Virus record (IMG/VR): IMGVR_UViG_3300027780_001348
Coordinates: 1-57,527 of that record
Length of the DNA: 57,527 nt
Reading direction: 5' to 3' (one strand)
Source: a virus
Taxonomy: Duplodnaviria > Caudoviricetes
Numbering within the stretch: the stretch's first letter is position 1; each line of letters opens with the position of its first letter. This document shows, one piece after another, positions 1 through 57,527 of this stretch. A program made the position numbers and the translations under genes. The notes under the pieces were generated by a model, which was not told where the DNA came from, made no database searches, and saw only the letters and a program-made list of their open reading frames with translations.

Positions 1-100
1 CTCCTGCTGCTATCTGCTGTATCTTTCCACCCCTTGCCAAATATTCCTCTATGGTCTCGGTTGCGCCTTCTACAGTTATCTTCTTTGTTTTCTTCGCCAT
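1..100 (-). CDS. Small protein with SutA-like motif (3' end outside the window)
   Basis: Hand translation MAKKTKKITVEGATETIEEYLARGGKIQQIAAG...; AGGAG RBS upstream; not in the ORF track. Confidence 0.7.
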   Translation of the reverse strand, partial: MAKKTKKITVEGATETIEEYLARGGKIQQIAAG

Positions 101-164
101 GTGTTCTCCTATTGTCTACGCTGCTGCACTGTACCCGAATGCATTCAGATTGTGCAGCAGCAGT

Positions 165-252
165 TGGTGCTCGCACCCGGACTCGAACCGGGACGCTGTT
201 GTATAGCGACAGATTTTAAGTCTGTTGTGTCTACCTATTCCACCATGCGAGC
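165..252 (-). tRNA. tRNA-Leu(TAA)
   Basis: GCTCGCA acceptor stem, ACAGA-CTTAAAA-TCTGT anticodon arm, long variable arm, TTCGAGT T-loop, encoded CCA. Confidence 0.95.
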
Positions 253-257
253 GGTGT

Positions 258-334
258 TGGCCTGCCCTGAAGGATTCGAACCTTCGACCTACAGCTTAGA
301 AGGCTGTTGCTCTATCCAGCTGAGCTAAGGGCAG
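258..334 (-). tRNA. tRNA-Arg(TCT)
   Basis: CTGCCCT stem, ACAGC-CTTCTAA-GCTGT anticodon arm, TTCGAAT, CCA. Confidence 0.95.
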
Positions 335-391
335 TGCGTTAGTGATTTGATTCTCCTTTGAACCGTGCGTTTGAACGTTTAACTTAATACT

Positions 392-420
392 ATAATAGCA
401 TTGAACACTGGGAATGTCAA
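392..420 (-). promoter_or_regulatory. sigma70-type promoter for the tRNA-Arg/Leu pair
   Basis: TTGACA-N17-TATTAT on the minus strand. Confidence 0.7.
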
Positions 421-834
421 CCTCTTAGACGATTGATTGTGCCATTAAATCCGCTCCCTGAATCCGCTCTAAGTGTCCTTGAACCTCCGCTCATGAACAA
501 TACATTTGTACAACACATATGTTCGACATAAACCAGATACCACGCAGCGGGGCCTATACCCAGATAGTGTATATAGATAGCATATACGTATAACAAAGTC
601 AAGACCCTTAATACGTATACATAGACAGCTCTTATAGTGTGTTAAAGGTATACGTATATGACTTGAACCACTTAACACCGTACGTATACGTTTGAGGCCT
701 CACTAAGCTATTAAAGAGTAGTACACAGAGTGTAAGCGTATACGTATACTAGAATCATGATGAATATATATAATACCGCGCAGCGGGGCCACTGTAGGAT
801 CACGGTTTTACGGTCAAGGATCCGTAGATTTTGG

Positions 835-863
835 TTGACTTCACCATAGAAAGATGGTATAAT
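835..863 (+). promoter_or_regulatory. Near-consensus sigma70 promoter with no downstream ORF
   Basis: TTGACT-N17-TATAAT with TG extended -10. Confidence 0.75.
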
Positions 864-978
864 CCACAATTAAACTCCATCGTTTGAGTCATATGAGCAA
901 GGTTTGGCTGCAAATTAACTACACCTTATGACTCGTTTGGAGGTGTTTAACAGGCATGCGTAGAATACTCCACCGTAT

Positions 979-1044
979 GAATCAAACAAATGAATTAATT
1001 GAGTCAAACAAATGAATTATTCGAGTCAATTAAATGAATTTTTT
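979..1044 (+). repeat. Three 22-bp tandem direct repeats (iteron-like), each starting with GANTC
   Basis: GAATCAAACAAATGAATTAATT / GAGTCAAACAAATGAATTATTC / GAGTCAATTAAATGAATTTTTT. Confidence 0.85.
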
Positions 1045-1182
1045 GAACCGTTTGGTACACTAACCCCAGGCCTCCTAGAGCCTACACACGCAGTGCAGCG
1101 GGGCCTTCGCAACGTACTTGATCGAGTACAATAGTTCCCACTCACTAGAGTCTACGTATACGTATAGTCCTTTGTATAGTGT

Positions 1183-1380
1183 CTAAGTGTATTGTTCAGG
1201 GTAGAGTCTACGGTGATACTGTCGTGCTATACGTTTGTCAGTGGTGTATACTGCTAGGTTACCTTGTGTGTCATATACACTATAGAACAGTCTGTGTATG
1301 CTACTACCATCGCTGTTAGTGCTACGTCCAACTGTTGTGTTTATGTAAGCATGTTCACTCATACACGTATTTAACATCAC
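1183..1380 (-). CDS. hypothetical protein
   Basis: ORF track, plausible composition. Confidence 0.5.
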   Translation of the reverse strand: MMLNTCMSEHAYINTTVGRSTNSDGSSIHRLFYSVYDTQGNLAVYTTDKRIARQYHRRLYPEQYT

Positions 1381-1566
1381 TTATACTGTACTCACAACCG
1401 TTCGGTCACTAGTGTACAAGTATAGTGTACAAGTGTAGCCTATATGTGTTAGCTTGTGCAGTGTACAAGTGTAGTCGCCGAGTGTGTATAACAGTATAGT
1501 GTATACGTATAGTGTTACTCTGTGTGCAGTTTGTTGGTTAGTGACTGTGCAGTTTGTTGGTTAGCT

Positions 1567-1752
1567 CTAGTGTAAGTCAGGGTCTCTACCCATGCCACTT
1601 ACTTGTGATTGTGTGTAGCTTTCAAGTTCAAACCGATCATTGGGATAGTTAGTGCGATAGTAATCAAGCACTTCTTGCGCCAATCGATCACTGTCAAGAT
1701 GATTAGCAACTGTTTCTAGTTCACTGTTTATGATTCTATATAATTTAAGCAT
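1567..1752 (-). CDS. hypothetical protein
   Basis: ORF track; TAAATA motif just upstream. Confidence 0.65.
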   Translation of the reverse strand: MLKLYRIINSELETVANHLDSDRLAQEVLDYYRTNYPNDRFELESYTQSQVSGMGRDPDLH

Positions 1753-1779
1753 CTAGTATTTAGACGAAACTACTGTGTG

Positions 1780-1959
1780 TTAACTGTGTATATTAGGATC
1801 TTCATGATTAGCAAAGTCAGCATGTTCATCTATGTCATTGACGTGTGTGCGATCTTCATACGCAGCAATGCGACGGTCTAGAGTGTACAGTCGTTCTGTT
1901 GACCATTCAAGTGCTAGTATTAGCGAGTTGACTAGTGTGTGTGCTAGGGTGCGTAACAT
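1780..1959 (-). CDS. hypothetical protein (59 aa)
   Basis: Hand translation MLRTLAHTLVNSLILALEWSTERLYTLDRRIAAYED... Confidence 0.5.
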   Translation of the reverse strand: MLRTLAHTLVNSLILALEWSTERLYTLDRRIAAYEDRTHVNDIDEHADFANHEDPNIHS

Positions 1960-2322
1960 GGTGATTATATACCTTAAATTTTCTGGCGAACCGCTTCGCG
2001 GCTATAGTCTACGTCCGGCTCGAAGTCTGGACCGCAGATGTAGTAGTTGGCTGCTGCTCTTATTTGATTCAGAGTGGGCTCAGGGTGATCCATGTCAAAC
2101 TCTATGTGTATTGTTATACTATGATCAGCCATATTGCAACTCCGATTAGTGCAACTGTGTACACTGTTATTAGATAGTAGGCTTGATGTTTGATCTCTTT
2201 GGTACTGAGTACAGGAGCTCCCATCTTGCGCAACCGTTTGGGTGTTATTCTTTTTCTCATGCTACTAGTATATACTCATTCACCTTTGTTTGTCAATCGA
2301 ATGTGACTAGTTAAATAGTGTT

Positions 2323-2802
2323 ATGAAACCAAAAAAGACCAACATGCAACACCTTAGAGCCAATGCTGTGTGGCTGATCATGCATCCCTGTCAGACATTT
2401 GGTTGGGAAATGGACACACGCTATCCGTGGCTAGCAATGGAAACTATACGACTAGCTGATCGCATACGTTGGTACACACAGGACTGTAAGCATCAGTTTG
2501 TGATTATGCCTGAGCATGACAATCAAGTGTTGGCACCATTTAGTCAAGTGGGTAGAATGTCCAAGCGCAGAGAACTTGTGGACTACATGAAGGAACGTGG
2601 ACTGCAAGAAGTAGTATACACAGGCTTTCATCATGGCATATGCATACTCAGCGAGAGAGAACTAGGCATGCAGAGTGTGGCATGTATACCTAACTCAGTG
2701 CTCTATCTCAAACAGGATCTAGTAATGATTGGTCCTGGTGGCGGCATTGAAGCATGGGGCGAAGCAGATCGTCAAACACAAGAACTAGCCCACATCATCT
2801 AA
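2323..2802 (+). CDS. hypothetical protein, possibly cysteine-hydrolase/isochorismatase-like
   Basis: VVYTGFHHGICI resembles the catalytic-Cys segment; TAAATA promoter 5 nt upstream. Confidence 0.55.
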   Translation: MKPKKTNMQHLRANAVWLIMHPCQTFGWEMDTRYPWLAMETIRLADRIRWYTQDCKHQFVIMPEHDNQVLAPFSQVGRMSKRRELVDYMKERGLQEVVYTGFHHGICILSERELGMQSVACIPNSVLYLKQDLVMIGPGGGIEAWGEADRQTQELAHII

Positions 2803-2842
2803 ATCAACTAAATATTATTAACATGCAAAGGGAGAACAAACT

Positions 2843-3103
2843 TTGAGTGAAGAAGATTATAGTTTTACAGACGAAGATGAAATGATCATAGAAGAAGCTG
2901 TAACCATTGCAGAACTATTCTACGAAGAACTAGAAATGCTCGAAGAACAACACACACGACTGTTACAAATAAACAGCTCTAATTCAGTGTTGGCTGCACA
3001 TGAACTACAGTGTGTTATCAAATATTTTAAAGCTAGACTAGGCATAGAAGACGCTGACCTAGAGCATCTATATGGTGCAGATCCGGATAGAGTTTTGCAC
3101 TAG
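2843..3103 (+). CDS. acidic hypothetical protein
   Basis: GGGAG RBS, TTG start. Confidence 0.7.
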   Translation: MSEEDYSFTDEDEMIIEEAVTIAELFYEELEMLEEQHTRLLQINSSNSVLAAHELQCVIKYFKARLGIEDADLEHLYGADPDRVLH

Positions 3104-3147
3104 TATGTGCATGTGTTAGATAAATATCTATACAACAAGGAAACACG

Positions 3148-3384
3148 ATGAGAGAACAATTAGAAATGTTAGCTGAACATGGACCTAAATGGGCCAAAGA
3201 ACGTGCTGCTATGGCACTTCAGGTAGCAGAACAATATGATGGTGGTGGCCTCGAAGAATATGAGTATCAAGACATTATGTTAAGACTAATTGAAGAGCCT
3301 AAGATTGACACGGATGCAGGTGATGACCTAGATACAAAGGCTCTGTTAATCACAGCAATACACATGGTAGGGAACATCATATGA
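3148..3384 (+). CDS. hypothetical protein
   Basis: AAGGA RBS; ATGA overlap with the next gene. Confidence 0.75.
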   Translation: MREQLEMLAEHGPKWAKERAAMALQVAEQYDGGGLEEYEYQDIMLRLIEEPKIDTDAGDDLDTKALLITAIHMVGNII

Positions 3385-3620
3385 GAATAAGCGAAGTATT
3401 AGACATACAGTTTGTTGAAGAGCCAGCAAGTAGAGCCCTATGCACATCGGGTAAGCCAGACAGCGCACTAGGTGCTAGTCAACTGTCAAGTTGTAAGAGC
3501 CAAGGCTATCGCAGTCGTGATGGCGGCAAGAGTCACAAAATTGGATCAGAAAGAGTTAAGGTCAAAGGTAAAAAGATTAAGGGCAAGAAGTATGGCGGCC
3601 CGTTACCAGATTGGTCTTAA
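3381..3620 (+). CDS. basic hypothetical protein, putative virion-internal (MRISEV N-terminus)
   Basis: Coupled ORF; shared N-terminal motif. Confidence 0.75.
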   Translation: MRISEVLDIQFVEEPASRALCTSGKPDSALGASQLSSCKSQGYRSRDGGKSHKIGSERVKVKGKKIKGKKYGGPLPDWS

Positions 3621-3623
3621 TAC

Positions 3624-4187
3624 ATGACAGTTAAACCAGCCAATGGAAGTTTAATAATTGCACCACCGGGTATGATTGACGGGCGTTTTGCTCGTACAGT
3701 AAACCTTATCACCAATCACAATCAAGAAGGTACATTTGCACTTTGTGTTAATAGACCTACTCCACACACGCTAGAAGACCTAGCCAAAGAACTTAGACTA
3801 GACCTACAAAATTTACGCTTTCCACTCTATTGGGGCGGCCCTATACAAAAGGGCAGTATATGGATGTTACACACTCCTGAATGGGAGAACGAGCATACAA
3901 TGTACGTTAATGAGCATTGGAGAGTTACTAGCCACGAAAGCATGTTTCATTGCCTAGCAGATGGCGATGCGCCTAGATGGTTTAGAATATGCTATGGCCT
4001 AAGTCAATGGGCACCAGGGCAACTAAAAATGGAATTGGATGGGCAACCGCCCTTTACTAGAAGCAGTAGTTGGCTAATAGCTGATAACACCAAGCCTGCT
4101 AAGTTATTTGATATAGACCCTAGTGAACTTTGGGATCATAGTATTAGCGTATCAGCCAAGCAGTCGGTTAACAACTGGCTGGCCTAA
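3624..4187 (+). CDS. YqgE/AlgH (DUF179) family protein
   Basis: LIIAPP...F.RTV, VNRP, YWGGP, YG.SQWAPGQL..EL, W.IA motifs. Confidence 0.9.
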   Translation: MTVKPANGSLIIAPPGMIDGRFARTVNLITNHNQEGTFALCVNRPTPHTLEDLAKELRLDLQNLRFPLYWGGPIQKGSIWMLHTPEWENEHTMYVNEHWRVTSHESMFHCLADGDAPRWFRICYGLSQWAPGQLKMELDGQPPFTRSSSWLIADNTKPAKLFDIDPSELWDHSISVSAKQSVNNWLA

Positions 4188-4588
4188 CCCTGTTTGAGAT
4201 ACTGAATAGCATTCTCTAAAACATCGACCCTATCTTGTAGCTGACCCAATGCCCTATTACATGTGTGGCATATGAACCCTCTAAACTTGTTGGTCTTATG
4301 ATCATGATCCAAACACCAATGGCCGCTCTTGCGTCCGCCTGCACCTTTAACAGCAGCAGCACCCTTCTTACAAATAGGGCATATGTGATCATCGCCGGGG
4401 GTTGGGTGTGTGCGTTTAAGCTCTCTACGTACTCTGCCTAGCTCACGCTCACAGTCACGACATTCGGTGCGTAGATAGTTTGCACCAGAGCTTTTACAAA
4501 AACGATCTAAGGGTTGTACTACGCCGCACTTACTACATGCTTTTTCAGTCTGTGTATTCAACATCATCAACATCCCATATATTATCAA
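4184..4588 (-). CDS. Endonuclease VII-like His-Me nuclease with N-terminal zinc ribbon
   Basis: CPIC...LDHDH...RGFICHTCNRALG. Confidence 0.85.
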   Translation of the reverse strand: MIIYGMLMMLNTQTEKACSKCGVVQPLDRFCKSSGANYLRTECRDCERELGRVRRELKRTHPTPGDDHICPICKKGAAAVKGAGGRKSGHWCLDHDHKTNKFRGFICHTCNRALGQLQDRVDVLENAIQYLKQG

Positions 4589-4808
4589 AACTTACTGTGA
4601 ATGTCTTACGTGACTCTGTGTCGTATAGTTCAACGTGGCGTGACTCTAGGTCACGTACTTGAATAACTCCAAAGCCTTCGTATGTGCCAGGCCCCTTCAA
4701 GGGTGTGTCACTAAGCCCTGGAGGCCTATCAAATGTGTCTAGCATAGTTTCTACTTTAAACATGCATCCGTAGCTTTTGCCGGGTTCAATGTCTTCAATT
4801 TTATACAT
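4545..4808 (-). CDS. hypothetical protein
   Basis: ORF in operon context. Confidence 0.7.
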   Translation of the reverse strand: MYKIEDIEPGKSYGCMFKVETMLDTFDRPPGLSDTPLKGPGTYEGFGVIQVRDLESRHVELYDTESRKTFTVSFDNIWDVDDVEYTD

Positions 4809-4811
4809 GGG

Positions 4812-5906
4812 TTACCATCCTATCTTTTCCCAAGGTACGTCTTTGTCTCCAAAGTGTCCGTACACGCAGTTTTCACTATAGTTAGTGTAGTTGAATAAAT
4901 CAAATCTGTCAATGATTCCTTTAGGACTCAAGTCAATCTCTTCACGTATAAAATGTTCAATACTACGATTGTGTCCGTTGCTGTCAATAAGGATACTAGT
5001 AGGTTGCTTTACGCCAATAGCATACGATAACTGAATGTTACACCAGTCTGCCATTTCGTCTGCTACTACGTTCTTAGCTAACCAACGTGCCATGTAGGCA
5101 GCACTACGGTCTACTTTCGTAGGGTCTTTTCCAGAAAAAGCGCCACCACCATGAGGAGCGAACCCACCATAGGTGTCCACGATAATCTTTCGTCCTGTAA
5201 CTCCTGCATCACCGTCAGGTCCACCAATAACAAAACTCCCAGTAGGATTAATGTGCCATACAGTATCTTCATCAATTAAATTACCTAGGGCTGATCTTGC
5301 AGCCTGCTTTGCAAGTTCTCTTGCAATTACTATTTCGCCTTCAGCATGTTGTGTGCTGATAACAATTTGATCAATACGTTTAATAAGACCTTCACGCCTA
5401 GCACCATTGTACTCTACGCTTACTTGACTCTTAGCATCTGGACCTAGGATATCATCTAGTTCACGGAGGCCTTTGAGTTCTTTTAATATCTCGTGAGCAT
5501 AATGAATAGGTGCTGGCATCATACTAGCTGTATGATTACAAGCATAGCCAAACATAATACCTTGATCGCCTGCTCCAAAGTCGTCTGTACCTAGTGCAAT
5601 GTCTGCACTTTGGCTATGAATTTCATTATAGATCTTTAGTTTATTCCAATGAAACCCTTCTTGTTCGTAGCCAATCTGTTTAACTTTGTTGCGTACAATA
5701 TGTTCTACGGCTGCTTTAGTTACATTAAAGTTCTTAACTTCACCTGCAAGTGTAACCATGTTAGTAGTTACTAGTGTTTCAATTGCTACACGGGTTGTTT
5801 CATCGCCGTTCTTTAAGCCAGCATCGACAAGAGCATCTGAGATTTGGTCTGCAACCTTATCTGGATGTCCGTCACTTACTGATTCGCTTGTAAAAATATA
5901 GTTCAT
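4812..5906 (-). CDS. metK: S-adenosylmethionine synthetase
   Basis: FTSESV..GHPDK, GAGDQG, GGGAFSGKDPTKVDRS signatures. Confidence 0.97.
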   Translation of the reverse strand: MNYIFTSESVSDGHPDKVADQISDALVDAGLKNGDETTRVAIETLVTTNMVTLAGEVKNFNVTKAAVEHIVRNKVKQIGYEQEGFHWNKLKIYNEIHSQSADIALGTDDFGAGDQGIMFGYACNHTASMMPAPIHYAHEILKELKGLRELDDILGPDAKSQVSVEYNGARREGLIKRIDQIVISTQHAEGEIVIARELAKQAARSALGNLIDEDTVWHINPTGSFVIGGPDGDAGVTGRKIIVDTYGGFAPHGGGAFSGKDPTKVDRSAAYMARWLAKNVVADEMADWCNIQLSYAIGVKQPTSILIDSNGHNRSIEHFIREEIDLSPKGIIDRFDLFNYTNYSENCVYGHFGDKDVPWEKIGW

Positions 5907-5917
5907 GTAGTTTCCTA

Positions 5918-6202
5918 TTAAATTTGTTTAGGCTCCTGTTTAGCTATTAGGTACATCTTCTTAATGATTATGTCAACATCATCTTCTGTTAGATGTCCTG
6001 CAACAGTGTCTCCGCTATTAGTTATACCCGGCAGTTCAACCATATTGTCGTTCTTGAATACTGCTATCTCAAACAAGCCTGCTGCATTACCGTATGACAT
6101 TTCGTTCTGGATAATACTTAATTCATAATCACCAAAGTTAAGCATTGCCTGTACACCCTTAGGAGTTTCAGTTGGCAGTAATTTAAAATCTGCTAGTTTC
6201 AT
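5918..6202 (-). CDS. conserved phage hypothetical protein
   Basis: SYG...GLFEIAV...V.GHLT motif typical of phage ORFs. Confidence 0.75.
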   Translation of the reverse strand: MKLADFKLLPTETPKGVQAMLNFGDYELSIIQNEMSYGNAAGLFEIAVFKNDNMVELPGITNSGDTVAGHLTEDDVDIIIKKMYLIAKQEPKQI

Positions 6203-6408
6203 TTGTTACTCTCCTGTATTTGTTTAATGATACGATCAGCATCAGGGTATGTTGACATATGATCTATAATGCTGTCTACAGCAGCAATTCGAATCATTTC
6301 TTCTGTAACCACATGCTCTGTGCTAGGTGTATAGAAAGGATTATAGTTAGTAGGCAAGTAGGGTTGCGTCCAACTATAACTTATATTCGGGTACTTTTCG
6401 GGTTCCAT
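6199..6408 (-). CDS. hypothetical protein
   Basis: GGAGG RBS, coupled ORF. Confidence 0.7.
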   Translation of the reverse strand: MEPEKYPNISYSWTQPYLPTNYNPFYTPSTEHVVTEEMIRIAAVDSIIDHMSTYPDADRIIKQIQESNK

Positions 6409-6418
6409 CTACAGCCTC

Positions 6419-6655
6419 CTAGTGAAGAACTTTATCAGTGTCAAAGAAAGGTAGTACGTCACCCTTCTTAGCTACGATTGATGCAACCATTTTATTAAAG
6501 TCACGTTCATCAAGTGAAGTTTTGTACAAGCGAAGCGCAATTGACGTTAGCACCGCAGCTACAGCTAACGGGTCTTCGTTCTCTTGAATCTCTAAGGCTA
6601 CTTCTGCAAAAAAGTGATTGTACAGCTCTTGTAGCTGTGAGTCGTTTGTTTTCAT
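6419..6655 (-). CDS. hypothetical protein (start moved to MKTNDS)
   Basis: AAGGA RBS upstream of the internal ATG. Confidence 0.7.
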   Translation of the reverse strand: MKTNDSQLQELYNHFFAEVALEIQENEDPLAVAAVLTSIALRLYKTSLDERDFNKMVASIVAKKGDVLPFFDTDKVLH

Positions 6656-6680
6656 TTTATTATTCCTTGCTTTCATTTTA

Positions 6681-6845
6681 TTAATCGTGATACCCATCAT
6701 CTTCTTCAACAACAACTGACTTAGGCTTTTTACTCAGTTCTTCTATTCTTTTACGTTGTTCTTCGATAATCTTTTGTTGTTTCTCTAATTCTAAAAACTG
6801 TTTGTCGTTTTCACTAACGACTGGAAAATTTATTATATTACTCAT
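6681..6845 (-). CDS. small coiled-coil protein (54 aa)
   Basis: Hand translation MSNIINFPVVSENDKQFLELEKQQK...; ATGA overlap with the ligase stop. Confidence 0.65.
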   Translation of the reverse strand: MSNIINFPVVSENDKQFLELEKQQKIIEEQRKRIEELSKKPKSVVVEEDDGYHD

Positions 6846-8155
6846 ACCTTCTCTCCTGGTTCAAAGCCTCGGAACGTTTTAAAACGTGGGAAGCGCAAAC
6901 TATATGTACCGTCTTGATTCTGTGTTACTGCATCTGCACGTACTTCTACTAGTTGTCCAATAACATCGCTACGAAGAGTCCAAAAGTTATCGCGGTTACT
7001 GTCACTAAAGCCGCTACCGCAATTGACCCTAACCATTCTTCCATCGTCCATTCCTTCACAAACGATAGCACCGAGTCGTCCTTCATTTCTTCCTGTTCCT
7101 TCTTCAACATCTACAACCTCCAATGTAACCTCAATAAACGGCTTTTGCTTTAGCCATGCATGTGATCTCTTACATTGATAAACAGTATCAATGTCTTTAA
7201 TCATAATCCCTTCGTAACCTTTTTCAATAGCATCTAAGTTATATGCTTTAAACTGTGCATCACCTTCTTCAGTGCCCAGTTCTACTTCTGTTTGTGTTAC
7301 AATGTCACAATAACATTGTTCAAATATCTTAGCAAATGTTTTAAGCATATTGCTTCTGCGTCTTTGTCCTTGTATGCTTTGTCCTTGTTTAAACTCTACC
7401 AACGGAATAATATCAAACAGTGCAAGTCGAGCATCACCAGCTTCAACATCTGACTTTCGATTTAGTTGTGTCATTAACTGCTGAAAGTCAGCACTCATAA
7501 CTTCTCCATCAAGCACAAACGAACGTCCAAACTCATCAATAAAGTTGCTTAGTGCATCAGTGATGTGTGTAAAGTTTTCTAACACTTTGCCGTTACGTGA
7601 GTACTGTGTTACAGTTTTGTTTTCGTGATCAACAATTGTAATACAACGTACACCGTCTAGCTTAGGCTCAATAAGTTTACGGCCAACTAACTTCTTTTCG
7701 TGGTTAGCACCGTCATGGGCGAGCATACATTCAAACACAGGTACTTTATACTGTGGAAACTCTTTAGCTACTTTGTTAACAGTCTTTTCGCTCATTCCAC
7801 AACGCAAGTCTTTAATAAGAATACGTCTATAAAAACCATTCCATTGATCAGTAGTAGCAACACTCATTGCAAGTTCAATTGCGTCACGTGCCGCATGTCC
7901 TGTTAGTTTACGTTTGTACAATGCTTCAGCAAGTTCAGCAAAGTTTGTCCAACTTAGGCCTTGTCCGGTAAGTACATCTGAACGCTCAGGCACTTGCTTC
8001 ACACCAAAAGTATATGTTTTATCAAGAGCCATTCGAACACCTTCAAAGAACTCATCTAGTCCTTCTTGCATTGCTGCTTCGAGGATTGCTTGTTTGGCTA
8101 GTTTGCTATTGTCAGCTTCTAACTGTGCGATAATATCTTGCGGTTGTGTTCTCAT
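6842..8155 (-). CDS. ATP-dependent DNA ligase
   Basis: EPKLDGVR, LDGEV, YEGIMIK, WLKQK, SLRFPRF motifs. Confidence 0.96.
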   Translation of the reverse strand: MRTQPQDIIAQLEADNSKLAKQAILEAAMQEGLDEFFEGVRMALDKTYTFGVKQVPERSDVLTGQGLSWTNFAELAEALYKRKLTGHAARDAIELAMSVATTDQWNGFYRRILIKDLRCGMSEKTVNKVAKEFPQYKVPVFECMLAHDGANHEKKLVGRKLIEPKLDGVRCITIVDHENKTVTQYSRNGKVLENFTHITDALSNFIDEFGRSFVLDGEVMSADFQQLMTQLNRKSDVEAGDARLALFDIIPLVEFKQGQSIQGQRRRSNMLKTFAKIFEQCYCDIVTQTEVELGTEEGDAQFKAYNLDAIEKGYEGIMIKDIDTVYQCKRSHAWLKQKPFIEVTLEVVDVEEGTGRNEGRLGAIVCEGMDDGRMVRVNCGSGFSDSNRDNFWTLRSDVIGQLVEVRADAVTQNQDGTYSLRFPRFKTFRGFEPGEKV

Positions 8156-8204
8156 GTATGTTGCTCCTTGTGTGCCTAATTAATATATATATTATAACAG
8201 AAAT

Positions 8205-8588
8205 TTATAGGTCTGTCAACCGATTAATTACCTCATCTACGTTGTGTACATTGATTTCTTTGCCGATCTCGTATACATGAAAATGGTAGTCTTCAATAGT
8301 TTCTTTTAGTTTCTTTAGTATAGTTTCTTCAGGCTCAGCTATCCATTCTGAGTAGCCTCTACCCTCTAGCATAATAGCATAGCCAAACGTGTCTTTGAGT
8401 ACACTCTCTAGTTTACTAATTGGGTTTGACTTACCATACCACAAGTGATTGAACGTAGCGTAATGGCTACGAGCAGAATAACTGTTCTGATAAACTCCTA
8501 GCCTATCCATTGCACGATCCACTCCAGTAATACCAATCTTACAATCACCACTACCCATAGGGTCTTTCATTAAGTATAAGAACTTCAT
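8205..8588 (-). CDS. GIY-YIG/T5orf172-like protein
   Basis: FLYLMK...KIGIT...R...E...SEW. Confidence 0.65.
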   Translation of the reverse strand: MKFLYLMKDPMGSGDCKIGITGVDRAMDRLGVYQNSYSARSHYATFNHLWYGKSNPISKLESVLKDTFGYAIMLEGRGYSEWIAEPEETILKKLKETIEDYHFHVYEIGKEINVHNVDEVINRLTDL

Positions 8589-8589
8589 G

Positions 8590-9693
8590 TTACCACCTAC
8601 ACTGTGCTGTTGGAAGTTGGATACGTCCTATAAAGGTATTGTACAAGTTTACAATAGCATCATATACACGCCATTGGTCGTGGTCTCTTGGGTTTGTAAA
8701 CCCTTTGGCGTGTAGTGCAGTCTCGTAGTTGTCCTTTAGACCTAGTTGTACTGATGTTGGATCACCCCATATTTTAATAAACAGTTTTCCTAGTTCATCA
8801 TCAAAAGCTGCATCGATAGCAAAGCCTTCAACCTCAGCCATCTTATACAATAATGCCATAGGCCTCCATATCTCTAACTCTGCTGCTGCCTTCTTCCAGT
8901 GTGCATTATGGAATTGCAATGCACGTTTAAAGTATTTGCCTTTAACTCCGTAATCATCTGACATTTCAAATATAGTTTGTCCACTTTTAATCTGACTAAA
9001 TGCATTTGGTGTGTTAGCATTACGTTTAGGACCAAACCCTGTAGCAGTTAAAATGTTATTCATCTGTACAGTTGCACTATCTTTTGTTTCTAGCAATATC
9101 ATAAACTCATCGTAGGCATGTAGTTTACGTTTGTTACGACTGTTAATACGTATCATGTTTTGTCCTGCTAACCAAACAGCATACTCTACTTTGTCTGTGA
9201 AGCCTGCGTCTTGTACTGTGTTGGCAGTAATCATATTTGTATCAATATACCACATAGGGTATGTAGTATATTTTTGTCTAAACATTTCTTGTGATGTGTG
9301 ATGACCGTCCCACAGCATGTACATTCCGTCTACTAATATAGCAGTTGGCAACAGTACCGCAGTGTGTTCGTAGTCTTGTTCAATTTTATACATATGGTTA
9401 GGTGCAACATCTCGTTGGAACCTTGGCCACAAATACATGTCGTCCCAATCAATCCAACCAAACTTTACAATACCTTCTTTAGGATTGTATGGGTCTTGGA
9501 CATTAGGTTTCTTGTCAGGTCCAAGTACAACATCAATTGCTTCTGCAATATCATTAAGTGGAATAATGCCACGGTCGTAGTTGTCAGACATAGTACGCAA
9601 ATCAATTGCGTCATCTTTCATTTCGAATGAAATTTTGAATTTTGCCAGATACTTGTTGATCTCCGTCTGGCGATTGTACGGAACTTTCTTCAT
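8590..9693 (-). CDS. ParB/Srx-like N-terminal domain protein
   Basis: FQRD...MLWDGHHT resembles the ParB-like QR...DGxHR motifs. Confidence 0.6.
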   Translation of the reverse strand: MKKVPYNRQTEINKYLAKFKISFEMKDDAIDLRTMSDNYDRGIIPLNDIAEAIDVVLGPDKKPNVQDPYNPKEGIVKFGWIDWDDMYLWPRFQRDVAPNHMYKIEQDYEHTAVLLPTAILVDGMYMLWDGHHTSQEMFRQKYTTYPMWYIDTNMITANTVQDAGFTDKVEYAVWLAGQNMIRINSRNKRKLHAYDEFMILLETKDSATVQMNNILTATGFGPKRNANTPNAFSQIKSGQTIFEMSDDYGVKGKYFKRALQFHNAHWKKAAAELEIWRPMALLYKMAEVEGFAIDAAFDDELGKLFIKIWGDPTSVQLGLKDNYETALHAKGFTNPRDHDQWRVYDAIVNLYNTFIGRIQLPTAQCRW

Positions 9694-9844
9694 GCTCTTA
9701 ACTCCTTATAACATGTGCAACGAATTGCTAGTGTTAGTTTGTGCCTGGGTGCGTAACGAATTACTGGCCCATAGCGTTAATTTATACTTACATATTACAC
9801 TCACGATTACCACTTGTCAACCATATAATACAATATATATGTGT

Positions 9845-10756
9845 ATGAAGATATTAATCACAGGTGCAGCAGGCTTTTTTGGACGTAATCTAGTCTATAA
9901 ATTAAGCGAAGAACACAGTCTAGAATGTATAGACTTGCCGTTAGAGTTGTTTGACAATGCTGAACGTGAGCGTTTTTATAATGACTATAATGTATGTGGA
10001 GCAGATATATCAGAAGATCTGTGGCAAGTTAAGCAGCGTATGATGGATTGCGAGATAGTTATTCATCTAGCCAATAAAACTAGGATAAGCCCTAGCTGGA
10101 ACGAGTACGAAGAATACTACAGGCAGAACATAGGAACTAGCCAAAAGATATTTTCACTGTCGCAAACACTAGGAGTAAAGAAGTTTATATACTTTAGTTC
10201 TAGTAGCGTGTATGGTGATAATGGGTGGGTACCTAATAGAGAAACAGATCCGTTAGCACCTACAAGTCCTTATGCAATAAGCAAAATGGCAGCCGAGGCA
10301 GCACTTACTGCGCAATCATCAAGAGGTAAGACTGAGCTAGTGATTGTTAGACCATTTACAATGTATGGTCCATTTATGGAAACAGGCAAGTATGCGCTTG
10401 TTATCTCTAAATTTATTGAAGCAGCACAAGCTGGTGACCCGTTGTTACTAGATGCAACAGGTTCACAGACTAGAGACTTTGTACATGTAAGCGATGCGAT
10501 TGAAGCTCTCAAATTGATTATCGAACACGGAAAAGATAGAGACGTATATAATGTAGGCTCAGGCACAAGTGTAACTATTAGAGAACTTGCAGACATTGTA
10601 AGTACCAAGCAAGTTGAGACGCCGCCACGCCTAGGACACATTCCTAGTACACTGGCTGACATTACTAAACTTACCAAACTAGGATGGTCTCCAAGCATTA
10701 ATGTTAAATCGTGGTTGACAAACATCGTTAAAGACCTTAATATAAACAGTATATGA
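9845..10756 (+). CDS. NAD-dependent epimerase/dehydratase (extended SDR)
   Basis: [29 protein letters not shown]; start reassigned to MKILITG. Confidence 0.93.
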
Positions 10757-10790
10757 AACGTCTTGCACAACAATTAAAGGAAAAGAAAAT

Positions 10791-11381
10791 ATGGCATTAG
10801 TACCAATGGTAGTAGAATCAACGAGCAAGGGCGAACGAGCTTTTGATATCTACAGCAGATTACTTAAAGATAGAGTTGTTATGCTGAACGGCCCTGTAGA
10901 GGATTTTATGGCTAACATAGTTGTTTGCCAATTACTATTTTTAGAATCAGAAGATTCAGACAAACCAATTTCGTTGTTTATTAATAGTCCAGGCGGTGTA
11001 GTAACTGCTGGCATGAGCATCTACGATACAATGCAATTTATTAAACCTGAAGTGTCTACCTATGTAATGGGACAGGCATGTTCAATGGGTAGCTTGTTAG
11101 CACAGTCCGGTGCACCAGGCAAACGATATATGTTACCTAACGCAAGACATATGATTCATCAACCAAGTGGTGGAGCAAGAGGCCAAGCAACTGACATGCA
11201 GATCCAAGTAGAAGAAATTCTTAAAATGAAAAAAGAACTTACAGGGATCTACGAAAAGCATAACAGCAAAGGTAAAACGTTTGAACAACTAGAAGCCGAC
11301 ATGGAGCGTGATAAGTTTATGTCAGCTAAAGAAGCTCTTGAATACGGACTTATAGATAAGATTGTTGATCATCGACCATGA
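10791..11381 (+). CDS. clpP: ATP-dependent Clp protease proteolytic subunit
   Basis: DIYSRLL, INSPGG, QACSMG (Ser), MIHQP (His), RDKFM (Asp). Confidence 0.97.
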
Positions 11382-11761
11382 AGTTAATCCCTCAAGGACA
11401 TGCAGTTAAAGACTGGGGCTTAGAAATAAACTTTGCTTCAAATGAAAGTTATTGTGGAAAGCTACTAGTCTTTGAATATCCTAAAAAGAAAACAGCAATG
11501 CTACTGCACAAGACCAAACGTAAGAGTTGGTTTGTAAATTCAGGATCGTTTAAGATTACTTTTATAGATATTAAAACAGGAGTGCCAAGAGAACAAATAG
11601 TTAAAGAAGGCAATACTGTTGATATTGCTGAAATGTCGCCGCATCAGCTAGAGTCACTAGAACATAACTCGACTATATTTGAAACAGGGTCAGCTGACTA
11701 TGAAGAAGATCAATTTAGACTTAATCCTGGTGACGAGCAAATACAGCCTTCAGAGCAATAA
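11378..11761 (+). CDS. cupin-fold protein
   Basis: WG.E...YCGKLL...H..K..SW...PHQL pattern. Confidence 0.7.
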
Positions 11762-12926
11762 CTAAATCTTCAATCATTCCATCATCATGATACGGAGTAG
11801 GAGCAAAACGTAATCGTTCTGTTCCTTCTGCTACTGTTGGAAAGTTAATTGCTTGAACATATATATTATGTTCGTCTAACAACATATCACTCATGCTCTT
11901 ACACTTCTTAGCATTGCCAACTAGTACAGGAACAATGTGTGTAGTTGACTCTTCCATAACCGGAATACCATTCTTAGCTAACCGCTCTTTAAGTTTAGCA
12001 GCACGTTCTTGATGCAGCTCACGCATTTCGTTATGATCTTTTAGGTATTTAATTGCAGCCATAGCACCAGCACAACTTACAGGACTCATTGAAGTTGTAA
12101 AAATAAAGCCGGAGGCGACACTACGAATAGCATCTATTACGTCTGCATCAGCAGCAACGTAGCCGCCTTGCACACCAAATGCTTTACCTAGGGTTCCGTT
12201 GATTATATCAACACGGGATTGAAGCCCTAGTTTTTCTGTCCAGCCGCCTCCGTGTTCGCCATACAGGCCAACAGCATGAACTTCATCAATGTACGTCATG
12301 GCATTATACTTGTCAGCAATGTTACATATCTGTTCAATAGGACTAACATCTCCGTCCATTGAATAAACACTTTCAAAAACAATACAAGGTGTTTGTCCTG
12401 CTAGTACAGCACTTGCACATAGTTCATCTAGTTGATCCATGTTGTTGTGTGTCCATACTTGTTTCTGTGCTTTACTGTGAAGTATGCCTTGGATAAGAGA
12501 AGCATGGTTCTTGCTATCACTTAAAAATACAATGTTGGGGAATATTTTTGCTAATGAAATAAGAGTCCACTCATTAGCTACATAAGCAGACGTAAACAAT
12601 AATGATTTTGCCTTGTTATGTAGTGTACTAAGTTCGTTTTCTAATGCCACATGATAGTGACTGGTACCGCCAATGTTCCGTGTACCTCCCGAGCCTGATC
12701 CTGTTTGGTCTAGGGCAGTATGCATAGCGTCTATGACAACTTTATGTTGACCCATACCTAAATAATCATTAGAACACCAATTTACAATGTTCTTAATGTT
12801 GTATGGACCATACCATATTGCTTTTGGAAACTCTCCTCGCTCACGTAAGATATCATTAAAAACACGGTAATTACCGTTGCTTTTTAGATCTCTCAGCAAT
12901 TTGTTTATTGGCTTTTTGTCTATCAT
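11721..12926 (-). CDS. hemA: 5-aminolevulinate synthase (C4/Shemin pathway)
   Basis: [42 protein letters not shown]. Confidence 0.96.
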
Positions 12927-13050
12927 AATAACAACCTATTCCCCCTAAGGTGTGGTGGGTATAAAAATGCCACCCGTCTTTTCGAAGTTCTGTCAATAGT
13001 TCATCGTAGTCTTTCCACATGGAAATAATACTTCGAAACATTTTTAACAT
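12871..13050 (-). CDS. small protein overlapping the hemA start (59 aa)
   Basis: Hand translation [45 protein letters not shown]...; TAAATA 5 nt upstream. Confidence 0.55.
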
Positions 13051-13116
13051 GTTTGTATTTAACTAAATACTTGTGAACAAGCGATATATGCGAATCACTA
13101 TAATTAGAGGTAACTA

Positions 13117-13578
13117 ATGGCAACTATTAAATGTAAAGGGTTAACAGGCGTACAGTTTAATGTGACTGTAACTTACGGTTCAACTACAATGAACGGACTT
13201 ACAGCTCTAGTACAAGCAATAGAAGGTGCTCCTATTACAACAGGAATGTACGGTGAAATTGTTGCTGAAAAAGACTCTGCTATCAATCAAGCTAATGATG
13301 GCGCAAAGACATTAACTGCCGCAGGACTTGCCGCAGGTGATGTAATTATATGTGTTCCATTAAAGACTGGCAACAAAGAAGCACGTCAAGAACAAAAGGG
13401 TGCTATTGCACAAGCTAAACGTGAAGGACTTGCAGCCGCAGATACTGATGCTGTTTACTATAGGGCATTAAAAACATTCAATAAGAACAGACTGCCTAAC
13501 CCATATGAAGCAGATGCATACAACGCAGACGATGACGAAAACACAGGCGCACCAGCAGCAAGTAGACCCTGGAGTTAA
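13117..13578 (+). CDS. hypothetical protein (possibly virion-associated)
   Basis: GAGG RBS, late-type promoter, Ala/Thr/Gly-rich. Confidence 0.75.
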   Translation: MATIKCKGLTGVQFNVTVTYGSTTMNGLTALVQAIEGAPITTGMYGEIVAEKDSAINQANDGAKTLTAAGLAAGDVIICVPLKTGNKEARQEQKGAIAQAKREGLAAADTDAVYYRALKTFNKNRLPNPYEADAYNADDDENTGAPAASRPWS

Positions 13579-13631
13579 TAACTTCCACACTTTTTAATAA
13601 ATACTACTATAATAATACAGGGAGCGAATCT

Positions 13632-14063
13632 ATGTACGAGTACCGATGCGAAGTAACGAGAGTGGTTGATGGGGACACAGTAGATGTGAACATTGACTTA
13701 GGATTTAATGTAATACTAGCCGACGAACGTGTTAGAGTTATGGGGATAGATACTCCTGAATCACGCACAAGAGATAAAGTAGAAAAGGCGTTTGGCCTTG
13801 CTGCAAAGAAAAGACTAAAAGAATTACTAGGAAAGACTTCTATTCTTAAAACACAGATTAGTAGGAATGGTGAAGATATGAAAGGCAAGTTCGGACGTAT
13901 CTTAGGAGACTTTATTTTAGACGATGGGCGTCTAGCAACAGAAGTTATGATTGCTGAAGGACAATGTGTTCCTTACTTTGGTGGATCTAAAGATGATACC
14001 AAAGCAGCACATATGAAAAACAGAGAACGTTTGATTGCTGAAGGGGTAGTTAAACTTCCATAA
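13632..14063 (+). CDS. Thermonuclease (SNase) family
   Basis: VVDGDT, RVMGIDTPE, KFGRILG. Confidence 0.92.
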   Translation: MYEYRCEVTRVVDGDTVDVNIDLGFNVILADERVRVMGIDTPESRTRDKVEKAFGLAAKKRLKELLGKTSILKTQISRNGEDMKGKFGRILGDFILDDGRLATEVMIAEGQCVPYFGGSKDDTKAAHMKNRERLIAEGVVKLP

Positions 14064-14074
14064 AGGAAAAGAAC

Positions 14075-14425
14075 ATGAAACATATTTGGGCACTTATTGT
14101 ATTAACATGGATGGTCGTATTTTATGCAGGAACAGCATATGGTGAAGAACAAGAGCAACCACCAATAAGATTACCGTTGATGGTCGAGTGCGGAAGCAAC
14201 GAACAGATACAAGCTCTAATACGAAAACATGGAGAACTTCCTTTTTTTAGTGGCAATACTTTATATCAAACACCAGGCGGTGCGTATGTGGGAAGGTTAG
14301 AAGTCTGGGCCAATCCCAAAACAAGATCATTTACAATTACAATTAGACCAAACGAAGACCAAACTTGTATTGTATTGCCTGGGAAAAATCTAACCCCTTA
14401 TATGGATGAAGGGCTTACTTTATAA
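14075..14425 (+). CDS. exported hypothetical protein
   Basis: N-terminal signal peptide, two Cys. Confidence 0.75.
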   Translation: MKHIWALIVLTWMVVFYAGTAYGEEQEQPPIRLPLMVECGSNEQIQALIRKHGELPFFSGNTLYQTPGGAYVGRLEVWANPKTRSFTITIRPNEDQTCIVLPGKNLTPYMDEGLTL

Positions 14426-14447
14426 ATAAAAACAGTAGGAGCGAACT

Positions 14448-15251
14448 ATGTTTACAAATAAAATAAAGACTAAATTAACAGACACAACATTTGAACAACG
14501 AAGTTTACTATTTGCAGAGCTATCAGCAATTGCATACGAAGACTTGCCTAGCGTAAAAAAGAAAGCAGCTAAACTAGGATTTACTACTGTTGAGTTTTAT
14601 GAAAAGGCCGGCGCACAAGCATATCGCTTCATGAACAAAAATGATTTAATTATTGCATGCCGTGGCACTGAGCCTACTGCATTTAATGATATAGCAGCTG
14701 ACTTAAAAGCTATACCAGTAATAGCAGAAACAATATCAAGAGTACATCAAGGATTCAAAGACGAAGTAGATGATCTTTGGCCTATGATCGAAGAAGACAT
14801 CAATCGTACTGTAAACGTAACTAAGACACTTTGGTTCTGTGGACATAGCTTAGGTGCTGCAATGGCAACTATTATGGCAAGTAGAGCAAAGCATAACATT
14901 GAGCTAAACGATCCTATTGAGCTTTACACCTACGGAAGTCCGCGTGTGGGTTGGAGAGGTTACACTAAGAGTTTAGATATTGTTCATAACAGATTTGTAA
15001 ACAACAACGACATTGTTACTACTGTACCTATGGCAATTATGGGCTACACACATCACGGCACAGAACGTTACTTTAATACTTGGGGTAATCTAAGAACTCC
15101 TACAAGATGGCAAAAGTTTAAAGACAAGTGGCGTGGTATTTGGAGAGGTATCAAAGTAGGTAGAGTTGATAGCTTTTCAGATCATAGTATGGTTGAATAC
15201 ATTAAACATTCTGCTAACCTCGCAAAAAATTCCGAAACTCCACAGATTTAG
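14448..15251 (+). CDS. Lipase class 3 family protein
   Basis: RGTE, VHQGF, GHSLG, TYGSPRVG, DIV, DH. Confidence 0.93.
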   Translation: MFTNKIKTKLTDTTFEQRSLLFAELSAIAYEDLPSVKKKAAKLGFTTVEFYEKAGAQAYRFMNKNDLIIACRGTEPTAFNDIAADLKAIPVIAETISRVHQGFKDEVDDLWPMIEEDINRTVNVTKTLWFCGHSLGAAMATIMASRAKHNIELNDPIELYTYGSPRVGWRGYTKSLDIVHNRFVNNNDIVTTVPMAIMGYTHHGTERYFNTWGNLRTPTRWQKFKDKWRGIWRGIKVGRVDSFSDHSMVEYIKHSANLAKNSETPQI

Positions 15252-15309
15252 GTTGACACCATTGCTCCGTTATGTTATAGTATATACATAATTAGATAAT
15301 AGGAGCAAG

Positions 15310-15924
15310 ATGCAATTGAATAAGAACGAAAAGATTATCCTAACAGACTGCGATGGTGTAGTTTTAGATTGGGAGTGGGCATTTAATATTTGGATGCAAG
15401 AACACGGATTTGAAACTGTCAAGGGATATCAATATGTATACGATATCGGTCAGCGATATGGCATTTCTAAAAACCAAGGACATAAATTAATTAGGCAGTT
15501 TAACGAAAGTGCTACTATGGGTTTCCTCCCAGCATTGCGTGATGCACAGTACTATGTTAAACGATTGCATGAAGAACATGGATTCGAGTTTCATGCTATT
15601 ACATCTCTTTCTAAAAATAAAAACGCATGTAAGTTGCGTACAATGAATCTCAAAAAACTATTTGGTAAAACAGCATTTACTAAATTTGTATATCTTGGAA
15701 CGGGTGCCGACAAAGACGAAGCACTAGCAGTTTATCAAGATACAAATCATTACTGGGTTGAAGACAAACCAGCAAATGCTGAAGCAGGATTAAAGGTTGG
15801 CCTTCGTCCATTGTTAATAGAACATGGTCACAACATGAATTATAAACAAGAAGGCATAACTACTGTTAAGAACTGGAAACAGATCTATAACATTCTGACA
15901 GATAGCGACAATGGAAAACAATAA
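15310..15924 (+). CDS. HAD-superfamily phosphatase (5'-nucleotidase-like)
   Basis: DCDGV, WVEDK; TTGACA-N17-TATAGT promoter upstream. Confidence 0.85.
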   Translation: MQLNKNEKIILTDCDGVVLDWEWAFNIWMQEHGFETVKGYQYVYDIGQRYGISKNQGHKLIRQFNESATMGFLPALRDAQYYVKRLHEEHGFEFHAITSLSKNKNACKLRTMNLKKLFGKTAFTKFVYLGTGADKDEALAVYQDTNHYWVEDKPANAEAGLKVGLRPLLIEHGHNMNYKQEGITTVKNWKQIYNILTDSDNGKQ

Positions 15925-16495
15925 CCAAGTAAAAGAATTTTATCCTCATACCTGGCAGAAAGAAAGGTATCAGCTGTCAGCGTATGAGTGCTTCGAACAA
16001 ATAGATGCATACCTTAAAACTCCTCCCAAACGTATACTAGACATTGGCTGCGGCTATGCTTATGTAAGTGAACAGTTTCAAAAGAAATACGGAACTGAAC
16101 TATGGTTACTAGAAGGAGACTTCCAAACAACAATAGATCGTCCTCGCAAATCAAGTTGGGGACCTGTTGGAGACATGAAGTTCTATCTTCCAGTCAGTGA
16201 GCTCAAAACATATTGGGACAACCGAAACATAAAATACAATTTCGTAGATGCTAATAACATCAATTTAGACTCAGACATCAAATTTGATTTTGTTTGCAGT
16301 TGGTTAAGTTGTGGGTTTCATTATCCTGCAAACACTTACAAAGACTTAATAACTAAACATACAAACAACGACAGTACTGTTATTTTTGATTTTAGAACTA
16401 AAACATTATTAAATCAACAAAAGAATGATGTTAATGTAATCCATAACTTCAATCCAGAAGGTGGAAAAAGATCAAGAGCACACTTTAGATATTAG
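15911..16495 (+). CDS. class I SAM-dependent methyltransferase
   Basis: ILDIGCG; FDFVCSWLSCGFHYP. Confidence 0.85.
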   Translation: MENNNQVKEFYPHTWQKERYQLSAYECFEQIDAYLKTPPKRILDIGCGYAYVSEQFQKKYGTELWLLEGDFQTTIDRPRKSSWGPVGDMKFYLPVSELKTYWDNRNIKYNFVDANNINLDSDIKFDFVCSWLSCGFHYPANTYKDLITKHTNNDSTVIFDFRTKTLLNQQKNDVNVIHNFNPEGGKRSRAHFRY

Positions 16496-16508
16496 AAAGG
16501 AAGTAAGC

Positions 16509-16937
16509 ATGAGTAACTGTTTTCATCTAGCCATCGAGGCTGGCGATTTGGAAATCGCAAAACAATGGTACACAGATGTACTAGGTTGCAAATTAGACAT
16601 GGCAGAAGAAGGCAAATGGCAAGACATAGACTTCTTTGGAAATGAACTTACATTACACAGTTCAACCCCAAGACAGTCGAAAGGACCTGAGCGTTCTAAG
16701 CACCATGTTGATATGGGAGAAGTATGTGTTCCGCACTTTGGAATACATCTAGAAGAAGCAGATTATCAGCGAATACGAGCTAGTATTGAAACGCACACAG
16801 GCTTCTTAGATACTCCCTATATAAGATTTGCTGACACAGATTACCAACAAGAAACGTTCTTTGTTGAAGATCCTAATTACAATGTTTTAGAAATAAAACA
16901 AATGGTAAAAGGGCATCTAGGCAAGGACACAATTTAA
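16509..16937 (+). CDS. VOC/glyoxalase family protein
   Basis: FHLAI, WYTDVLG, DFFGNELTLH, VPHFG, DP..NVLE. Confidence 0.9.
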   Translation: MSNCFHLAIEAGDLEIAKQWYTDVLGCKLDMAEEGKWQDIDFFGNELTLHSSTPRQSKGPERSKHHVDMGEVCVPHFGIHLEEADYQRIRASIETHTGFLDTPYIRFADTDYQQETFFVEDPNYNVLEIKQMVKGHLGKDTI

Positions 16938-16958
16938 CTTATAGAGGAAGGGAACCGT

Positions 16959-17939
16959 TTGAAAATGAAAATTATCGCAGGAAACGCCAACAAGAAATTA
17001 GCACAACAGATTGCAGATCATTGTTTTGCATCTTTAGTTCCTACAAATGTTAGCACGTTTGCCGACGGCGAATCGAGTGTAGAGTTTTTAGAAAACATTA
17101 GAGGAGAAGACATCTTTATTATACAAAGTACTAGTACTCCTGTAAACGATAATTTAATGGAACTGTTGATTATGATTGATGCAGCACGTAGGTCGAGTGC
17201 TAGTCGTATTACAGCAGTCATTCCTTACTTTGGATATGCTAGACAAGATCGTAAGAGTGCAAGTCGTACACCTATTACTGCAAAGTTAGTAGCTAACTTA
17301 TTAACAACAGCAGGCGCAGATAGAATCCTTACAATGGATCTACACGCAGGACAGATACAAGGCTTCTTTGATATTCCAGTTGATGACTTAACTAGTCGAC
17401 TAGTATTCGCTAAAGACATTAGACGCACAATTGGCCTAGTTGATGATCCTGAAGTGCAACAGCAAGGTACAGTGTTTGTAAGCCCTGACGCTGGCGGAGT
17501 TGTTCGTGCTAGAAAGTTTGCAGACATGTTTGGAGGAGATATTGCTATCGTAGACAAACGTAGACCCGAAGCAGGTAAGAGTGAGGTCATGAACTTGATC
17601 GGCGATGTTAAAGGTAAACACGCCATTCTAGTTGATGACATCATTGACAGTGGAGGAACTTTATGTAGTGCAGCAAAAGCCATTATGGATGCAGGTGCTC
17701 TAACAGTTCGTGCATATATTACACACGGTGTACTTTCCGCTGATGCATGTCAAAAGGTTGAGAAGAGTGTTCTTGACGAACTAGTAGTCACAGATAGTAT
17801 TTTAGATCATTGTCCTAAAACTTATAAAAAGACAAGACAGGTTAGTGTTGCTAATCTATTTGGAGAAGCTATTCGTCGGGTTACCAACGAAGAGTCTGTT
17901 TCTAGCCTGTTTGACAGTCATATTACAAAACAGAATTAA
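16959..17939 (+). CDS. prs: Ribose-phosphate pyrophosphokinase
   Basis: FADGE, PYFGYARQDRK, DLHAGQIQGFF, VSPDAGG, VDDIIDSGGT. Confidence 0.97.
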   Translation: MKMKIIAGNANKKLAQQIADHCFASLVPTNVSTFADGESSVEFLENIRGEDIFIIQSTSTPVNDNLMELLIMIDAARRSSASRITAVIPYFGYARQDRKSASRTPITAKLVANLLTTAGADRILTMDLHAGQIQGFFDIPVDDLTSRLVFAKDIRRTIGLVDDPEVQQQGTVFVSPDAGGVVRARKFADMFGGDIAIVDKRRPEAGKSEVMNLIGDVKGKHAILVDDIIDSGGTLCSAAKAIMDAGALTVRAYITHGVLSADACQKVEKSVLDELVVTDSILDHCPKTYKKTRQVSVANLFGEAIRRVTNEESVSSLFDSHITKQN

Positions 17940-17942
17940 ATA

Positions 17943-18149
17943 ATGTTAGGAACAGGAGATAAGATGAAAAGTGTTGTATATGATAATTATATGCGTAGCA
18001 CATACGGTGAACTTTCAAAGTGGCCAGTGTACGGCATGAAAGGGTTAATACCTCACTCAGAACCATTCAAAGAAACTAGACTACGATTTACACAAAATTA
18101 CTTGCAACGACTATATGATATTTCCAAACGGTTATTAACTGTAGTGTGA
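17943..18149 (+). CDS. hypothetical protein
   Basis: AGGAG RBS before the internal ATG. Confidence 0.5.
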   Translation: MLGTGDKMKSVVYDNYMRSTYGELSKWPVYGMKGLIPHSEPFKETRLRFTQNYLQRLYDISKRLLTVV

Positions 18150-19109
18150 TCTAACCATATCAACAAACAGTTCAACATGAGCTTCGGGCGTGAGTTTATT
18201 AATACCATGCCCGAGGCCACATACCCATCCTGTACGATCAACTGTATCCATTTTACTTAAAAACAAACGAATCTGTTCTTTGCATTCTAAATAAGGTAGA
18301 AGTAATAGTTGCTCGTCAAAGTTGCCTTGCACAAATCCGTCTTTATACTTGTTCATAGTTTTTGAAATATCAACAGTGCTATCAACACCAATTCCTTTCC
18401 AACCCATTTTAAGTAAACTAGGCATACATTTAGTATTTAAATGCTGTGTGTAATATCCTACATGCTCGCCTACCATAGGCTGTAGTAATTCTTTATAGTG
18501 ATCCTTAAAGAACTTTTCACTCATGTTACCTACTCCGCTATCAAGTATCATAACTTTTTCGGCACCAGCTGCTAACTGTAAATGTATATTACGATTGAGC
18601 AAAGGAACAAGAACTTTGTGTAAGTATTCTACTTTAAACTTAGTGCTTGTTTTTTGTTTGCCAGTTGCATAGTTTAACAGTGTCCAAGGACCTCCTACAA
18701 ACCCAATAAGACTTTTATTTTTAGGTAGTGCTTCTAGTGTTGCAGTAATAGCACGACTTTGAAACACCATGTGTTTAATAGCAGCGTCAACATCCATGTG
18801 GTCTTTATAATTTTCTTCTGTAATTAGCCATTCAAACTTTGGACCTGGATTAAACTTTAGAGGAACACCTAACCCTTCAATAGGGAAAAGTATGTCACTA
18901 AACAGTATTGCAATGTCAAAATCAAATTGATTAATTGGTAGCATTGCAACCTTAGCTGCAACTTGTGGAAGTTTACACATTTGTTCAAATGTAAACTGTT
19001 CTTTCATTTCCATGTAACCTTTTTGATATCGTCCGGCCTGCCGCATCATCCAAATTGGAGGTACAGGTTGCTCTACTCTATTGCAGGCATTTTCAAATAG
19101 TTTATTCAT
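18135..19109 (-). CDS. hemE: Uroporphyrinogen decarboxylase
   Basis: PIWMMRQAGRY, AILFSDIL, GFVGGPWTL, QGNFD, LGHGI. Confidence 0.95.
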   Translation of the reverse strand: MNKLFENACNRVEQPVPPIWMMRQAGRYQKGYMEMKEQFTFEQMCKLPQVAAKVAMLPINQFDFDIAILFSDILFPIEGLGVPLKFNPGPKFEWLITEENYKDHMDVDAAIKHMVFQSRAITATLEALPKNKSLIGFVGGPWTLLNYATGKQKTSTKFKVEYLHKVLVPLLNRNIHLQLAAGAEKVMILDSGVGNMSEKFFKDHYKELLQPMVGEHVGYYTQHLNTKCMPSLLKMGWKGIGVDSTVDISKTMNKYKDGFVQGNFDEQLLLLPYLECKEQIRLFLSKMDTVDRTGWVCGLGHGINKLTPEAHVELFVDMVRSHYS

Positions 19110-19942
19110 ATAAGTTTTACTCCTAATGACTCTCCTAATTTAAGATAGTCAAGTTTCTTTCCAATAACTGAACCGTGCTTTCCTGTTTCGTAGTTGTGTG
19201 CTTGTAACATAATACAGTCGCCTACAACACTAGAAATACAACCAATTGCAGTATGGCAATCACCATCAATAACTTTTAACATTCTACGTTCTGCCATTGC
19301 AGCATAGTAAGTATCTAAGTGATTCTTTGTTTTTATTATTTGACTTGCTTCTGAGTCTTTTACAGTTTGTAAAGCAATCACTCCTTGCCCGATTGCAGGC
19401 AGCATTTCATCAATATTAAATATCTTGTTGATGCGATGTTCAAGTCCAAGTGTTTCTAATCCTGAAACAGCAAGAATAATCGCATCATACTCCCCAGCAT
19501 CTAATTTAGCAATGCGAGTATCAATGTTTCCTCTAATAGGAGAAACTTGTATGTACGGATTTAATATTTTTAATTGAGCGGCTCTTCGTGGGCTACCAGT
19601 GCCTACTTTTGCATTAATGCCCATGTTACCTATAACACAATCTCTTGGATCTCTGCGTTCTAGTACTGCGCTTATTTCTAGTTCAGCCACTTCAACATCT
19701 GCTGGCATATCTTTTAGACTATGCACAGCAACATCTATATCTCCGTTAAGTAATGCAGTTTCAATTGCACTACAAAATACAGCTTTGCCGCCTATCTCAT
19801 GAATAGGCACATCTTGATGTATGTCACCATCTGTTTTAATTACAACTATCTCTACATCAATAAATGACTTGTGCTCTAAGATCATCGTTGCTGCACTAGC
19901 ATAAGCCAATGCCAGGTCACTTCCTCTTACACCAATTCTCAT
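19106..19942 (-). CDS. hemC: Hydroxymethylbilane synthase
   Basis: RGSDLAL, GGKAVF, AVHSLKDMP, GTGSPRR, RGNIDTR, GDC cofactor Cys. Confidence 0.95.
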   Translation of the reverse strand: MRIGVRGSDLALAYASAATMILEHKSFIDVEIVVIKTDGDIHQDVPIHEIGGKAVFCSAIETALLNGDIDVAVHSLKDMPADVEVAELEISAVLERRDPRDCVIGNMGINAKVGTGSPRRAAQLKILNPYIQVSPIRGNIDTRIAKLDAGEYDAIILAVSGLETLGLEHRINKIFNIDEMLPAIGQGVIALQTVKDSEASQIIKTKNHLDTYYAAMAERRMLKVIDGDCHTAIGCISSVVGDCIMLQAHNYETGKHGSVIGKKLDYLKLGESLGVKLI

Positions 19943-20727
19943 CAATCCCACCTTACACTAGGCGGTAAACTCATTAGTATTGCTTCCATGTTTCCACCTG
20001 TTTTAAATCCAAATCTAGTTCCACGATCATAAAGTAAGTTAAACTCTACGTAGCGGCCACGTTTCCGTTCTAGTATTTGTCTGTCTCTACTTGTATAGTC
20101 CATATTTATTGTAGGAGTAATGATACTTCTGATCAACGAGTTGAATGTTCGTCCTACATCTTTAACAAAATTAAAGTCCATATCCTTTGGATCATGATAC
20201 TCAAAGAAGATACCACCTACACCTCTAGTTTCGTTGCGGTGTGGCAAGTAGAAATACTCATCACATGCTTTACTAAACTTAGGATAGTAATCACTGTTAT
20301 GCATATCGCACATTTGTTTTAGACTTGCATGATATGATTCTTTGTCAAATGGCATACAAGGAGTAACATCCATCCCACCACCAAACCATTCTTTAGTTGA
20401 TGTCTTTAAGTAACGAGTGTTAAAATGCATAGCAGGAGCATGAGGGTTCCATGGGTGTAATACAACACTAATACCTGTGGCACTATATCTGTTGTGTTCT
20501 TCTGTACCTGGAATCTCTTTTGCAAACTTAGGATCAAACTCCGAAGTAACCTTACTGAAGTTAACAGTGCCTTTTTCAAACACATCACCGTAGATTGTTC
20601 TGTGAAATTGATCCCACTCTTTTTTAGACGAGCCTTTGTGGCTAGTCATATTGCAATCTAAATCTTCTATTGTATTACAAATCGTATCTTGTAATGACTG
20701 GAACCATTGACTATATTCATCAAACAT
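19942..20727 (-). CDS. hemF: Oxygen-dependent coproporphyrinogen III oxidase
   Basis: HP.NP.AP.MHFNTR, WFGGG.D, RGVGGIF, RGRYVEFNLLYDRGT. Confidence 0.96.
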   Translation of the reverse strand: MFDEYSQWFQSLQDTICNTIEDLDCNMTSHKGSSKKEWDQFHRTIYGDVFEKGTVNFSKVTSEFDPKFAKEIPGTEEHNRYSATGISVVLHPWNPHAPAMHFNTRYLKTSTKEWFGGGMDVTPCMPFDKESYHASLKQMCDMHNSDYYPKFSKACDEYFYLPHRNETRGVGGIFFEYHDPKDMDFNFVKDVGRTFNSLIRSIITPTINMDYTSRDRQILERKRGRYVEFNLLYDRGTRFGFKTGGNMEAILMSLPPSVRWD

Positions 20728-20771
20728 GAACTGTCCTTTTTTACTTTGTTATTATTATATATCCTGCACTC

Positions 20772-20803
20772 AAAAAGAAAGGCAACACTATGGTTGCCCT
20801 TCT
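20772..20803 (-). terminator. intrinsic terminator
   Basis: AGAAGGGCAAC...GTTGCCTTTCT hairpin plus T-run. Confidence 0.6.
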
Positions 20804-20896
20804 CAGTTACTCAGTAATCTTATTATTCTATACTATCGCTATGCGTTCTAATGTTAGCTTCATCCTAAAATAGGAAATATATAATGTTACTTTAGT

Positions 20897-21208
20897 TTAC
20901 TTGTTGCCACTTACAAAAGCATAAAACTTTTCAGCAGCTTCTAATACTGCGTCAGTACCAGGTACTTCTGGCATTTCTACAGTTGTTACAACTTCATCAC
21001 CTTCTTTGGTAACTAGGGTTGACCATCCTGCAAAATTAGCATGATAGTCGTTCCAAACATTGCCTTGGGCAAGTTCTAAAACTTTAGTTCTAATTTCGTA
21101 ACCGTTTTTATTTGTAGTTACTTTTGGCATCATGTCTTTGACCATTTCTGCCATAGCTTGTGTCTGCTTTAATATCTCAGCACCATGCTTTGATTCTACT
21201 GTACTCAT
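20897..21208 (-). CDS. conserved phage hypothetical protein
   Basis: NGYEIR..VL..A...VLEAAEKFYAFV; AAAGGAG RBS. Confidence 0.8.
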   Translation of the reverse strand: MSTVESKHGAEILKQTQAMAEMVKDMMPKVTTNKNGYEIRTKVLELAQGNVWNDYHANFAGWSTLVTKEGDEVVTTVEMPEVPGTDAVLEAAEKFYAFVSGNK

Positions 21209-21281
21209 AATTCTTCTCCTTTATTATGTATGTGTGTGTAGTGTTACTAGTGTAACGTAGTATTTAGTACTTGTCAACCGC

Positions 21282-21404
21282 TTAGATAATACTAAGTGAG
21301 TGCCAAATTACTGCAAAACTAAAAAATGCAACGATACCGAATCCTATGTTTTCACATAGTTCGCCGTCACACTTTATTAGTAAATTATCAAGTAAATTTT
21401 TCAT
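21282..21404 (-). CDS. small membrane protein (40 aa)
   Basis: MKNLLDNLLIKCDGELCENIGFGIVAFFSFAVIWHSLSII; GGAG RBS. Confidence 0.6.
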   Translation of the reverse strand: MKNLLDNLLIKCDGELCENIGFGIVAFFSFAVIWHSLSII

Positions 21405-21419
21405 AAGTCTCCGTGTGTG

Positions 21420-21497
21420 TTATTTTGTAGTAGGGGTTTTGACTGGATTAGAAACCCAGTCACATTCTTCGTCAGTCATTGGTTGCCAGTTACACAT
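21420..21497 (-). CDS. micro-ORF (25 aa)
   Basis: MCNWQPMTDEECDWVSNPVKTPTTK; start overlaps the upstream stop. Confidence 0.45.
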   Translation of the reverse strand: MCNWQPMTDEECDWVSNPVKTPTTK

Positions 21498-21720
21498 GTG
21501 CTTTACCTTTCCATGTTGCAACAGACTTACCTTTCATGTAATGATCACCTGCTTCGTAGCTATTTTTAATCTTCATCTTCTGAAGTTCTTCTCTAGCTTC
21601 GTCAGCAGCTTCTCTTAATTTATTAACATGTTCTTGGGTAATCCCGTACTGGGATTGTAACATACTTGCAGCTCTAGTAAGACCAATAATCTCACATCGT
21701 TTGATTATTCTTTCCCACAT
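21490..21720 (-). CDS. small hypothetical protein, paralog-like to 21941..22141
   Basis: G..RAA..L motif; coupled. Confidence 0.7.
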   Translation of the reverse strand: MWERIIKRCEIIGLTRAASMLQSQYGITQEHVNKLREAADEAREELQKMKIKNSYEAGDHYMKGKSVATWKGKAHV

Positions 21721-21944
21721 TAGAATCTACCTCTATGTACAGTTCCGCCACTACAAATATGATTGATGTCACCGCGGGTGATACCAATGTCACGCAATTC
21801 GTAATCGCTTAACTTGCTCAGTTGTTTGTAGCCTTTGTGGTCAAACTTAGGATCAAACCTGCTTTCAGTAATAAAGCCTTTAAAGAAGTTTTTAATTGCA
21901 TCGCAGAAGGAACAGTAAAAACGTGTAAGTGTTTGAGTACTCAT
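21720..21944 (-). CDS. DUF1127 (YjiS-like) protein
   Basis: QLSKLSDYELRDIGITRGDI signature. Confidence 0.9.
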   Translation of the reverse strand: MSTQTLTRFYCSFCDAIKNFFKGFITESRFDPKFDHKGYKQLSKLSDYELRDIGITRGDINHICSGGTVHRGRF

Positions 21945-22141
21945 TTTTTTACTCCATCTAACATAAGTGCTTTAGCTTCGTCGTGCATTCCCATACGGCT
22001 AAGTTCGGCAGCCGCTCTTGCTCTGCCAGCTGATTCGCCAAATGCGATCATACTAACAAGTGCTGTGATTGCGATTGTTTTAACTGCATCGCAAAATGTG
22101 CAGTAGTAAGTACTAATAGTTGCTGAGGTCATTATACCCAT
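21941..22141 (-). CDS. small hypothetical protein
   Basis: GRARAAAELSRMG..DEAK; shares YCxFCDA with the neighbouring gene. Confidence 0.75.
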   Translation of the reverse strand: MGIMTSATISTYYCTFCDAVKTIAITALVSMIAFGESAGRARAAAELSRMGMHDEAKALMLDGVKK

Positions 22142-22353
22142 CCTTGTAAGTTTATGTTTCTTTTTAGTTTGCCGTCGTTCCAGGGATGTAAGTCCCTAAG
22201 TGTCGGTGCGGCTCCGTTATGGTCGAGCATATGTTGATAGGCAAACTGCCAGTCATGTTTATACTCTGTCTTGGCCCATACGAGGTAAGAATCATTCTTC
22301 AAAGAAGGCTTAGATCCAAACAAATCTCGTAGGACTTTAATCACTTTTTTCAT
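22132..22353 (-). CDS. small hypothetical protein
   Basis: AGGAG RBS; WAKTEY..DWQFAY. Confidence 0.75.
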   Translation of the reverse strand: MKKVIKVLRDLFGSKPSLKNDSYLVWAKTEYKHDWQFAYQHMLDHNGAAPTLRDLHPWNDGKLKRNINLQGWV

Positions 22354-22378
22354 AGTGGTTCTCCTGTTTCTATGTTTT

Positions 22379-22497
22379 GGATGCTTAAGGAAAGCAATAC
22401 CCCGGATCTTCCCCGGCGGTGCATGTACCTTTGGTACACGTCAATCACTTGTAAGGCATGGATGGTGCCCCGGTCTATCCCAGTGTCTGTGTGTGTT
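22379..22497 (-). ncRNA. candidate structured 5' leader RNA (five hairpins)
   Basis: GC-rich hairpin chain in an AT-rich intergenic region; see findings. Confidence 0.55.
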
Positions 22498-22736
22498 AAT
22501 TCAATTTGAGAACGTTGGAAAACGTGTCTGCGTTGTAATAACAGTTGTATTTATATAATAGTACAGCCAACCTAATAAAAAATCAAGTATTTTGTGGTAA
22601 AGGCTGTCATGCATTATGCGCATGAGTGGATAATTATATATGTTGAGTGTTAAATAGATTGACAGGCAATATCCATTGTTATATAATTTAATAACAAAAA
22701 GGGTAAATACACATAGTAATATTTGGAAATGAAAAA

Positions 22737-22997
22737 ATGAAAATTAAAACACGATCAATTTTACAGGAACTTAATGAGATCGCTGACCGCAGAGATGCAG
22801 AGTCACTGATCCAGAGCCGAGCGACAAATATTATTAACTCAGCAATAAACCTAATTGAATCTATGCATAAGCATTATGATCAGTCTACAGCTATCGAGCT
22901 AGAGAGAAGGTTTATTAACTCAATTAAAGGCGCTGATGGCACTAAATTTGATAGAGGCATCAAGCGAATAATTGAATCCAAGAAACGAGACAAATAG
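22737..22997 (+). CDS. conserved phage hypothetical protein
   Basis: TRSILQEL...SAINL...RRFINSIK. Confidence 0.8.
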   Translation: MKIKTRSILQELNEIADRRDAESLIQSRATNIINSAINLIESMHKHYDQSTAIELERRFINSIKGADGTKFDRGIKRIIESKKRDK

Positions 22998-23762
22998 ATG
23001 ACAATCCTTAACGAAGGCGGAAACATATTTAAGACACCGGAAGGCGAGTCTGCAACAACAAGAATAATGCAGGCGGATGTATTACCTACGGTTGAATGGT
23101 TAGAGGGAGTAACGAACTTAGAACTTACAGATAATATGTTAGGCACTACTGGAAAGAAAGAAACCAGTGGCGACCTAGATCTTGCAGTTGATGTAACAAA
23201 GATGTCCAAGGCAGAGTTAGAAGCCAAATTGACAGACTATGTTACTACAAACAACATGCAGGGTATACCTAAAGAGTGGGTACGCAAGACAGGCATTAGC
23301 GTACACTTTAAAACTCCGATCAAAGGTGATGACTCGAATGGTTTCGTGCAAACGGACTTTATGTTCGGTGATCCAGATTGGATGAAGTTCAGCCTACAGG
23401 GAGGAGGACCTAATTCACCTTATAAAGGTATGCATCGTCACATCCTACTTTCCAGCATAGCAAAAACGAAGGGTATGAAATGGTCAGCAAATGAGGGTTT
23501 AAAGGATAGAGAAACCAACGAACTAGTATCAAACGATCCTAATCAGATTGCTAAAACATTACTAGGTCAAACAGCAAGTCCATCAACATTAGAAACAGTT
23601 GAGTCAATTGTTAACTACATTAAGAAGTTACCAAACTATGACGATCTAGTTGCTGATGCAGTAGACGCATTTGCAAGAGATGGGTTAACTTTACCGGATA
23701 ACAAGCAGGTAGAAACTTATCAAGCAAATTGGATGCGTAGAATGATAGACTCTGTTAAATGA
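22998..23762 (+). CDS. Pol-beta-type nucleotidyltransferase-like protein
   Basis: LGTTGKK..SGDLDLAV and downstream VQTDFM. Confidence 0.7.
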   Translation: MTILNEGGNIFKTPEGESATTRIMQADVLPTVEWLEGVTNLELTDNMLGTTGKKETSGDLDLAVDVTKMSKAELEAKLTDYVTTNNMQGIPKEWVRKTGISVHFKTPIKGDDSNGFVQTDFMFGDPDWMKFSLQGGGPNSPYKGMHRHILLSSIAKTKGMKWSANEGLKDRETNELVSNDPNQIAKTLLGQTASPSTLETVESIVNYIKKLPNYDDLVADAVDAFARDGLTLPDNKQVETYQANWMRRMIDSVK

Positions 23763-23905
23763 GAATAAGCGAAGTAGTTGATATTCGTTATTCGTTAGCT
23801 GACAAACTTTCAAAGATGCACACGGTGGGAGCAGTATACGGTAAGAAGGATCTAAAAATACCACACGCTACCTATGTAGATAAAACAAAGAAGAAGAAAA
23901 CATGA
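23759..23905 (+). CDS. small basic protein (48 aa, MRISEV N-terminus)
   Basis: Hand translation; ATGA overlaps at both ends. Confidence 0.7.
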   Translation: MRISEVVDIRYSLADKLSKMHTVGAVYGKKDLKIPHATYVDKTKKKKT

Positions 23906-25149
23906 GAGCATTTGAAATCACAACTGAAGCCAAAAAGAAACCGAAGCTGTTAAAGCCTCGTGATCCTAACTGGCGTGAAATGGATGCATTGCGCAAAAGC
24001 GGTGCAGCTGGTTCTCACAACGATAAAACAAAAGCTATTCCACGTAAACAAAAATACAAAGACAATGTTACTGAAGCAGCAGTAGGCAGAGAGTTTAACC
24101 ATGTAGAGGATCTAGTGTTTACTAATCCAGATGATGGTGCAAAACGTGCTGTTAATATTTTAAAGAGTATGGAAACAGACTCTAGTGATGTTGCAGTTAA
24201 GTGGGACGGAAACCCTACAGTATATTGGGGTCGTGAAGATGACGGAACCTTTAGGTTGGTAGGAAAGAATAACTGGGGCAAAGAAGAAGGTAAAAGTTCT
24301 AGTCCTGAAGAATTAGAAAAGTTTATTAATAGTCGCGGCAAAGGCGAAGACTGGCGTCCTAAGTTTGCTAAAGATATGGCAACATTGTGGGACATCTTTG
24401 AAAAGGCCACACCAGTAGACTATAGAGGTTATGTATATGGAGACTTACTATTCCATCAAGGCAAACCTTATGCAGGTAGTGATGGTAGTATTAGTTTTAC
24501 ACCTAACCAAACTACTTACAATGTTAAAACAGAAAGCGAGATTGGTCGTAGACTAGCTAAGTCTAAAGTTGCAGTAGCGGCACATGCTACATATGGTTAC
24601 TTTGGAGACAAGACTGGAGATCCAATTTCAGATGTAAAAGCATTCAACGGTAACCTAGATCTTGTTGTACTAGGACAGCAGTACGTTAGTAAAGCACCAG
24701 CTGTTAACGCAGACAATCTAGGCAACATTGAAAAGGTAGCAAACAAATCACAAGCAAACATTGCTAAGTTTTTTGCTAAACAACCTGGATTAAGTGACAT
24801 GGGTAATATCTTTTACACATTCGTTAATCAAATGAGTCGTGCTAAAAAGTTAAGCGAGTTAAACACAAACTCCTTTACAAACTGGCTAAAGAATTCTAAA
24901 GTATCAGTTAACAAACAAGCTAAGATATTAGCTATGGTTGATGCTGATAGTCAAACAGTTGCTGACACATTCTATCTTATCACAGAGATAATGAAAGCCA
25001 AAGATGAGATCATTGCAGAACTAGATGCTGCTGAAGGCGATGTAACTGCTACTACAGGCGGTAAACCAGGTGGAGAAGGCTTTGTTAAGACAAAAGACAA
25101 GGTTAAGTTAGTTCCACGTGATAGATGGACACCTTTTAGAGCAGATTAA
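23902..25149 (+). CDS. ATP-dependent (RNA) ligase-like nucleotidyltransferase
   Basis: KWDG (motif I), GDLL (III), GEGFV (IV), KVKLV (V). Confidence 0.6.
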   Translation: MRAFEITTEAKKKPKLLKPRDPNWREMDALRKSGAAGSHNDKTKAIPRKQKYKDNVTEAAVGREFNHVEDLVFTNPDDGAKRAVNILKSMETDSSDVAVKWDGNPTVYWGREDDGTFRLVGKNNWGKEEGKSSSPEELEKFINSRGKGEDWRPKFAKDMATLWDIFEKATPVDYRGYVYGDLLFHQGKPYAGSDGSISFTPNQTTYNVKTESEIGRRLAKSKVAVAAHATYGYFGDKTGDPISDVKAFNGNLDLVVLGQQYVSKAPAVNADNLGNIEKVANKSQANIAKFFAKQPGLSDMGNIFYTFVNQMSRAKKLSELNTNSFTNWLKNSKVSVNKQAKILAMVDADSQTVADTFYLITEIMKAKDEIIAELDAAEGDVTATTGGKPGGEGFVKTKDKVKLVPRDRWTPFRAD

Positions 25150-25257
25150 GCTCAAAATAGCCTAAATCCCCGTAATTTTAAAGTAATTGATAAATATTAC
25201 TGTAAGAAAAAAGCCGGTCCCTGAGCGGGATCATTTAATAATCGAGGAGATAATATT

Positions 25258-25656
25258 ATGGCAGATCTATCAAACGGTAGCGGAGTCTATCAAACATACG
25301 ACAATAGCGGTTCAGGTGTTGCAGAATTAGGCGACAACAAAGCAGCTAAATCAGGACAAGGTATTGCAGGACGCACTCGTGTTCTTAATCTTGCTAAATC
25401 AAACATGACAACAGTAGAGTTAGAAGCAGCAATTAAGTATCTAACAGCTGGTGATGTATCAGGAACTAACGATGCACACACTGTCGTAGCTGTACAACCT
25501 TTAACTGAATCAGGTGTATTCACAAGTGGAACAACTGACGCAGTACAAGTAGTAATCCAAGGAACAGGCGCAGCAACAATGGCATCTAACTTTGGTACTG
25601 GTTCAACTGGCATTACAGCAACTTTGATTGCTGAGTTCTCAGGTTTACAAGCCTAA
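25258..25656 (+). CDS. putative virion structural protein
   Basis: Late promoter, GAGGAG RBS, Ala/Gly/Thr-rich. Confidence 0.7.
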   Translation: MADLSNGSGVYQTYDNSGSGVAELGDNKAAKSGQGIAGRTRVLNLAKSNMTTVELEAAIKYLTAGDVSGTNDAHTVVAVQPLTESGVFTSGTTDAVQVVIQGTGAATMASNFGTGSTGITATLIAEFSGLQA

Positions 25657-25683
25657 TTAACTTAGACATAACGGAGAATTAAC

Positions 25684-26100
25684 ATGGCAGATTTATACGG
25701 ACAAGTCGTAAGAGGTGATGGTGTTTCAACTTATACAGTTGGCGCTAATAACCAAAAAGCAGCACAGCCATTGTCAAACATGGGCACACGTGAGCTTACC
25801 TTTTTAACAGTTACAGCTGGTGGTGATACACCATTTGCAGTAGCCCAGTTTACTACAGCTGGTGGTTCTGCAGACGCAGTAGTTAAAGGTATTGCAGTAG
25901 CAGGTGCAGAGGTTTATCATTTCCAAAGAGTTAGTGACACAGTAATGGCACTAACACTTGGTTTAGATACATCACATGTTTATGACGCTGACGGTACTAC
26001 TGTTGGTTATGGTGTATTAGAAGCAGCTATTAAAGCAGCTGAAAATGCAGCATCAAGCAACTCTACTAACTTTACAATTGCAGCAGCAACATTTAGTTAA
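25684..26100 (+). CDS. putative virion structural protein (paralog-like, MADL start)
   Basis: GGAG RBS; composition similar to the previous gene. Confidence 0.7.
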   Translation: MADLYGQVVRGDGVSTYTVGANNQKAAQPLSNMGTRELTFLTVTAGGDTPFAVAQFTTAGGSADAVVKGIAVAGAEVYHFQRVSDTVMALTLGLDTSHVYDADGTTVGYGVLEAAIKAAENAASSNSTNFTIAAATFS

Positions 26101-26118
26101 TAGATAAAACTTAATATT

Positions 26119-26151
26119 AAAAGGGTGTCAGGAAACTGGTGCCCTTTTTTT
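26119..26151 (+). terminator. intrinsic terminator
   Basis: AAAAGGGTGTCAG-GAAA-CTGGTGCCC-T7. Confidence 0.85.
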
Positions 26152-26171
26152 ATGACCGGTAAATATGTGTG

Positions 26172-26561
26172 ATGAAAGTATATAAAGTAAAGACAACCGT
26201 AGACATTACACGAGCAGTACCTGATCGTCATGCGTCAGCTACCCCTTTAGAAAATGCTCAACAATCGAATTTTAATTCGTTAGTGCAGGGCATTGAACTA
26301 CGAGCTCTTGTGCAGTGGAATCACTCGCCTCAAATGGTAGAACATCCTAGTGTAGAAAATGAATGGTATTGGGAATTCAATATTGAACGAGAAGATGTTT
26401 TCTTAAAGGACAACGATCATGTTGGACTACTAAAAGAGGATCTAAACAATGTACCAATCATCCCCCATCTAAAAGAAACTATTAAATTTAAAAACCCTGT
26501 GTTTGTAACAGAGGGTGAAGATCAAAACATCTGGATACGTCTAGATGATTCTGTTAGTTAA
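26172..26561 (+). CDS. hypothetical protein
   Basis: ORF track; late-type promoter. Confidence 0.75.
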   Translation: MKVYKVKTTVDITRAVPDRHASATPLENAQQSNFNSLVQGIELRALVQWNHSPQMVEHPSVENEWYWEFNIEREDVFLKDNDHVGLLKEDLNNVPIIPHLKETIKFKNPVFVTEGEDQNIWIRLDDSVS

Positions 26562-26600
26562 GTGTATTGATAAATTACACTAGCAATAGGCTTAAATAGT

Positions 26601-26900
26601 ATGATGAAACAAGACAACAATCAAACAAACTGGTCGTGGATGATGGTACTATCTGTATTCGTTATGATTACAGGTTTCCTATTATCTCTGTACGGACTAC
26701 GTGTTAATTCCTATCCTTGTGTGTATGTTGGTATTAGTGTTATGTCAGTTACGAGCATAGTTTGGTGGTGTTGGGTTATGTTTGTAATTAGAGATATGTT
26801 TAATAAACTTAGCAGAACTACAAATCAACTAGGTGAAGTTAAAAGCGAATTATCAGCAATAAAGAAGCTAATTCGTAACCTGTTTTCTACTAACAAATGA
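26601..26900 (+). CDS. two-TM membrane protein with coiled-coil tail (holin-like?)
   Basis: Two hydrophobic segments. Confidence 0.6.
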   Translation: MMKQDNNQTNWSWMMVLSVFVMITGFLLSLYGLRVNSYPCVYVGISVMSVTSIVWWCWVMFVIRDMFNKLSRTTNQLGEVKSELSAIKKLIRNLFSTNK

Positions 26901-27015
26901 TAAATACATTGTAGGTAACACTACTAGGCAAGCAAGGCATTATAATTCAAACGCATTAGGCTAACAGCAAAGTTTACTAATTGCCCATAGAGAATGGGAG
27001 TTTACGGAGAATATA

Positions 27016-27255
27016 ATGGCGAGTACGTCTACTACAAAATTAGAAAGAGAAAATTTAGAAGCGCATGTTGATCTTTGCGCTATTCGTTATGAAGCTTTAG
27101 ATAATCGAATGACTAAGTTAGAAGTTAAAGTAGATCATATTCACGAAGATGTAGTACAAGGCCAAAAAGGTATTACTAAAGTAATCATTGGCACAACAGG
27201 AACAATCATTGCAGCAGTTTTATCAGTAGTAGTTACAATCTTACTCAAGATGTAA
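27016..27255 (+). CDS. coiled-coil protein with C-terminal TM helix
   Basis: LEAHVDLCAIRY... followed by a hydrophobic C-terminus. Confidence 0.75.
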   Translation: MASTSTTKLERENLEAHVDLCAIRYEALDNRMTKLEVKVDHIHEDVVQGQKGITKVIIGTTGTIIAAVLSVVVTILLKM

Positions 27256-27283
27256 CCCAACAAAATATATAAGTTGTAAATAC

Positions 27284-27307
27284 AAAGGACAAAAGGTCCT
27301 TTTTTTT
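27284..27307 (+). terminator. intrinsic terminator
   Basis: AAAGGAC-AAAAG-GTCCTTT plus T-run. Confidence 0.7.
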
Positions 27308-27748
27308 ATGACTAACATTTCAAAACGCTTTGAGCAACTAGTAACCAAAACTTATAGGGAGTTCCTAGAACAAGGAACCATACTACCCTCAACGTCTGAA
27401 AAAGGTATTCATGTTGGAGATGTACTAATACAATCCGATGGACCGTTTAAGAATATATTAAAAAGAGATAAATTAGTATATAAGGATATAAGTTTAAATG
27501 TTATTGCTATTAGAATAGCTAATTTACTAGCATGGAATGAAGATAAAGCATTACAAGATAGTTTATTTGCTGCTGATCTACTTTATAGCAGGTACTATAC
27601 AGATAGCAACATATTTTTAGATAGATATCATAGGGCATGTAATAGTTGTGACGAAGTAAAAGCAGAAGTTATGTGGTGTCGCTACGAAGATGCTAAGTAC
27701 AAAGCGATCAACGCTAAATCGGAAGCAGAGAGATTAGCGGCGTTTTGA
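27308..27748 (+). CDS. hypothetical protein
   Basis: ORF track. Confidence 0.7.
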   Translation: MTNISKRFEQLVTKTYREFLEQGTILPSTSEKGIHVGDVLIQSDGPFKNILKRDKLVYKDISLNVIAIRIANLLAWNEDKALQDSLFAADLLYSRYYTDSNIFLDRYHRACNSCDEVKAEVMWCRYEDAKYKAINAKSEAERLAAF

Positions 27749-27789
27749 ATAAATACATGTAACAGAATACACATTTGGGGATTATCGAA

Positions 27790-28590
27790 ATGAAACATAA
27801 CGAATTATTTAGAACAAGGGCTGCGAAGTTAAATGAGTCCATGTACAAGCAGTTTGGCAAGAAGCTAAACCTTGAGGGCTTTGACATTGCCAAGTTAGAA
27901 GATGCACGTAACAAGTTACGTACTCAAATCCACGATGCTAAAACAGCAAACGGATTTAACGAAAACTTAGAGAGTGATGCATTTCATCAAGCTCAAGCTA
28001 TGTTAGATGTATTAAACGCAGAACTATTAGAACGTGAAGAATCAGCAATTGATAATTTAGAAGTTCCAGCAACAAATCCCCAAGCTGAAGCGACTGAAAC
28101 AGGAGAAGATATGAAAGTAACAGAAGGCGAGATCCAACAAGCAAGTGCTATTGTAACTGCTAAAACTATGGTTGACCGAGTTGGACGTTGGATTGAAGAA
28201 CTTTCCGGTATGGAAAATGAAACACTACTTCAATTAGGCGATTCAATCCGCGACGAAATGGGCGCAGAACAATCAAAAGCATTTTTAGAAGCAAGTGCTC
28301 CAGCTATTCAACAAGCACTAGAAAATCTTAAACAGACACGTGAAACATTAGCAACGTCAATTAGACAGCTTACTGGTGAAGAAGCAGCAACAGGAATGTT
28401 AGGTGCAGAACCAGAAGAAGGTGGCGAAGCTGATATGGCTGCTCCGGCAGAGCCAATGGATGCAGAAGCTCCAGCAGAAGATGATTTTGCAGCAGCAGAA
28501 CCGTCAGCAGGTGGAATGGAAACAGCAGGCCGTGAGAAGCGTGAGTCTATTAACTACGAATCCAATCTATTAAGAACATTAGCAGGTTAA
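27790..28590 (+). CDS. acidic helical protein, putative prohead core/scaffold
   Basis: Multiple L/V-x-E sites, acidic linker, GREKRES motif, late promoter. Confidence 0.6.
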   Translation: MKHNELFRTRAAKLNESMYKQFGKKLNLEGFDIAKLEDARNKLRTQIHDAKTANGFNENLESDAFHQAQAMLDVLNAELLEREESAIDNLEVPATNPQAEATETGEDMKVTEGEIQQASAIVTAKTMVDRVGRWIEELSGMENETLLQLGDSIRDEMGAEQSKAFLEASAPAIQQALENLKQTRETLATSIRQLTGEEAATGMLGAEPEEGGEADMAAPAEPMDAEAPAEDDFAAAEPSAGGMETAGREKRESINYESNLLRTLAG

Positions 28591-28591
28591 C

Positions 28592-28948
28592 ATGAAACTC
28601 AGTGAGTTCTCAAAAGATCAAGAGCTTGAAGAGCTATTAGGTATTGGTACCTTAGCTCGTGGCGTAGGCTCCTTAGCTAAAGGTGTTGTCAAGACAGCAG
28701 TTGGCGGTGCTAAACTAGCCGGCAGAGCTGGATTAGGTATTGCTAAACTAGGAGACATGGGCGGCCAATTAGCACCAGCACTTGCAGGACGTGGCGATAA
28801 TGCACGAAGTGCAACAGGTGCAACAGCACAAACACCAGCTGAAAAGACCAAAGAAGTTGCTGTCGCAAAGAAAGAATATCAAGATAAAATATCCGAATTA
28901 GAAGCTCAAATTAGAGAGCTTCGTACAGCACAGGCGCAAGTTAGATAA
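28592..28948 (+). CDS. putative virion-internal protein
   Basis: MKLSEF...LEE N-terminus, Gly/Ala amphipathic segment. Confidence 0.65.
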   Translation: MKLSEFSKDQELEELLGIGTLARGVGSLAKGVVKTAVGGAKLAGRAGLGIAKLGDMGGQLAPALAGRGDNARSATGATAQTPAEKTKEVAVAKKEYQDKISELEAQIRELRTAQAQVR

Positions 28949-29316
28949 TGAGAATTTTTGAATTTGAAGGCACAGACGAAACTGTAGACAAATATGTTAT
29001 TTTGTTAAAAAACATTATTGGTCGTGCTGAAATGAAAAAAGCACCAGCTAAACTAAATTGGGAAGCATTATCTCAATTAGCACTTAAAACTAAAATCCAA
29101 CTAGCAGCAGACTACGAAACGTTTAAAGCAATTTACGACTCAAGTCCTGCAATCCAAACGCTAGTTAAGAACTTTAATGCCGACGGCATTGAGCTAAATG
29201 TTCCGGGAGCACCAGACGCAGATCCTCAATCACCACAAAGTGATCAGAGCAGTCAAGATGCAGTTGATCAAACAGCAGCAACAGCAGCTCCACAACAATT
29301 GGCACAAGAAGTTTAA
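28948..29316 (+). CDS. putative virion-internal protein
   Basis: MRIFEF N-terminus. Confidence 0.65.
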   Translation: MRIFEFEGTDETVDKYVILLKNIIGRAEMKKAPAKLNWEALSQLALKTKIQLAADYETFKAIYDSSPAIQTLVKNFNADGIELNVPGAPDADPQSPQSDQSSQDAVDQTAATAAPQQLAQEV

Positions 29317-29360
29317 ATTCACACTTGACAACTAGATAGAAAGGCTGTAATATATACAGT

Positions 29361-30071
29361 ATGACAGATCAAATAACAGTACTCGACCCACCACCGTTCG
29401 TTGAAAAATTCGATTATAAACCTCTCAAACAGATGAATGATCCTGTAACTCGTAAGCGAGTTTACTTGACACCCGATGGAGAAAAGCTACCTAGTGTAAC
29501 TACAATCCTTGGTGCAACTAAAGACATGACCCATTTAAATCTGTGGAAGAAGCGAGTAGGCGAAGCAAAAGCACAACAAATTGTAACAGAAGCTGCAGGG
29601 GTTGGCACAGCTATGCATGCCAACTTAGAACGTTTTATTGTAGGAATACAAAGACAACCTGGTAACAACCCTGTACATGTACAAGCAAACAAAATGGCAG
29701 ATGTCATTATTGAGAATGGCTTAAAGCATGTAGACGAAGTATGGGGTATGGAACAATCATTATACTATCCTGGACTGTACTCAGGCACAACTGATTTATG
29801 CGGTGTGTTCAAAGGCAATCCAGCGATTATGGACCATAAGCAAACTAACAAGCCTAAGAAATTAGAGTGGGTAGAAGATTACTTCTTACAGATGGTAGCA
29901 TATGCAATGGCACACAACGAAGTGTACGGCACAGAGATACGTGAAGGTCACATTTTTATGTGCAGTAGAGATTTGCAATACCAACAGTTTGATCTTACTC
30001 CAGATAACTGGAACGAGTATCAAGACAAGTGGCTATCTAAAGTAGAAGAATATTACGCACTAAAGAGTTAG
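29361..30071 (+). CDS. PD-(D/E)xK exonuclease (Cas4-like phage exonuclease)
   Basis: LPSVTTIL, GTAMH, E...Y.GTTD, IMDHK, Q..AYA. Confidence 0.88.
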   Translation: MTDQITVLDPPPFVEKFDYKPLKQMNDPVTRKRVYLTPDGEKLPSVTTILGATKDMTHLNLWKKRVGEAKAQQIVTEAAGVGTAMHANLERFIVGIQRQPGNNPVHVQANKMADVIIENGLKHVDEVWGMEQSLYYPGLYSGTTDLCGVFKGNPAIMDHKQTNKPKKLEWVEDYFLQMVAYAMAHNEVYGTEIREGHIFMCSRDLQYQQFDLTPDNWNEYQDKWLSKVEEYYALKS

Positions 30072-30074
30072 GCA

Positions 30075-31208
30075 ATGGAACAGTTGTCTATTGGTGAGAA
30101 GTCATTATTCTTTGATCCAACAACTCATAATCTAAATGAATTAACAAGCTATCTTCCTAAGGATCAAAACACAACAGATCCTTATTTAGATGCACGATTA
30201 CAGCTTTCTAAGTGTCCATACTTTGTTTTTATAAATCTAGCAACAGCTTCGGATTTGACCTATCTAGATAAAATACGAAAGGTTATTAAATTTAGATGGC
30301 GCAAATCAAATAAAACTTATGTTGTATTCAACTTTACATATGAAGACGGCATTAGCCAAACTGATTTTGATAGGTTGCTTAAAATAACTAGACTTGTCCC
30401 TCAAGAACGAAAACTTGTATTACTAAACTCTTCAGCACAGTGGCAGGACAAAGGCTCAACTAAGTTCCGTCACAAAACGCAGTATATAGATTTATTTGCA
30501 ATATCAGCAGTACAACGAGAACTAAATGGTATGCCTGTGTGTACTATGCCTGTTGTTGAACGAGAGCCTAATATTAATTTACTGCTAGGTAGAGTAGGAA
30601 AGAACAAAAGAACAGAAGTTCTTTATGAATTTTGGAAGCAACAGCTTCTAGACAATTCGGTTATGGGGTTATTAGGCTCTTCCAGCGATCTAGCTTTTAA
30701 CAAATCTTTGCCTGAAACTATAGAAAAACTATTCTTAGAAGCAATTGAACCGCATTGGGGTCCTGCTGATAGCGTAAGTGTTCCTGATTACGATCCTAGT
30801 ACATCTCAAGGGTATTCTAATGACACTTATAAAATCTATAACAACTCTTGTGTAAGTTACATATGCGAAACATGGGAGTATACACAGCCTATGCAGCATA
30901 CATTTATTACAGAAAAGACTTATAGAGCAATACTTAATAGAAGTCCGTTTGTTATACAAGGTACTAATGGTATATTGCATGACCTTAAAACTAAAGGATT
31001 TCATACATTTGAAAAGTTTATTAAAGAAAACTATCAAGGTAACGTTAGAGCAACAGTAGAAGCTGCTAATAAACTCCGTGAAATGGTTAAATTGTACCCA
31101 GAAGAGATACAAGAGATAGTAGATCACAACTACAGAGTACTACATAAAATAAACCGCAAACAAATCCAACAAATGAACCGAGCGTTCGCTGAGTTGAAGG
31201 ACAATTGA
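30075..31208 (+). CDS. glycosyltransferase-like protein
   Basis: ET...FITEKTYRAI...PFVIQG...L...GFHTF...HN pattern. Confidence 0.6.
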   Translation: MEQLSIGEKSLFFDPTTHNLNELTSYLPKDQNTTDPYLDARLQLSKCPYFVFINLATASDLTYLDKIRKVIKFRWRKSNKTYVVFNFTYEDGISQTDFDRLLKITRLVPQERKLVLLNSSAQWQDKGSTKFRHKTQYIDLFAISAVQRELNGMPVCTMPVVEREPNINLLLGRVGKNKRTEVLYEFWKQQLLDNSVMGLLGSSSDLAFNKSLPETIEKLFLEAIEPHWGPADSVSVPDYDPSTSQGYSNDTYKIYNNSCVSYICETWEYTQPMQHTFITEKTYRAILNRSPFVIQGTNGILHDLKTKGFHTFEKFIKENYQGNVRATVEAANKLREMVKLYPEEIQEIVDHNYRVLHKINRKQIQQMNRAFAELKDN

Positions 31209-31244
31209 TATAAATACTAATATAAATTATTAGGAGCAATGCAC

Positions 31245-32816
31245 GTGGCTGTAGTTCAAATATCAAAGATTCAAATCCGTAGAGGTAAAAAGAACTCCTC
31301 AAGTGGTGTACCACAGTTAAGTTCAGCAGAATTGGCTTGGGCAGTAGACACACAAGAACTTTATATTGGTAATGGGTCTACACAGGAAGGCGCACCTGCT
31401 GTTGGTAACACAAAAGTACTAACAGAGCACGATAATATATTAGAACTAGCATCTAGTTACAAATTCTCTTCTACAACACCATCAATTACACAGAGTACAT
31501 CACGTACACTACTAGGAAAGATTGACGAAATTGAAGTTAGTGTTGCAGACTTTGGAGCAGTTAGTGACGGCTCAACTGACAACGTTACAGCTTTTGAAAA
31601 TGCATTTACACAGTTATTTAGAAATGCTGATCCTAACTTTAAGAAAGTACTAGTAGTACCAAACGGCGAGTACTTGTTTACACAAGATCTTAAAATTCCT
31701 AGTAATGCAATCATTAGAGGCGAAACAGCTAGTGGTGCAGTACTAAATCTTGACACAACAAACATTCAGCTTATCAGTGCTAACGGAACAGCTCTTGCTT
31801 CATTCTCAAGTAGCGATAGACCGTCTAACATTGAAATACATAATATTACATTAAAGCGTTCATCGGGTTCGTTAGTATTAACAGGACTTAAAGATGCAGA
31901 GTTCAACAGTGTTATCTTTAAGGGCGAATACAATCTAGGTAACGTGGTATCTTCATATGCAACTGAGCCAGCCGCAGTTATTTGGGACAACGATCTTGCT
32001 GGACTAAAAGTAGATAATATTAAATTTAAAAATTGTACCTTTAAAGAAAACTCAATTGGTATTAAGAGTACACAAACTATTGTTACAAACACTAAAGTTC
32101 AAATCATTGACTGTAACTTTAATGAGTTAGACACCGGTATATACATTAATGGTGTTGTAGGTCAAGGTAACAACTGGATTGTTAACGACTGTAACTTTAC
32201 TGAAGTTGCTGCCCAAGCATTTAAATCAGTATACGGGTATGGTACAATAATTAACAGATGTGATTTTGTTAGTTGCGGAAACGGCACAGGCTCATCTGCT
32301 AACCCAACAACAAACATTGTTACGTTTGGTGAAAGTAGAAACAACGTAGTAAAAGATTGTACTAGTGACAGACAACAAGATGCAGGTATTGTAAACACAG
32401 AAACAGTAGCAGCAATAGCTGAAGTATCTGGTAGTGACTTAACAAGTTTAAATGACAGAAACTATTCGCCAGTTTATACAACTGACAGTTTTAGACCTGT
32501 TGCAGTATTTTCAGCAATGAATACATTTATTACATTAAACTACACACTAAGGCTAGCAAACCACATTAGAAAAGGCACAGCACACATTACAATCGGAGAT
32601 GATGTGTCTAAACTATCAATTTCCGACAACTACGAGTATTCAGATACTTCTGTAACTTCAACAGGCGGCATACTTATGACCGGGTTTGAATTTGCAGCAT
32701 CGTTGCGTGACAACGACACTGACAGTGGTATAGACACGGTTGTATTATCCTACAAGAATCCAATTGCGACAGGCGCTACCGGCGACCTATCGTTTGATAT
32801 ACAGTACGGAATATAG
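31245..32816 (+). CDS. tail spike/fibre with pectate-lyase-like beta-helix
   Basis: IQIRRG...ELAWAVDTQELYIG head; V.DFGA..DG.TD...AF, VPNGEY, repeated NCxF. Confidence 0.85.
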   Translation: MAVVQISKIQIRRGKKNSSSGVPQLSSAELAWAVDTQELYIGNGSTQEGAPAVGNTKVLTEHDNILELASSYKFSSTTPSITQSTSRTLLGKIDEIEVSVADFGAVSDGSTDNVTAFENAFTQLFRNADPNFKKVLVVPNGEYLFTQDLKIPSNAIIRGETASGAVLNLDTTNIQLISANGTALASFSSSDRPSNIEIHNITLKRSSGSLVLTGLKDAEFNSVIFKGEYNLGNVVSSYATEPAAVIWDNDLAGLKVDNIKFKNCTFKENSIGIKSTQTIVTNTKVQIIDCNFNELDTGIYINGVVGQGNNWIVNDCNFTEVAAQAFKSVYGYGTIINRCDFVSCGNGTGSSANPTTNIVTFGESRNNVVKDCTSDRQQDAGIVNTETVAAIAEVSGSDLTSLNDRNYSPVYTTDSFRPVAVFSAMNTFITLNYTLRLANHIRKGTAHITIGDDVSKLSISDNYEYSDTSVTSTGGILMTGFEFAASLRDNDTDSGIDTVVLSYKNPIATGATGDLSFDIQYGI

Positions 32817-32986
32817 TCCAAATGAGTAAGAAAAATAAATATTTTTCTTGCTCTTCACACAATCTGACGTTATACTTAATTAAGAACTTTAAACAGGACC
32901 AGAGGTAAAAAGTTTCAGCCAGCTATGGCATGGCAGGCAGTGTCACCAATACTAAATACCTCTGTACACACAAGAATGAGAGACAT

Positions 32987-35296
32987 ATGAGCAAAGAAAT
33001 TTACATCACAAAACGATCAGGAGAAAAAGAACTACTCGACTTAGACAAAATGCATTTTGTTGTAGAAGAAGCATGTTCTGAACTTGCTGGAGTAAGTAGT
33101 TCACAGATTGAAATGAACGCAGACTTACAATTCTACGATGGTATGACATCAGAAGAAATCCAAGAAATTTTAATTAGAAGTGCAAATGACCTTATTAGTC
33201 TAGAAGCACCCAACTACCAGTTTGCAGCAGCACGATTATTATTATACGGTCTGCATAAGAAAGTTTACAAGCGTTATGAACATCAGTCTCTCAGCCAAAT
33301 AATTGATGATAATATTAAGCGTAAGGTGTACGACCCTGCTATCAAAGACAAGTATTCTGATACAGAACTTAAAAAGATGAATACCTGGATTAAACATGAG
33401 CGTAATGAAGATTTTACCTATGCTGGCCTGCGTCAAGTAGTTGACAAGTATCTTTGCCAAGATAGAAGTAACGGAGATATTTACGAAACTCCACAATTTA
33501 TGTACATGATGATTGCAGCTACACTATTTGCTGACTATCCTGCAGATACACGATTATCATATGTTAAGAGGTATTACGATGCGACCAGTCTTTTTAAAAT
33601 CAACATACCAACACCAGTCATGGCTGGCGTTCGTACTCCAATCCGGCAGTTTGCTAGTTGCGTTCTGGTTGACGTTGATGATACTTTGCCTAGTATCTTT
33701 AGCAGTAACAGTGCTATCGGGTATTACATTGCTCAAAGAGCAGGCATTGGTATTAATTCGGGTCGTACGAGAGCTATTAACTCTAAAATCAGAGGTGGAG
33801 AAGTAGCACACACAGGTGTGATCCCATTCCTAAAAGTTTACGAATCAACAGTTAGAAGTTGTACACAAAATGGTGTACGTGGTGGTAGTGCAACTACACA
33901 CTTTCCTATTTGGCACTACGAAATTGATGACATCCTTGTACTAAAAAATAACAAAGGAACTGAAGACAACCGTGTACGCAGATTAGATTATTCTATTCAA
34001 ATTAACAAGTTGTTCTATGAAAGACTTTTGAGTAACGGCAACATTACTCTTTTCTCGCCGCATGATGTTCCAGAAGTGTATGATGCATTCTTTTCAGGCA
34101 ATAACGAATTGTTTAAAGAAGTATACGAAAAAGCAGAGCGCAAGACATCTATTAGAAAGAAAACAATTCCAGCAAAAGAGTTGTTTGGTAATCTATTAAA
34201 AGAACGTGCTGAAACAGGACGTATCTATATTATGAATGTTGACCACTGTAACTCACACAGCTCATTTAAAGATCCTGTGTTTATGAGTAACTTGTGTCAA
34301 GAAATTACATTGCCAACTAAACCTATTCAGCACATTGATGACGAAGAAGGCGAAATTGCATTGTGTATTTTGTCAGCTATTAATGTAGGACTTATTAATC
34401 ACCTAGAAGAACTTGAGCCGTTGTGTGAACTAGCAGTAAGAGCACTAGAAGAGATTATTGACTATCAAGGGTATCCAGTTAAGGCTGCTGAAGTTAGTAC
34501 CAAAGCAAGACGTTCCTTAGGTATAGGCTATATTGGCCTTGCACACTATCTTGCAAAAAACAAAGTAAAGTATAGCGAGCATGATGCATGGAAACTTGTA
34601 CACGAACTAACAGAAGCATTTCAATACTACTTGTTAGTTGCAAGTAACAAACTTGCTCAAGAACGTGGAGCATGTACAGCTTACCCCCAAACTAAATACA
34701 GCGAAGGCATACTACCAATCGACACTTACAAGAAAGATATCGATAAAGTAGTTAAAGCGGAGTTGCAGTATGATTGGGAGGCTTTACGAGTACAGATTAA
34801 GGAACATGGACTCAGGCACAGCACATTGTCCGCACAAATGCCTTCGGAGAGCAGTTCCGTTGTGTCGAACGCTACCAATGGAATTGAACCACCCAGGGGA
34901 TTCTTGTCCGTTAAGAAGTCAAAGAAAGGGCCTCTTAAACAAGTTGTTCCACAGTATTCGCAGTTAAAGAACTTTTATACATTACTTTGGGATATGCCAA
35001 ACAACGATGGTTATATTAACGTAGTGGCTGCAATGCAAAAATTCTTTGATCAATCCATTAGTGGTAATTGGTCATACAATCCATTACACTACGAGAACAA
35101 CGAAGTTCCGATGAGTGTAATGATGAAAGATATGTTAACAACTTACAAGTTAGGTTGGAAGACATCATACTATCAAAACACCTACGATTTTAAAGGTGAT
35201 GAGGATAAAGAAGCGGCTGTTGAAGAACAGCCATTAATGAATGGCTCTACTCTTCCTGTGTTGGAAGATGATGAGTGCGAAGCATGTAATATTTGA
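32987..35296 (+). CDS. nrdA: Ribonucleotide reductase class Ia alpha subunit
   Basis: ATP cone, PTPVM, QFASCVL, SNLCQEI, MPSESSS, NGIEP, C-terminal CEAC. Confidence 0.97.
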   Translation: MSKEIYITKRSGEKELLDLDKMHFVVEEACSELAGVSSSQIEMNADLQFYDGMTSEEIQEILIRSANDLISLEAPNYQFAAARLLLYGLHKKVYKRYEHQSLSQIIDDNIKRKVYDPAIKDKYSDTELKKMNTWIKHERNEDFTYAGLRQVVDKYLCQDRSNGDIYETPQFMYMMIAATLFADYPADTRLSYVKRYYDATSLFKINIPTPVMAGVRTPIRQFASCVLVDVDDTLPSIFSSNSAIGYYIAQRAGIGINSGRTRAINSKIRGGEVAHTGVIPFLKVYESTVRSCTQNGVRGGSATTHFPIWHYEIDDILVLKNNKGTEDNRVRRLDYSIQINKLFYERLLSNGNITLFSPHDVPEVYDAFFSGNNELFKEVYEKAERKTSIRKKTIPAKELFGNLLKERAETGRIYIMNVDHCNSHSSFKDPVFMSNLCQEITLPTKPIQHIDDEEGEIALCILSAINVGLINHLEELEPLCELAVRALEEIIDYQGYPVKAAEVSTKARRSLGIGYIGLAHYLAKNKVKYSEHDAWKLVHELTEAFQYYLLVASNKLAQERGACTAYPQTKYSEGILPIDTYKKDIDKVVKAELQYDWEALRVQIKEHGLRHSTLSAQMPSESSSVVSNATNGIEPPRGFLSVKKSKKGPLKQVVPQYSQLKNFYTLLWDMPNNDGYINVVAAMQKFFDQSISGNWSYNPLHYENNEVPMSVMMKDMLTTYKLGWKTSYYQNTYDFKGDEDKEAAVEEQPLMNGSTLPVLEDDECEACNI

Positions 35297-35308
35297 GGAA
35301 GACACACA

Positions 35309-36412
35309 GTGAACAAGACCGTTTTTAATAGAAATAAAGTAGACTTTACTAAAGAGCATATGTTCTTTGGTGCAGATCAAAATACACAACGTTATGATGT
35401 ATTCCGGTATCCGGAGTATGACAAATTAAATCAGACTATGCTTGGGTATTTTTGGAGACCTGAAGAAGTAAGTCTACAAAAAGATCGTGGAGACTATGCT
35501 GAGTTTACAGAAGCTCAAAAACATATCTTTACGTCTAATCTAAAATACCAAACACTACTTGATAGTGTCCAAGGCCGCGGACCTTGTCTAAACTTTTTAC
35601 CTTACTGTTCTAATCCAGAATTAGAAAGTTGTATTGTAGCATGGGACTTCCAAGAAACTATCCACTCACGTAGCTATACACACATTGTTAAAAATGTATA
35701 TTCCGATCCTGCAGAAGTATTTGATACTATCTTAGATGACGAACAGATTATTGCAAGGGCAGAAAGCGTATCACGTGAGTACGACAAGTTTCACGATATG
35801 GTAACAAACCACATGTACAAAGGTAAAGGTACACTGTATGAAGTTAAGAAGCAACTGTACAAAGCAATGATGACTGTAAACATCTTAGAAGGTTTGCGTT
35901 TTTATGTATCGTTTGCTTGTACTTTTGCGTTTGGTGAACTTAAAAAGATGGAAGGCTCTGCAAAGATTATTTCATTGATTGCACGAGACGAAGCAACACA
36001 CCTTAACCTTTCTACACACATTCTTAAGCATTGGGCTAAAGGCAACGATGACCCAGACTTTATTAAAATTGCAAAAGAGTGTGAAGAAGAAACATACGAA
36101 ATGTGGCGTACATGCGTAGACGAAGAAAAACGTTGGGCAGACTACTTGTTTGAAAAAGGATCTATTGTAGGTCTTAATGCTAATTTGTTACATGCTTATG
36201 TTGAGTTTATTGCAAACAAGCGTTTAAAAGGTCTTGGCCTAAACACAATTTATGATCGCCCTCTAAACACTAATCCGTTACCGTGGACACAACATTGGTT
36301 ATCAAGCTCAGGCTTACAAGTAGCACCTCAAGAAACAGAAATTGAAAGCTATATCATTGGCGGTGTTAAACAAGATGTTGAAGAAAACACGTTTGACGGA
36401 TTCGAACTTTAA
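35309..36412 (+). CDS. nrdB: Ribonucleotide reductase class Ia beta subunit
   Basis: FWRPEEV, ETIHSRSY, EGLRFY, DEATH, PQETEIESY. Confidence 0.97.
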   Translation: MNKTVFNRNKVDFTKEHMFFGADQNTQRYDVFRYPEYDKLNQTMLGYFWRPEEVSLQKDRGDYAEFTEAQKHIFTSNLKYQTLLDSVQGRGPCLNFLPYCSNPELESCIVAWDFQETIHSRSYTHIVKNVYSDPAEVFDTILDDEQIIARAESVSREYDKFHDMVTNHMYKGKGTLYEVKKQLYKAMMTVNILEGLRFYVSFACTFAFGELKKMEGSAKIISLIARDEATHLNLSTHILKHWAKGNDDPDFIKIAKECEEETYEMWRTCVDEEKRWADYLFEKGSIVGLNANLLHAYVEFIANKRLKGLGLNTIYDRPLNTNPLPWTQHWLSSSGLQVAPQETEIESYIIGGVKQDVEENTFDGFEL

Positions 36413-36426
36413 AGATAAGTAATAGT

Positions 36427-36594
36427 ATGTACAAAACACAGTTCAAAAAACATTCACCGTACGAAAGCTGGACAACATACGGATCATATAGTAGCGAGGC
36501 TCAAGCAGTCAACGCTGCTATTTCCAAGAAGAACGGTGGCTCCATCATGGTTAGGGTAATTAATAAACAAAAGTCAATTGTTTACGTAGGATAA
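36427..36594 (+). CDS. small hypothetical protein (55 aa)
   Basis: Hand translation MYKTQFKKHSPYESW...; fills the nrdB-glutaredoxin gap. Confidence 0.65.
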   Translation: MYKTQFKKHSPYESWTTYGSYSSEAQAVNAAISKKNGGSIMVRVINKQKSIVYVG

Positions 36595-36598
36595 AAAA

Positions 36599-36853
36599 AT
36601 GATAGAAATATATGGCAAACCTAGCTGTCCATTTTGTGATAGAGCTAAAAAGTTTTGTGAATCGAATCAATTAAAATTTAAGTATTTTCAACTTGATGTC
36701 GATTTTACAAGAGAAGGATTATTTGAAATGTTCCCCACAGCACGTACTTTCCCACAAATTAAAGTACACAGCGAATCCATTGGCGGGTACCAAGAACTAC
36801 TTGAATATGTCGAAAACACCGGGTACAATGGCACCGGGTCTACATTAGGATAA
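36599..36853 (+). CDS. glutaredoxin
   Basis: CPFC, TFPQI, IGGY. Confidence 0.93.
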   Translation: MIEIYGKPSCPFCDRAKKFCESNQLKFKYFQLDVDFTREGLFEMFPTARTFPQIKVHSESIGGYQELLEYVENTGYNGTGSTLG

Positions 36854-36856
36854 AAA

Positions 36857-37147
36857 ATGTTAATTGATCTACCGTACAAAATAGGAGATAATGTCTCCTT
36901 TAAATTAAGCTCAGGCGAAGAGATTGTTGCCCGCTTAGAAGAAGAAAATGAAAAAGGATTTACACTGCATAAACCAATGGTATTAATTGCAGGCAAAGAA
37001 GGACTAGGACTTGCTCCGTTTATGTTTAGCGTAGCACCTACAGGAAAGTTTGTACTACAATCACAAGCTATTAGTTGTGTTGCTAAAACAGAAGTAAACA
37101 TCAGCAAACAATATACACAACAAACTACCGGAATTGCGGTAGCATAA
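36857..37147 (+). CDS. conserved phage hypothetical protein (Sm-like fold?)
   Basis: KLSSGEEIVA motif. Confidence 0.75.
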   Translation: MLIDLPYKIGDNVSFKLSSGEEIVARLEEENEKGFTLHKPMVLIAGKEGLGLAPFMFSVAPTGKFVLQSQAISCVAKTEVNISKQYTQQTTGIAVA

Positions 37148-37155
37148 ATACTAGT

Positions 37156-38187
37156 ATGCCAGAAGTAGTAAGAACAAACGTAGATAAACACAAAGGACAT
37201 GCAAGTCCTACACCAAACCCATTTCATCAAGAAGCATACACAGTTGGTTCTCCAGATGTGTTTACTAACTTTGAAAAGACTGTACGCATAGGCGATACTA
37301 CCAAATGTGGTGACCCTGCAACAGGAGGTTCATTAAGTGTTTGGATTAACAATATTCCTGTTCATCGTAAGGACGATGCAACTGGTGGACATGGAAGTTG
37401 GGTAGCTAATGCGGCCGCAAGTGGTTCATCAGACGTTTGGGCTAACGAAGGCTATGTACCACCTATTATACTTTCGCCGGCACAAGCAGCAGCAATTAAT
37501 ACAGTAATCCAAGAAGCAGTATCAAATCCTCCCGATGTAGGTGCAACAGGTGGTGGACAAGCCAACGGAACTATTGCAGAGAATCAGGTACCAGTAAGGT
37601 ATGAAGGTGCTCCAGCAGCAGGTGTTGATGATTTAGGAACAAACGAACAAGCCTTGGTTGATGCAAGTGCTGCCAATTCAACAGCAGCAGCAGATGGTAT
37701 TCCAGGATTCTTAAGTCAAGTACTAGCAGAAGCTAATAATGATCAATGGGATGAATACGGAACAAATCCTAATATTCTTAATCTATGGTCAGAGTTAGGC
37801 TTTCCGGATACAGCATATTGGAAAACAGATAGTACACCTTGGTGTGCAGGATTTTGTAATTGGGTACTAAAACGTACAGGTTACAAATATATGCAAAGTG
37901 CTAGAGCATATGACTTTAGAGATAAAACAAGTTTATATGGTGGTGTTCCTATACCACTATCAGATGGTCAACCGGGTGATATTGTAGTATGGAACTACAG
38001 TCACGTTAACTTTATATACACTGTTCCGTCGCCAGGAGTTTATTCTTTTGTTGGCGGTAACCAAAGTGATAAAGCGAGTGCCACTAATAACAATCCATCG
38101 GGTGGAACGATTACTAATAGCTGGAAAGGCGGATGGACCCAGAGTAGAGGTAGGATTAGTGGAATCTTTCGACCAGTTGTTAAATAA
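37156..38187 (+). CDS. PAAR spike-tip domain fused to a CHAP/NlpC-like peptidase
   Basis: H..H, GS.DVF.N, R.GD..C PAAR repeats; C-terminal PWCAGFCNWVL...PGDIVV...HV...GGNQS. Confidence 0.85.
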   Translation: MPEVVRTNVDKHKGHASPTPNPFHQEAYTVGSPDVFTNFEKTVRIGDTTKCGDPATGGSLSVWINNIPVHRKDDATGGHGSWVANAAASGSSDVWANEGYVPPIILSPAQAAAINTVIQEAVSNPPDVGATGGGQANGTIAENQVPVRYEGAPAAGVDDLGTNEQALVDASAANSTAAADGIPGFLSQVLAEANNDQWDEYGTNPNILNLWSELGFPDTAYWKTDSTPWCAGFCNWVLKRTGYKYMQSARAYDFRDKTSLYGGVPIPLSDGQPGDIVVWNYSHVNFIYTVPSPGVYSFVGGNQSDKASATNNNPSGGTITNSWKGGWTQSRGRISGIFRPVVK

Positions 38188-38268
38188 GCCACGAATAGTA
38201 TTATATGTTTGATTATACAATAACTAATACTACAAGGCAAAGACAAACTTTGCTAGAAGGATGGCTTT

Positions 38269-38688
38269 ATGAATAAAATCAAAAAGTATTTATACCAGGC
38301 ATTAGGATTCTTGTGTGTAGGTTTAGCCTACATCGGTATCGTAACTCCTGGAATACCATTCAGCATATTTTTAGTAATTGCTGCATGGGCGTTTGCTAAG
38401 AGTTCACCTAAAATGGAGGCATGGTTATACAATCATCCTTGGTTTGGTAAGTTCTTAACAAATTGGAACACTAAACGTATTTTCCCTACTAAGGGAAAGT
38501 ATGCAATGGTATTTGTGATGTCAACAACATTACTTGCAACTTATCTTGCTACTGGCAATATTAAAGCAGTAGTATGGAGTGGTGTGTTTATGTTAGGCGT
38601 TGCAATATGGGCTTGGAGATATCCAGGTTCAGAAGAGGAACACGCTCGTCGTGTTCGTGAAGGAAAGCGAGTAGCTTGGTTAAAGTAA
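38269..38688 (+). CDS. YbaN/DUF454 inner-membrane protein
   Basis: G...PGIP...F...AAWAFAKSSP...WL..HP.FG. Confidence 0.88.
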   Translation: MNKIKKYLYQALGFLCVGLAYIGIVTPGIPFSIFLVIAAWAFAKSSPKMEAWLYNHPWFGKFLTNWNTKRIFPTKGKYAMVFVMSTTLLATYLATGNIKAVVWSGVFMLGVAIWAWRYPGSEEEHARRVREGKRVAWLK

Positions 38689-38689
38689 T

Positions 38690-39010
38690 ATGAAATGCGA
38701 ACAAGGTGATTTAGCTAAAATTATATACTCTGTTAGACCAGAGAATATCGGCAAGATTGTTTTGGTTGAGAACTACATCGGAAAGTACAAGGCAGGGGAA
38801 TCTTTTGATTTCAAAGGACTAGCCTGTTTAATTCCTGTAACAGATCATTACTGGTGGATATCCGCAGAACATGGATTAAGTAACATGTTTGGAGATGCAC
38901 CGAAAGCCTACATTGCTGACACATGGTTGGAACCTATCCGACCTGAAACTGGCAAGAATAGAACTGCGTCTGTCGTAAAAGACAAAGTAGTAGATAGACA
39001 AGCCGCATAA
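38690..39010 (+). CDS. hypothetical protein
   Basis: MKC..GDLA...D.WL.PI phage motif. Confidence 0.75.
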
Positions 39011-39024
39011 CAAAAGGAAATAAA

Positions 39025-39228
39025 ATGACAACAGGAAAAGTAAAATGGTTTAATGCAGAGAAAGGTTATGGCTTCATTACACCAGACGATGGCTCAAAAG
39101 ATGTGTTCGCACATTTCTCAGCTATTTCAAGCGAAGGGTTTAAGACTTTAACAGAGAATCAAGCTGTTTCGTATGAACTAGAACAAGGTCCGAAAGGTCC
39201 TCAAGCGTCGAACATTCAATCTCTTTAA
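39025..39228 (+). CDS. cspA: cold-shock protein
   Basis: [30 protein letters not shown]. Confidence 0.96.
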
Positions 39229-39245
39229 TAAAGATTTGAATAGGG

Positions 39246-39268
39246 AAAAAGGGCTTCGGCCCTTTTTT
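39246..39268 (+). terminator. intrinsic terminator (bidirectional)
   Basis: AAAAAGGGC-TTCG-GCCCTTTTTT. Confidence 0.9.
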
Positions 39269-39309
39269 CTTGACTTGTTGCTCGCTTGATGTTATATTAT
39301 AAATACTAT

Positions 39310-39658
39310 CGTAACGTTGAAGCAATTTAAACGCTATACAGGACTCGGGGGCAGTACCCGACGCCTCCACCATAAGCACTCTAGTGATACTTAGGAACGG
39401 TATCTTAAACATTGTGTCCCTTAGGCCGAATCGTAGATTATCGTGGTCGGATACGCAGGCTAGAGTGTTTATGATGGGGGCGAACTAGGATCGACTGGTA
39501 GTTAATAGAGTTAGTGGAGTTACCGGGATGTAAGCGCCGTTACCGCGAACAAACTTTGTAAATGCAAACGCAAATACAGCGCCAGGAATGGCATTAGCGG
39601 CTTAGTCTAACTAAGCACGTAGGGGTTGGTAACTTACCTGGCAACAGAAAAGTTACGC
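39310..39658 (+). ncRNA. ssrA: circularly permuted two-piece tmRNA; tag (A)ANANTAPGMALAA
   Basis: Acceptor piece ...TCGGGGGCAGTACCCGACGCCTCCACCA ends at 39372; coding piece starts GGGGGCGAA...GGATCGAC at 39476 with a G3:U pair; tag ORF 39564-39605. Confidence 0.93.
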
Positions 39659-39659
39659 T

Positions 39660-39733
39660 GCGGGTATTGTGTAATGGTAAGACCTTAGGTTTCCAACCTA
39701 AAGATAGGAGTTCGATTCTCCTTACCCGCTCCA
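39660..39733 (+). tRNA. tRNA-Gly(TCC)
   Basis: GCGGGTA stem, TTAGG-TTTCCAA-CCTAA, TTCGATT, TCCA. Confidence 0.93.
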
Positions 39734-39760
39734 TAAACTAAACAAATGTTAACTTAGGGG

Positions 39761-39789
39761 TTGACAGATACTAAATAACACTGTATATT
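39761..39789 (+). promoter_or_regulatory. sigma70-type promoter of the leader-tRNA operon
   Basis: TTGACA-N17-TATATT; TAAATA motifs also at 39772 and 39801. Confidence 0.8.
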
Positions 39790-39826
39790 AAGTTATACAT
39801 TAAATAATAGAACAACAGGAATTACA

Positions 39827-39889
39827 ATGCACAAGACAGCACAACAATCATTTTATTGGTGCCCACCGACAGGGAGGGGTTTGTCTTGA
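39827..39889 (+). CDS. leader peptide MHKTAQQSFYWCPPTGRGLS
   Basis: AGGA RBS 6 nt upstream; lies between the promoter and the terminator. Confidence 0.75.
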   Translation: MHKTAQQSFYWCPPTGRGLS

Positions 39890-39919
39890 TGTGACTTTTT
39901 AACAAAGTGATATTTTTAT

Positions 39920-39956
39920 AAGCCCTTAGCACAAATAGTGTTAGGGGCTTTTTTTT
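39920..39956 (+). terminator. attenuator terminator upstream of the tRNA cluster
   Basis: AAGCCCTTAGCAC-AAATA-GTGTTAGGGGCTT ending in a T8 tract. Confidence 0.88.
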
Positions 39957-39965
39957 GAAGTTTAT

Positions 39966-40040
39966 ATAGGTGTAGTGTTAATGGCAACACGGGTGATTCC
40001 AAACCACCAGCTCTCAGTTCGAATCTGAGCATCTATGCCA
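39966..40040 (+). tRNA. tRNA-Trp(CCA)
   Basis: ATAGGTG/CATCTAT stem, TTCCAAA loop, TTCGAAT, CCA. Confidence 0.9.
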
Positions 40041-40046
40041 ATTTAA

Positions 40047-40128
40047 GCAGAGTAGGTTCCACGGTGGGACATCGGACTGTAAATCCGACGCTAACGCATA
40101 GTAGGTTCGACTCCTACACTCTGCACCA
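40047..40128 (+). tRNA. tRNA-Tyr(GTA)
   Basis: TCGGA-CTGTAAA-TCCGA, variable arm, CCA. Confidence 0.9.
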
Positions 40129-40133
40129 GTTAA

Positions 40134-40211
40134 CTCGATGTAGCTCAGTCTGGTTAGAGCACTCCGTTTGGGGCGGAGGGGTCGTAGGTTCGAATCCTAC
40201 CATCGAGACCA
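40134..40211 (+). tRNA. tRNA-Pro(TGG)
   Basis: CTCCG-TTTGGGG-CGGAG, CCA. Confidence 0.95.
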
Positions 40212-40216
40212 AGTTA

Positions 40217-40304
40217 GGAGAGTTGGCAGAGTGGCCGATTGCACTGGTTTTGAAAACCAGAGAACCGAAAGGTTCCGTGAGTTCGAATCTCACACTCTCC
40301 GCCA
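40217..40304 (+). tRNA. tRNA-Ser(TGA)
   Basis: CTGGT-TTTGAAA-ACCAG, long variable arm, GCCA. Confidence 0.95.
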
Positions 40305-40308
40305 ATAT

Positions 40309-40384
40309 TGGGGTGTAGCATAATTGGTAATGCATCCGGTTTTGATCCGGACGAGTGTAGGTTCGAATCCTACCACCCCAGCCA
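40309..40384 (+). tRNA. tRNA-Gln(TTG)
   Basis: TCCGG-TTTTGAT-CCGGA, U1-A72, GCCA. Confidence 0.95.
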
Positions 40385-40388
40385 ATAT

Positions 40389-40473
40389 GTGAGCGTGGCG
40401 GAATGGTTACGCAGTGGATTGCAAATCCATCAGTCCGAAAGGCATGCAGGTTCGAGTCCTGTCGCTCACTCCA
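40389..40473 (+). tRNA. tRNA-Cys(GCA) with long variable region
   Basis: GTGGA-TTGCAAA-TCCAT, U73 discriminator, CCA. Confidence 0.9.
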
Positions 40474-40540
40474 TCTTCGGTTGACAACGTTAACAGTTTG
40501 TAGTATAATAGTTAATTATTACTTAACTAAGGCACGTACT

Positions 40541-40894
40541 ATGAATATATTGCACAACTTTTTAATTCCAGAAGCTGAACACCGTAACGCATATTGGGCA
40601 AAGCAACCTATAAACGATCCAGGAACACTTAACGGATTTAAAGGTACATTTGCATTCAGTGAACACAGTCGAATTCCGCAAGGCATTGTAGAGTTCTTAT
40701 TAGAACACTTTCATAAAAAATGTTTTAAGACTGCTAACAGTTGGAAGAAGAATCATATTGAAGCAATTCCACTTGATGAAATAAACGAGCTGATGAACGA
40801 GCTATGGGACGGGCCAGGCAGCATGATTAAAATAGCACGTCTAACAAACGAAATGCGTATTGCTAGGTTGTGGGACGACGATGATGAAGACTAA
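40541..40894 (+). CDS. hypothetical protein
   Basis: Start reassigned downstream of the TTGACA...TATAAT promoter. Confidence 0.7.
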   Translation: MNILHNFLIPEAEHRNAYWAKQPINDPGTLNGFKGTFAFSEHSRIPQGIVEFLLEHFHKKCFKTANSWKKNHIEAIPLDEINELMNELWDGPGSMIKIARLTNEMRIARLWDDDDED

Positions 40895-40907
40895 ATTAGG
40901 AGGCATT

Positions 40908-41108
40908 ATGCAATACCTTAAAGAAGTAACAGTTTGGGATACTCCCGTTCAGAATCACACATATATTGTTAACGAAGGCGGCAACTTGGCAGGCTACATT
41001 AAGCAAGGTACTACTGAAGAGATTATCTTTTCAAAGCCTTTGAAGCAATGGTCCAAGAGCCACCGCAAATTTGAGAAGGTCGTCATCTATGACGATCAGA
41101 GAAGTTAG
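40908..41108 (+). CDS. conserved phage hypothetical protein
   Basis: AGGAGG RBS; E.T.W...NHTY motif. Confidence 0.75.
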   Translation: MQYLKEVTVWDTPVQNHTYIVNEGGNLAGYIKQGTTEEIIFSKPLKQWSKSHRKFEKVVIYDDQRS

Positions 41109-41110
41109 CG

Positions 41111-41257
41111 ATGAATAAGTGCAGTGAATGTGGCGAAGCATACTTTACTTCACCGTATTATACAGCAGGAAGGCAACACATATTCTGTGGACCAGAGTGC
41201 AGTTTAAAATGGCATATCAGAGAAAATAAAGACAACGAAAAATTGTCCGAAACGTAG
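41111..41257 (+). CDS. small TRASH/MYM-type zinc-finger protein (48 aa)
   Basis: CSECG...FCGPEC; hand translated. Confidence 0.6.
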   Translation: MNKCSECGEAYFTSPYYTAGRQHIFCGPECSLKWHIRENKDNEKLSET

Positions 41258-41332
41258 TACTTGTATTCAGATCTAACTATAGTGTCTAGAGTACAGGGTA
41301 AATAATTTGCACGACAATAAAGGAAGAACTTA

Positions 41333-41911
41333 ATGATTGCAGGCTTTAAAATTCCACACGTTACTTTTAAGACAAGAGTTCGTGACGAAACAATTGAAGG
41401 ACCAAACCCATACCGTTGGCAAGACATGACAACAGACGATTACTTTAAAGGTAAGCGTGTAGTGTTATTCAGTTTGCCGGGTGCATTTACACCTACTTGC
41501 TCAACGTATCAGCTACCAGGTTTTGAAGAGAACTACAACAAAATTTGTGAAATGGGAATTGACGACATTTATTGCATGAGTGTCAATGACGCATTTGTTA
41601 TGAACAAATGGGCCAAAGATCAATGCATCGAACGTGTTAAAGTTATTCCAGATGGCTCCGGCGACTTTACCCGATTTATGGGCATGTTAATTGGAAAGTA
41701 CCATTTGGGATTTGGTTTACGTAGCTGGCGATACATGGCTATCGTTAACGATGGCGTAGTAGAACAGTGGTGGCAGGAACCTGGCATTAACAACGAAGGC
41801 TTAGACGATGATCCGTATGGCGAAACCGCTCCGGAAAACTGTTTAGCTTTTTTGAAAACTCATTCATCGACGTTTGAGTTTATTAAGAACATCAACAACG
41901 AGAAAGTTTAG
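41333..41911 (+). CDS. Peroxiredoxin (Prx5 type)
   Basis: LPGAFTPTCS, VNDAFVM, RSWRY. Confidence 0.94.
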   Translation: MIAGFKIPHVTFKTRVRDETIEGPNPYRWQDMTTDDYFKGKRVVLFSLPGAFTPTCSTYQLPGFEENYNKICEMGIDDIYCMSVNDAFVMNKWAKDQCIERVKVIPDGSGDFTRFMGMLIGKYHLGFGLRSWRYMAIVNDGVVEQWWQEPGINNEGLDDDPYGETAPENCLAFLKTHSSTFEFIKNINNEKV

Positions 41912-42029
41912 TTAGTATATAACTCTACAGTTGTATACGATTAAATAGATCGATGTTGGATAATAACCGTACAGTGGACAATGATGTCCACTGTTTTTTT
42001 AGTTTTAAGGAACAAGGAAAAGTAAACAC

Positions 42030-42644
42030 ATGAATAAAATAATAATAACAGCAGCAGCAGTTGCATTAATGGCAACCGCAGTACAAGCTGATAATTTTGA
42101 CAAGACAGGGGTAAACATTAACCTTTCTAGAGACAACACAACCTTTTCAGTAGGTACTGGTGCAAACAGTGATTTTAGTCACGAAGCAAACGTTTTTGGC
42201 GTAGCTCACGACTTTGGTACAGCAACAGTAGGTCTTGAATTTATCGACAACGATGCTGTTGAAGATTATCGTTTAACAGTTGGTAAAACTTTTACTACTA
42301 CACAAGACGAGTTAGAACCATCTAGAGTATCGTTTTATGCTACTCCAGAGCTTCACTACACAACTGGTGATTCAACAACTAAAGACGAGTTAAGATTTAG
42401 TCCAGTTGTTGGCGCAGCATTTGATATGGGTATTGTAACTCCATATGCTGAAGTAGGCTATGATTGGAAATCTTCTAAAGGCGACTTTATGGATTTTGAT
42501 GAAGCAGATGCATTTGCACAAGTTGGTCTTTCGTATGGTGTAACTCCTACTACTACAGTAAATGTAGCAGTGTTACAGCAAATGGACACAGACTTTAATA
42601 GAACTGATAGAGAAGCAGTTGTATCGTTTAACGTTAACTTCTAA
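42030..42644 (+). CDS. outer-membrane beta-barrel protein
   Basis: Signal peptide, amphipathic strands, C-terminal Phe. Confidence 0.8.
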   Translation: MNKIIITAAAVALMATAVQADNFDKTGVNINLSRDNTTFSVGTGANSDFSHEANVFGVAHDFGTATVGLEFIDNDAVEDYRLTVGKTFTTTQDELEPSRVSFYATPELHYTTGDSTTKDELRFSPVVGAAFDMGIVTPYAEVGYDWKSSKGDFMDFDEADAFAQVGLSYGVTPTTTVNVAVLQQMDTDFNRTDREAVVSFNVNF

Positions 42645-42662
42645 GTTAGCTTAAACTACTCC

Positions 42663-42699
42663 AAAAGGTGCCAATTTCCGACATTTTGGCACCTTTTTT
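42663..42699 (+). terminator. intrinsic terminator
   Basis: AAAAGGTGCCAA...TTGGCACCTTTTTT. Confidence 0.8.
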
Positions 42700-42763
42700 C
42701 TTGACTTTTTGTTCAAGTGGTGCTATTATAATACTAAGTTAATAACTTATAGAGGCACACATT

Positions 42764-43018
42764 ATGGCACAAAAAGGCAAATACGGACCAAGATATCTCA
42801 AAGTAGACTTCTTTGATATGTCTAAGCATTGGGCAGTAGGAACAGAGTACGCAGTCCAAGGCAGCGGCACAAACGAGTACACTATTGAGTTTACTCCAAA
42901 AGGATTCACTTGTAACTGCATTGGAATGACAATGCATGGTAAGTGTAAGCACACCAAAGCAATAGCAGAGCGTTGGGAGTATGCTTGTTCAGATAATTTT
43001 ATTGAAGGAGCAGCGTAA
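42764..43018 (+). CDS. SWIM zinc-finger protein
   Basis: V.GS...Y...CNC...CKH. Confidence 0.85.
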   Translation: MAQKGKYGPRYLKVDFFDMSKHWAVGTEYAVQGSGTNEYTIEFTPKGFTCNCIGMTMHGKCKHTKAIAERWEYACSDNFIEGAA

Positions 43019-43443
43019 TGACTATGCATCTTGCACGTGGCCTTTCCACATTAAATACAAAAGTACGTAAGAAGAAACCTCTTACAAAATCACAAATTGA
43101 AAAACTTACAGTAGCACACCGTAAGCACAATAAATTCCTAAAATCAATCCGTAGCGAAACACTATCGTTTGACGATTATGTTCTTTACACTCGCGGACAG
43201 TACAAGCCAAAGACACAAAGGAAACCACAAGAATATAAACCTTCAGCTGTGTTTTCACGTCCGAATTCAAGTACTAATGATATTCCAAGTTTAGATTCTG
43301 GCACCTACAATGCGTTTAAAAAAGAAACGCCCAAGTATACCGGTAACCTTATTGTTGGCATTGCAACAATGCATAAGAGTAATGCAGTTCCTGTTATGCG
43401 TGGAACCAACCAAGCTAAAGAAATTAGCAGTATGCGTAGATAA
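43018..43443 (+). CDS. conserved phage hypothetical protein
   Basis: YTG..IVGIATMHKSNAVPV. Confidence 0.8.
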   Translation: MTMHLARGLSTLNTKVRKKKPLTKSQIEKLTVAHRKHNKFLKSIRSETLSFDDYVLYTRGQYKPKTQRKPQEYKPSAVFSRPNSSTNDIPSLDSGTYNAFKKETPKYTGNLIVGIATMHKSNAVPVMRGTNQAKEISSMRR

Positions 43444-43485
43444 TATTGTCAAAACATAGTCTAAATAAAACATGGAGAGAAATAA

Positions 43486-44079
43486 ATGAATAAACTTACT
43501 AAAACTATCGCCGGCGTGATTGCATTATCCGTTATGCTTAAGACAACTGTATTAGTTGCAGAGACACAGATGAATGGCACTCATGCCATAGAATTTGAGC
43601 AAGAGCTGTTTTCAAAAGAGCAACACCCAGAAGCGTACTGTCTTGCTCTTAATATATATTATGAATCAAGAAGTGATAACATTGCCGGAATGGCAGCAGT
43701 ATCAGACGTAGTACTAAACAGGGTAGAAAGTACAGTTTATCCAAATACCGTTTGCGATGTTATCAAACAAGCAAAAATGAAAGAGAGCTGGAAAACAAAA
43801 CAATTTCCAGACTTAGATGATTCTGAAAGGAAGTATATTCCAATTCGGAACAGGTGTCAGTTCAGTTGGTTCTGCGATGGCAAAGCCGACAAGCCTGCAT
43901 CAGGCGATTCTTGGAACAAGGCACAAACTATAGCTTATCGAATGTTAGAATACAACTACCTTCGTGGCATTTCAGAAGGCGCTACACACTATCATGCAAC
44001 CTATGTTGATCCTAAATGGAACGATAACATGTTGTTAGTAGGAAGAATTGGACTTCACATATTTTACGTGCAAAGATAA
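43486..44079 (+). CDS. SleB-like cell wall hydrolase
   Basis: CLALNIYYESR, VVLNRV, CQFSWFCDG, GATHYHA, IG.HIFY. Confidence 0.93.
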   Translation: MNKLTKTIAGVIALSVMLKTTVLVAETQMNGTHAIEFEQELFSKEQHPEAYCLALNIYYESRSDNIAGMAAVSDVVLNRVESTVYPNTVCDVIKQAKMKESWKTKQFPDLDDSERKYIPIRNRCQFSWFCDGKADKPASGDSWNKAQTIAYRMLEYNYLRGISEGATHYHATYVDPKWNDNMLLVGRIGLHIFYVQR

Positions 44080-44335
44080 ATTATTGACCCAAAGCAGCAT
44101 CTTAGATGAATTACATAAAAATTCAAAGTACCCCGCCTGTGTTGGTCTTACAAGGATTGGATCTAGCATATGGCCTTGGTGCCAACAAAGAACAGAAAGT
44201 TGGACGGACATGAAGAGTCGTCCTTACCCTTGGCATCTAAGGATAGTTCCTAATCGTTTTATATGGTACACCCGAGATGGTGCAATACTACAGTTTTGGA
44301 AAGAAAAGTATCCAAAACAACCTAAAAAGACTTGA
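44048..44335 (+). CDS. hypothetical protein
   Basis: ORF track; start uncertain. Confidence 0.4.
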   Translation: MDFTYFTCKDKLLTQSSILDELHKNSKYPACVGLTRIGSSIWPWCQQRTESWTDMKSRPYPWHLRIVPNRFIWYTRDGAILQFWKEKYPKQPKKT

Positions 44336-44393
44336 CAACTAGCGCAAACTATACTATACTAAAAGAACATTAACACACACAGAGAGGCATGTT

Positions 44394-44885
44394 ATGAAAA
44401 CGAAGGCAACATTAAAGGCATTAACTGTAGGTACACTGATTCTAGGATTAGGTGCATGTAGTTCAATGAAGACAATTGATATTCGAGAAACTAAAGCTAA
44501 TCCAAGTTGGTATATGGATTGTGAACAAATTGGTTCAGAAGGTTTCTTGTTCTGGAAAGACAAGTATGCTTATGCATGTGGAATGGGCGAAAGCAAATTT
44601 GAACAAGCATCAGAAGCACAAGCGTATGCATTTGCTGTAAAAGGTTTTGCAGAACGTATTAACGGAACTGTAAACAGTTCAACTACAGTTGATATCCAAA
44701 ACGACACACGTAAAGACAGAACATATGTCGAACATATGGTTAAGGATACAACTATCCGTGAACATCTTGAAGTTAAGAAATACTCATACGAACTAGCAGC
44801 AACTAGTCGTGTGCATACGTATGTTCGAATTAAGATGCCACTAGAAACATTTGATCGACTTATTGCTGAAGCAAAGGTACAATAA
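44394..44885 (+). CDS. lipoprotein (LPP20-like)
   Basis: LGAC lipobox; P.WY motif. Confidence 0.75.
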   Translation: MKTKATLKALTVGTLILGLGACSSMKTIDIRETKANPSWYMDCEQIGSEGFLFWKDKYAYACGMGESKFEQASEAQAYAFAVKGFAERINGTVNSSTTVDIQNDTRKDRTYVEHMVKDTTIREHLEVKKYSYELAATSRVHTYVRIKMPLETFDRLIAEAKVQ

Positions 44886-44886
44886 A

Positions 44887-45213
44887 ATGCTTAGACTAGC
44901 TTTGCTGTTAGCTGGGCTGGCTGCAATGACAGGGTGTGCATCTAAGCCACATGTTATTGCTGAGAAGCCGCAATATTGTCATACATCACAGGACATCATG
45001 ATACAGAACGGAGAGACTGTTGACAGTCGAACTCACGTAGAATGTACAGACGATGACATAAAAAGGTTGTTCCAGGTTAAATCTGGTATGGCTCCAAACT
45101 GTGGTGAATTTAATTACTGGATGCTCGTAGGAGGATATAATGTTCAAAGAAAAGGTGTTAGCTGTCAAAAGCCTGATGGCAGTTGGGAAATTGTCAATAC
45201 TGCTCTTAATTAG
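44887..45213 (+). CDS. lipoprotein
   Basis: MTGC lipobox; C-terminal CQKPDGSWEIV. Confidence 0.75.
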   Translation: MLRLALLLAGLAAMTGCASKPHVIAEKPQYCHTSQDIMIQNGETVDSRTHVECTDDDIKRLFQVKSGMAPNCGEFNYWMLVGGYNVQRKGVSCQKPDGSWEIVNTALN

Positions 45214-45577
45214 CAGTCCGGCAGTTTCAGCAGATTTTACTAATCCAAAGTTTTTTGATTATTCATCTAATCAAGGAACCACAAGGATGTTGGAATGGTC
45301 CTTTGGTTGGTTTAAAAAATTAGATCCAACACAACGAGAAGCATACATGAGTAGCGTAACACATGCATTACTTTATGCAGAAACTGGCGACAGTGTTCGT
45401 TGGAATGTATTTGATGCAAGTGGTATCTCAACTCCAGTTATGACTTGGCCTACAGGGTCTGGGTATTGCAGAAGGTTGCATTTAACTGCTATTGCATACA
45501 ATAAACAACAAACTATGACAGTTACTGGTTGCTATAATAATAGTAGCGCAGATTGGTCATGGTATTCTGGTAAATAG
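45140..45577 (+). CDS. 17-kDa surface antigen (RT0821/Lpp0805)-like protein
   Basis: G..V.W...SG...P...YCR...C...W pattern. Confidence 0.65.
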   Translation: MFKEKVLAVKSLMAVGKLSILLLISSPAVSADFTNPKFFDYSSNQGTTRMLEWSFGWFKKLDPTQREAYMSSVTHALLYAETGDSVRWNVFDASGISTPVMTWPTGSGYCRRLHLTAIAYNKQQTMTVTGCYNNSSADWSWYSGK

Positions 45578-45582
45578 TATAT

Positions 45583-47337
45583 ATGATATTAGGAATTTTA
45601 ACACTTTTAACAGCTCTGACTATCAGTGCTATTGCAATCTACTACTCTGTAGCAGGTTTAGTTGCCATCTTTGCGGCAGCGGCAGTACCTATTATAATCA
45701 TGGGCACCGCATTAGAAGTAGGTAAACTAGTAACAGCAGTTTGGTTGCACAAGTATTGGCAGCAGGCTCGCTGGTGGTTAAAAGGATACTTGTCTATTGC
45801 AGTATTGGTCCTTATGTTTATTACTTCTATGGGAATCTTTGGATTTTTATCTAAAGCACACATCGAACAAACTAGTGCAGGGCAAGAAAGTGTTGCACAA
45901 GTAGAACGTCTAGAAAGCGAAATTACACGTCAGCAAGACGTAGTTGAACGTGCAGAACAAAAGATTGCATCGTTACAAACTAGCGGTACAGGTAATGATG
46001 CTAATGTACAGTCACAAATTGATAAAGAACAAGAACGTATTGAATCAGCATACGATAGAATTAAACCTGCTATTGCAGAACAAAACACAATTATTGCTAA
46101 CGTAACAGCATTATTTCAAACAGAGCTAGACAAGATTGACAAGGAATTACAAATCCTGCAAGGCTATGTAGACAACAACGAAATTAAAAAAGCACAACAA
46201 ATGATTGGTGCAAGTGCTGATGGTGTGTTTGGTAAAAAGACTGCTGAGAAGATTGGTGATTGGAAAAAAGCTAAACAAGCAGAACGTGCAGAATGGTTAG
46301 TTAAGATACAAGAATCTGCTAACTCAGCAACAGTACAAGCCGCACGTACAGAAATAGCACGGTTGCGTGATAACGCTGACAAACAGATTGCACAGTCAAA
46401 CAAACTTATTGAGAGATTACGCAGTCAGCTTGGTAACACTGATAAAGCAGACGATATTGATTCACAAGTAGATGAACAAAACGTTCGTATTAAAACAGCT
46501 AACGCAGAAATTGATGATCTTATAGACGAGAAGTTTGCACTAGAAGGCGAGTATCGTAAACTAGAAGCAGAAGTAGGACCTATTAAATATATTGCTGAAT
46601 TTGTTTACGGTGAAAATGCTGACAACTCCATGTTAGAAGAAGCAGTGAAGTGGGTAATAATTATTATTATCTTTGTGTTTGATCCACTTGCTGTACTATT
46701 ACTAATTGCAAGTCAATATACGTTTGAATGGAGACGTGACCAAAAAGGTGGCACGTTGCCCCCAAAGTCAGATCCAGACCCAGATCCAATCTTGCCCACT
46801 CCACCTTTTACGGACGAAGAATGGGAAGAAGCACATCAAGAAAACATAGAACGTAAGCATACTGAAGCACTAGAAGAAAATGAAGCGTGGACAACTAAAC
46901 GTCAAGAACAAGCAAGAGCTCAATTAATTGCTGATAATGTTCCACCTGACTTTGCAACTTTATCTAAAGAGATGATTGAAGAAGATGATCTTGAGAAATG
47001 GAATAAAATGGTTGATGCCGCAGAGGCAGCAGTTGCAGAAGAAGTAGATGATGATGAAGATGACGATAGTGTATTTGAAGGTGTAGACAGCCAAGAAGCT
47101 GAAGCTATGAAAAAGTGGAAAGCCGAAGATCCACAAAAGAACAAATTAAAGACAAGCAGAATTAATCATACCCTTGGTAGAATAAAAGAACTACCGTGGA
47201 AAAAGTATTTAGAAGCTGAACCAGATTACCAAATTATTCCTGAGTTACAAGAAGAATTAAAAAAAAAGAAGTCTTTAAGTTGGATCGAAAAGGAAGGTTC
47301 AACTCAAGTCAAGAAAACAATAGAGAAAGAAGTTTAG
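45583..47337 (+). CDS. membrane-anchored coiled-coil protein
   Basis: Three N-terminal TM segments, long coiled coil, EVGPIKYIA, IIFVFDPLAV TM, acidic tail. Confidence 0.85.
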   Translation: MILGILTLLTALTISAIAIYYSVAGLVAIFAAAAVPIIIMGTALEVGKLVTAVWLHKYWQQARWWLKGYLSIAVLVLMFITSMGIFGFLSKAHIEQTSAGQESVAQVERLESEITRQQDVVERAEQKIASLQTSGTGNDANVQSQIDKEQERIESAYDRIKPAIAEQNTIIANVTALFQTELDKIDKELQILQGYVDNNEIKKAQQMIGASADGVFGKKTAEKIGDWKKAKQAERAEWLVKIQESANSATVQAARTEIARLRDNADKQIAQSNKLIERLRSQLGNTDKADDIDSQVDEQNVRIKTANAEIDDLIDEKFALEGEYRKLEAEVGPIKYIAEFVYGENADNSMLEEAVKWVIIIIIFVFDPLAVLLLIASQYTFEWRRDQKGGTLPPKSDPDPDPILPTPPFTDEEWEEAHQENIERKHTEALEENEAWTTKRQEQARAQLIADNVPPDFATLSKEMIEEDDLEKWNKMVDAAEAAVAEEVDDDEDDDSVFEGVDSQEAEAMKKWKAEDPQKNKLKTSRINHTLGRIKELPWKKYLEAEPDYQIIPELQEELKKKKSLSWIEKEGSTQVKKTIEKEV

Positions 47338-47400
47338 GATATATACAGAATGCAGAGCAATCCGAAACTTCAATTTGGCAACGAGTAAAAGCAGTAGCAA

Positions 47401-47784
47401 ATGAATAACACAATTAATATCATTACGCCACCGGATGATATACAGTTAGACGCATTAAGAATACTTACATACGATCTAGCTCCAGAACAATCCCAACTAA
47501 TATCTGATGTATTATCTAACATCGACTCTCTTCCAAACATTATAATTTATGTTGCCAAAAGCGGCCAAGAGTGTGAATGGGTGGTTGACAAAAAACATAA
47601 AAGTAGTATAATTATAAGTAATGCACATTCACAAGATCAAACAATGTTTGGATATTTACTGGCACAGCAGAACAGCTACTATTTTGGACAAACTGGTTTG
47701 CAATTAGCAAACAAAAATGAGATTATGAATATTGAACAAATTAACAACATACTGGAGATAGCAATAAACACTTATGGCATATAA
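47401..47784 (+). CDS. hypothetical protein
   Basis: ITPPD motif. Confidence 0.75.
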   Translation: MNNTINIITPPDDIQLDALRILTYDLAPEQSQLISDVLSNIDSLPNIIIYVAKSGQECEWVVDKKHKSSIIISNAHSQDQTMFGYLLAQQNSYYFGQTGLQLANKNEIMNIEQINNILEIAINTYGI

Positions 47785-48091
47785 TAGAACCACAAAACAC
47801 CATCATACTAATACTAACAGAGATAGATTTCAAAAACCTAAGAGACAGTTTACACCTGATCCAGAGGGCTTGGCGGTAGCTGTAAGAGACGGTGAAGATG
47901 TCAATAAGGCTCTCCGTAGGTTAAAGAAAAAAATTGAACGTGACGGATTGTTTAATGAAATCCGTGAACGTCAGTACTACACTAAGCCTAGTGAAAAACG
48001 TAAGATCGCCAAAGCGGCGGCAAAGGCACGTTGGAAAAGAAAAGAACGTGAACTTGATCTAGGACCACAAAAGCAACCAAGACGCAAATAG
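47774..48091 (+). CDS. rpsU: 30S ribosomal protein bS21 with N-terminal extension
   Basis: V.VRDGE.V.KALRRLKKK...E.RERQYYTKPS.KR. Confidence 0.92.
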   Translation: MAYNRTTKHHHTNTNRDRFQKPKRQFTPDPEGLAVAVRDGEDVNKALRRLKKKIERDGLFNEIRERQYYTKPSEKRKIAKAAAKARWKRKERELDLGPQKQPRRK

Positions 48092-48162
48092 TTTCAACTT
48101 AAAGGTTGACATGTCTATAACTCCCTGTTATAATAAACTATATAAATTAGAAAGGCACACAC

Positions 48163-48744
48163 ATGAAAACAGACATTATGATCGATTTAGAAACGCTGGA
48201 TGTACTTCCAACGGCAACGGTACTAACAATTGGGGCCGTTAAGTTCGATCCGTTTGGTGACGATGTAAGGCAAAAGACAGCAGATAAATTTTATGTAAAA
48301 GTAGATATTGATAGCTGTGATGCACTAGGATTAACTACAACGCAGTCCACAATTGATTGGTGGGCTCAACAAAGCAAAGCAGCACAAGACGAAGCATTTA
48401 GTACAGACAACCGTATTCCTATTGCAGATGCAATGAATCAACTTTATAAATTTTGTTGGGGTGCTAAACGTGTATGGAGTCACGGTGCTAGTTTTGATGT
48501 TGTTATTTGTGAACATATTTTTCAAAAACTAGAAAAGATGTGTCCTTGGAATTTTTGGCAAGTGCGTGATACACGTACATTATTTGACATAGGAATCAAT
48601 CCACACCGTCCGCCTGTGTTAGCTCACCACGCATTAGAAGATGCATGGAATCAAGCAGTTGGTGTACAAAATGTACTTCGAACGTTGAGATCAAGTTCGA
48701 CTATTGAAGGCAAGTTTATACAGCCTTATGCAAATCAACATTAA
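48163..48744 (+). CDS. DEDDh 3'-5' exonuclease
   Basis: MIDLET, HGASFD, RDTRT, HHALEDA. Confidence 0.9.
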
Positions 48745-48755
48745 GGAGTAAATTA

Positions 48756-49916
48756 ATGCGGATCGAAGAAGATATGAAGTTAGATTATAAGGATGTATTG
48801 ATACGTCCTAAACGTAGCACACTAGGTTCACGCAAGGATGTAGATCTAGAACGTGGGTTCACTTTCCGTAACTACAAAGGACCACGTCCAATGCATAGAC
48901 ATTATCGTGGCATACCTATTATGGCAAGTAACATGGATGGTGTTGGTACATTTGAAATGGCAGACAAACTTGCAGAAGGCGGGATTTTTACTTGCTTGGT
49001 TAAAACATATAGTATCAAGGAACTTGTAGATTACTTTGATCAAGATGACAGATCACATGATCCTGCAAGGACAGAATATGTTGCTATGAGCATTGGTATT
49101 ACAGATGACGATCATAAAAAATTTAGAATGGTATACGAACAAGTTAACGATCGATTGAAGTATGTTTGTATTGATGTAGCAAACGGTTATAGTAGTCGCT
49201 TTAGAGATGTTGTTGCAGAGTTTAGAACACAATATCCAGACATTGTAATTATAGCAGGTAATGTAGTTACAGGCGAAATGACGGAGGAACTTATTCTTGC
49301 TGGAGCAGATATTGTTAAAGTGGGCATTGGCCCTGGTAGTGTATGCACAACACGTATACAAACAGGTGTTGGGTATCCTCAACTCTCAGCAGTTATTGAA
49401 TGTGCTGATGCTGCTCACGGTCTCGGAGGCCATATTATTGCTGATGGAGGTTGTACTTGTCCTGGTGATGTAGCCAAAGCATTTGCAGGCGGAGCAGACT
49501 TTGTGATGCTTGGCGGTATGCTGGCAGGACACGACGAAGGCGGTGGTGAAGTAATTACCAAACGCTATCAAACCAATGAAGTTTTGCCCTCAGGATATAT
49601 GGTTGGTGATACAGATGTCGGCGAAATTAAACTAAAAATTGAAGAAAAGCAGTTTGTGCAGTTCTACGGTATGAGTAGTGATGCAGCAAACACAAAGCAT
49701 TTTGGTGGACTTAAAGACTATCGTTCATCAGAAGGACGTGAAATACTTGTTCCTTTCAGGGGAGAAGTAGCACGTACAGTGCAAGATTTACTAGGCGGAT
49801 TGCGTAGTACTTGCACATACGCAGGTGCATTAAGGTTAAAACACCTTATGCGTTGCACAACATTTGTACGTTGTACTCAACAATTTAATAGTGTGTATGC
49901 GTCAAATGATAAATAA
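48756..49916 (+). CDS. guaC: GMP reductase
   Basis: [36 protein letters not shown]. Confidence 0.95.
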
Positions 49917-50004
49917 ATGTGTACAAAGGACGAACCGGAGTACATTTAACGGGATGCCGAAAGGATCCTAAATTTAATCTTGCTTAATAAAGGAGAAAAC
50001 TATG
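49915..50004 (+). promoter_or_regulatory. ROSE-like RNA thermometer upstream of hsp20
   Basis: Three hairpins; TCTTGCTT pairs with the AAGGAGA SD with a bulged G. Confidence 0.6.
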
Positions 50005-50454
50005 ACAAGAATAACAACTCTAGACCTACCACAATTCCACAGAGCTACAATCGGCTTTGACAGACTATTCAATGAACTCGAAAGAGGCTTTGCAAATAGT
50101 CCAAATGGAAATGGTTACCCTCCATACAACATCGCACAAGTCAACGAAGACGAGTATATGATCTCAGTCGCTGTGGCTGGCTTTAGTATGGACAATCTTG
50201 AGATTACCAAAGATGGTGATCAACTAAAGATTGAAGGAACTGCTCCGAAAGGAGACGAAGATGTAAACTACCTACACAAGGGTATCGGCGGACGTAACTT
50301 CCGCAGAGAGTTTACACTTGCTGACCATGTTAATGTTGAAGGCGCAACACTAGAACTAGGTATGCTTAATGTACACCTAAAGCGTGAAGTTCCAGAAGCA
50401 TTAAAACCTAAAACAATTAAGATCAAAGATGGTCTTACTATCGAAGGCAAGTAA
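50002..50454 (+). CDS. ibpA: small heat-shock protein (IbpA-like)
   Basis: IGFDRLF, YPPYNI, AVAGF, YLHKGI..R.F.R.F.LA, I.I tail. Confidence 0.95.
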   Translation: MTRITTLDLPQFHRATIGFDRLFNELERGFANSPNGNGYPPYNIAQVNEDEYMISVAVAGFSMDNLEITKDGDQLKIEGTAPKGDEDVNYLHKGIGGRNFRREFTLADHVNVEGATLELGMLNVHLKREVPEALKPKTIKIKDGLTIEGK

Positions 50455-50465
50455 CATCGTGTCTA

Positions 50466-50493
50466 GGGGGAGTGAAATACCTCCCCCGCTTTT
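50466..50493 (+). terminator. intrinsic terminator
   Basis: GGGGGAG...CTCCCCC followed by TTTT. Confidence 0.6.
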
Positions 50494-50516
50494 AAGAGTG
50501 TTAAGAGAGGGAAATA

Positions 50517-50822
50517 ATGAGTAATAAGACAGACGCAATTATTGATGAACGAGTTGAAATTGATGTAGAGATGCCTCGATTGTGGACCGTAGTATTCCTT
50601 AACGATGATGTAACACCTATGGAATTAGTAATTGATATTCTTCTTAGTGTATTTAAAATGGAAAAAGAACAAGCAAAAAAGAAAACACTAGAAATACACA
50701 ATTTTGGTGCTGCTGTTATGGGACCATATCCGTTTGAAATTGCAGAAGAAAGAGCATTGCAATCAACTAAAATTGCTAGAAAATTTGGATCTCCACTTAG
50801 AGTTACTATAGAAGAACAATAA
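50517..50822 (+). CDS. clpS: ClpS N-degron adaptor
   Basis: VVFLNDDVTPMELV, LEIHNFG, EIAE, PL. Confidence 0.9.
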   Translation: MSNKTDAIIDERVEIDVEMPRLWTVVFLNDDVTPMELVIDILLSVFKMEKEQAKKKTLEIHNFGAAVMGPYPFEIAEERALQSTKIARKFGSPLRVTIEEQ

Positions 50823-50857
50823 GATAACTACTGTTATAATTAATACTGAGGTGCCAA

Positions 50858-51403
50858 ATGAGCTTAAAAGAACTAACAAAAGAAAATCACACTAACGCTG
50901 AACGACAAGAATTTGTAAAAGTTATGTTCGGTGGAAACATTGAACCTGAGTTTTATGCATTGTATTTGTGGAATCAATTTCCAGCATACGAGCTATTAGA
51001 ACTTATGGGCCAACAACATAGTTTGTTTGACGATGTACCACAACTAATAAGGTCTAAAGCTATTATGGCAGACTTCTTAGAGCTTTGGAAACACGAAGAT
51101 CGTCCTCCAACACTTAAAACAACTCACAAGTATGTGATGTATCTAAAAGAGATCATGAATGATCCAAATAGACTTATGGCACACATCTATGTTAGACACA
51201 TGGGCGACCTGAGTGGCGGTCAAATGATTGCTAAACGTGTACCAGGTGAAGGCAACATGTATAAATTTGATTGTGACATTAACGATTATAAAGAAAAGAT
51301 TAGAGCTAAATGTAACGACAACATGGCAGACGAAGCTAAGGTATGTTTTGATTTTGCCACTGAACTATTCAAAGAATTGATGGAGCATAAAAAGGGTGAG
51401 TGA
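50858..51403 (+). CDS. hemO: heme oxygenase (biliverdin-producing)
   Basis: LKELT...H..AE (proximal His); HIYVRHMGDLSGGQ. Confidence 0.92.
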   Translation: MSLKELTKENHTNAERQEFVKVMFGGNIEPEFYALYLWNQFPAYELLELMGQQHSLFDDVPQLIRSKAIMADFLELWKHEDRPPTLKTTHKYVMYLKEIMNDPNRLMAHIYVRHMGDLSGGQMIAKRVPGEGNMYKFDCDINDYKEKIRAKCNDNMADEAKVCFDFATELFKELMEHKKGE

Positions 51404-52091
51404 AAGTGTAATTTGGGATCGTTTAATCGATTGTAAGAATGAAATTATTAATATATTTAATGAGAACGCTGTAGAGTTTGACGAGCCAGGATTAGCACAC
51501 TTTAACAACGACACTTGGGTTAACAGAGTTTGGAAAAACGATCATGTGCGTAGAGCGCATATTGATGTAGTAGATGCTCGTGAGTCTAAAGGCTTGTGGA
51601 TGATGCATGTATGTGTGTTTCCTGTACTAACTAATGACGGTCCTATATACGGCTTTGATGTTATTTCAGGTAAGCGTAAGATGACTGGTGCATTCCATGA
51701 CTTTAGTGCTAGTAGTGGCGGTGAAGACCATCCTATGATAGAAGGCTACAAAGAAGCAGTAGCAGAATTTATTCCTAGCAAAAAACGTGCATTGCCTGAA
51801 TGGGCTACAAATATTTTTACTGACAGTATGATCGCTGCTGGTAACGTTGCTAGTGAAGAAGAAGCAACTGCAATTGTTGATCTAGCATTAGATAACCTAC
51901 GTGCATATTTTTCTGAAATTAAAGAGTTTACAGGCTATGCAGATCCAGCCATTACAGCAGGATGCCAAAACTATTATTGTCACAACCAGCAACAAAATCC
52001 CCACACACCACGTACTATGAAAAGCCTAGGTCTTAACGAAGCTGATGTAGACAAGTTTTGCACAGATATGTTATTTCCAAAACTAGGATAA
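51396..52091 (+). CDS. pcyX: ferredoxin-dependent bilin reductase (PcyX-like)
   Basis: RRAHIDVVD...LWMMHVC.FP, PIYGFD, AFHDFS, LPEWA, Q..NPHT; directly after the heme oxygenase. Confidence 0.85.
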   Translation: MSESVIWDRLIDCKNEIINIFNENAVEFDEPGLAHFNNDTWVNRVWKNDHVRRAHIDVVDARESKGLWMMHVCVFPVLTNDGPIYGFDVISGKRKMTGAFHDFSASSGGEDHPMIEGYKEAVAEFIPSKKRALPEWATNIFTDSMIAAGNVASEEEATAIVDLALDNLRAYFSEIKEFTGYADPAITAGCQNYYCHNQQQNPHTPRTMKSLGLNEADVDKFCTDMLFPKLG

Positions 52092-52099
52092 ATAATAGT

Positions 52100-53194
52100 A
52101 TGAGAGCATTTGAATTTTTAATTGAAGTTACTGATAGCGAAGATCTGCGAGATAGTCCAGATCTTGAAAATCTTAAATCCAGCTTGGCAAGTAAGATTAA
52201 AGAACTTCCTACTGATCCACAAACACAAAAAGTCTTACAAGAAATTGAAGAACTGCTGCAAAGCATTGGTGCTGGTAGTCGTGTAGAAATGGTTAAACAG
52301 TCGCTGGCAACAATTGCTGATGCTGAAGTAAACAAAGCACAAAAGCTCTTAGCAAAATACTTTATGAGTTTAGAAGCTGATCCTAAAGATAAACAAGCAA
52401 TGTTAACTGCTTGGAAGAATGATCAGTTAGTTGATGTTAAAAAACTTGTAACACCAGGCGCCCACACTGTTGAAGATATTATTGTTGGATATAACGCTAA
52501 CCCTGCTATTAAAGAAATGACAGACGATCTTGCTCAGATCTCGTTCTTAGGGCAAGGTAAAGGTGAGTTCCTACTTTCAGTGTTTAGTAAGAAGATTGGC
52601 AAAGCAGGCAAAGGTGATTTAAATATTGAAGGCGTTGGCAGTGTTGAAGTAAAAACTAGAGAAGGTGGAGCAGGACGTTTCCATGATCAACAAGTTAAAC
52701 CTACATCAAACTATGTTCCAGCTGCAAACTTTTTTAAGAAAACATTCGATGTTGAAATTAAAGAACAAAAAGTTGAATCAGGTACAGGAATTAGTATTGC
52801 AGGATTAATTAAATTAGCCTCAGCTATACCACCAGAGTCTAAGCAAAAGATGAAACAGCTACTTACTCCTGTAATGAAAGAAATCTTTCCAGCGTTACCA
52901 AATGCAGCAGGCCCAATAGTTGATGCAATTATGATGGGCAATACCGGTCAAGCAAAACAGCGTTATGCTGTAGCAAACTTAGAAAATTATATTAATGTTA
53001 AAGTAGAAGATGTAGGTATCTTAATGATTGATTTAACGAAAAATCCTTATACATTAATCTTCTTTACTGATAATGCTTCGCTTAATAAAGGCGGGCTAAG
53101 ATTGCACTCAAGTACAGCGTATCCAATTAGTGGCGAGTATAGGAACATTTATCCTCAAACACATATTGAGACTACAAGCCGTCCTCAAGAATAG
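52100..53194 (+). CDS. putative virion-internal protein with PD-(D/E)xK-like motif
   Basis: MRAFEFLIE N-terminus; GKGE...GDL...VEVK. Confidence 0.65.
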   Translation: MRAFEFLIEVTDSEDLRDSPDLENLKSSLASKIKELPTDPQTQKVLQEIEELLQSIGAGSRVEMVKQSLATIADAEVNKAQKLLAKYFMSLEADPKDKQAMLTAWKNDQLVDVKKLVTPGAHTVEDIIVGYNANPAIKEMTDDLAQISFLGQGKGEFLLSVFSKKIGKAGKGDLNIEGVGSVEVKTREGGAGRFHDQQVKPTSNYVPAANFFKKTFDVEIKEQKVESGTGISIAGLIKLASAIPPESKQKMKQLLTPVMKEIFPALPNAAGPIVDAIMMGNTGQAKQRYAVANLENYINVKVEDVGILMIDLTKNPYTLIFFTDNASLNKGGLRLHSSTAYPISGEYRNIYPQTHIETTSRPQE

Positions 53195-53437
53195 CTAACA
53201 TACACGTACTAAATTATATTTTTTTATTTTAGCAATTAAATTAGTTCTACCGATACCTAATTCTTTAGCTGCTCTAGATTGATTCCAGTCATGGTAATCA
53301 AGAGCTTGTATTAAGCGACTAGTTTCAAATAATTCCATTTCAGCTGTTAGTGTGCTTGGTGCGCCATTGTCGTTTGCTGCGGGGAAATGCTCTTCTAGCA
53401 TGTTCCAAATGGCGTCTTGTTCGTTCTGATAAGACAT
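53195..53437 (-). CDS. stand-alone Fis/NtrC-type HTH protein
   Basis: E...LIQAL...WNQSRAAKELGIGRTNL..KIKKY. Confidence 0.85.
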   Translation of the reverse strand: MSYQNEQDAIWNMLEEHFPAANDNGAPSTLTAEMELFETSRLIQALDYHDWNQSRAAKELGIGRTNLIAKIKKYNLVRVC

Positions 53438-53509
53438 GTTTATTCCTTTGCTACTAGTATTTATTTGTTACGACACGTAACTTAAAAAAATGTTGAGTTA
53501 TAAGGGCTG

Positions 53510-53529
53510 GGTGTAAATATTTTTACACC
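53510..53529. promoter_or_regulatory. dyad operator GGTGTAAA-N4-TTTACACC
   Basis: Perfect 8-bp inverted repeat between divergent genes. Confidence 0.6.
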
Positions 53530-53617
53530 AGAAAAGATAAATATGTATGTAGTTAGAAAGAAATCAAATACTTCGGTTAAATACTGATGTATTTCCTAAT
53601 AACTGCAGGAGCGATTT

Positions 53618-54076
53618 ATGAAACAAGGTATATTTAAAATATTTCTTTTAGGTGTGTTGGCGACAGCATCTGCCGCACATGGCGGTGACGAAGTCTTCAC
53701 ATTTAAAAATCCCTCTTTTAGTGGCCTAGGTTATTCAACCCATGTACTTAGTATTGAACAGTTACAGTTCACACGTAAACAAGATATTAAGGAACAAGCG
53801 GACGCCGATGCAGCCAAAGCGAAAAGAGAAGCAGAGTCAACTAACTTGGCTAAGTTTCTTAACAACGTTGAGTCAAGAATATATGCACAATTATCCAAGC
53901 AGATGGTTGATAATATGTTCGCTGACAATGGTGCATTATCTGGCACTGCCGAAATAGAAGGGGCCACTATATACTGGCTCAAGGATGTATCAGCTGATAC
54001 TATCTCTATTACAATTACTGAAGAAGACGGCAGTGTTACAACCATAACGGTACCACTACAAGGATTTGGATTTTGA
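53618..54076 (+). CDS. csgF: curli assembly protein CsgF-like
   Basis: Signal peptide; FKNPSFSG; terminal I.I...DG..T.I.VP. Confidence 0.85.
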   Translation: MKQGIFKIFLLGVLATASAAHGGDEVFTFKNPSFSGLGYSTHVLSIEQLQFTRKQDIKEQADADAAKAKREAESTNLAKFLNNVESRIYAQLSKQMVDNMFADNGALSGTAEIEGATIYWLKDVSADTISITITEEDGSVTTITVPLQGFGF

Positions 54077-55101
54077 TCAAGAATGTTATGTTTAAAAATA
54101 TATTGGTACTATTGTTTGGCATAGCATTACAAGGTTGTGCTGCAACCTATACTAAACAAGACTGGTCTGCACCCGTTGCAGCAGTTAGCCCGTACCAAAG
54201 TGTTCTTGACACGGTTCCACCAATTGATGGGCCGAAGATCACTATAGCTGTTTATAGTTTCATAGATAAAACAGGGCAACGTAAGCCAAACGATTCTTTT
54301 AGCCAACTTAGCAGTGCGGTTACACAAGGATCAGAAGTTTGGGTTATTAATGCTTTGAAAGAAGTAGGTGGAGGAACTTGGTTTACAGTAGTAGAGCGTG
54401 TAGGTTTAGATAATCTAGTAAAAGAAAGACAGTTGATAAGAAGTACTAGAGAAGTTTATGAAACAAATCCTACAGATCTTAAGCCAATGACGTTTGCAGG
54501 TTTGTTATTAGAAGGTGCAGTAGTTGGGTATGATTCTAATATTGAAAGCGGAGGAGCAGGTGCTAGATACTTTGGCATTGGCGGGCAAACTAGTTATAGA
54601 ACGGACCAAGTCACTGTAGCAATGCGAATCATTAGTACGCAAACAGGAGAGATACTTTTAACTGTTGCAACTGAGAAAAAGATCGCAAGTTATAGTAGTG
54701 GAGGCGATGTATTTCGTTTCTTAGATATGGGCACAAAGGCACTAGAAGTAGAAATAGGCGCAGCAGTAAATGAACCGACTAATTATGCAGTTAGAACAGC
54801 GATAGAAGCTGCAATAGTCGAATTGATTAACAAAGGAAGAAAACAAAAACTTTGGGACTTCGTGAAAGAGAACGTAGAAGTAGAGATGACAATACCGACA
54901 TCAAAACCTACAGTAGATCAACGCAGTGATGCAATAATTAAATTACCAGAACCGGAATTTAAACTAGCATTTCCAGGCGTAACAGATTACTATTGTAATA
55001 AAGATGACATGTGTTGGCATGATGACCCGAAAATTAAACAATTGTCCACTATGATTGGACAAGGGAGCGAAAATGAAAATAAAGACCCTACTAGCAAGTA
55101 G
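54073..55101 (+). CDS. csgG: curli secretion channel CsgG-like lipoprotein
   Basis: LQGC lipobox; AVY.F.DKTGQRK, SAVTQG, WF.VVER.GL.NL.KERQ.IR. Confidence 0.93.
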   Translation: MIKNVMFKNILVLLFGIALQGCAATYTKQDWSAPVAAVSPYQSVLDTVPPIDGPKITIAVYSFIDKTGQRKPNDSFSQLSSAVTQGSEVWVINALKEVGGGTWFTVVERVGLDNLVKERQLIRSTREVYETNPTDLKPMTFAGLLLEGAVVGYDSNIESGGAGARYFGIGGQTSYRTDQVTVAMRIISTQTGEILLTVATEKKIASYSSGGDVFRFLDMGTKALEVEIGAAVNEPTNYAVRTAIEAAIVELINKGRKQKLWDFVKENVEVEMTIPTSKPTVDQRSDAIIKLPEPEFKLAFPGVTDYYCNKDDMCWHDDPKIKQLSTMIGQGSENENKDPTSK

Positions 55102-55843
55102 TCTTTTAATGTTTGGTTTTGGATTAGGAACTCTGCCGGTGTTCGCGAATGACATATACATTCAACAGTCAGGTAACGATCTAGATCTAGACGTAACACA
55201 AGATGGTACTAATAACATACTTGGTACAACTACACAAGGAGTGATCCTTGCAGGAAACAACATGACCTTCTCCGTGGTACAACAAGGAGATACTAATATA
55301 ATCAAAACTCAGATCAATGGTAATACATATACGGGTAACATTAATCTAGTTGGTAACAGCAACACAGTTGATTTGGACTGTGATAGCACTGGTGGAACCA
55401 ACTGTGAAACTGTAAGTTTAAGTATTGATGTAACTGGTAGTTCAGTTGACCTAACAGCAACCATTGGTGATAATAACGATGCTGCTAACTATGTAGGTAC
55501 TATTGATATTGCGAACGCAAGTAACCAAGATACTTTTATCTTTATCCTTGAAGCTGCAAATGGCGACATGGATTACGATTTAAGCAACGATGGTTCAACT
55601 GCACTTACTGGAGTAGGAATAGGTGGTACTACAAACACTGCATCCTCAGTAGAAAGTGGAGTTGCTAATACTGTAAACGTTACACAGTCAGGAGCTGGTG
55701 ATATTAACGGACATAGTTTACTTTTTAATCAGAAGGGTGGTGGTAGTATAGTAAACATTACGCAAACAGGGGTTGAAGATAAAACTATTAGTTTAACGAC
55801 TGTTGGCAACGATGCAACTATAGACATTACGCAGACTGACTAA
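55073..55843 (+). CDS. curlin-repeat-like exported protein
   Basis: Signal peptide; I.Q.G..N repeats. Confidence 0.7.
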   Translation: MKIKTLLASSLLMFGFGLGTLPVFANDIYIQQSGNDLDLDVTQDGTNNILGTTTQGVILAGNNMTFSVVQQGDTNIIKTQINGNTYTGNINLVGNSNTVDLDCDSTGGTNCETVSLSIDVTGSSVDLTATIGDNNDAANYVGTIDIANASNQDTFIFILEAANGDMDYDLSNDGSTALTGVGIGGTTNTASSVESGVANTVNVTQSGAGDINGHSLLFNQKGGGSIVNITQTGVEDKTISLTTVGNDATIDITQTD

Positions 55844-56955
55844 TGTTGTTACGTTGGGTTTTCTTATGTATAATTGTGATCTCTCCAGCGAGGGCTGCTG
55901 CTGATAGTATTGGTTCAGTAACTCAACAAGTTGGTAACACTATTATTGAGAGAAAGGCTGGCGAATCACTGAAAGCACAAAAAGGTAGTGATGTAGTAAG
56001 TTATGACACTATCAAGACAGGCCAAGGTAAGACTGCTATTCAGTTTCTAGATGAAACTCGAGTTGATGTAACACAAAACAGTAAACTAATAATTGATGAG
56101 TTTGTGTATGATCCAGTTACTTCAACAGGTAAACTAGCATTAAAAGCATCATTCGGAACTATACGTTACGCCTCAGGACAAATTGCTAAAAACAGCAGGC
56201 AAGACATAAAGATTTCAACACCGACAGCTAGTATTGGTGTTCGTGGAACAGACTTTACTATGACAGTAGACGAAACTGGTTCTTCAACTATTGTCTTACT
56301 TCCAAGTTGTTCTGCAATTGGAGTAAAGCGTATATGCGTGGTAGGCGAAATTGAAGTAACATCAGACATTGGCACGGTAATACTTAATCAAGCGTTCCAA
56401 GCAACTGTTGTAGACACACCTAAGAGTAACCCTTTGAAGCCGATTATTATTGACATTAATGAACGATTGATAGATAACTTGTTAATCATACGTAAGCCCA
56501 AAGCACTTAAACTAGAACTAGAAATAGAAAGAGCCAAAGACTTAGCAGACTTTTTAGGATTTGATTATTTAGAATTTGACGGATTGGATATTAACTATCT
56601 AGATGAACAAACTACAGACATTTGGCAAACAGGCTTAGACATGAACTATTTAGATCAAAACTTTTTAGCAAACGTACTTGATCAACTTAACGAAATGTTA
56701 GCAATGGTGTTAAGTGGAGCATTGAATCAAAAGTCTGGAAAACTTACTTACGGAAAAGATCCAGTAACAGGAATTGAAATTTACAACCAAACACCAAGTT
56801 GGTTATTTAAAAGAGACAGTGGCACAGGCATGACAGTTGAACTATTATTAGATCAACAAAATGGTTATAACATTAATCTACAACAATCAGATTTTGAATT
56901 TAGAGAATTTCAACTAGGTGACGGGAGCAACGAAATTGATATCATTCAAAAATAA
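55843..56955 (+). CDS. FecR-domain protein
   Basis: D.I.T, F.D.T, TPTA.IGVRGT.F. Confidence 0.85.
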   Translation: MLLRWVFLCIIVISPARAAADSIGSVTQQVGNTIIERKAGESLKAQKGSDVVSYDTIKTGQGKTAIQFLDETRVDVTQNSKLIIDEFVYDPVTSTGKLALKASFGTIRYASGQIAKNSRQDIKISTPTASIGVRGTDFTMTVDETGSSTIVLLPSCSAIGVKRICVVGEIEVTSDIGTVILNQAFQATVVDTPKSNPLKPIIIDINERLIDNLLIIRKPKALKLELEIERAKDLADFLGFDYLEFDGLDINYLDEQTTDIWQTGLDMNYLDQNFLANVLDQLNEMLAMVLSGALNQKSGKLTYGKDPVTGIEIYNQTPSWLFKRDSGTGMTVELLLDQQNGYNINLQQSDFEFREFQLGDGSNEIDIIQK

Positions 56956-57527
56956 AATAACAGGAACACACTTAGGAATATTAATATTAGTAATGTACTT
57001 TGCGGCGCAGACTTGTATGGCTAACGAGATTTACATCAACCAGGCTGGTAATAACATTGACATGACTATTGTTCAAGATGGTGAGAATAATGTTATTAGT
57101 TCACTTACTGGTAACACCACTAAAGCCACAATCTCCGGTAATAACACAAGCACAACGTTTACACAAACAGGCGATAACAATGATATAGGAGTGTATATGA
57201 GTGCTGGCAATGGACAGCAGACAATTACACAAACAGGTAATACTAACTATGCTGTGTCAGACTGTCACGGCAACAACTGTTCGACAACCATTACACAAAA
57301 TGGTAACAACAACTCAGCAAATTTAGAGTTTGGTAACGGCGGTGATTACGATAACACTGGTACAATTACACAAGACGGCAACTACAATGCGGCTGGTATG
57401 GAAGCAAATGGTGATGACAATACTTTTGTTGTAGATCAAGACGGAGACAACAATGCTGTTGGAGGGATTACCGGTGCACCGATTACTGGTGATAATAATA
57501 TACTATCAATAACACAAGATGGCGACT
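56936..57527 (+). CDS. curlin-repeat protein (3' end outside the window)
   Basis: TTG start with GGGAG RBS (alternative ATG at 56993); NEIYINQAG then repeated TQTGDNN/TQNGNNN/TQDGNYN. Confidence 0.8.
   Translation, partial: MISFKNKITGTHLGILILVMYFAAQTCMANEIYINQAGNNIDMTIVQDGENNVISSLTGNTTKATISGNNTSTTFTQTGDNNDIGVYMSAGNGQQTITQTGNTNYAVSDCHGNNCSTTITQNGNNNSANLEFGNGGDYDNTGTITQDGNYNAAGMEANGDDNTFVVDQDGDNNAVGGITGAPITGDNNILSITQDGD

Follow-up and report, generated by a model that had tools for sequence, protein, structure and literature searches.

A tiny leader open reading frame (ORF) precedes a cluster of six tRNA genes in the genome of a giant marine phage, and its codons mirror the anticodons of these tRNAs. 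The module is probably a ribosome-mediated transcription attenuator of the tRNA operon, that is, a self-referential sensor of tRNA demand. It has several features of the attenuator class: a promoter-proximal ORF with a Shine-Dalgarno (SD) sequence, codons cognate to the downstream genes, and a terminator that is not followed by another promoter. Judging from the sequence, the leader would be translated, and stalling of the ribosome on it would regulate read-through. Folding predicts an antiterminator and the last stall position that would permit it. An earlier sequence-only reading of this DNA had proposed that a translated leader gates read-through into the tRNA genes and that its codons match their anticodons. 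Co-variation in related phages, a comparison of transcription units and the geometry of the leader all argue for this core proposal. The window, i.e. the whole stretch of DNA that was analysed, comprises 57,527 nucleotides (positions 1 to 57,527 of IMG/VR record IMGVR_UViG_3300027780_001348).

Organization of the leader and the tRNA operon

The promoter, ribosome-binding site, ORF, terminator, six tRNAs and leader codons were all found where the sequence-only reading had placed them (Table 1). The six tRNA genes constitute one unit without an internal promoter, separated from the terminator by a gap of 10 nt. The energy of the terminator hairpin is -17.4 kcal/mol and that of the whole leader fold is -42.8 kcal/mol (z = -4.0). 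All six codon classes are present in 35 of the 9,301 in-frame 19-codon segments that can be taken from the 30 long ORFs of the window. None of the 9,301 segments has them packed, as in the leader, within nine consecutive codons. A tmRNA/tRNA-Gly unit is situated upstream, with tRNA-Gly at position 39733, and no terminator was found between this gene and the leader promoter.

Table 1. Features of the leader module and the tRNA operon (positions in the window).
Feature	Position	Strand	Remarks
Sigma-70-type promoter, TTGACA-17-TATATT	39761..39789	+	11/12 consensus matches
SD sequence, AGGAA	39817..39821	+	5 nt 5' of ATG; read from sequence
Leader ORF, 20 codons + TGA, peptide MHKTAQQSFYWCPPTGRGLS	39827..39889	+	ATG at 39827, TGA ending 39889
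Putative sensor region W-5 to W+1, CAA CAA TCA TTT TAT TGG TGC	39842..39862	+	codon-tRNA match concentrated there
Invariant Trp codon, TGG	39857-39859	+	within the sensor region
Pro codons, CCA CCG	39863-39868	+	directly 3' of the sensor region
Segment 2, predicted antiterminator 5' strand, AGGGGTTTGT	39875..39884	+	within the final ORF codons; folding
AU-rich hairpin	39889..39913	+	directly 3' of the stop codon, inside the antiterminator; folding
Segment 3, predicted antiterminator 3' strand, ATAAGCCCTT	39918..39927	+	overlaps the terminator 5' arm; folding
Intrinsic terminator, 13-bp stem (39920-39950), 5-nt loop, T8	39920..39956	+	folding, covariation
tRNA-Trp(CCA), first gene of the operon	39966..40040	+	ARAGORN; 10 nt past the T-run
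tRNA-Tyr(GTA), Pro(TGG), Ser(TGA), Gln(TTG), Cys(GCA)	40047..40473	+	spacing 5-7 nt; ARAGORN and Rfam tRNA matches

Conservation of the module in related phages

In total, 88 non-redundant variants of the module were gathered from viral and metagenome contigs of uncultured marine phages. The variants are related to each other and come partly from overlapping assemblies, and the search patterns fixed the G-run block. The sequence-only reading had named a leader ORF without conservation among the findings that would speak against it. The ORF is present, with a length of 15-21 codons, in 88/88 variants, indels notwithstanding, and its Trp codon is kept in all 88, an SD-like motif in 87/88 and the ATG in each of the 79 aligned rows. 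Frameshifted leaders stop at other stop codons within the conserved block, and the leader of L269 is cut short by a premature stop. An N-terminal AAG ACN motif and the 3' half of the ORF are conserved at the nucleotide level beyond coding needs. A promoter-like site occupies the homologous place, at a median distance of 31 nt 5' of the ATG, in 75 of the 87 variants with enough upstream sequence. The ORF, SD motif, Trp codon and terminator stay together while the upstream neighbours vary. ARAGORN puts tRNA-Trp in first place downstream of the leader in 84 of 86 variants; of the two variants that deviate, L033 has a tRNA match in Rfam that ARAGORN missed. The remaining tRNA clusters in these phages are preceded by plain promoters, without a leader, and in a relative, L006, tRNA-Trp itself is located behind a plain promoter.

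Several elements were dropped before counting. Some were cut by contig ends (e.g. L022, L153, L036 and L046). The G-run of L026 fell outside the search pattern; inspected by eye, its leader contains codons for each of its Tyr, Pro, CAT and Cys tRNAs. L178 and L267 gave no tRNA call within 200 nt, L178 having a leader and no tRNA. Five elements with an ORF end outside the filter were dropped from the counts and later resolved. L020 and other rows containing N were left out of the alignment only, and L274, L283 and L288 out of alignment A3 only. The L054 family (nine instances among the matches listed in a 14-mer scan, with the ORF-like sequence MFAPQSLLFDGGMS) was excluded as unrelated; chance matches make up most of the matches listed in that scan.

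When the window element and the L013 variant were compared with GenBank phages by megablast and blastn, no homolog of the leader was found, only tRNA matches. A scan of genome contigs gave seven matches. Six of them are chance matches inside unrelated sequence, and the seventh, L293, is a true element in a 335-kb contig of a metagenome-assembled genome, from which no safe host assignment can be made. Searches of Pfam and PHROG with two 20-residue leaders gave no family at E <= 10, although such short queries have little power. No Rfam sRNA family reached its gathering threshold (the best, VrrA, scored 26.5 bits against 50, with E = 0.12). A T-box riboswitch was considered and rejected, as neither a T-box nor another Rfam cis-regulator was found in positions 38500-41500 at E <= 1.

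Contigs assembled from RNA libraries (four runs) were found for the promoter region as well as for the leader and the tRNAs; transcript ends, levels and strand cannot be read from such contigs. One of them, 177 nt long, covers positions 39787-39956, approximately from the promoter to the terminator. This is a weak hint in favour of an attenuator; the libraries may contain DNA. Another contig bridges positions 39619-39832.

Leader codons follow the tRNA content

The sequence-only reading had suggested a comparison of related phages for co-variation of leader codons with the downstream tRNA set, and such co-variation was observed. In the 86 variants combined, the leaders contain a codon cognate to 114 of the 116 co-transcribed tRNAs other than tRNA-Trp, compared to 83.2 (sd 3.8) when leaders and tRNA sets are paired at random; none of 20,000 shuffles reaches 114. 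The discovery set gave 67/68 (46.5, sd 3.0, in shuffles, with 0/20,000 as high). The replication set, composed of new metagenome variants, gave 47/48 against 36.8 (sd 2.4), and 43/43 if limited to new sensor sequences. Under strict wobble rules the match is 103/116, against 78.1 for shuffled pairings.

The relatedness of the variants does not explain the match. When each tRNA set was compared with the leader of its nearest relative that has a different tRNA set, 47 of 68 tRNAs were matched, whereas their own leaders match 67. This control was used because a tree-based independent-pairs test was underpowered: only 5 of the 44 inner branches of the tree were supported, and the 1-4 pairs available per tRNA type, among the types listed, were too few for significance (no p < 0.05), although never in the opposite direction. 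The changes are best seen in sister leaders. L012 has GGT before TGG and a tRNA-Gly, whereas L049 has TGT at this place and a tRNA-Cys instead. Similarly, L029 has GGT with tRNA-Gly, compared to AAT without it in L019, and L008 has ATA with a CAT-anticodon tRNA where the window has ACA and lacks this tRNA. The co-varying changes are non-synonymous, with Gly, Cys, Asn or Tyr before Trp and Ile in place of Thr, and they follow the gain and loss of tRNAs in close relatives.

The signal is concentrated in a short part of the leader. The codons from W-5 to W+1 give z = 8.8, compared to 1.5 for codon 2 to W-6 and 1.8 for the codons past W+1. Within W-5 to W+1, 72 of 80 non-Pro tRNAs are matched (40.9, sd 3.5, in shuffles). 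The match is also a property of the transcription unit: of the 121 tRNAs not separated from the leader by a promoter, 118 are matched, compared to none of the five that have a promoter of their own (Fisher p = 2e-7). The match fails for Ser(GCT) in L003, for an additional tRNA-Cys in L265 and for Arg(GCG) in L209. Conversely, many leaders contain codons without a corresponding tRNA; for instance, L008 has QQSFYWC and encodes the Trp, CAT and Pro tRNAs only. Furthermore, all three leaders with tRNA-Gly(UCC) use GGT, a codon that a modified U34 would not read.

Terminator, antiterminator and ribosome position

The terminator is the only helix of the module with covariation support. Its stem is paired in 96.8% of alignment cells, and 40 cells are changed on both sides compared to 11.6 in shuffles (0/500 as high). 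All variants have a run of 7-9 T. A promoter between the terminator and the tRNAs would have spoken against the sequence-only reading; the 33 gaps of more than 50 nt between terminator and tRNAs gave no promoter-like site, and the 85-nt insert of the gap variants gave no Rfam match at E <= 0.01.

The 10-bp antiterminator that had been proposed (39875-84 with 39918-27) encloses the ACTTT/AAAGT hairpin and is the predicted minimum free energy structure of a transcript lacking the terminator 3' arm, with a probability of ~0.99. The G-run of segment 2 mimics the 3' arm of the terminator and is predicted to pair with the 5' arm; such a partner for GGGGU is predicted in 49 of 53 variants. In the alignment, 87.9% of the antiterminator cells are paired, compared to 33-63% with a slid partner. 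No changes on both sides were found and the antiterminator has no covariation support, because its 5' strand is invariant and was partly fixed by the search patterns. The nucleotides of segment 2 are kept even in L133 and L155, where the ORF stops before segment 2, so that the last four or five residues of the peptide are dispensable there. The AU hairpin (93.9% of cells paired in 79 sequences) is without covariation, and possibly serves as a pause signal for RNA polymerase.

The leader was also folded with and without a simulated ribosome. The last A-site codon predicted to permit antitermination lies between W-1 and W+3 for footprint edges of A+10 to A+14, and the predicted antiterminator disappears once the A site has moved past W+0 to W+3. 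The Trp codon, located 13-19 nt 5' of the antiterminator strand, would be the last stall position that leaves the GGGGU strand free. The Pro codons are at or beyond this edge, as is the sole Ser codon in some leaders (e.g. L031, at W+2); stalling at such codons would favour termination. At equilibrium the terminator wins in all simulated states (P(term) 0.93-1.0); hence the switch must be kinetic.

The trp/his-type 1:2 / 2:3 / 3:4 geometry claimed in the sequence-only reading is predicted in part. The mutual exclusion of antiterminator and terminator is predicted, but the 1:2 pairing is not. The suggested sequestration of GGGAGGG by CCCACC was rejected, as the folds give a contact of 2-3 bp at most and the helix does not form. 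The sole 1:2-like helix, between AAGACAG and UUUGUCUU, is outcompeted by the antiterminator when the transcript is truncated; AAGAC and GUCUU are paired in 84.5% of cells. A search for informative covariation in the antiterminator, the 1:2 helix and the AU hairpin found none. Similarly, no protector or pause hairpin of the trp/his type that would enforce termination without translation was found, which bears on the subtype of the attenuator and not on its class. Unlike in trp, the untranslated leader RNA is predicted to antiterminate.

Proposed mechanism and alternative explanations

Transcription would begin at the promoter of the leader itself and would probably enter from the upstream tmRNA/tRNA-Gly unit, and a ribosome would load onto the 20-codon leader as well. 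If the ribosome passes quickly through the sensor region (approximately W-5 to W+1), it would cover GGGGU(U/A)UGU at the end of the ORF. The 5' arm of the terminator would then be free, the terminator would form, and transcription would stop 10 nt before tRNA-Trp. A ribosome waiting in the sensor region for a scarce charged tRNA would instead leave GGGGU exposed. The awaited tRNA would always be that for Trp, in addition to those for Tyr, Cys, Ser, Gln, Ile(AUA), Gly and perhaps Pro, as far as they are encoded in the operon. Exposed GGGGU would pair with the 5' arm of the terminator across the AU hairpin, allowing RNA polymerase to read into the tRNA genes, and the new tRNAs would relieve the stall, giving negative feedback. 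There is perhaps an even chance that the module is a programmable tRNA homeostat, in which a seven-codon address list is edited whenever a tRNA is gained or lost, so that only replaceable tRNAs are sensed and are transcribed on demand. The demand could arise from the run-down of host tRNAs after shut-off, from codon mismatch in a new host or from cleavage by anticodon nucleases.

The nature of the co-varying changes bears on the possibility that the cassette is an independent small gene, encoding a peptide of 19-21 residues and/or an sRNA of ~160 nt, with the tRNAs expressed by constitutive leakage and the codon match due to codon adaptation or linkage. A functionally constrained peptide would not be expected to undergo non-synonymous changes that follow tRNA gain and loss, nor would this explanation account for the lack of a match in tRNAs behind their own promoters (0/5) or for the restriction of the signal to seven codons, located directly before the point at which the ribosome would mask the antiterminator strand. 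The cassette does extend completely from promoter to terminator, the discrete 177-nt contig matches it, and the 3' half of the ORF and AAG ACN are more conserved as nucleotides than coding needs. Furthermore, functions in trans are described for attenuator RNAs and for leader peptides in the abstracts of two reports (PMC6614838, PMC7298713). On the other hand, the last residues are dispensable in L133 and L155, and the searches gave no peptide family and no Rfam family above threshold. An independent gene is therefore unlikely; a role in trans beside attenuation is possible.

It is also improbable, on balance, that leader translation is sensed but acts on RNase processing and stability or on Rho access, with the hairpin and T-run being mainly a processing or 3'-end element. 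Codon-tRNA co-variation requires only that translation of the leader matters, and such an output would agree with an antiterminator that lacks covariation support and with a terminator that dominates thermodynamically in every simulated state. The hairpin, however, is a canonical, covarying intrinsic terminator with its T-run in all variants, the G-run imitates its 3' arm, and the Trp codon is placed as expected if the ribosome occludes the antiterminator strand. Finally, the terminator might simply end the tmRNA/tRNA-Gly unit, the ORF being fortuitous and read-through having no regulatory meaning. Transcripts from upstream would indeed meet the same terminator, as none precedes it after tRNA-Gly, and one RNA-library contig bridges this junction. 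Such a coincidence is nevertheless hardly credible, given that ORF, SD, Trp codon and terminator occur as a set in 88 variants whose upstream neighbours differ, that the six-class codon set arises by chance in 35 of 9,301 segments, and that none of 20,000 shuffles matched the observed pairing.

Significance of an attenuator for tRNA genes

Leader-peptide attenuation has been textbook knowledge for fifty years, to our knowledge only for genes of amino-acid synthesis or charging. In this virus, it appears to act directly on tRNA genes. No earlier description of such leader control for tRNA genes was found in the literature. Since the list of regulatory codons tracks the tRNA content of the operon, a comparison of sequences suffices to read its function. 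If confirmed, the module would be the first known case in which phage tRNAs are expressed on demand and would offer a handle on why phages carry tRNAs, as the sensed codons would tell which shortages matter in infection. Leader codons could also give the decoding identity of orphan phage tRNAs; those with a CAT anticodon would read AUA and, as predicted from their co-occurrence with ATA, would contain lysidine. The module might furthermore serve synthetic biology as a compact, re-addressable part that senses any charged tRNA. Because its promoters resemble the sigma-70 consensus, it should be testable in E. coli.

Comparison with known attenuators and phage tRNAs

Class I leader-peptide attenuators control the amino-acid operons of Proteobacteria, the type case being trpL of the E. 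coli trp operon. The phage module shares with them a promoter-proximal short ORF with regulatory codons, which here always include Trp, an intrinsic terminator in front of the regulated genes and a predicted antiterminator that uses the terminator 5' arm. As in trpL, a ribosome that has reached the ORF end is predicted to mask the 5' strand of the antiterminator. The phage-borne module differs in that it would regulate tRNAs and not biosynthetic enzymes, closing the loop on tRNA supply. It has a single Trp codon in place of a tandem (a few variants have two), and its set of regulatory codons varies with the genes that the operon contains. It also has no convincing 1:2 protector, so the untranslated RNA is predicted to read through.

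Some attenuators are multivalent: the ilvGMEDA leader contains Ile, Leu and Val codons and the thr leader Thr and Ile codons. In these, as proposed here, several aminoacyl-tRNAs are sensed by one leader. However, ilvGMEDA and thr sense two or three metabolically linked amino acids by means of codon runs, whereas the phage leader would sense up to six unrelated tRNAs by single codons at about seven positions, which co-evolve with the cargo. Aminoacyl-tRNA synthetase genes are controlled by tRNA charging in the pheST attenuator (pheM leader) and in T-box riboswitches, so that a component of the decoding apparatus is likewise regulated upon a shortage of charged tRNA. These systems control synthetases and not tRNA genes, and T-boxes bind the uncharged tRNA directly, without translation.

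The Trp attenuator of Sinorhizobium meliloti releases an RNA, rnTrpL, and a 14-residue peptide, peTrpL, which have functions of their own, as described in the abstracts of PMC6614838, PMC7298713 and PMC7968998. The phage leader RNA of ~160 nt, with its conservation at the nucleotide level, could be bifunctional in a similar manner, although the two have no sequence relation and no Pfam leader family matches. Phage-borne tRNAs replace scarce or cleaved host tRNAs, according to excerpts of PMC10264068, PMC11464382 and PMC11555353. These excerpts deal with the function of the tRNAs and not with a leader that regulates tRNA genes; a demand-driven switch would fit the supply and counter-defence uses they describe.

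The leader module and its genomic surroundings

All the features named in the sequence-only reading, a promoter, a leader ORF, a terminator and six tRNA genes, were found in the window. Only 10 nt separate the end of the terminator T-run from tRNA-Trp, and a promoter scan detected no + strand promoter in this gap. Few coding stretches contain all six codon classes as the leader does: they occur together in 35 of 9,301 in-frame 19-codon windows taken from the window's own long ORFs, and in none of the 9,301 do the six classes fall inside nine codons.

Features of the window around the leader module
Feature	Position	Strand	Remarks
CspA-like cold-shock gene	39025-39228		flanks RNA gene island
Two-piece (permuted) tmRNA, phage-borne	39266-39659		promoter 39270-39298; Rfam alpha_tmRNA 131 bits, tmRNA_permuted 108 bits
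tRNA-Gly	39660-39733		after tmRNA, just upstream of leader
Promoter TTGACA-17-TATATT	39761-39789	+	promoter scan
AGGAA, then 20-codon leader ORF	39827-39889	+	reads MHKTAQQSFYWCPPTGRGLS
AU-rich hairpin	between leader ORF and terminator
Terminator	39920-39956	+	13-bp stem and eight T
tRNA genes Trp-CCA, Tyr-GTA, Pro-TGG, Ser-TGA, Gln-TTG, Cys-GCA	39966 to 40473
Consensus promoter TTGACA-17-TATAAT	40481-40509		perfect, 12/12; directly after tRNA-Cys
Peroxiredoxin-like gene	41333-41911		PHROG 2281, E = 3e-64; flanks RNA gene island

The 57,527-base record is 17% complete according to CheckV, which implies a full genome near 340 kb. The ribonucleotide reductase it encodes is ~69% identical to marine cyanomyovirus enzymes, and the DNA sequencing runs containing the stretch are marine or seawater metagenomes. 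The upstream neighbors of the leader are the cspA-like gene, the tmRNA and tRNA-Gly; the window scan found no terminator between the tmRNA/tRNA-Gly unit and the leader promoter. ARAGORN did not call the window tmRNA despite its Rfam matches; in the relative L029 it called a tmRNA with the tag ANDNYAPEMALAA. A cspA thermoregulator just upstream of the CspA-like gene gave a sub-threshold Rfam match (66.5 bits vs 78). The promoter following tRNA-Cys stands in front of a gene for 117 aa that belongs to no known family and is kept beside varying tRNA sets in relatives.

Collection of homologous modules

No leader homolog was found in GenBank phages. The window protein encoded at 40541-40891 was used as bait and yielded nine related viral contigs, in six of which a homologous leader precedes tRNA-Trp. 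In another of the nine, L006, tRNA-Trp lies directly behind a plain TTGACA-17-TATAGT promoter and has no leader. Pattern scans anchored on the conserved block at the stop codon matched 43 viral stretches in one scan and 91 in another, at least 117 metagenome stretches (a T-run lies within 100 nt in 106, among the matches listed) and seven genome-contig stretches, of which one, on a 335-kb MAG contig, is a true element. Duplicates, truncated copies and an unrelated family sharing a 14-mer were removed before counting. This left 47 non-redundant pairings of a leader with its tRNA set from viral contigs and 41 from metagenome contigs, the latter among the matches listed.

The unrelated family (L054, L058, L077, L095, L115, L119, L145, L149 and L150) is a conserved element with the 14-mer GGGGTATGTCTTGA in common with the leader modules. 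It has a promoter-like site, the ORF-like MFAPQSLLFDGGMS and a long structured tail, and lacks a Trp codon. The MAG contig, L293 (335,231 bases, labelled Candidatus Neomarinimicrobiota), carries a complete module identical in type to that of L165. Its length equals the CheckV-implied size for the window, so the MAG may have picked up a giant-phage genome during binning, and no host should be inferred from the label.

Conserved anatomy

A promoter-like site is present in 75 of 87 variants, at a median of 31 nt upstream of the ATG; among the 12 without one, several carry TTGACA plus a -10 of the TATAAA type or are placed behind another tRNA. An SD-like motif occurs in 87 of 88 variants, the ATG is invariant (79/79 aligned rows), and all 88 variants have an ORF of 15-21 codons containing a TGG codon. 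The invariant block GGGGU(A/U)UGUCUUGA is followed by the AU hairpin and by a terminator of -12 to -18 kcal/mol. The first downstream gene is tRNA-Trp in 84 of 86 variants according to ARAGORN. The exceptions are L033, with an Rfam tRNA match missed by ARAGORN, and L265, with an extra tRNA-Cys ahead of Trp. One module, L178, has no tRNA behind it. Other tRNA clusters of the same phages have ordinary promoters and no leader.

Indels in the ORF preserve the frame; where they do not, the ORF ends at another stop within the same conserved block. The block after the G-run (window 39881-39902, TGTCTTGAYGTGACTTTTTAA) contains a stop codon in all three frames, so that frameshifted leaders end within about 25 nt. 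In L133 and L155 the ORF stops just before the G-run and the block nucleotides are nevertheless retained; it is thus the RNA of the block, and not the peptide, that is conserved. The leader of L269 is cut short by a premature stop.

Leader codons and tRNA sets

The tRNA content downstream of the leader is highly varied: Trp occurs alone or is joined by any of Pro, Cys, Tyr, Ser, Gln, Gly, a CAT-anticodon tRNA and Ile-TAT. The sensor was defined as codon 2 up to the G-run, and a tight cluster as tRNAs at most 30 nt apart. In the comparison of relatives that the sequence-only reading had proposed, the leader codons vary with the downstream tRNA set: 114 of 116 non-Trp tRNAs were matched in the combined data, compared to 83.2 (sd 3.8) for shuffled pairings.

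Matches between leader codons and downstream tRNAs
Set	Matched	Shuffled pairings	Shuffles as high
Viral (discovery), non-Trp	67/68	46.5, sd 3.0	0/20,000
Metagenome (replication, same definitions), among matches listed	47/48	36.8, sd 2.4	0/20,000
Metagenome, sensor sequences also new, among matches listed	43/43	33.8, sd 2.2	0/20,000
Combined minus Pro	78/80	48.8
Codon 2 to W-6, non-Pro	10/80	z = 1.5
W-5 to W+1, non-Pro	72/80	40.9, sd 3.5
W+2 onward, non-Pro	9/80	z = 1.8

The signal depends on position relative to the invariant Trp codon (W). In each of eight tRNA types out of nine, at most one tRNA lacks its codon; the counts of both, codon only, tRNA only and neither are 33, 34, 1 and 18 for Cys, 8, 18, 0 and 60 for Ile-TAT, and 8, 20, 0 and 58 for CAT. 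Ser(GCT), the remaining type, is represented by two tRNAs, of which one has its codon in the leader and the other does not. The association persists under strict wobble with CAT reading ATG only (103/116 vs 78.1). Simple relatedness does not account for the match: when each leader is replaced by that of the closest relative carrying another tRNA set, 47 of 68 tRNAs are matched, compared to 67 of 68 with the true leader. The differences within close pairs are just those that sensing would predict: L012 has ATA ATA GGT TGG and tRNAs Pro-Gly-Ser-CAT-Ile, whereas L049 has ATA ATA TGT TGG and Pro-Cys-Ser-Ile; L029 combines GGT with tRNA-Gly, and L019 has AAT and lacks that tRNA; L008 combines ATA with tRNA-CAT, and the window has ACA and lacks that one. 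A tree-based independent-pairs test, which was underpowered, was never opposite in direction.

As an internal control, every same-strand tRNA within reach was counted and split by intervening promoter. Where no promoter intervenes, 118 of 121 tRNAs match the leader codons, compared to none of the five behind their own TTGAC(A/T)-16/17-TATA(A/C)T promoter (Fisher p = 2e-7), namely Ala (L017), Glu and Arg (L059), Arg (L170) and Gly (L241). This too supports the sensor reading. Many leaders hold codons that have no matching tRNA, and the match fails for L003 Ser-GCT, L265 Cys and L209 Arg. The Gly codon GGT in leaders with tRNA-Gly(UCC) fits the sensor reading poorly.

Unusual tRNAs and inserts

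All eight clusters with a CAT-anticodon tRNA (L008, L012, L019, L029, L100, L126, L204 and L227) carry ATA codons in the sensor, and an internal ATG is absent from this region in every one, which suggests that these tRNAs are tRNA-Ile2 with lysidine, reading AUA rather than AUG. L012 encodes two tRNAs with a long variable arm, tRNA-Trp(CCA) of 88 nt (L012:307-394) and one of 94 nt with anticodon UAU (L012:727-820). The 3' CCA is encoded in all tRNAs looked at.

An insert of ~85 nt separates the terminator from tRNA-Trp in 20 of 86 variants (e.g. L017:2473-2566, - strand). It folds into a cloverleaf-like structure with three arms and a 10-bp closing stem (-24.4 kcal/mol, z = -2.8), has no Rfam match and no promoter-like site, and could represent either a degenerate tRNA or a processing element that resembles one. 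A second conserved insert, ending ...GGGTTGCCA, occupies a 121-nt gap between tRNA-Trp and the next tRNA in L034 and L051. It too has no promoter-like site, the tRNA behind it still has a matching leader codon, and it may be another tRNA-like or structured RNA.

RNA structure and ribosome position

The terminator covaries, with 40 cells changed on both sides compared to 11.6 in shuffled alignments (0/500 shuffles as high). When its 3' arm is omitted, the 5' arm is predicted to pair with the leader GGGGU across the AU hairpin (P ~0.99 in the window). This antiterminator is predicted in 49 of 53 variants, and in L072, where the AU hairpin is replaced, its helix, read by eye, extends to 13 of 15 positions. 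In the alignment 87.9% of cells are paired, compared to 33-63% with the partner slid; two-sided changes are absent, the 5' strand being invariant, partly by ascertainment.

A ribosome was simulated by masking the RNA up to its leading edge at each codon. In these folds the antiterminator persists as long as the A site lies no further along than W-1 to W+3 (edges A+10 to A+14), in the window no further than codon 13, the first Pro, and is lost downstream of that. Thus, by masked folding, the invariant Trp codon is the last place where a waiting ribosome would leave the antiterminator strand free. This permissive edge is reached or passed by the Pro codons and, in some leaders, by the only TCN codon, so a stall at these codons should favor termination; one may speculate that the Pro-Pro pair holds the ribosome over the G-run instead.

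The complete terminator is favored at equilibrium in all simulated states, as it is in the trp attenuator, so the choice must be kinetic. The proposed protector, a 1:2 pairing of CCCACC with GGGAGGG, was not seen in the folds; this part of the sequence-only reading was not sustained, whereas its core, ribosome-mediated attenuation, is supported. The AAGAC:GUCUU helix, a weak one with 84.5% of its cells paired, appears in the folds only when the terminator forms too, and in truncated RNA the antiterminator outcompetes it; read-through is therefore the predicted outcome for a leader that is not translated.

Proposed mechanism

If the leader is translated, fast passage through the sensor would bring the ribosome over GGGGU before the polymerase completes the terminator, and transcription would end. 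A wait for charged tRNA-Trp, or for the tRNA of a neighboring codon, would leave GGGGU free; the antiterminator would then form and the polymerase would continue into the genes for precisely these tRNAs. The AU hairpin, together with its U-tract, may serve as a pause element. A weak hint of leader expression comes from four marine RNA libraries, seen as assembled contigs that give neither ends nor levels and may derive from DNA: a 177-nt contig from a close relative covers 39787-39956, roughly the interval between promoter and terminator, a second bridges 39619-39832, and a third covers 40012-40153, crossing tRNA boundaries.

Comparison with known attenuators

The module has no family match in Rfam, Pfam or PHROGs, and the full-text open literature yielded no account of tRNA genes, whether of phages or of cells, under the control of a leader-peptide attenuator. 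An earlier account might be found in, for example, studies from the 1980s of phage T5 tRNA regions. As far as the open literature extends, the module appears to be a variant of attenuation without precedent for tRNA genes. By its parts, the module belongs to ribosome-mediated attenuation, of which it lacks only the protector hairpin of the trp/his type. It differs from the known attenuators in its target, which is tRNA genes, in its carrier, a phage, and in having an evolving address list of several codons.
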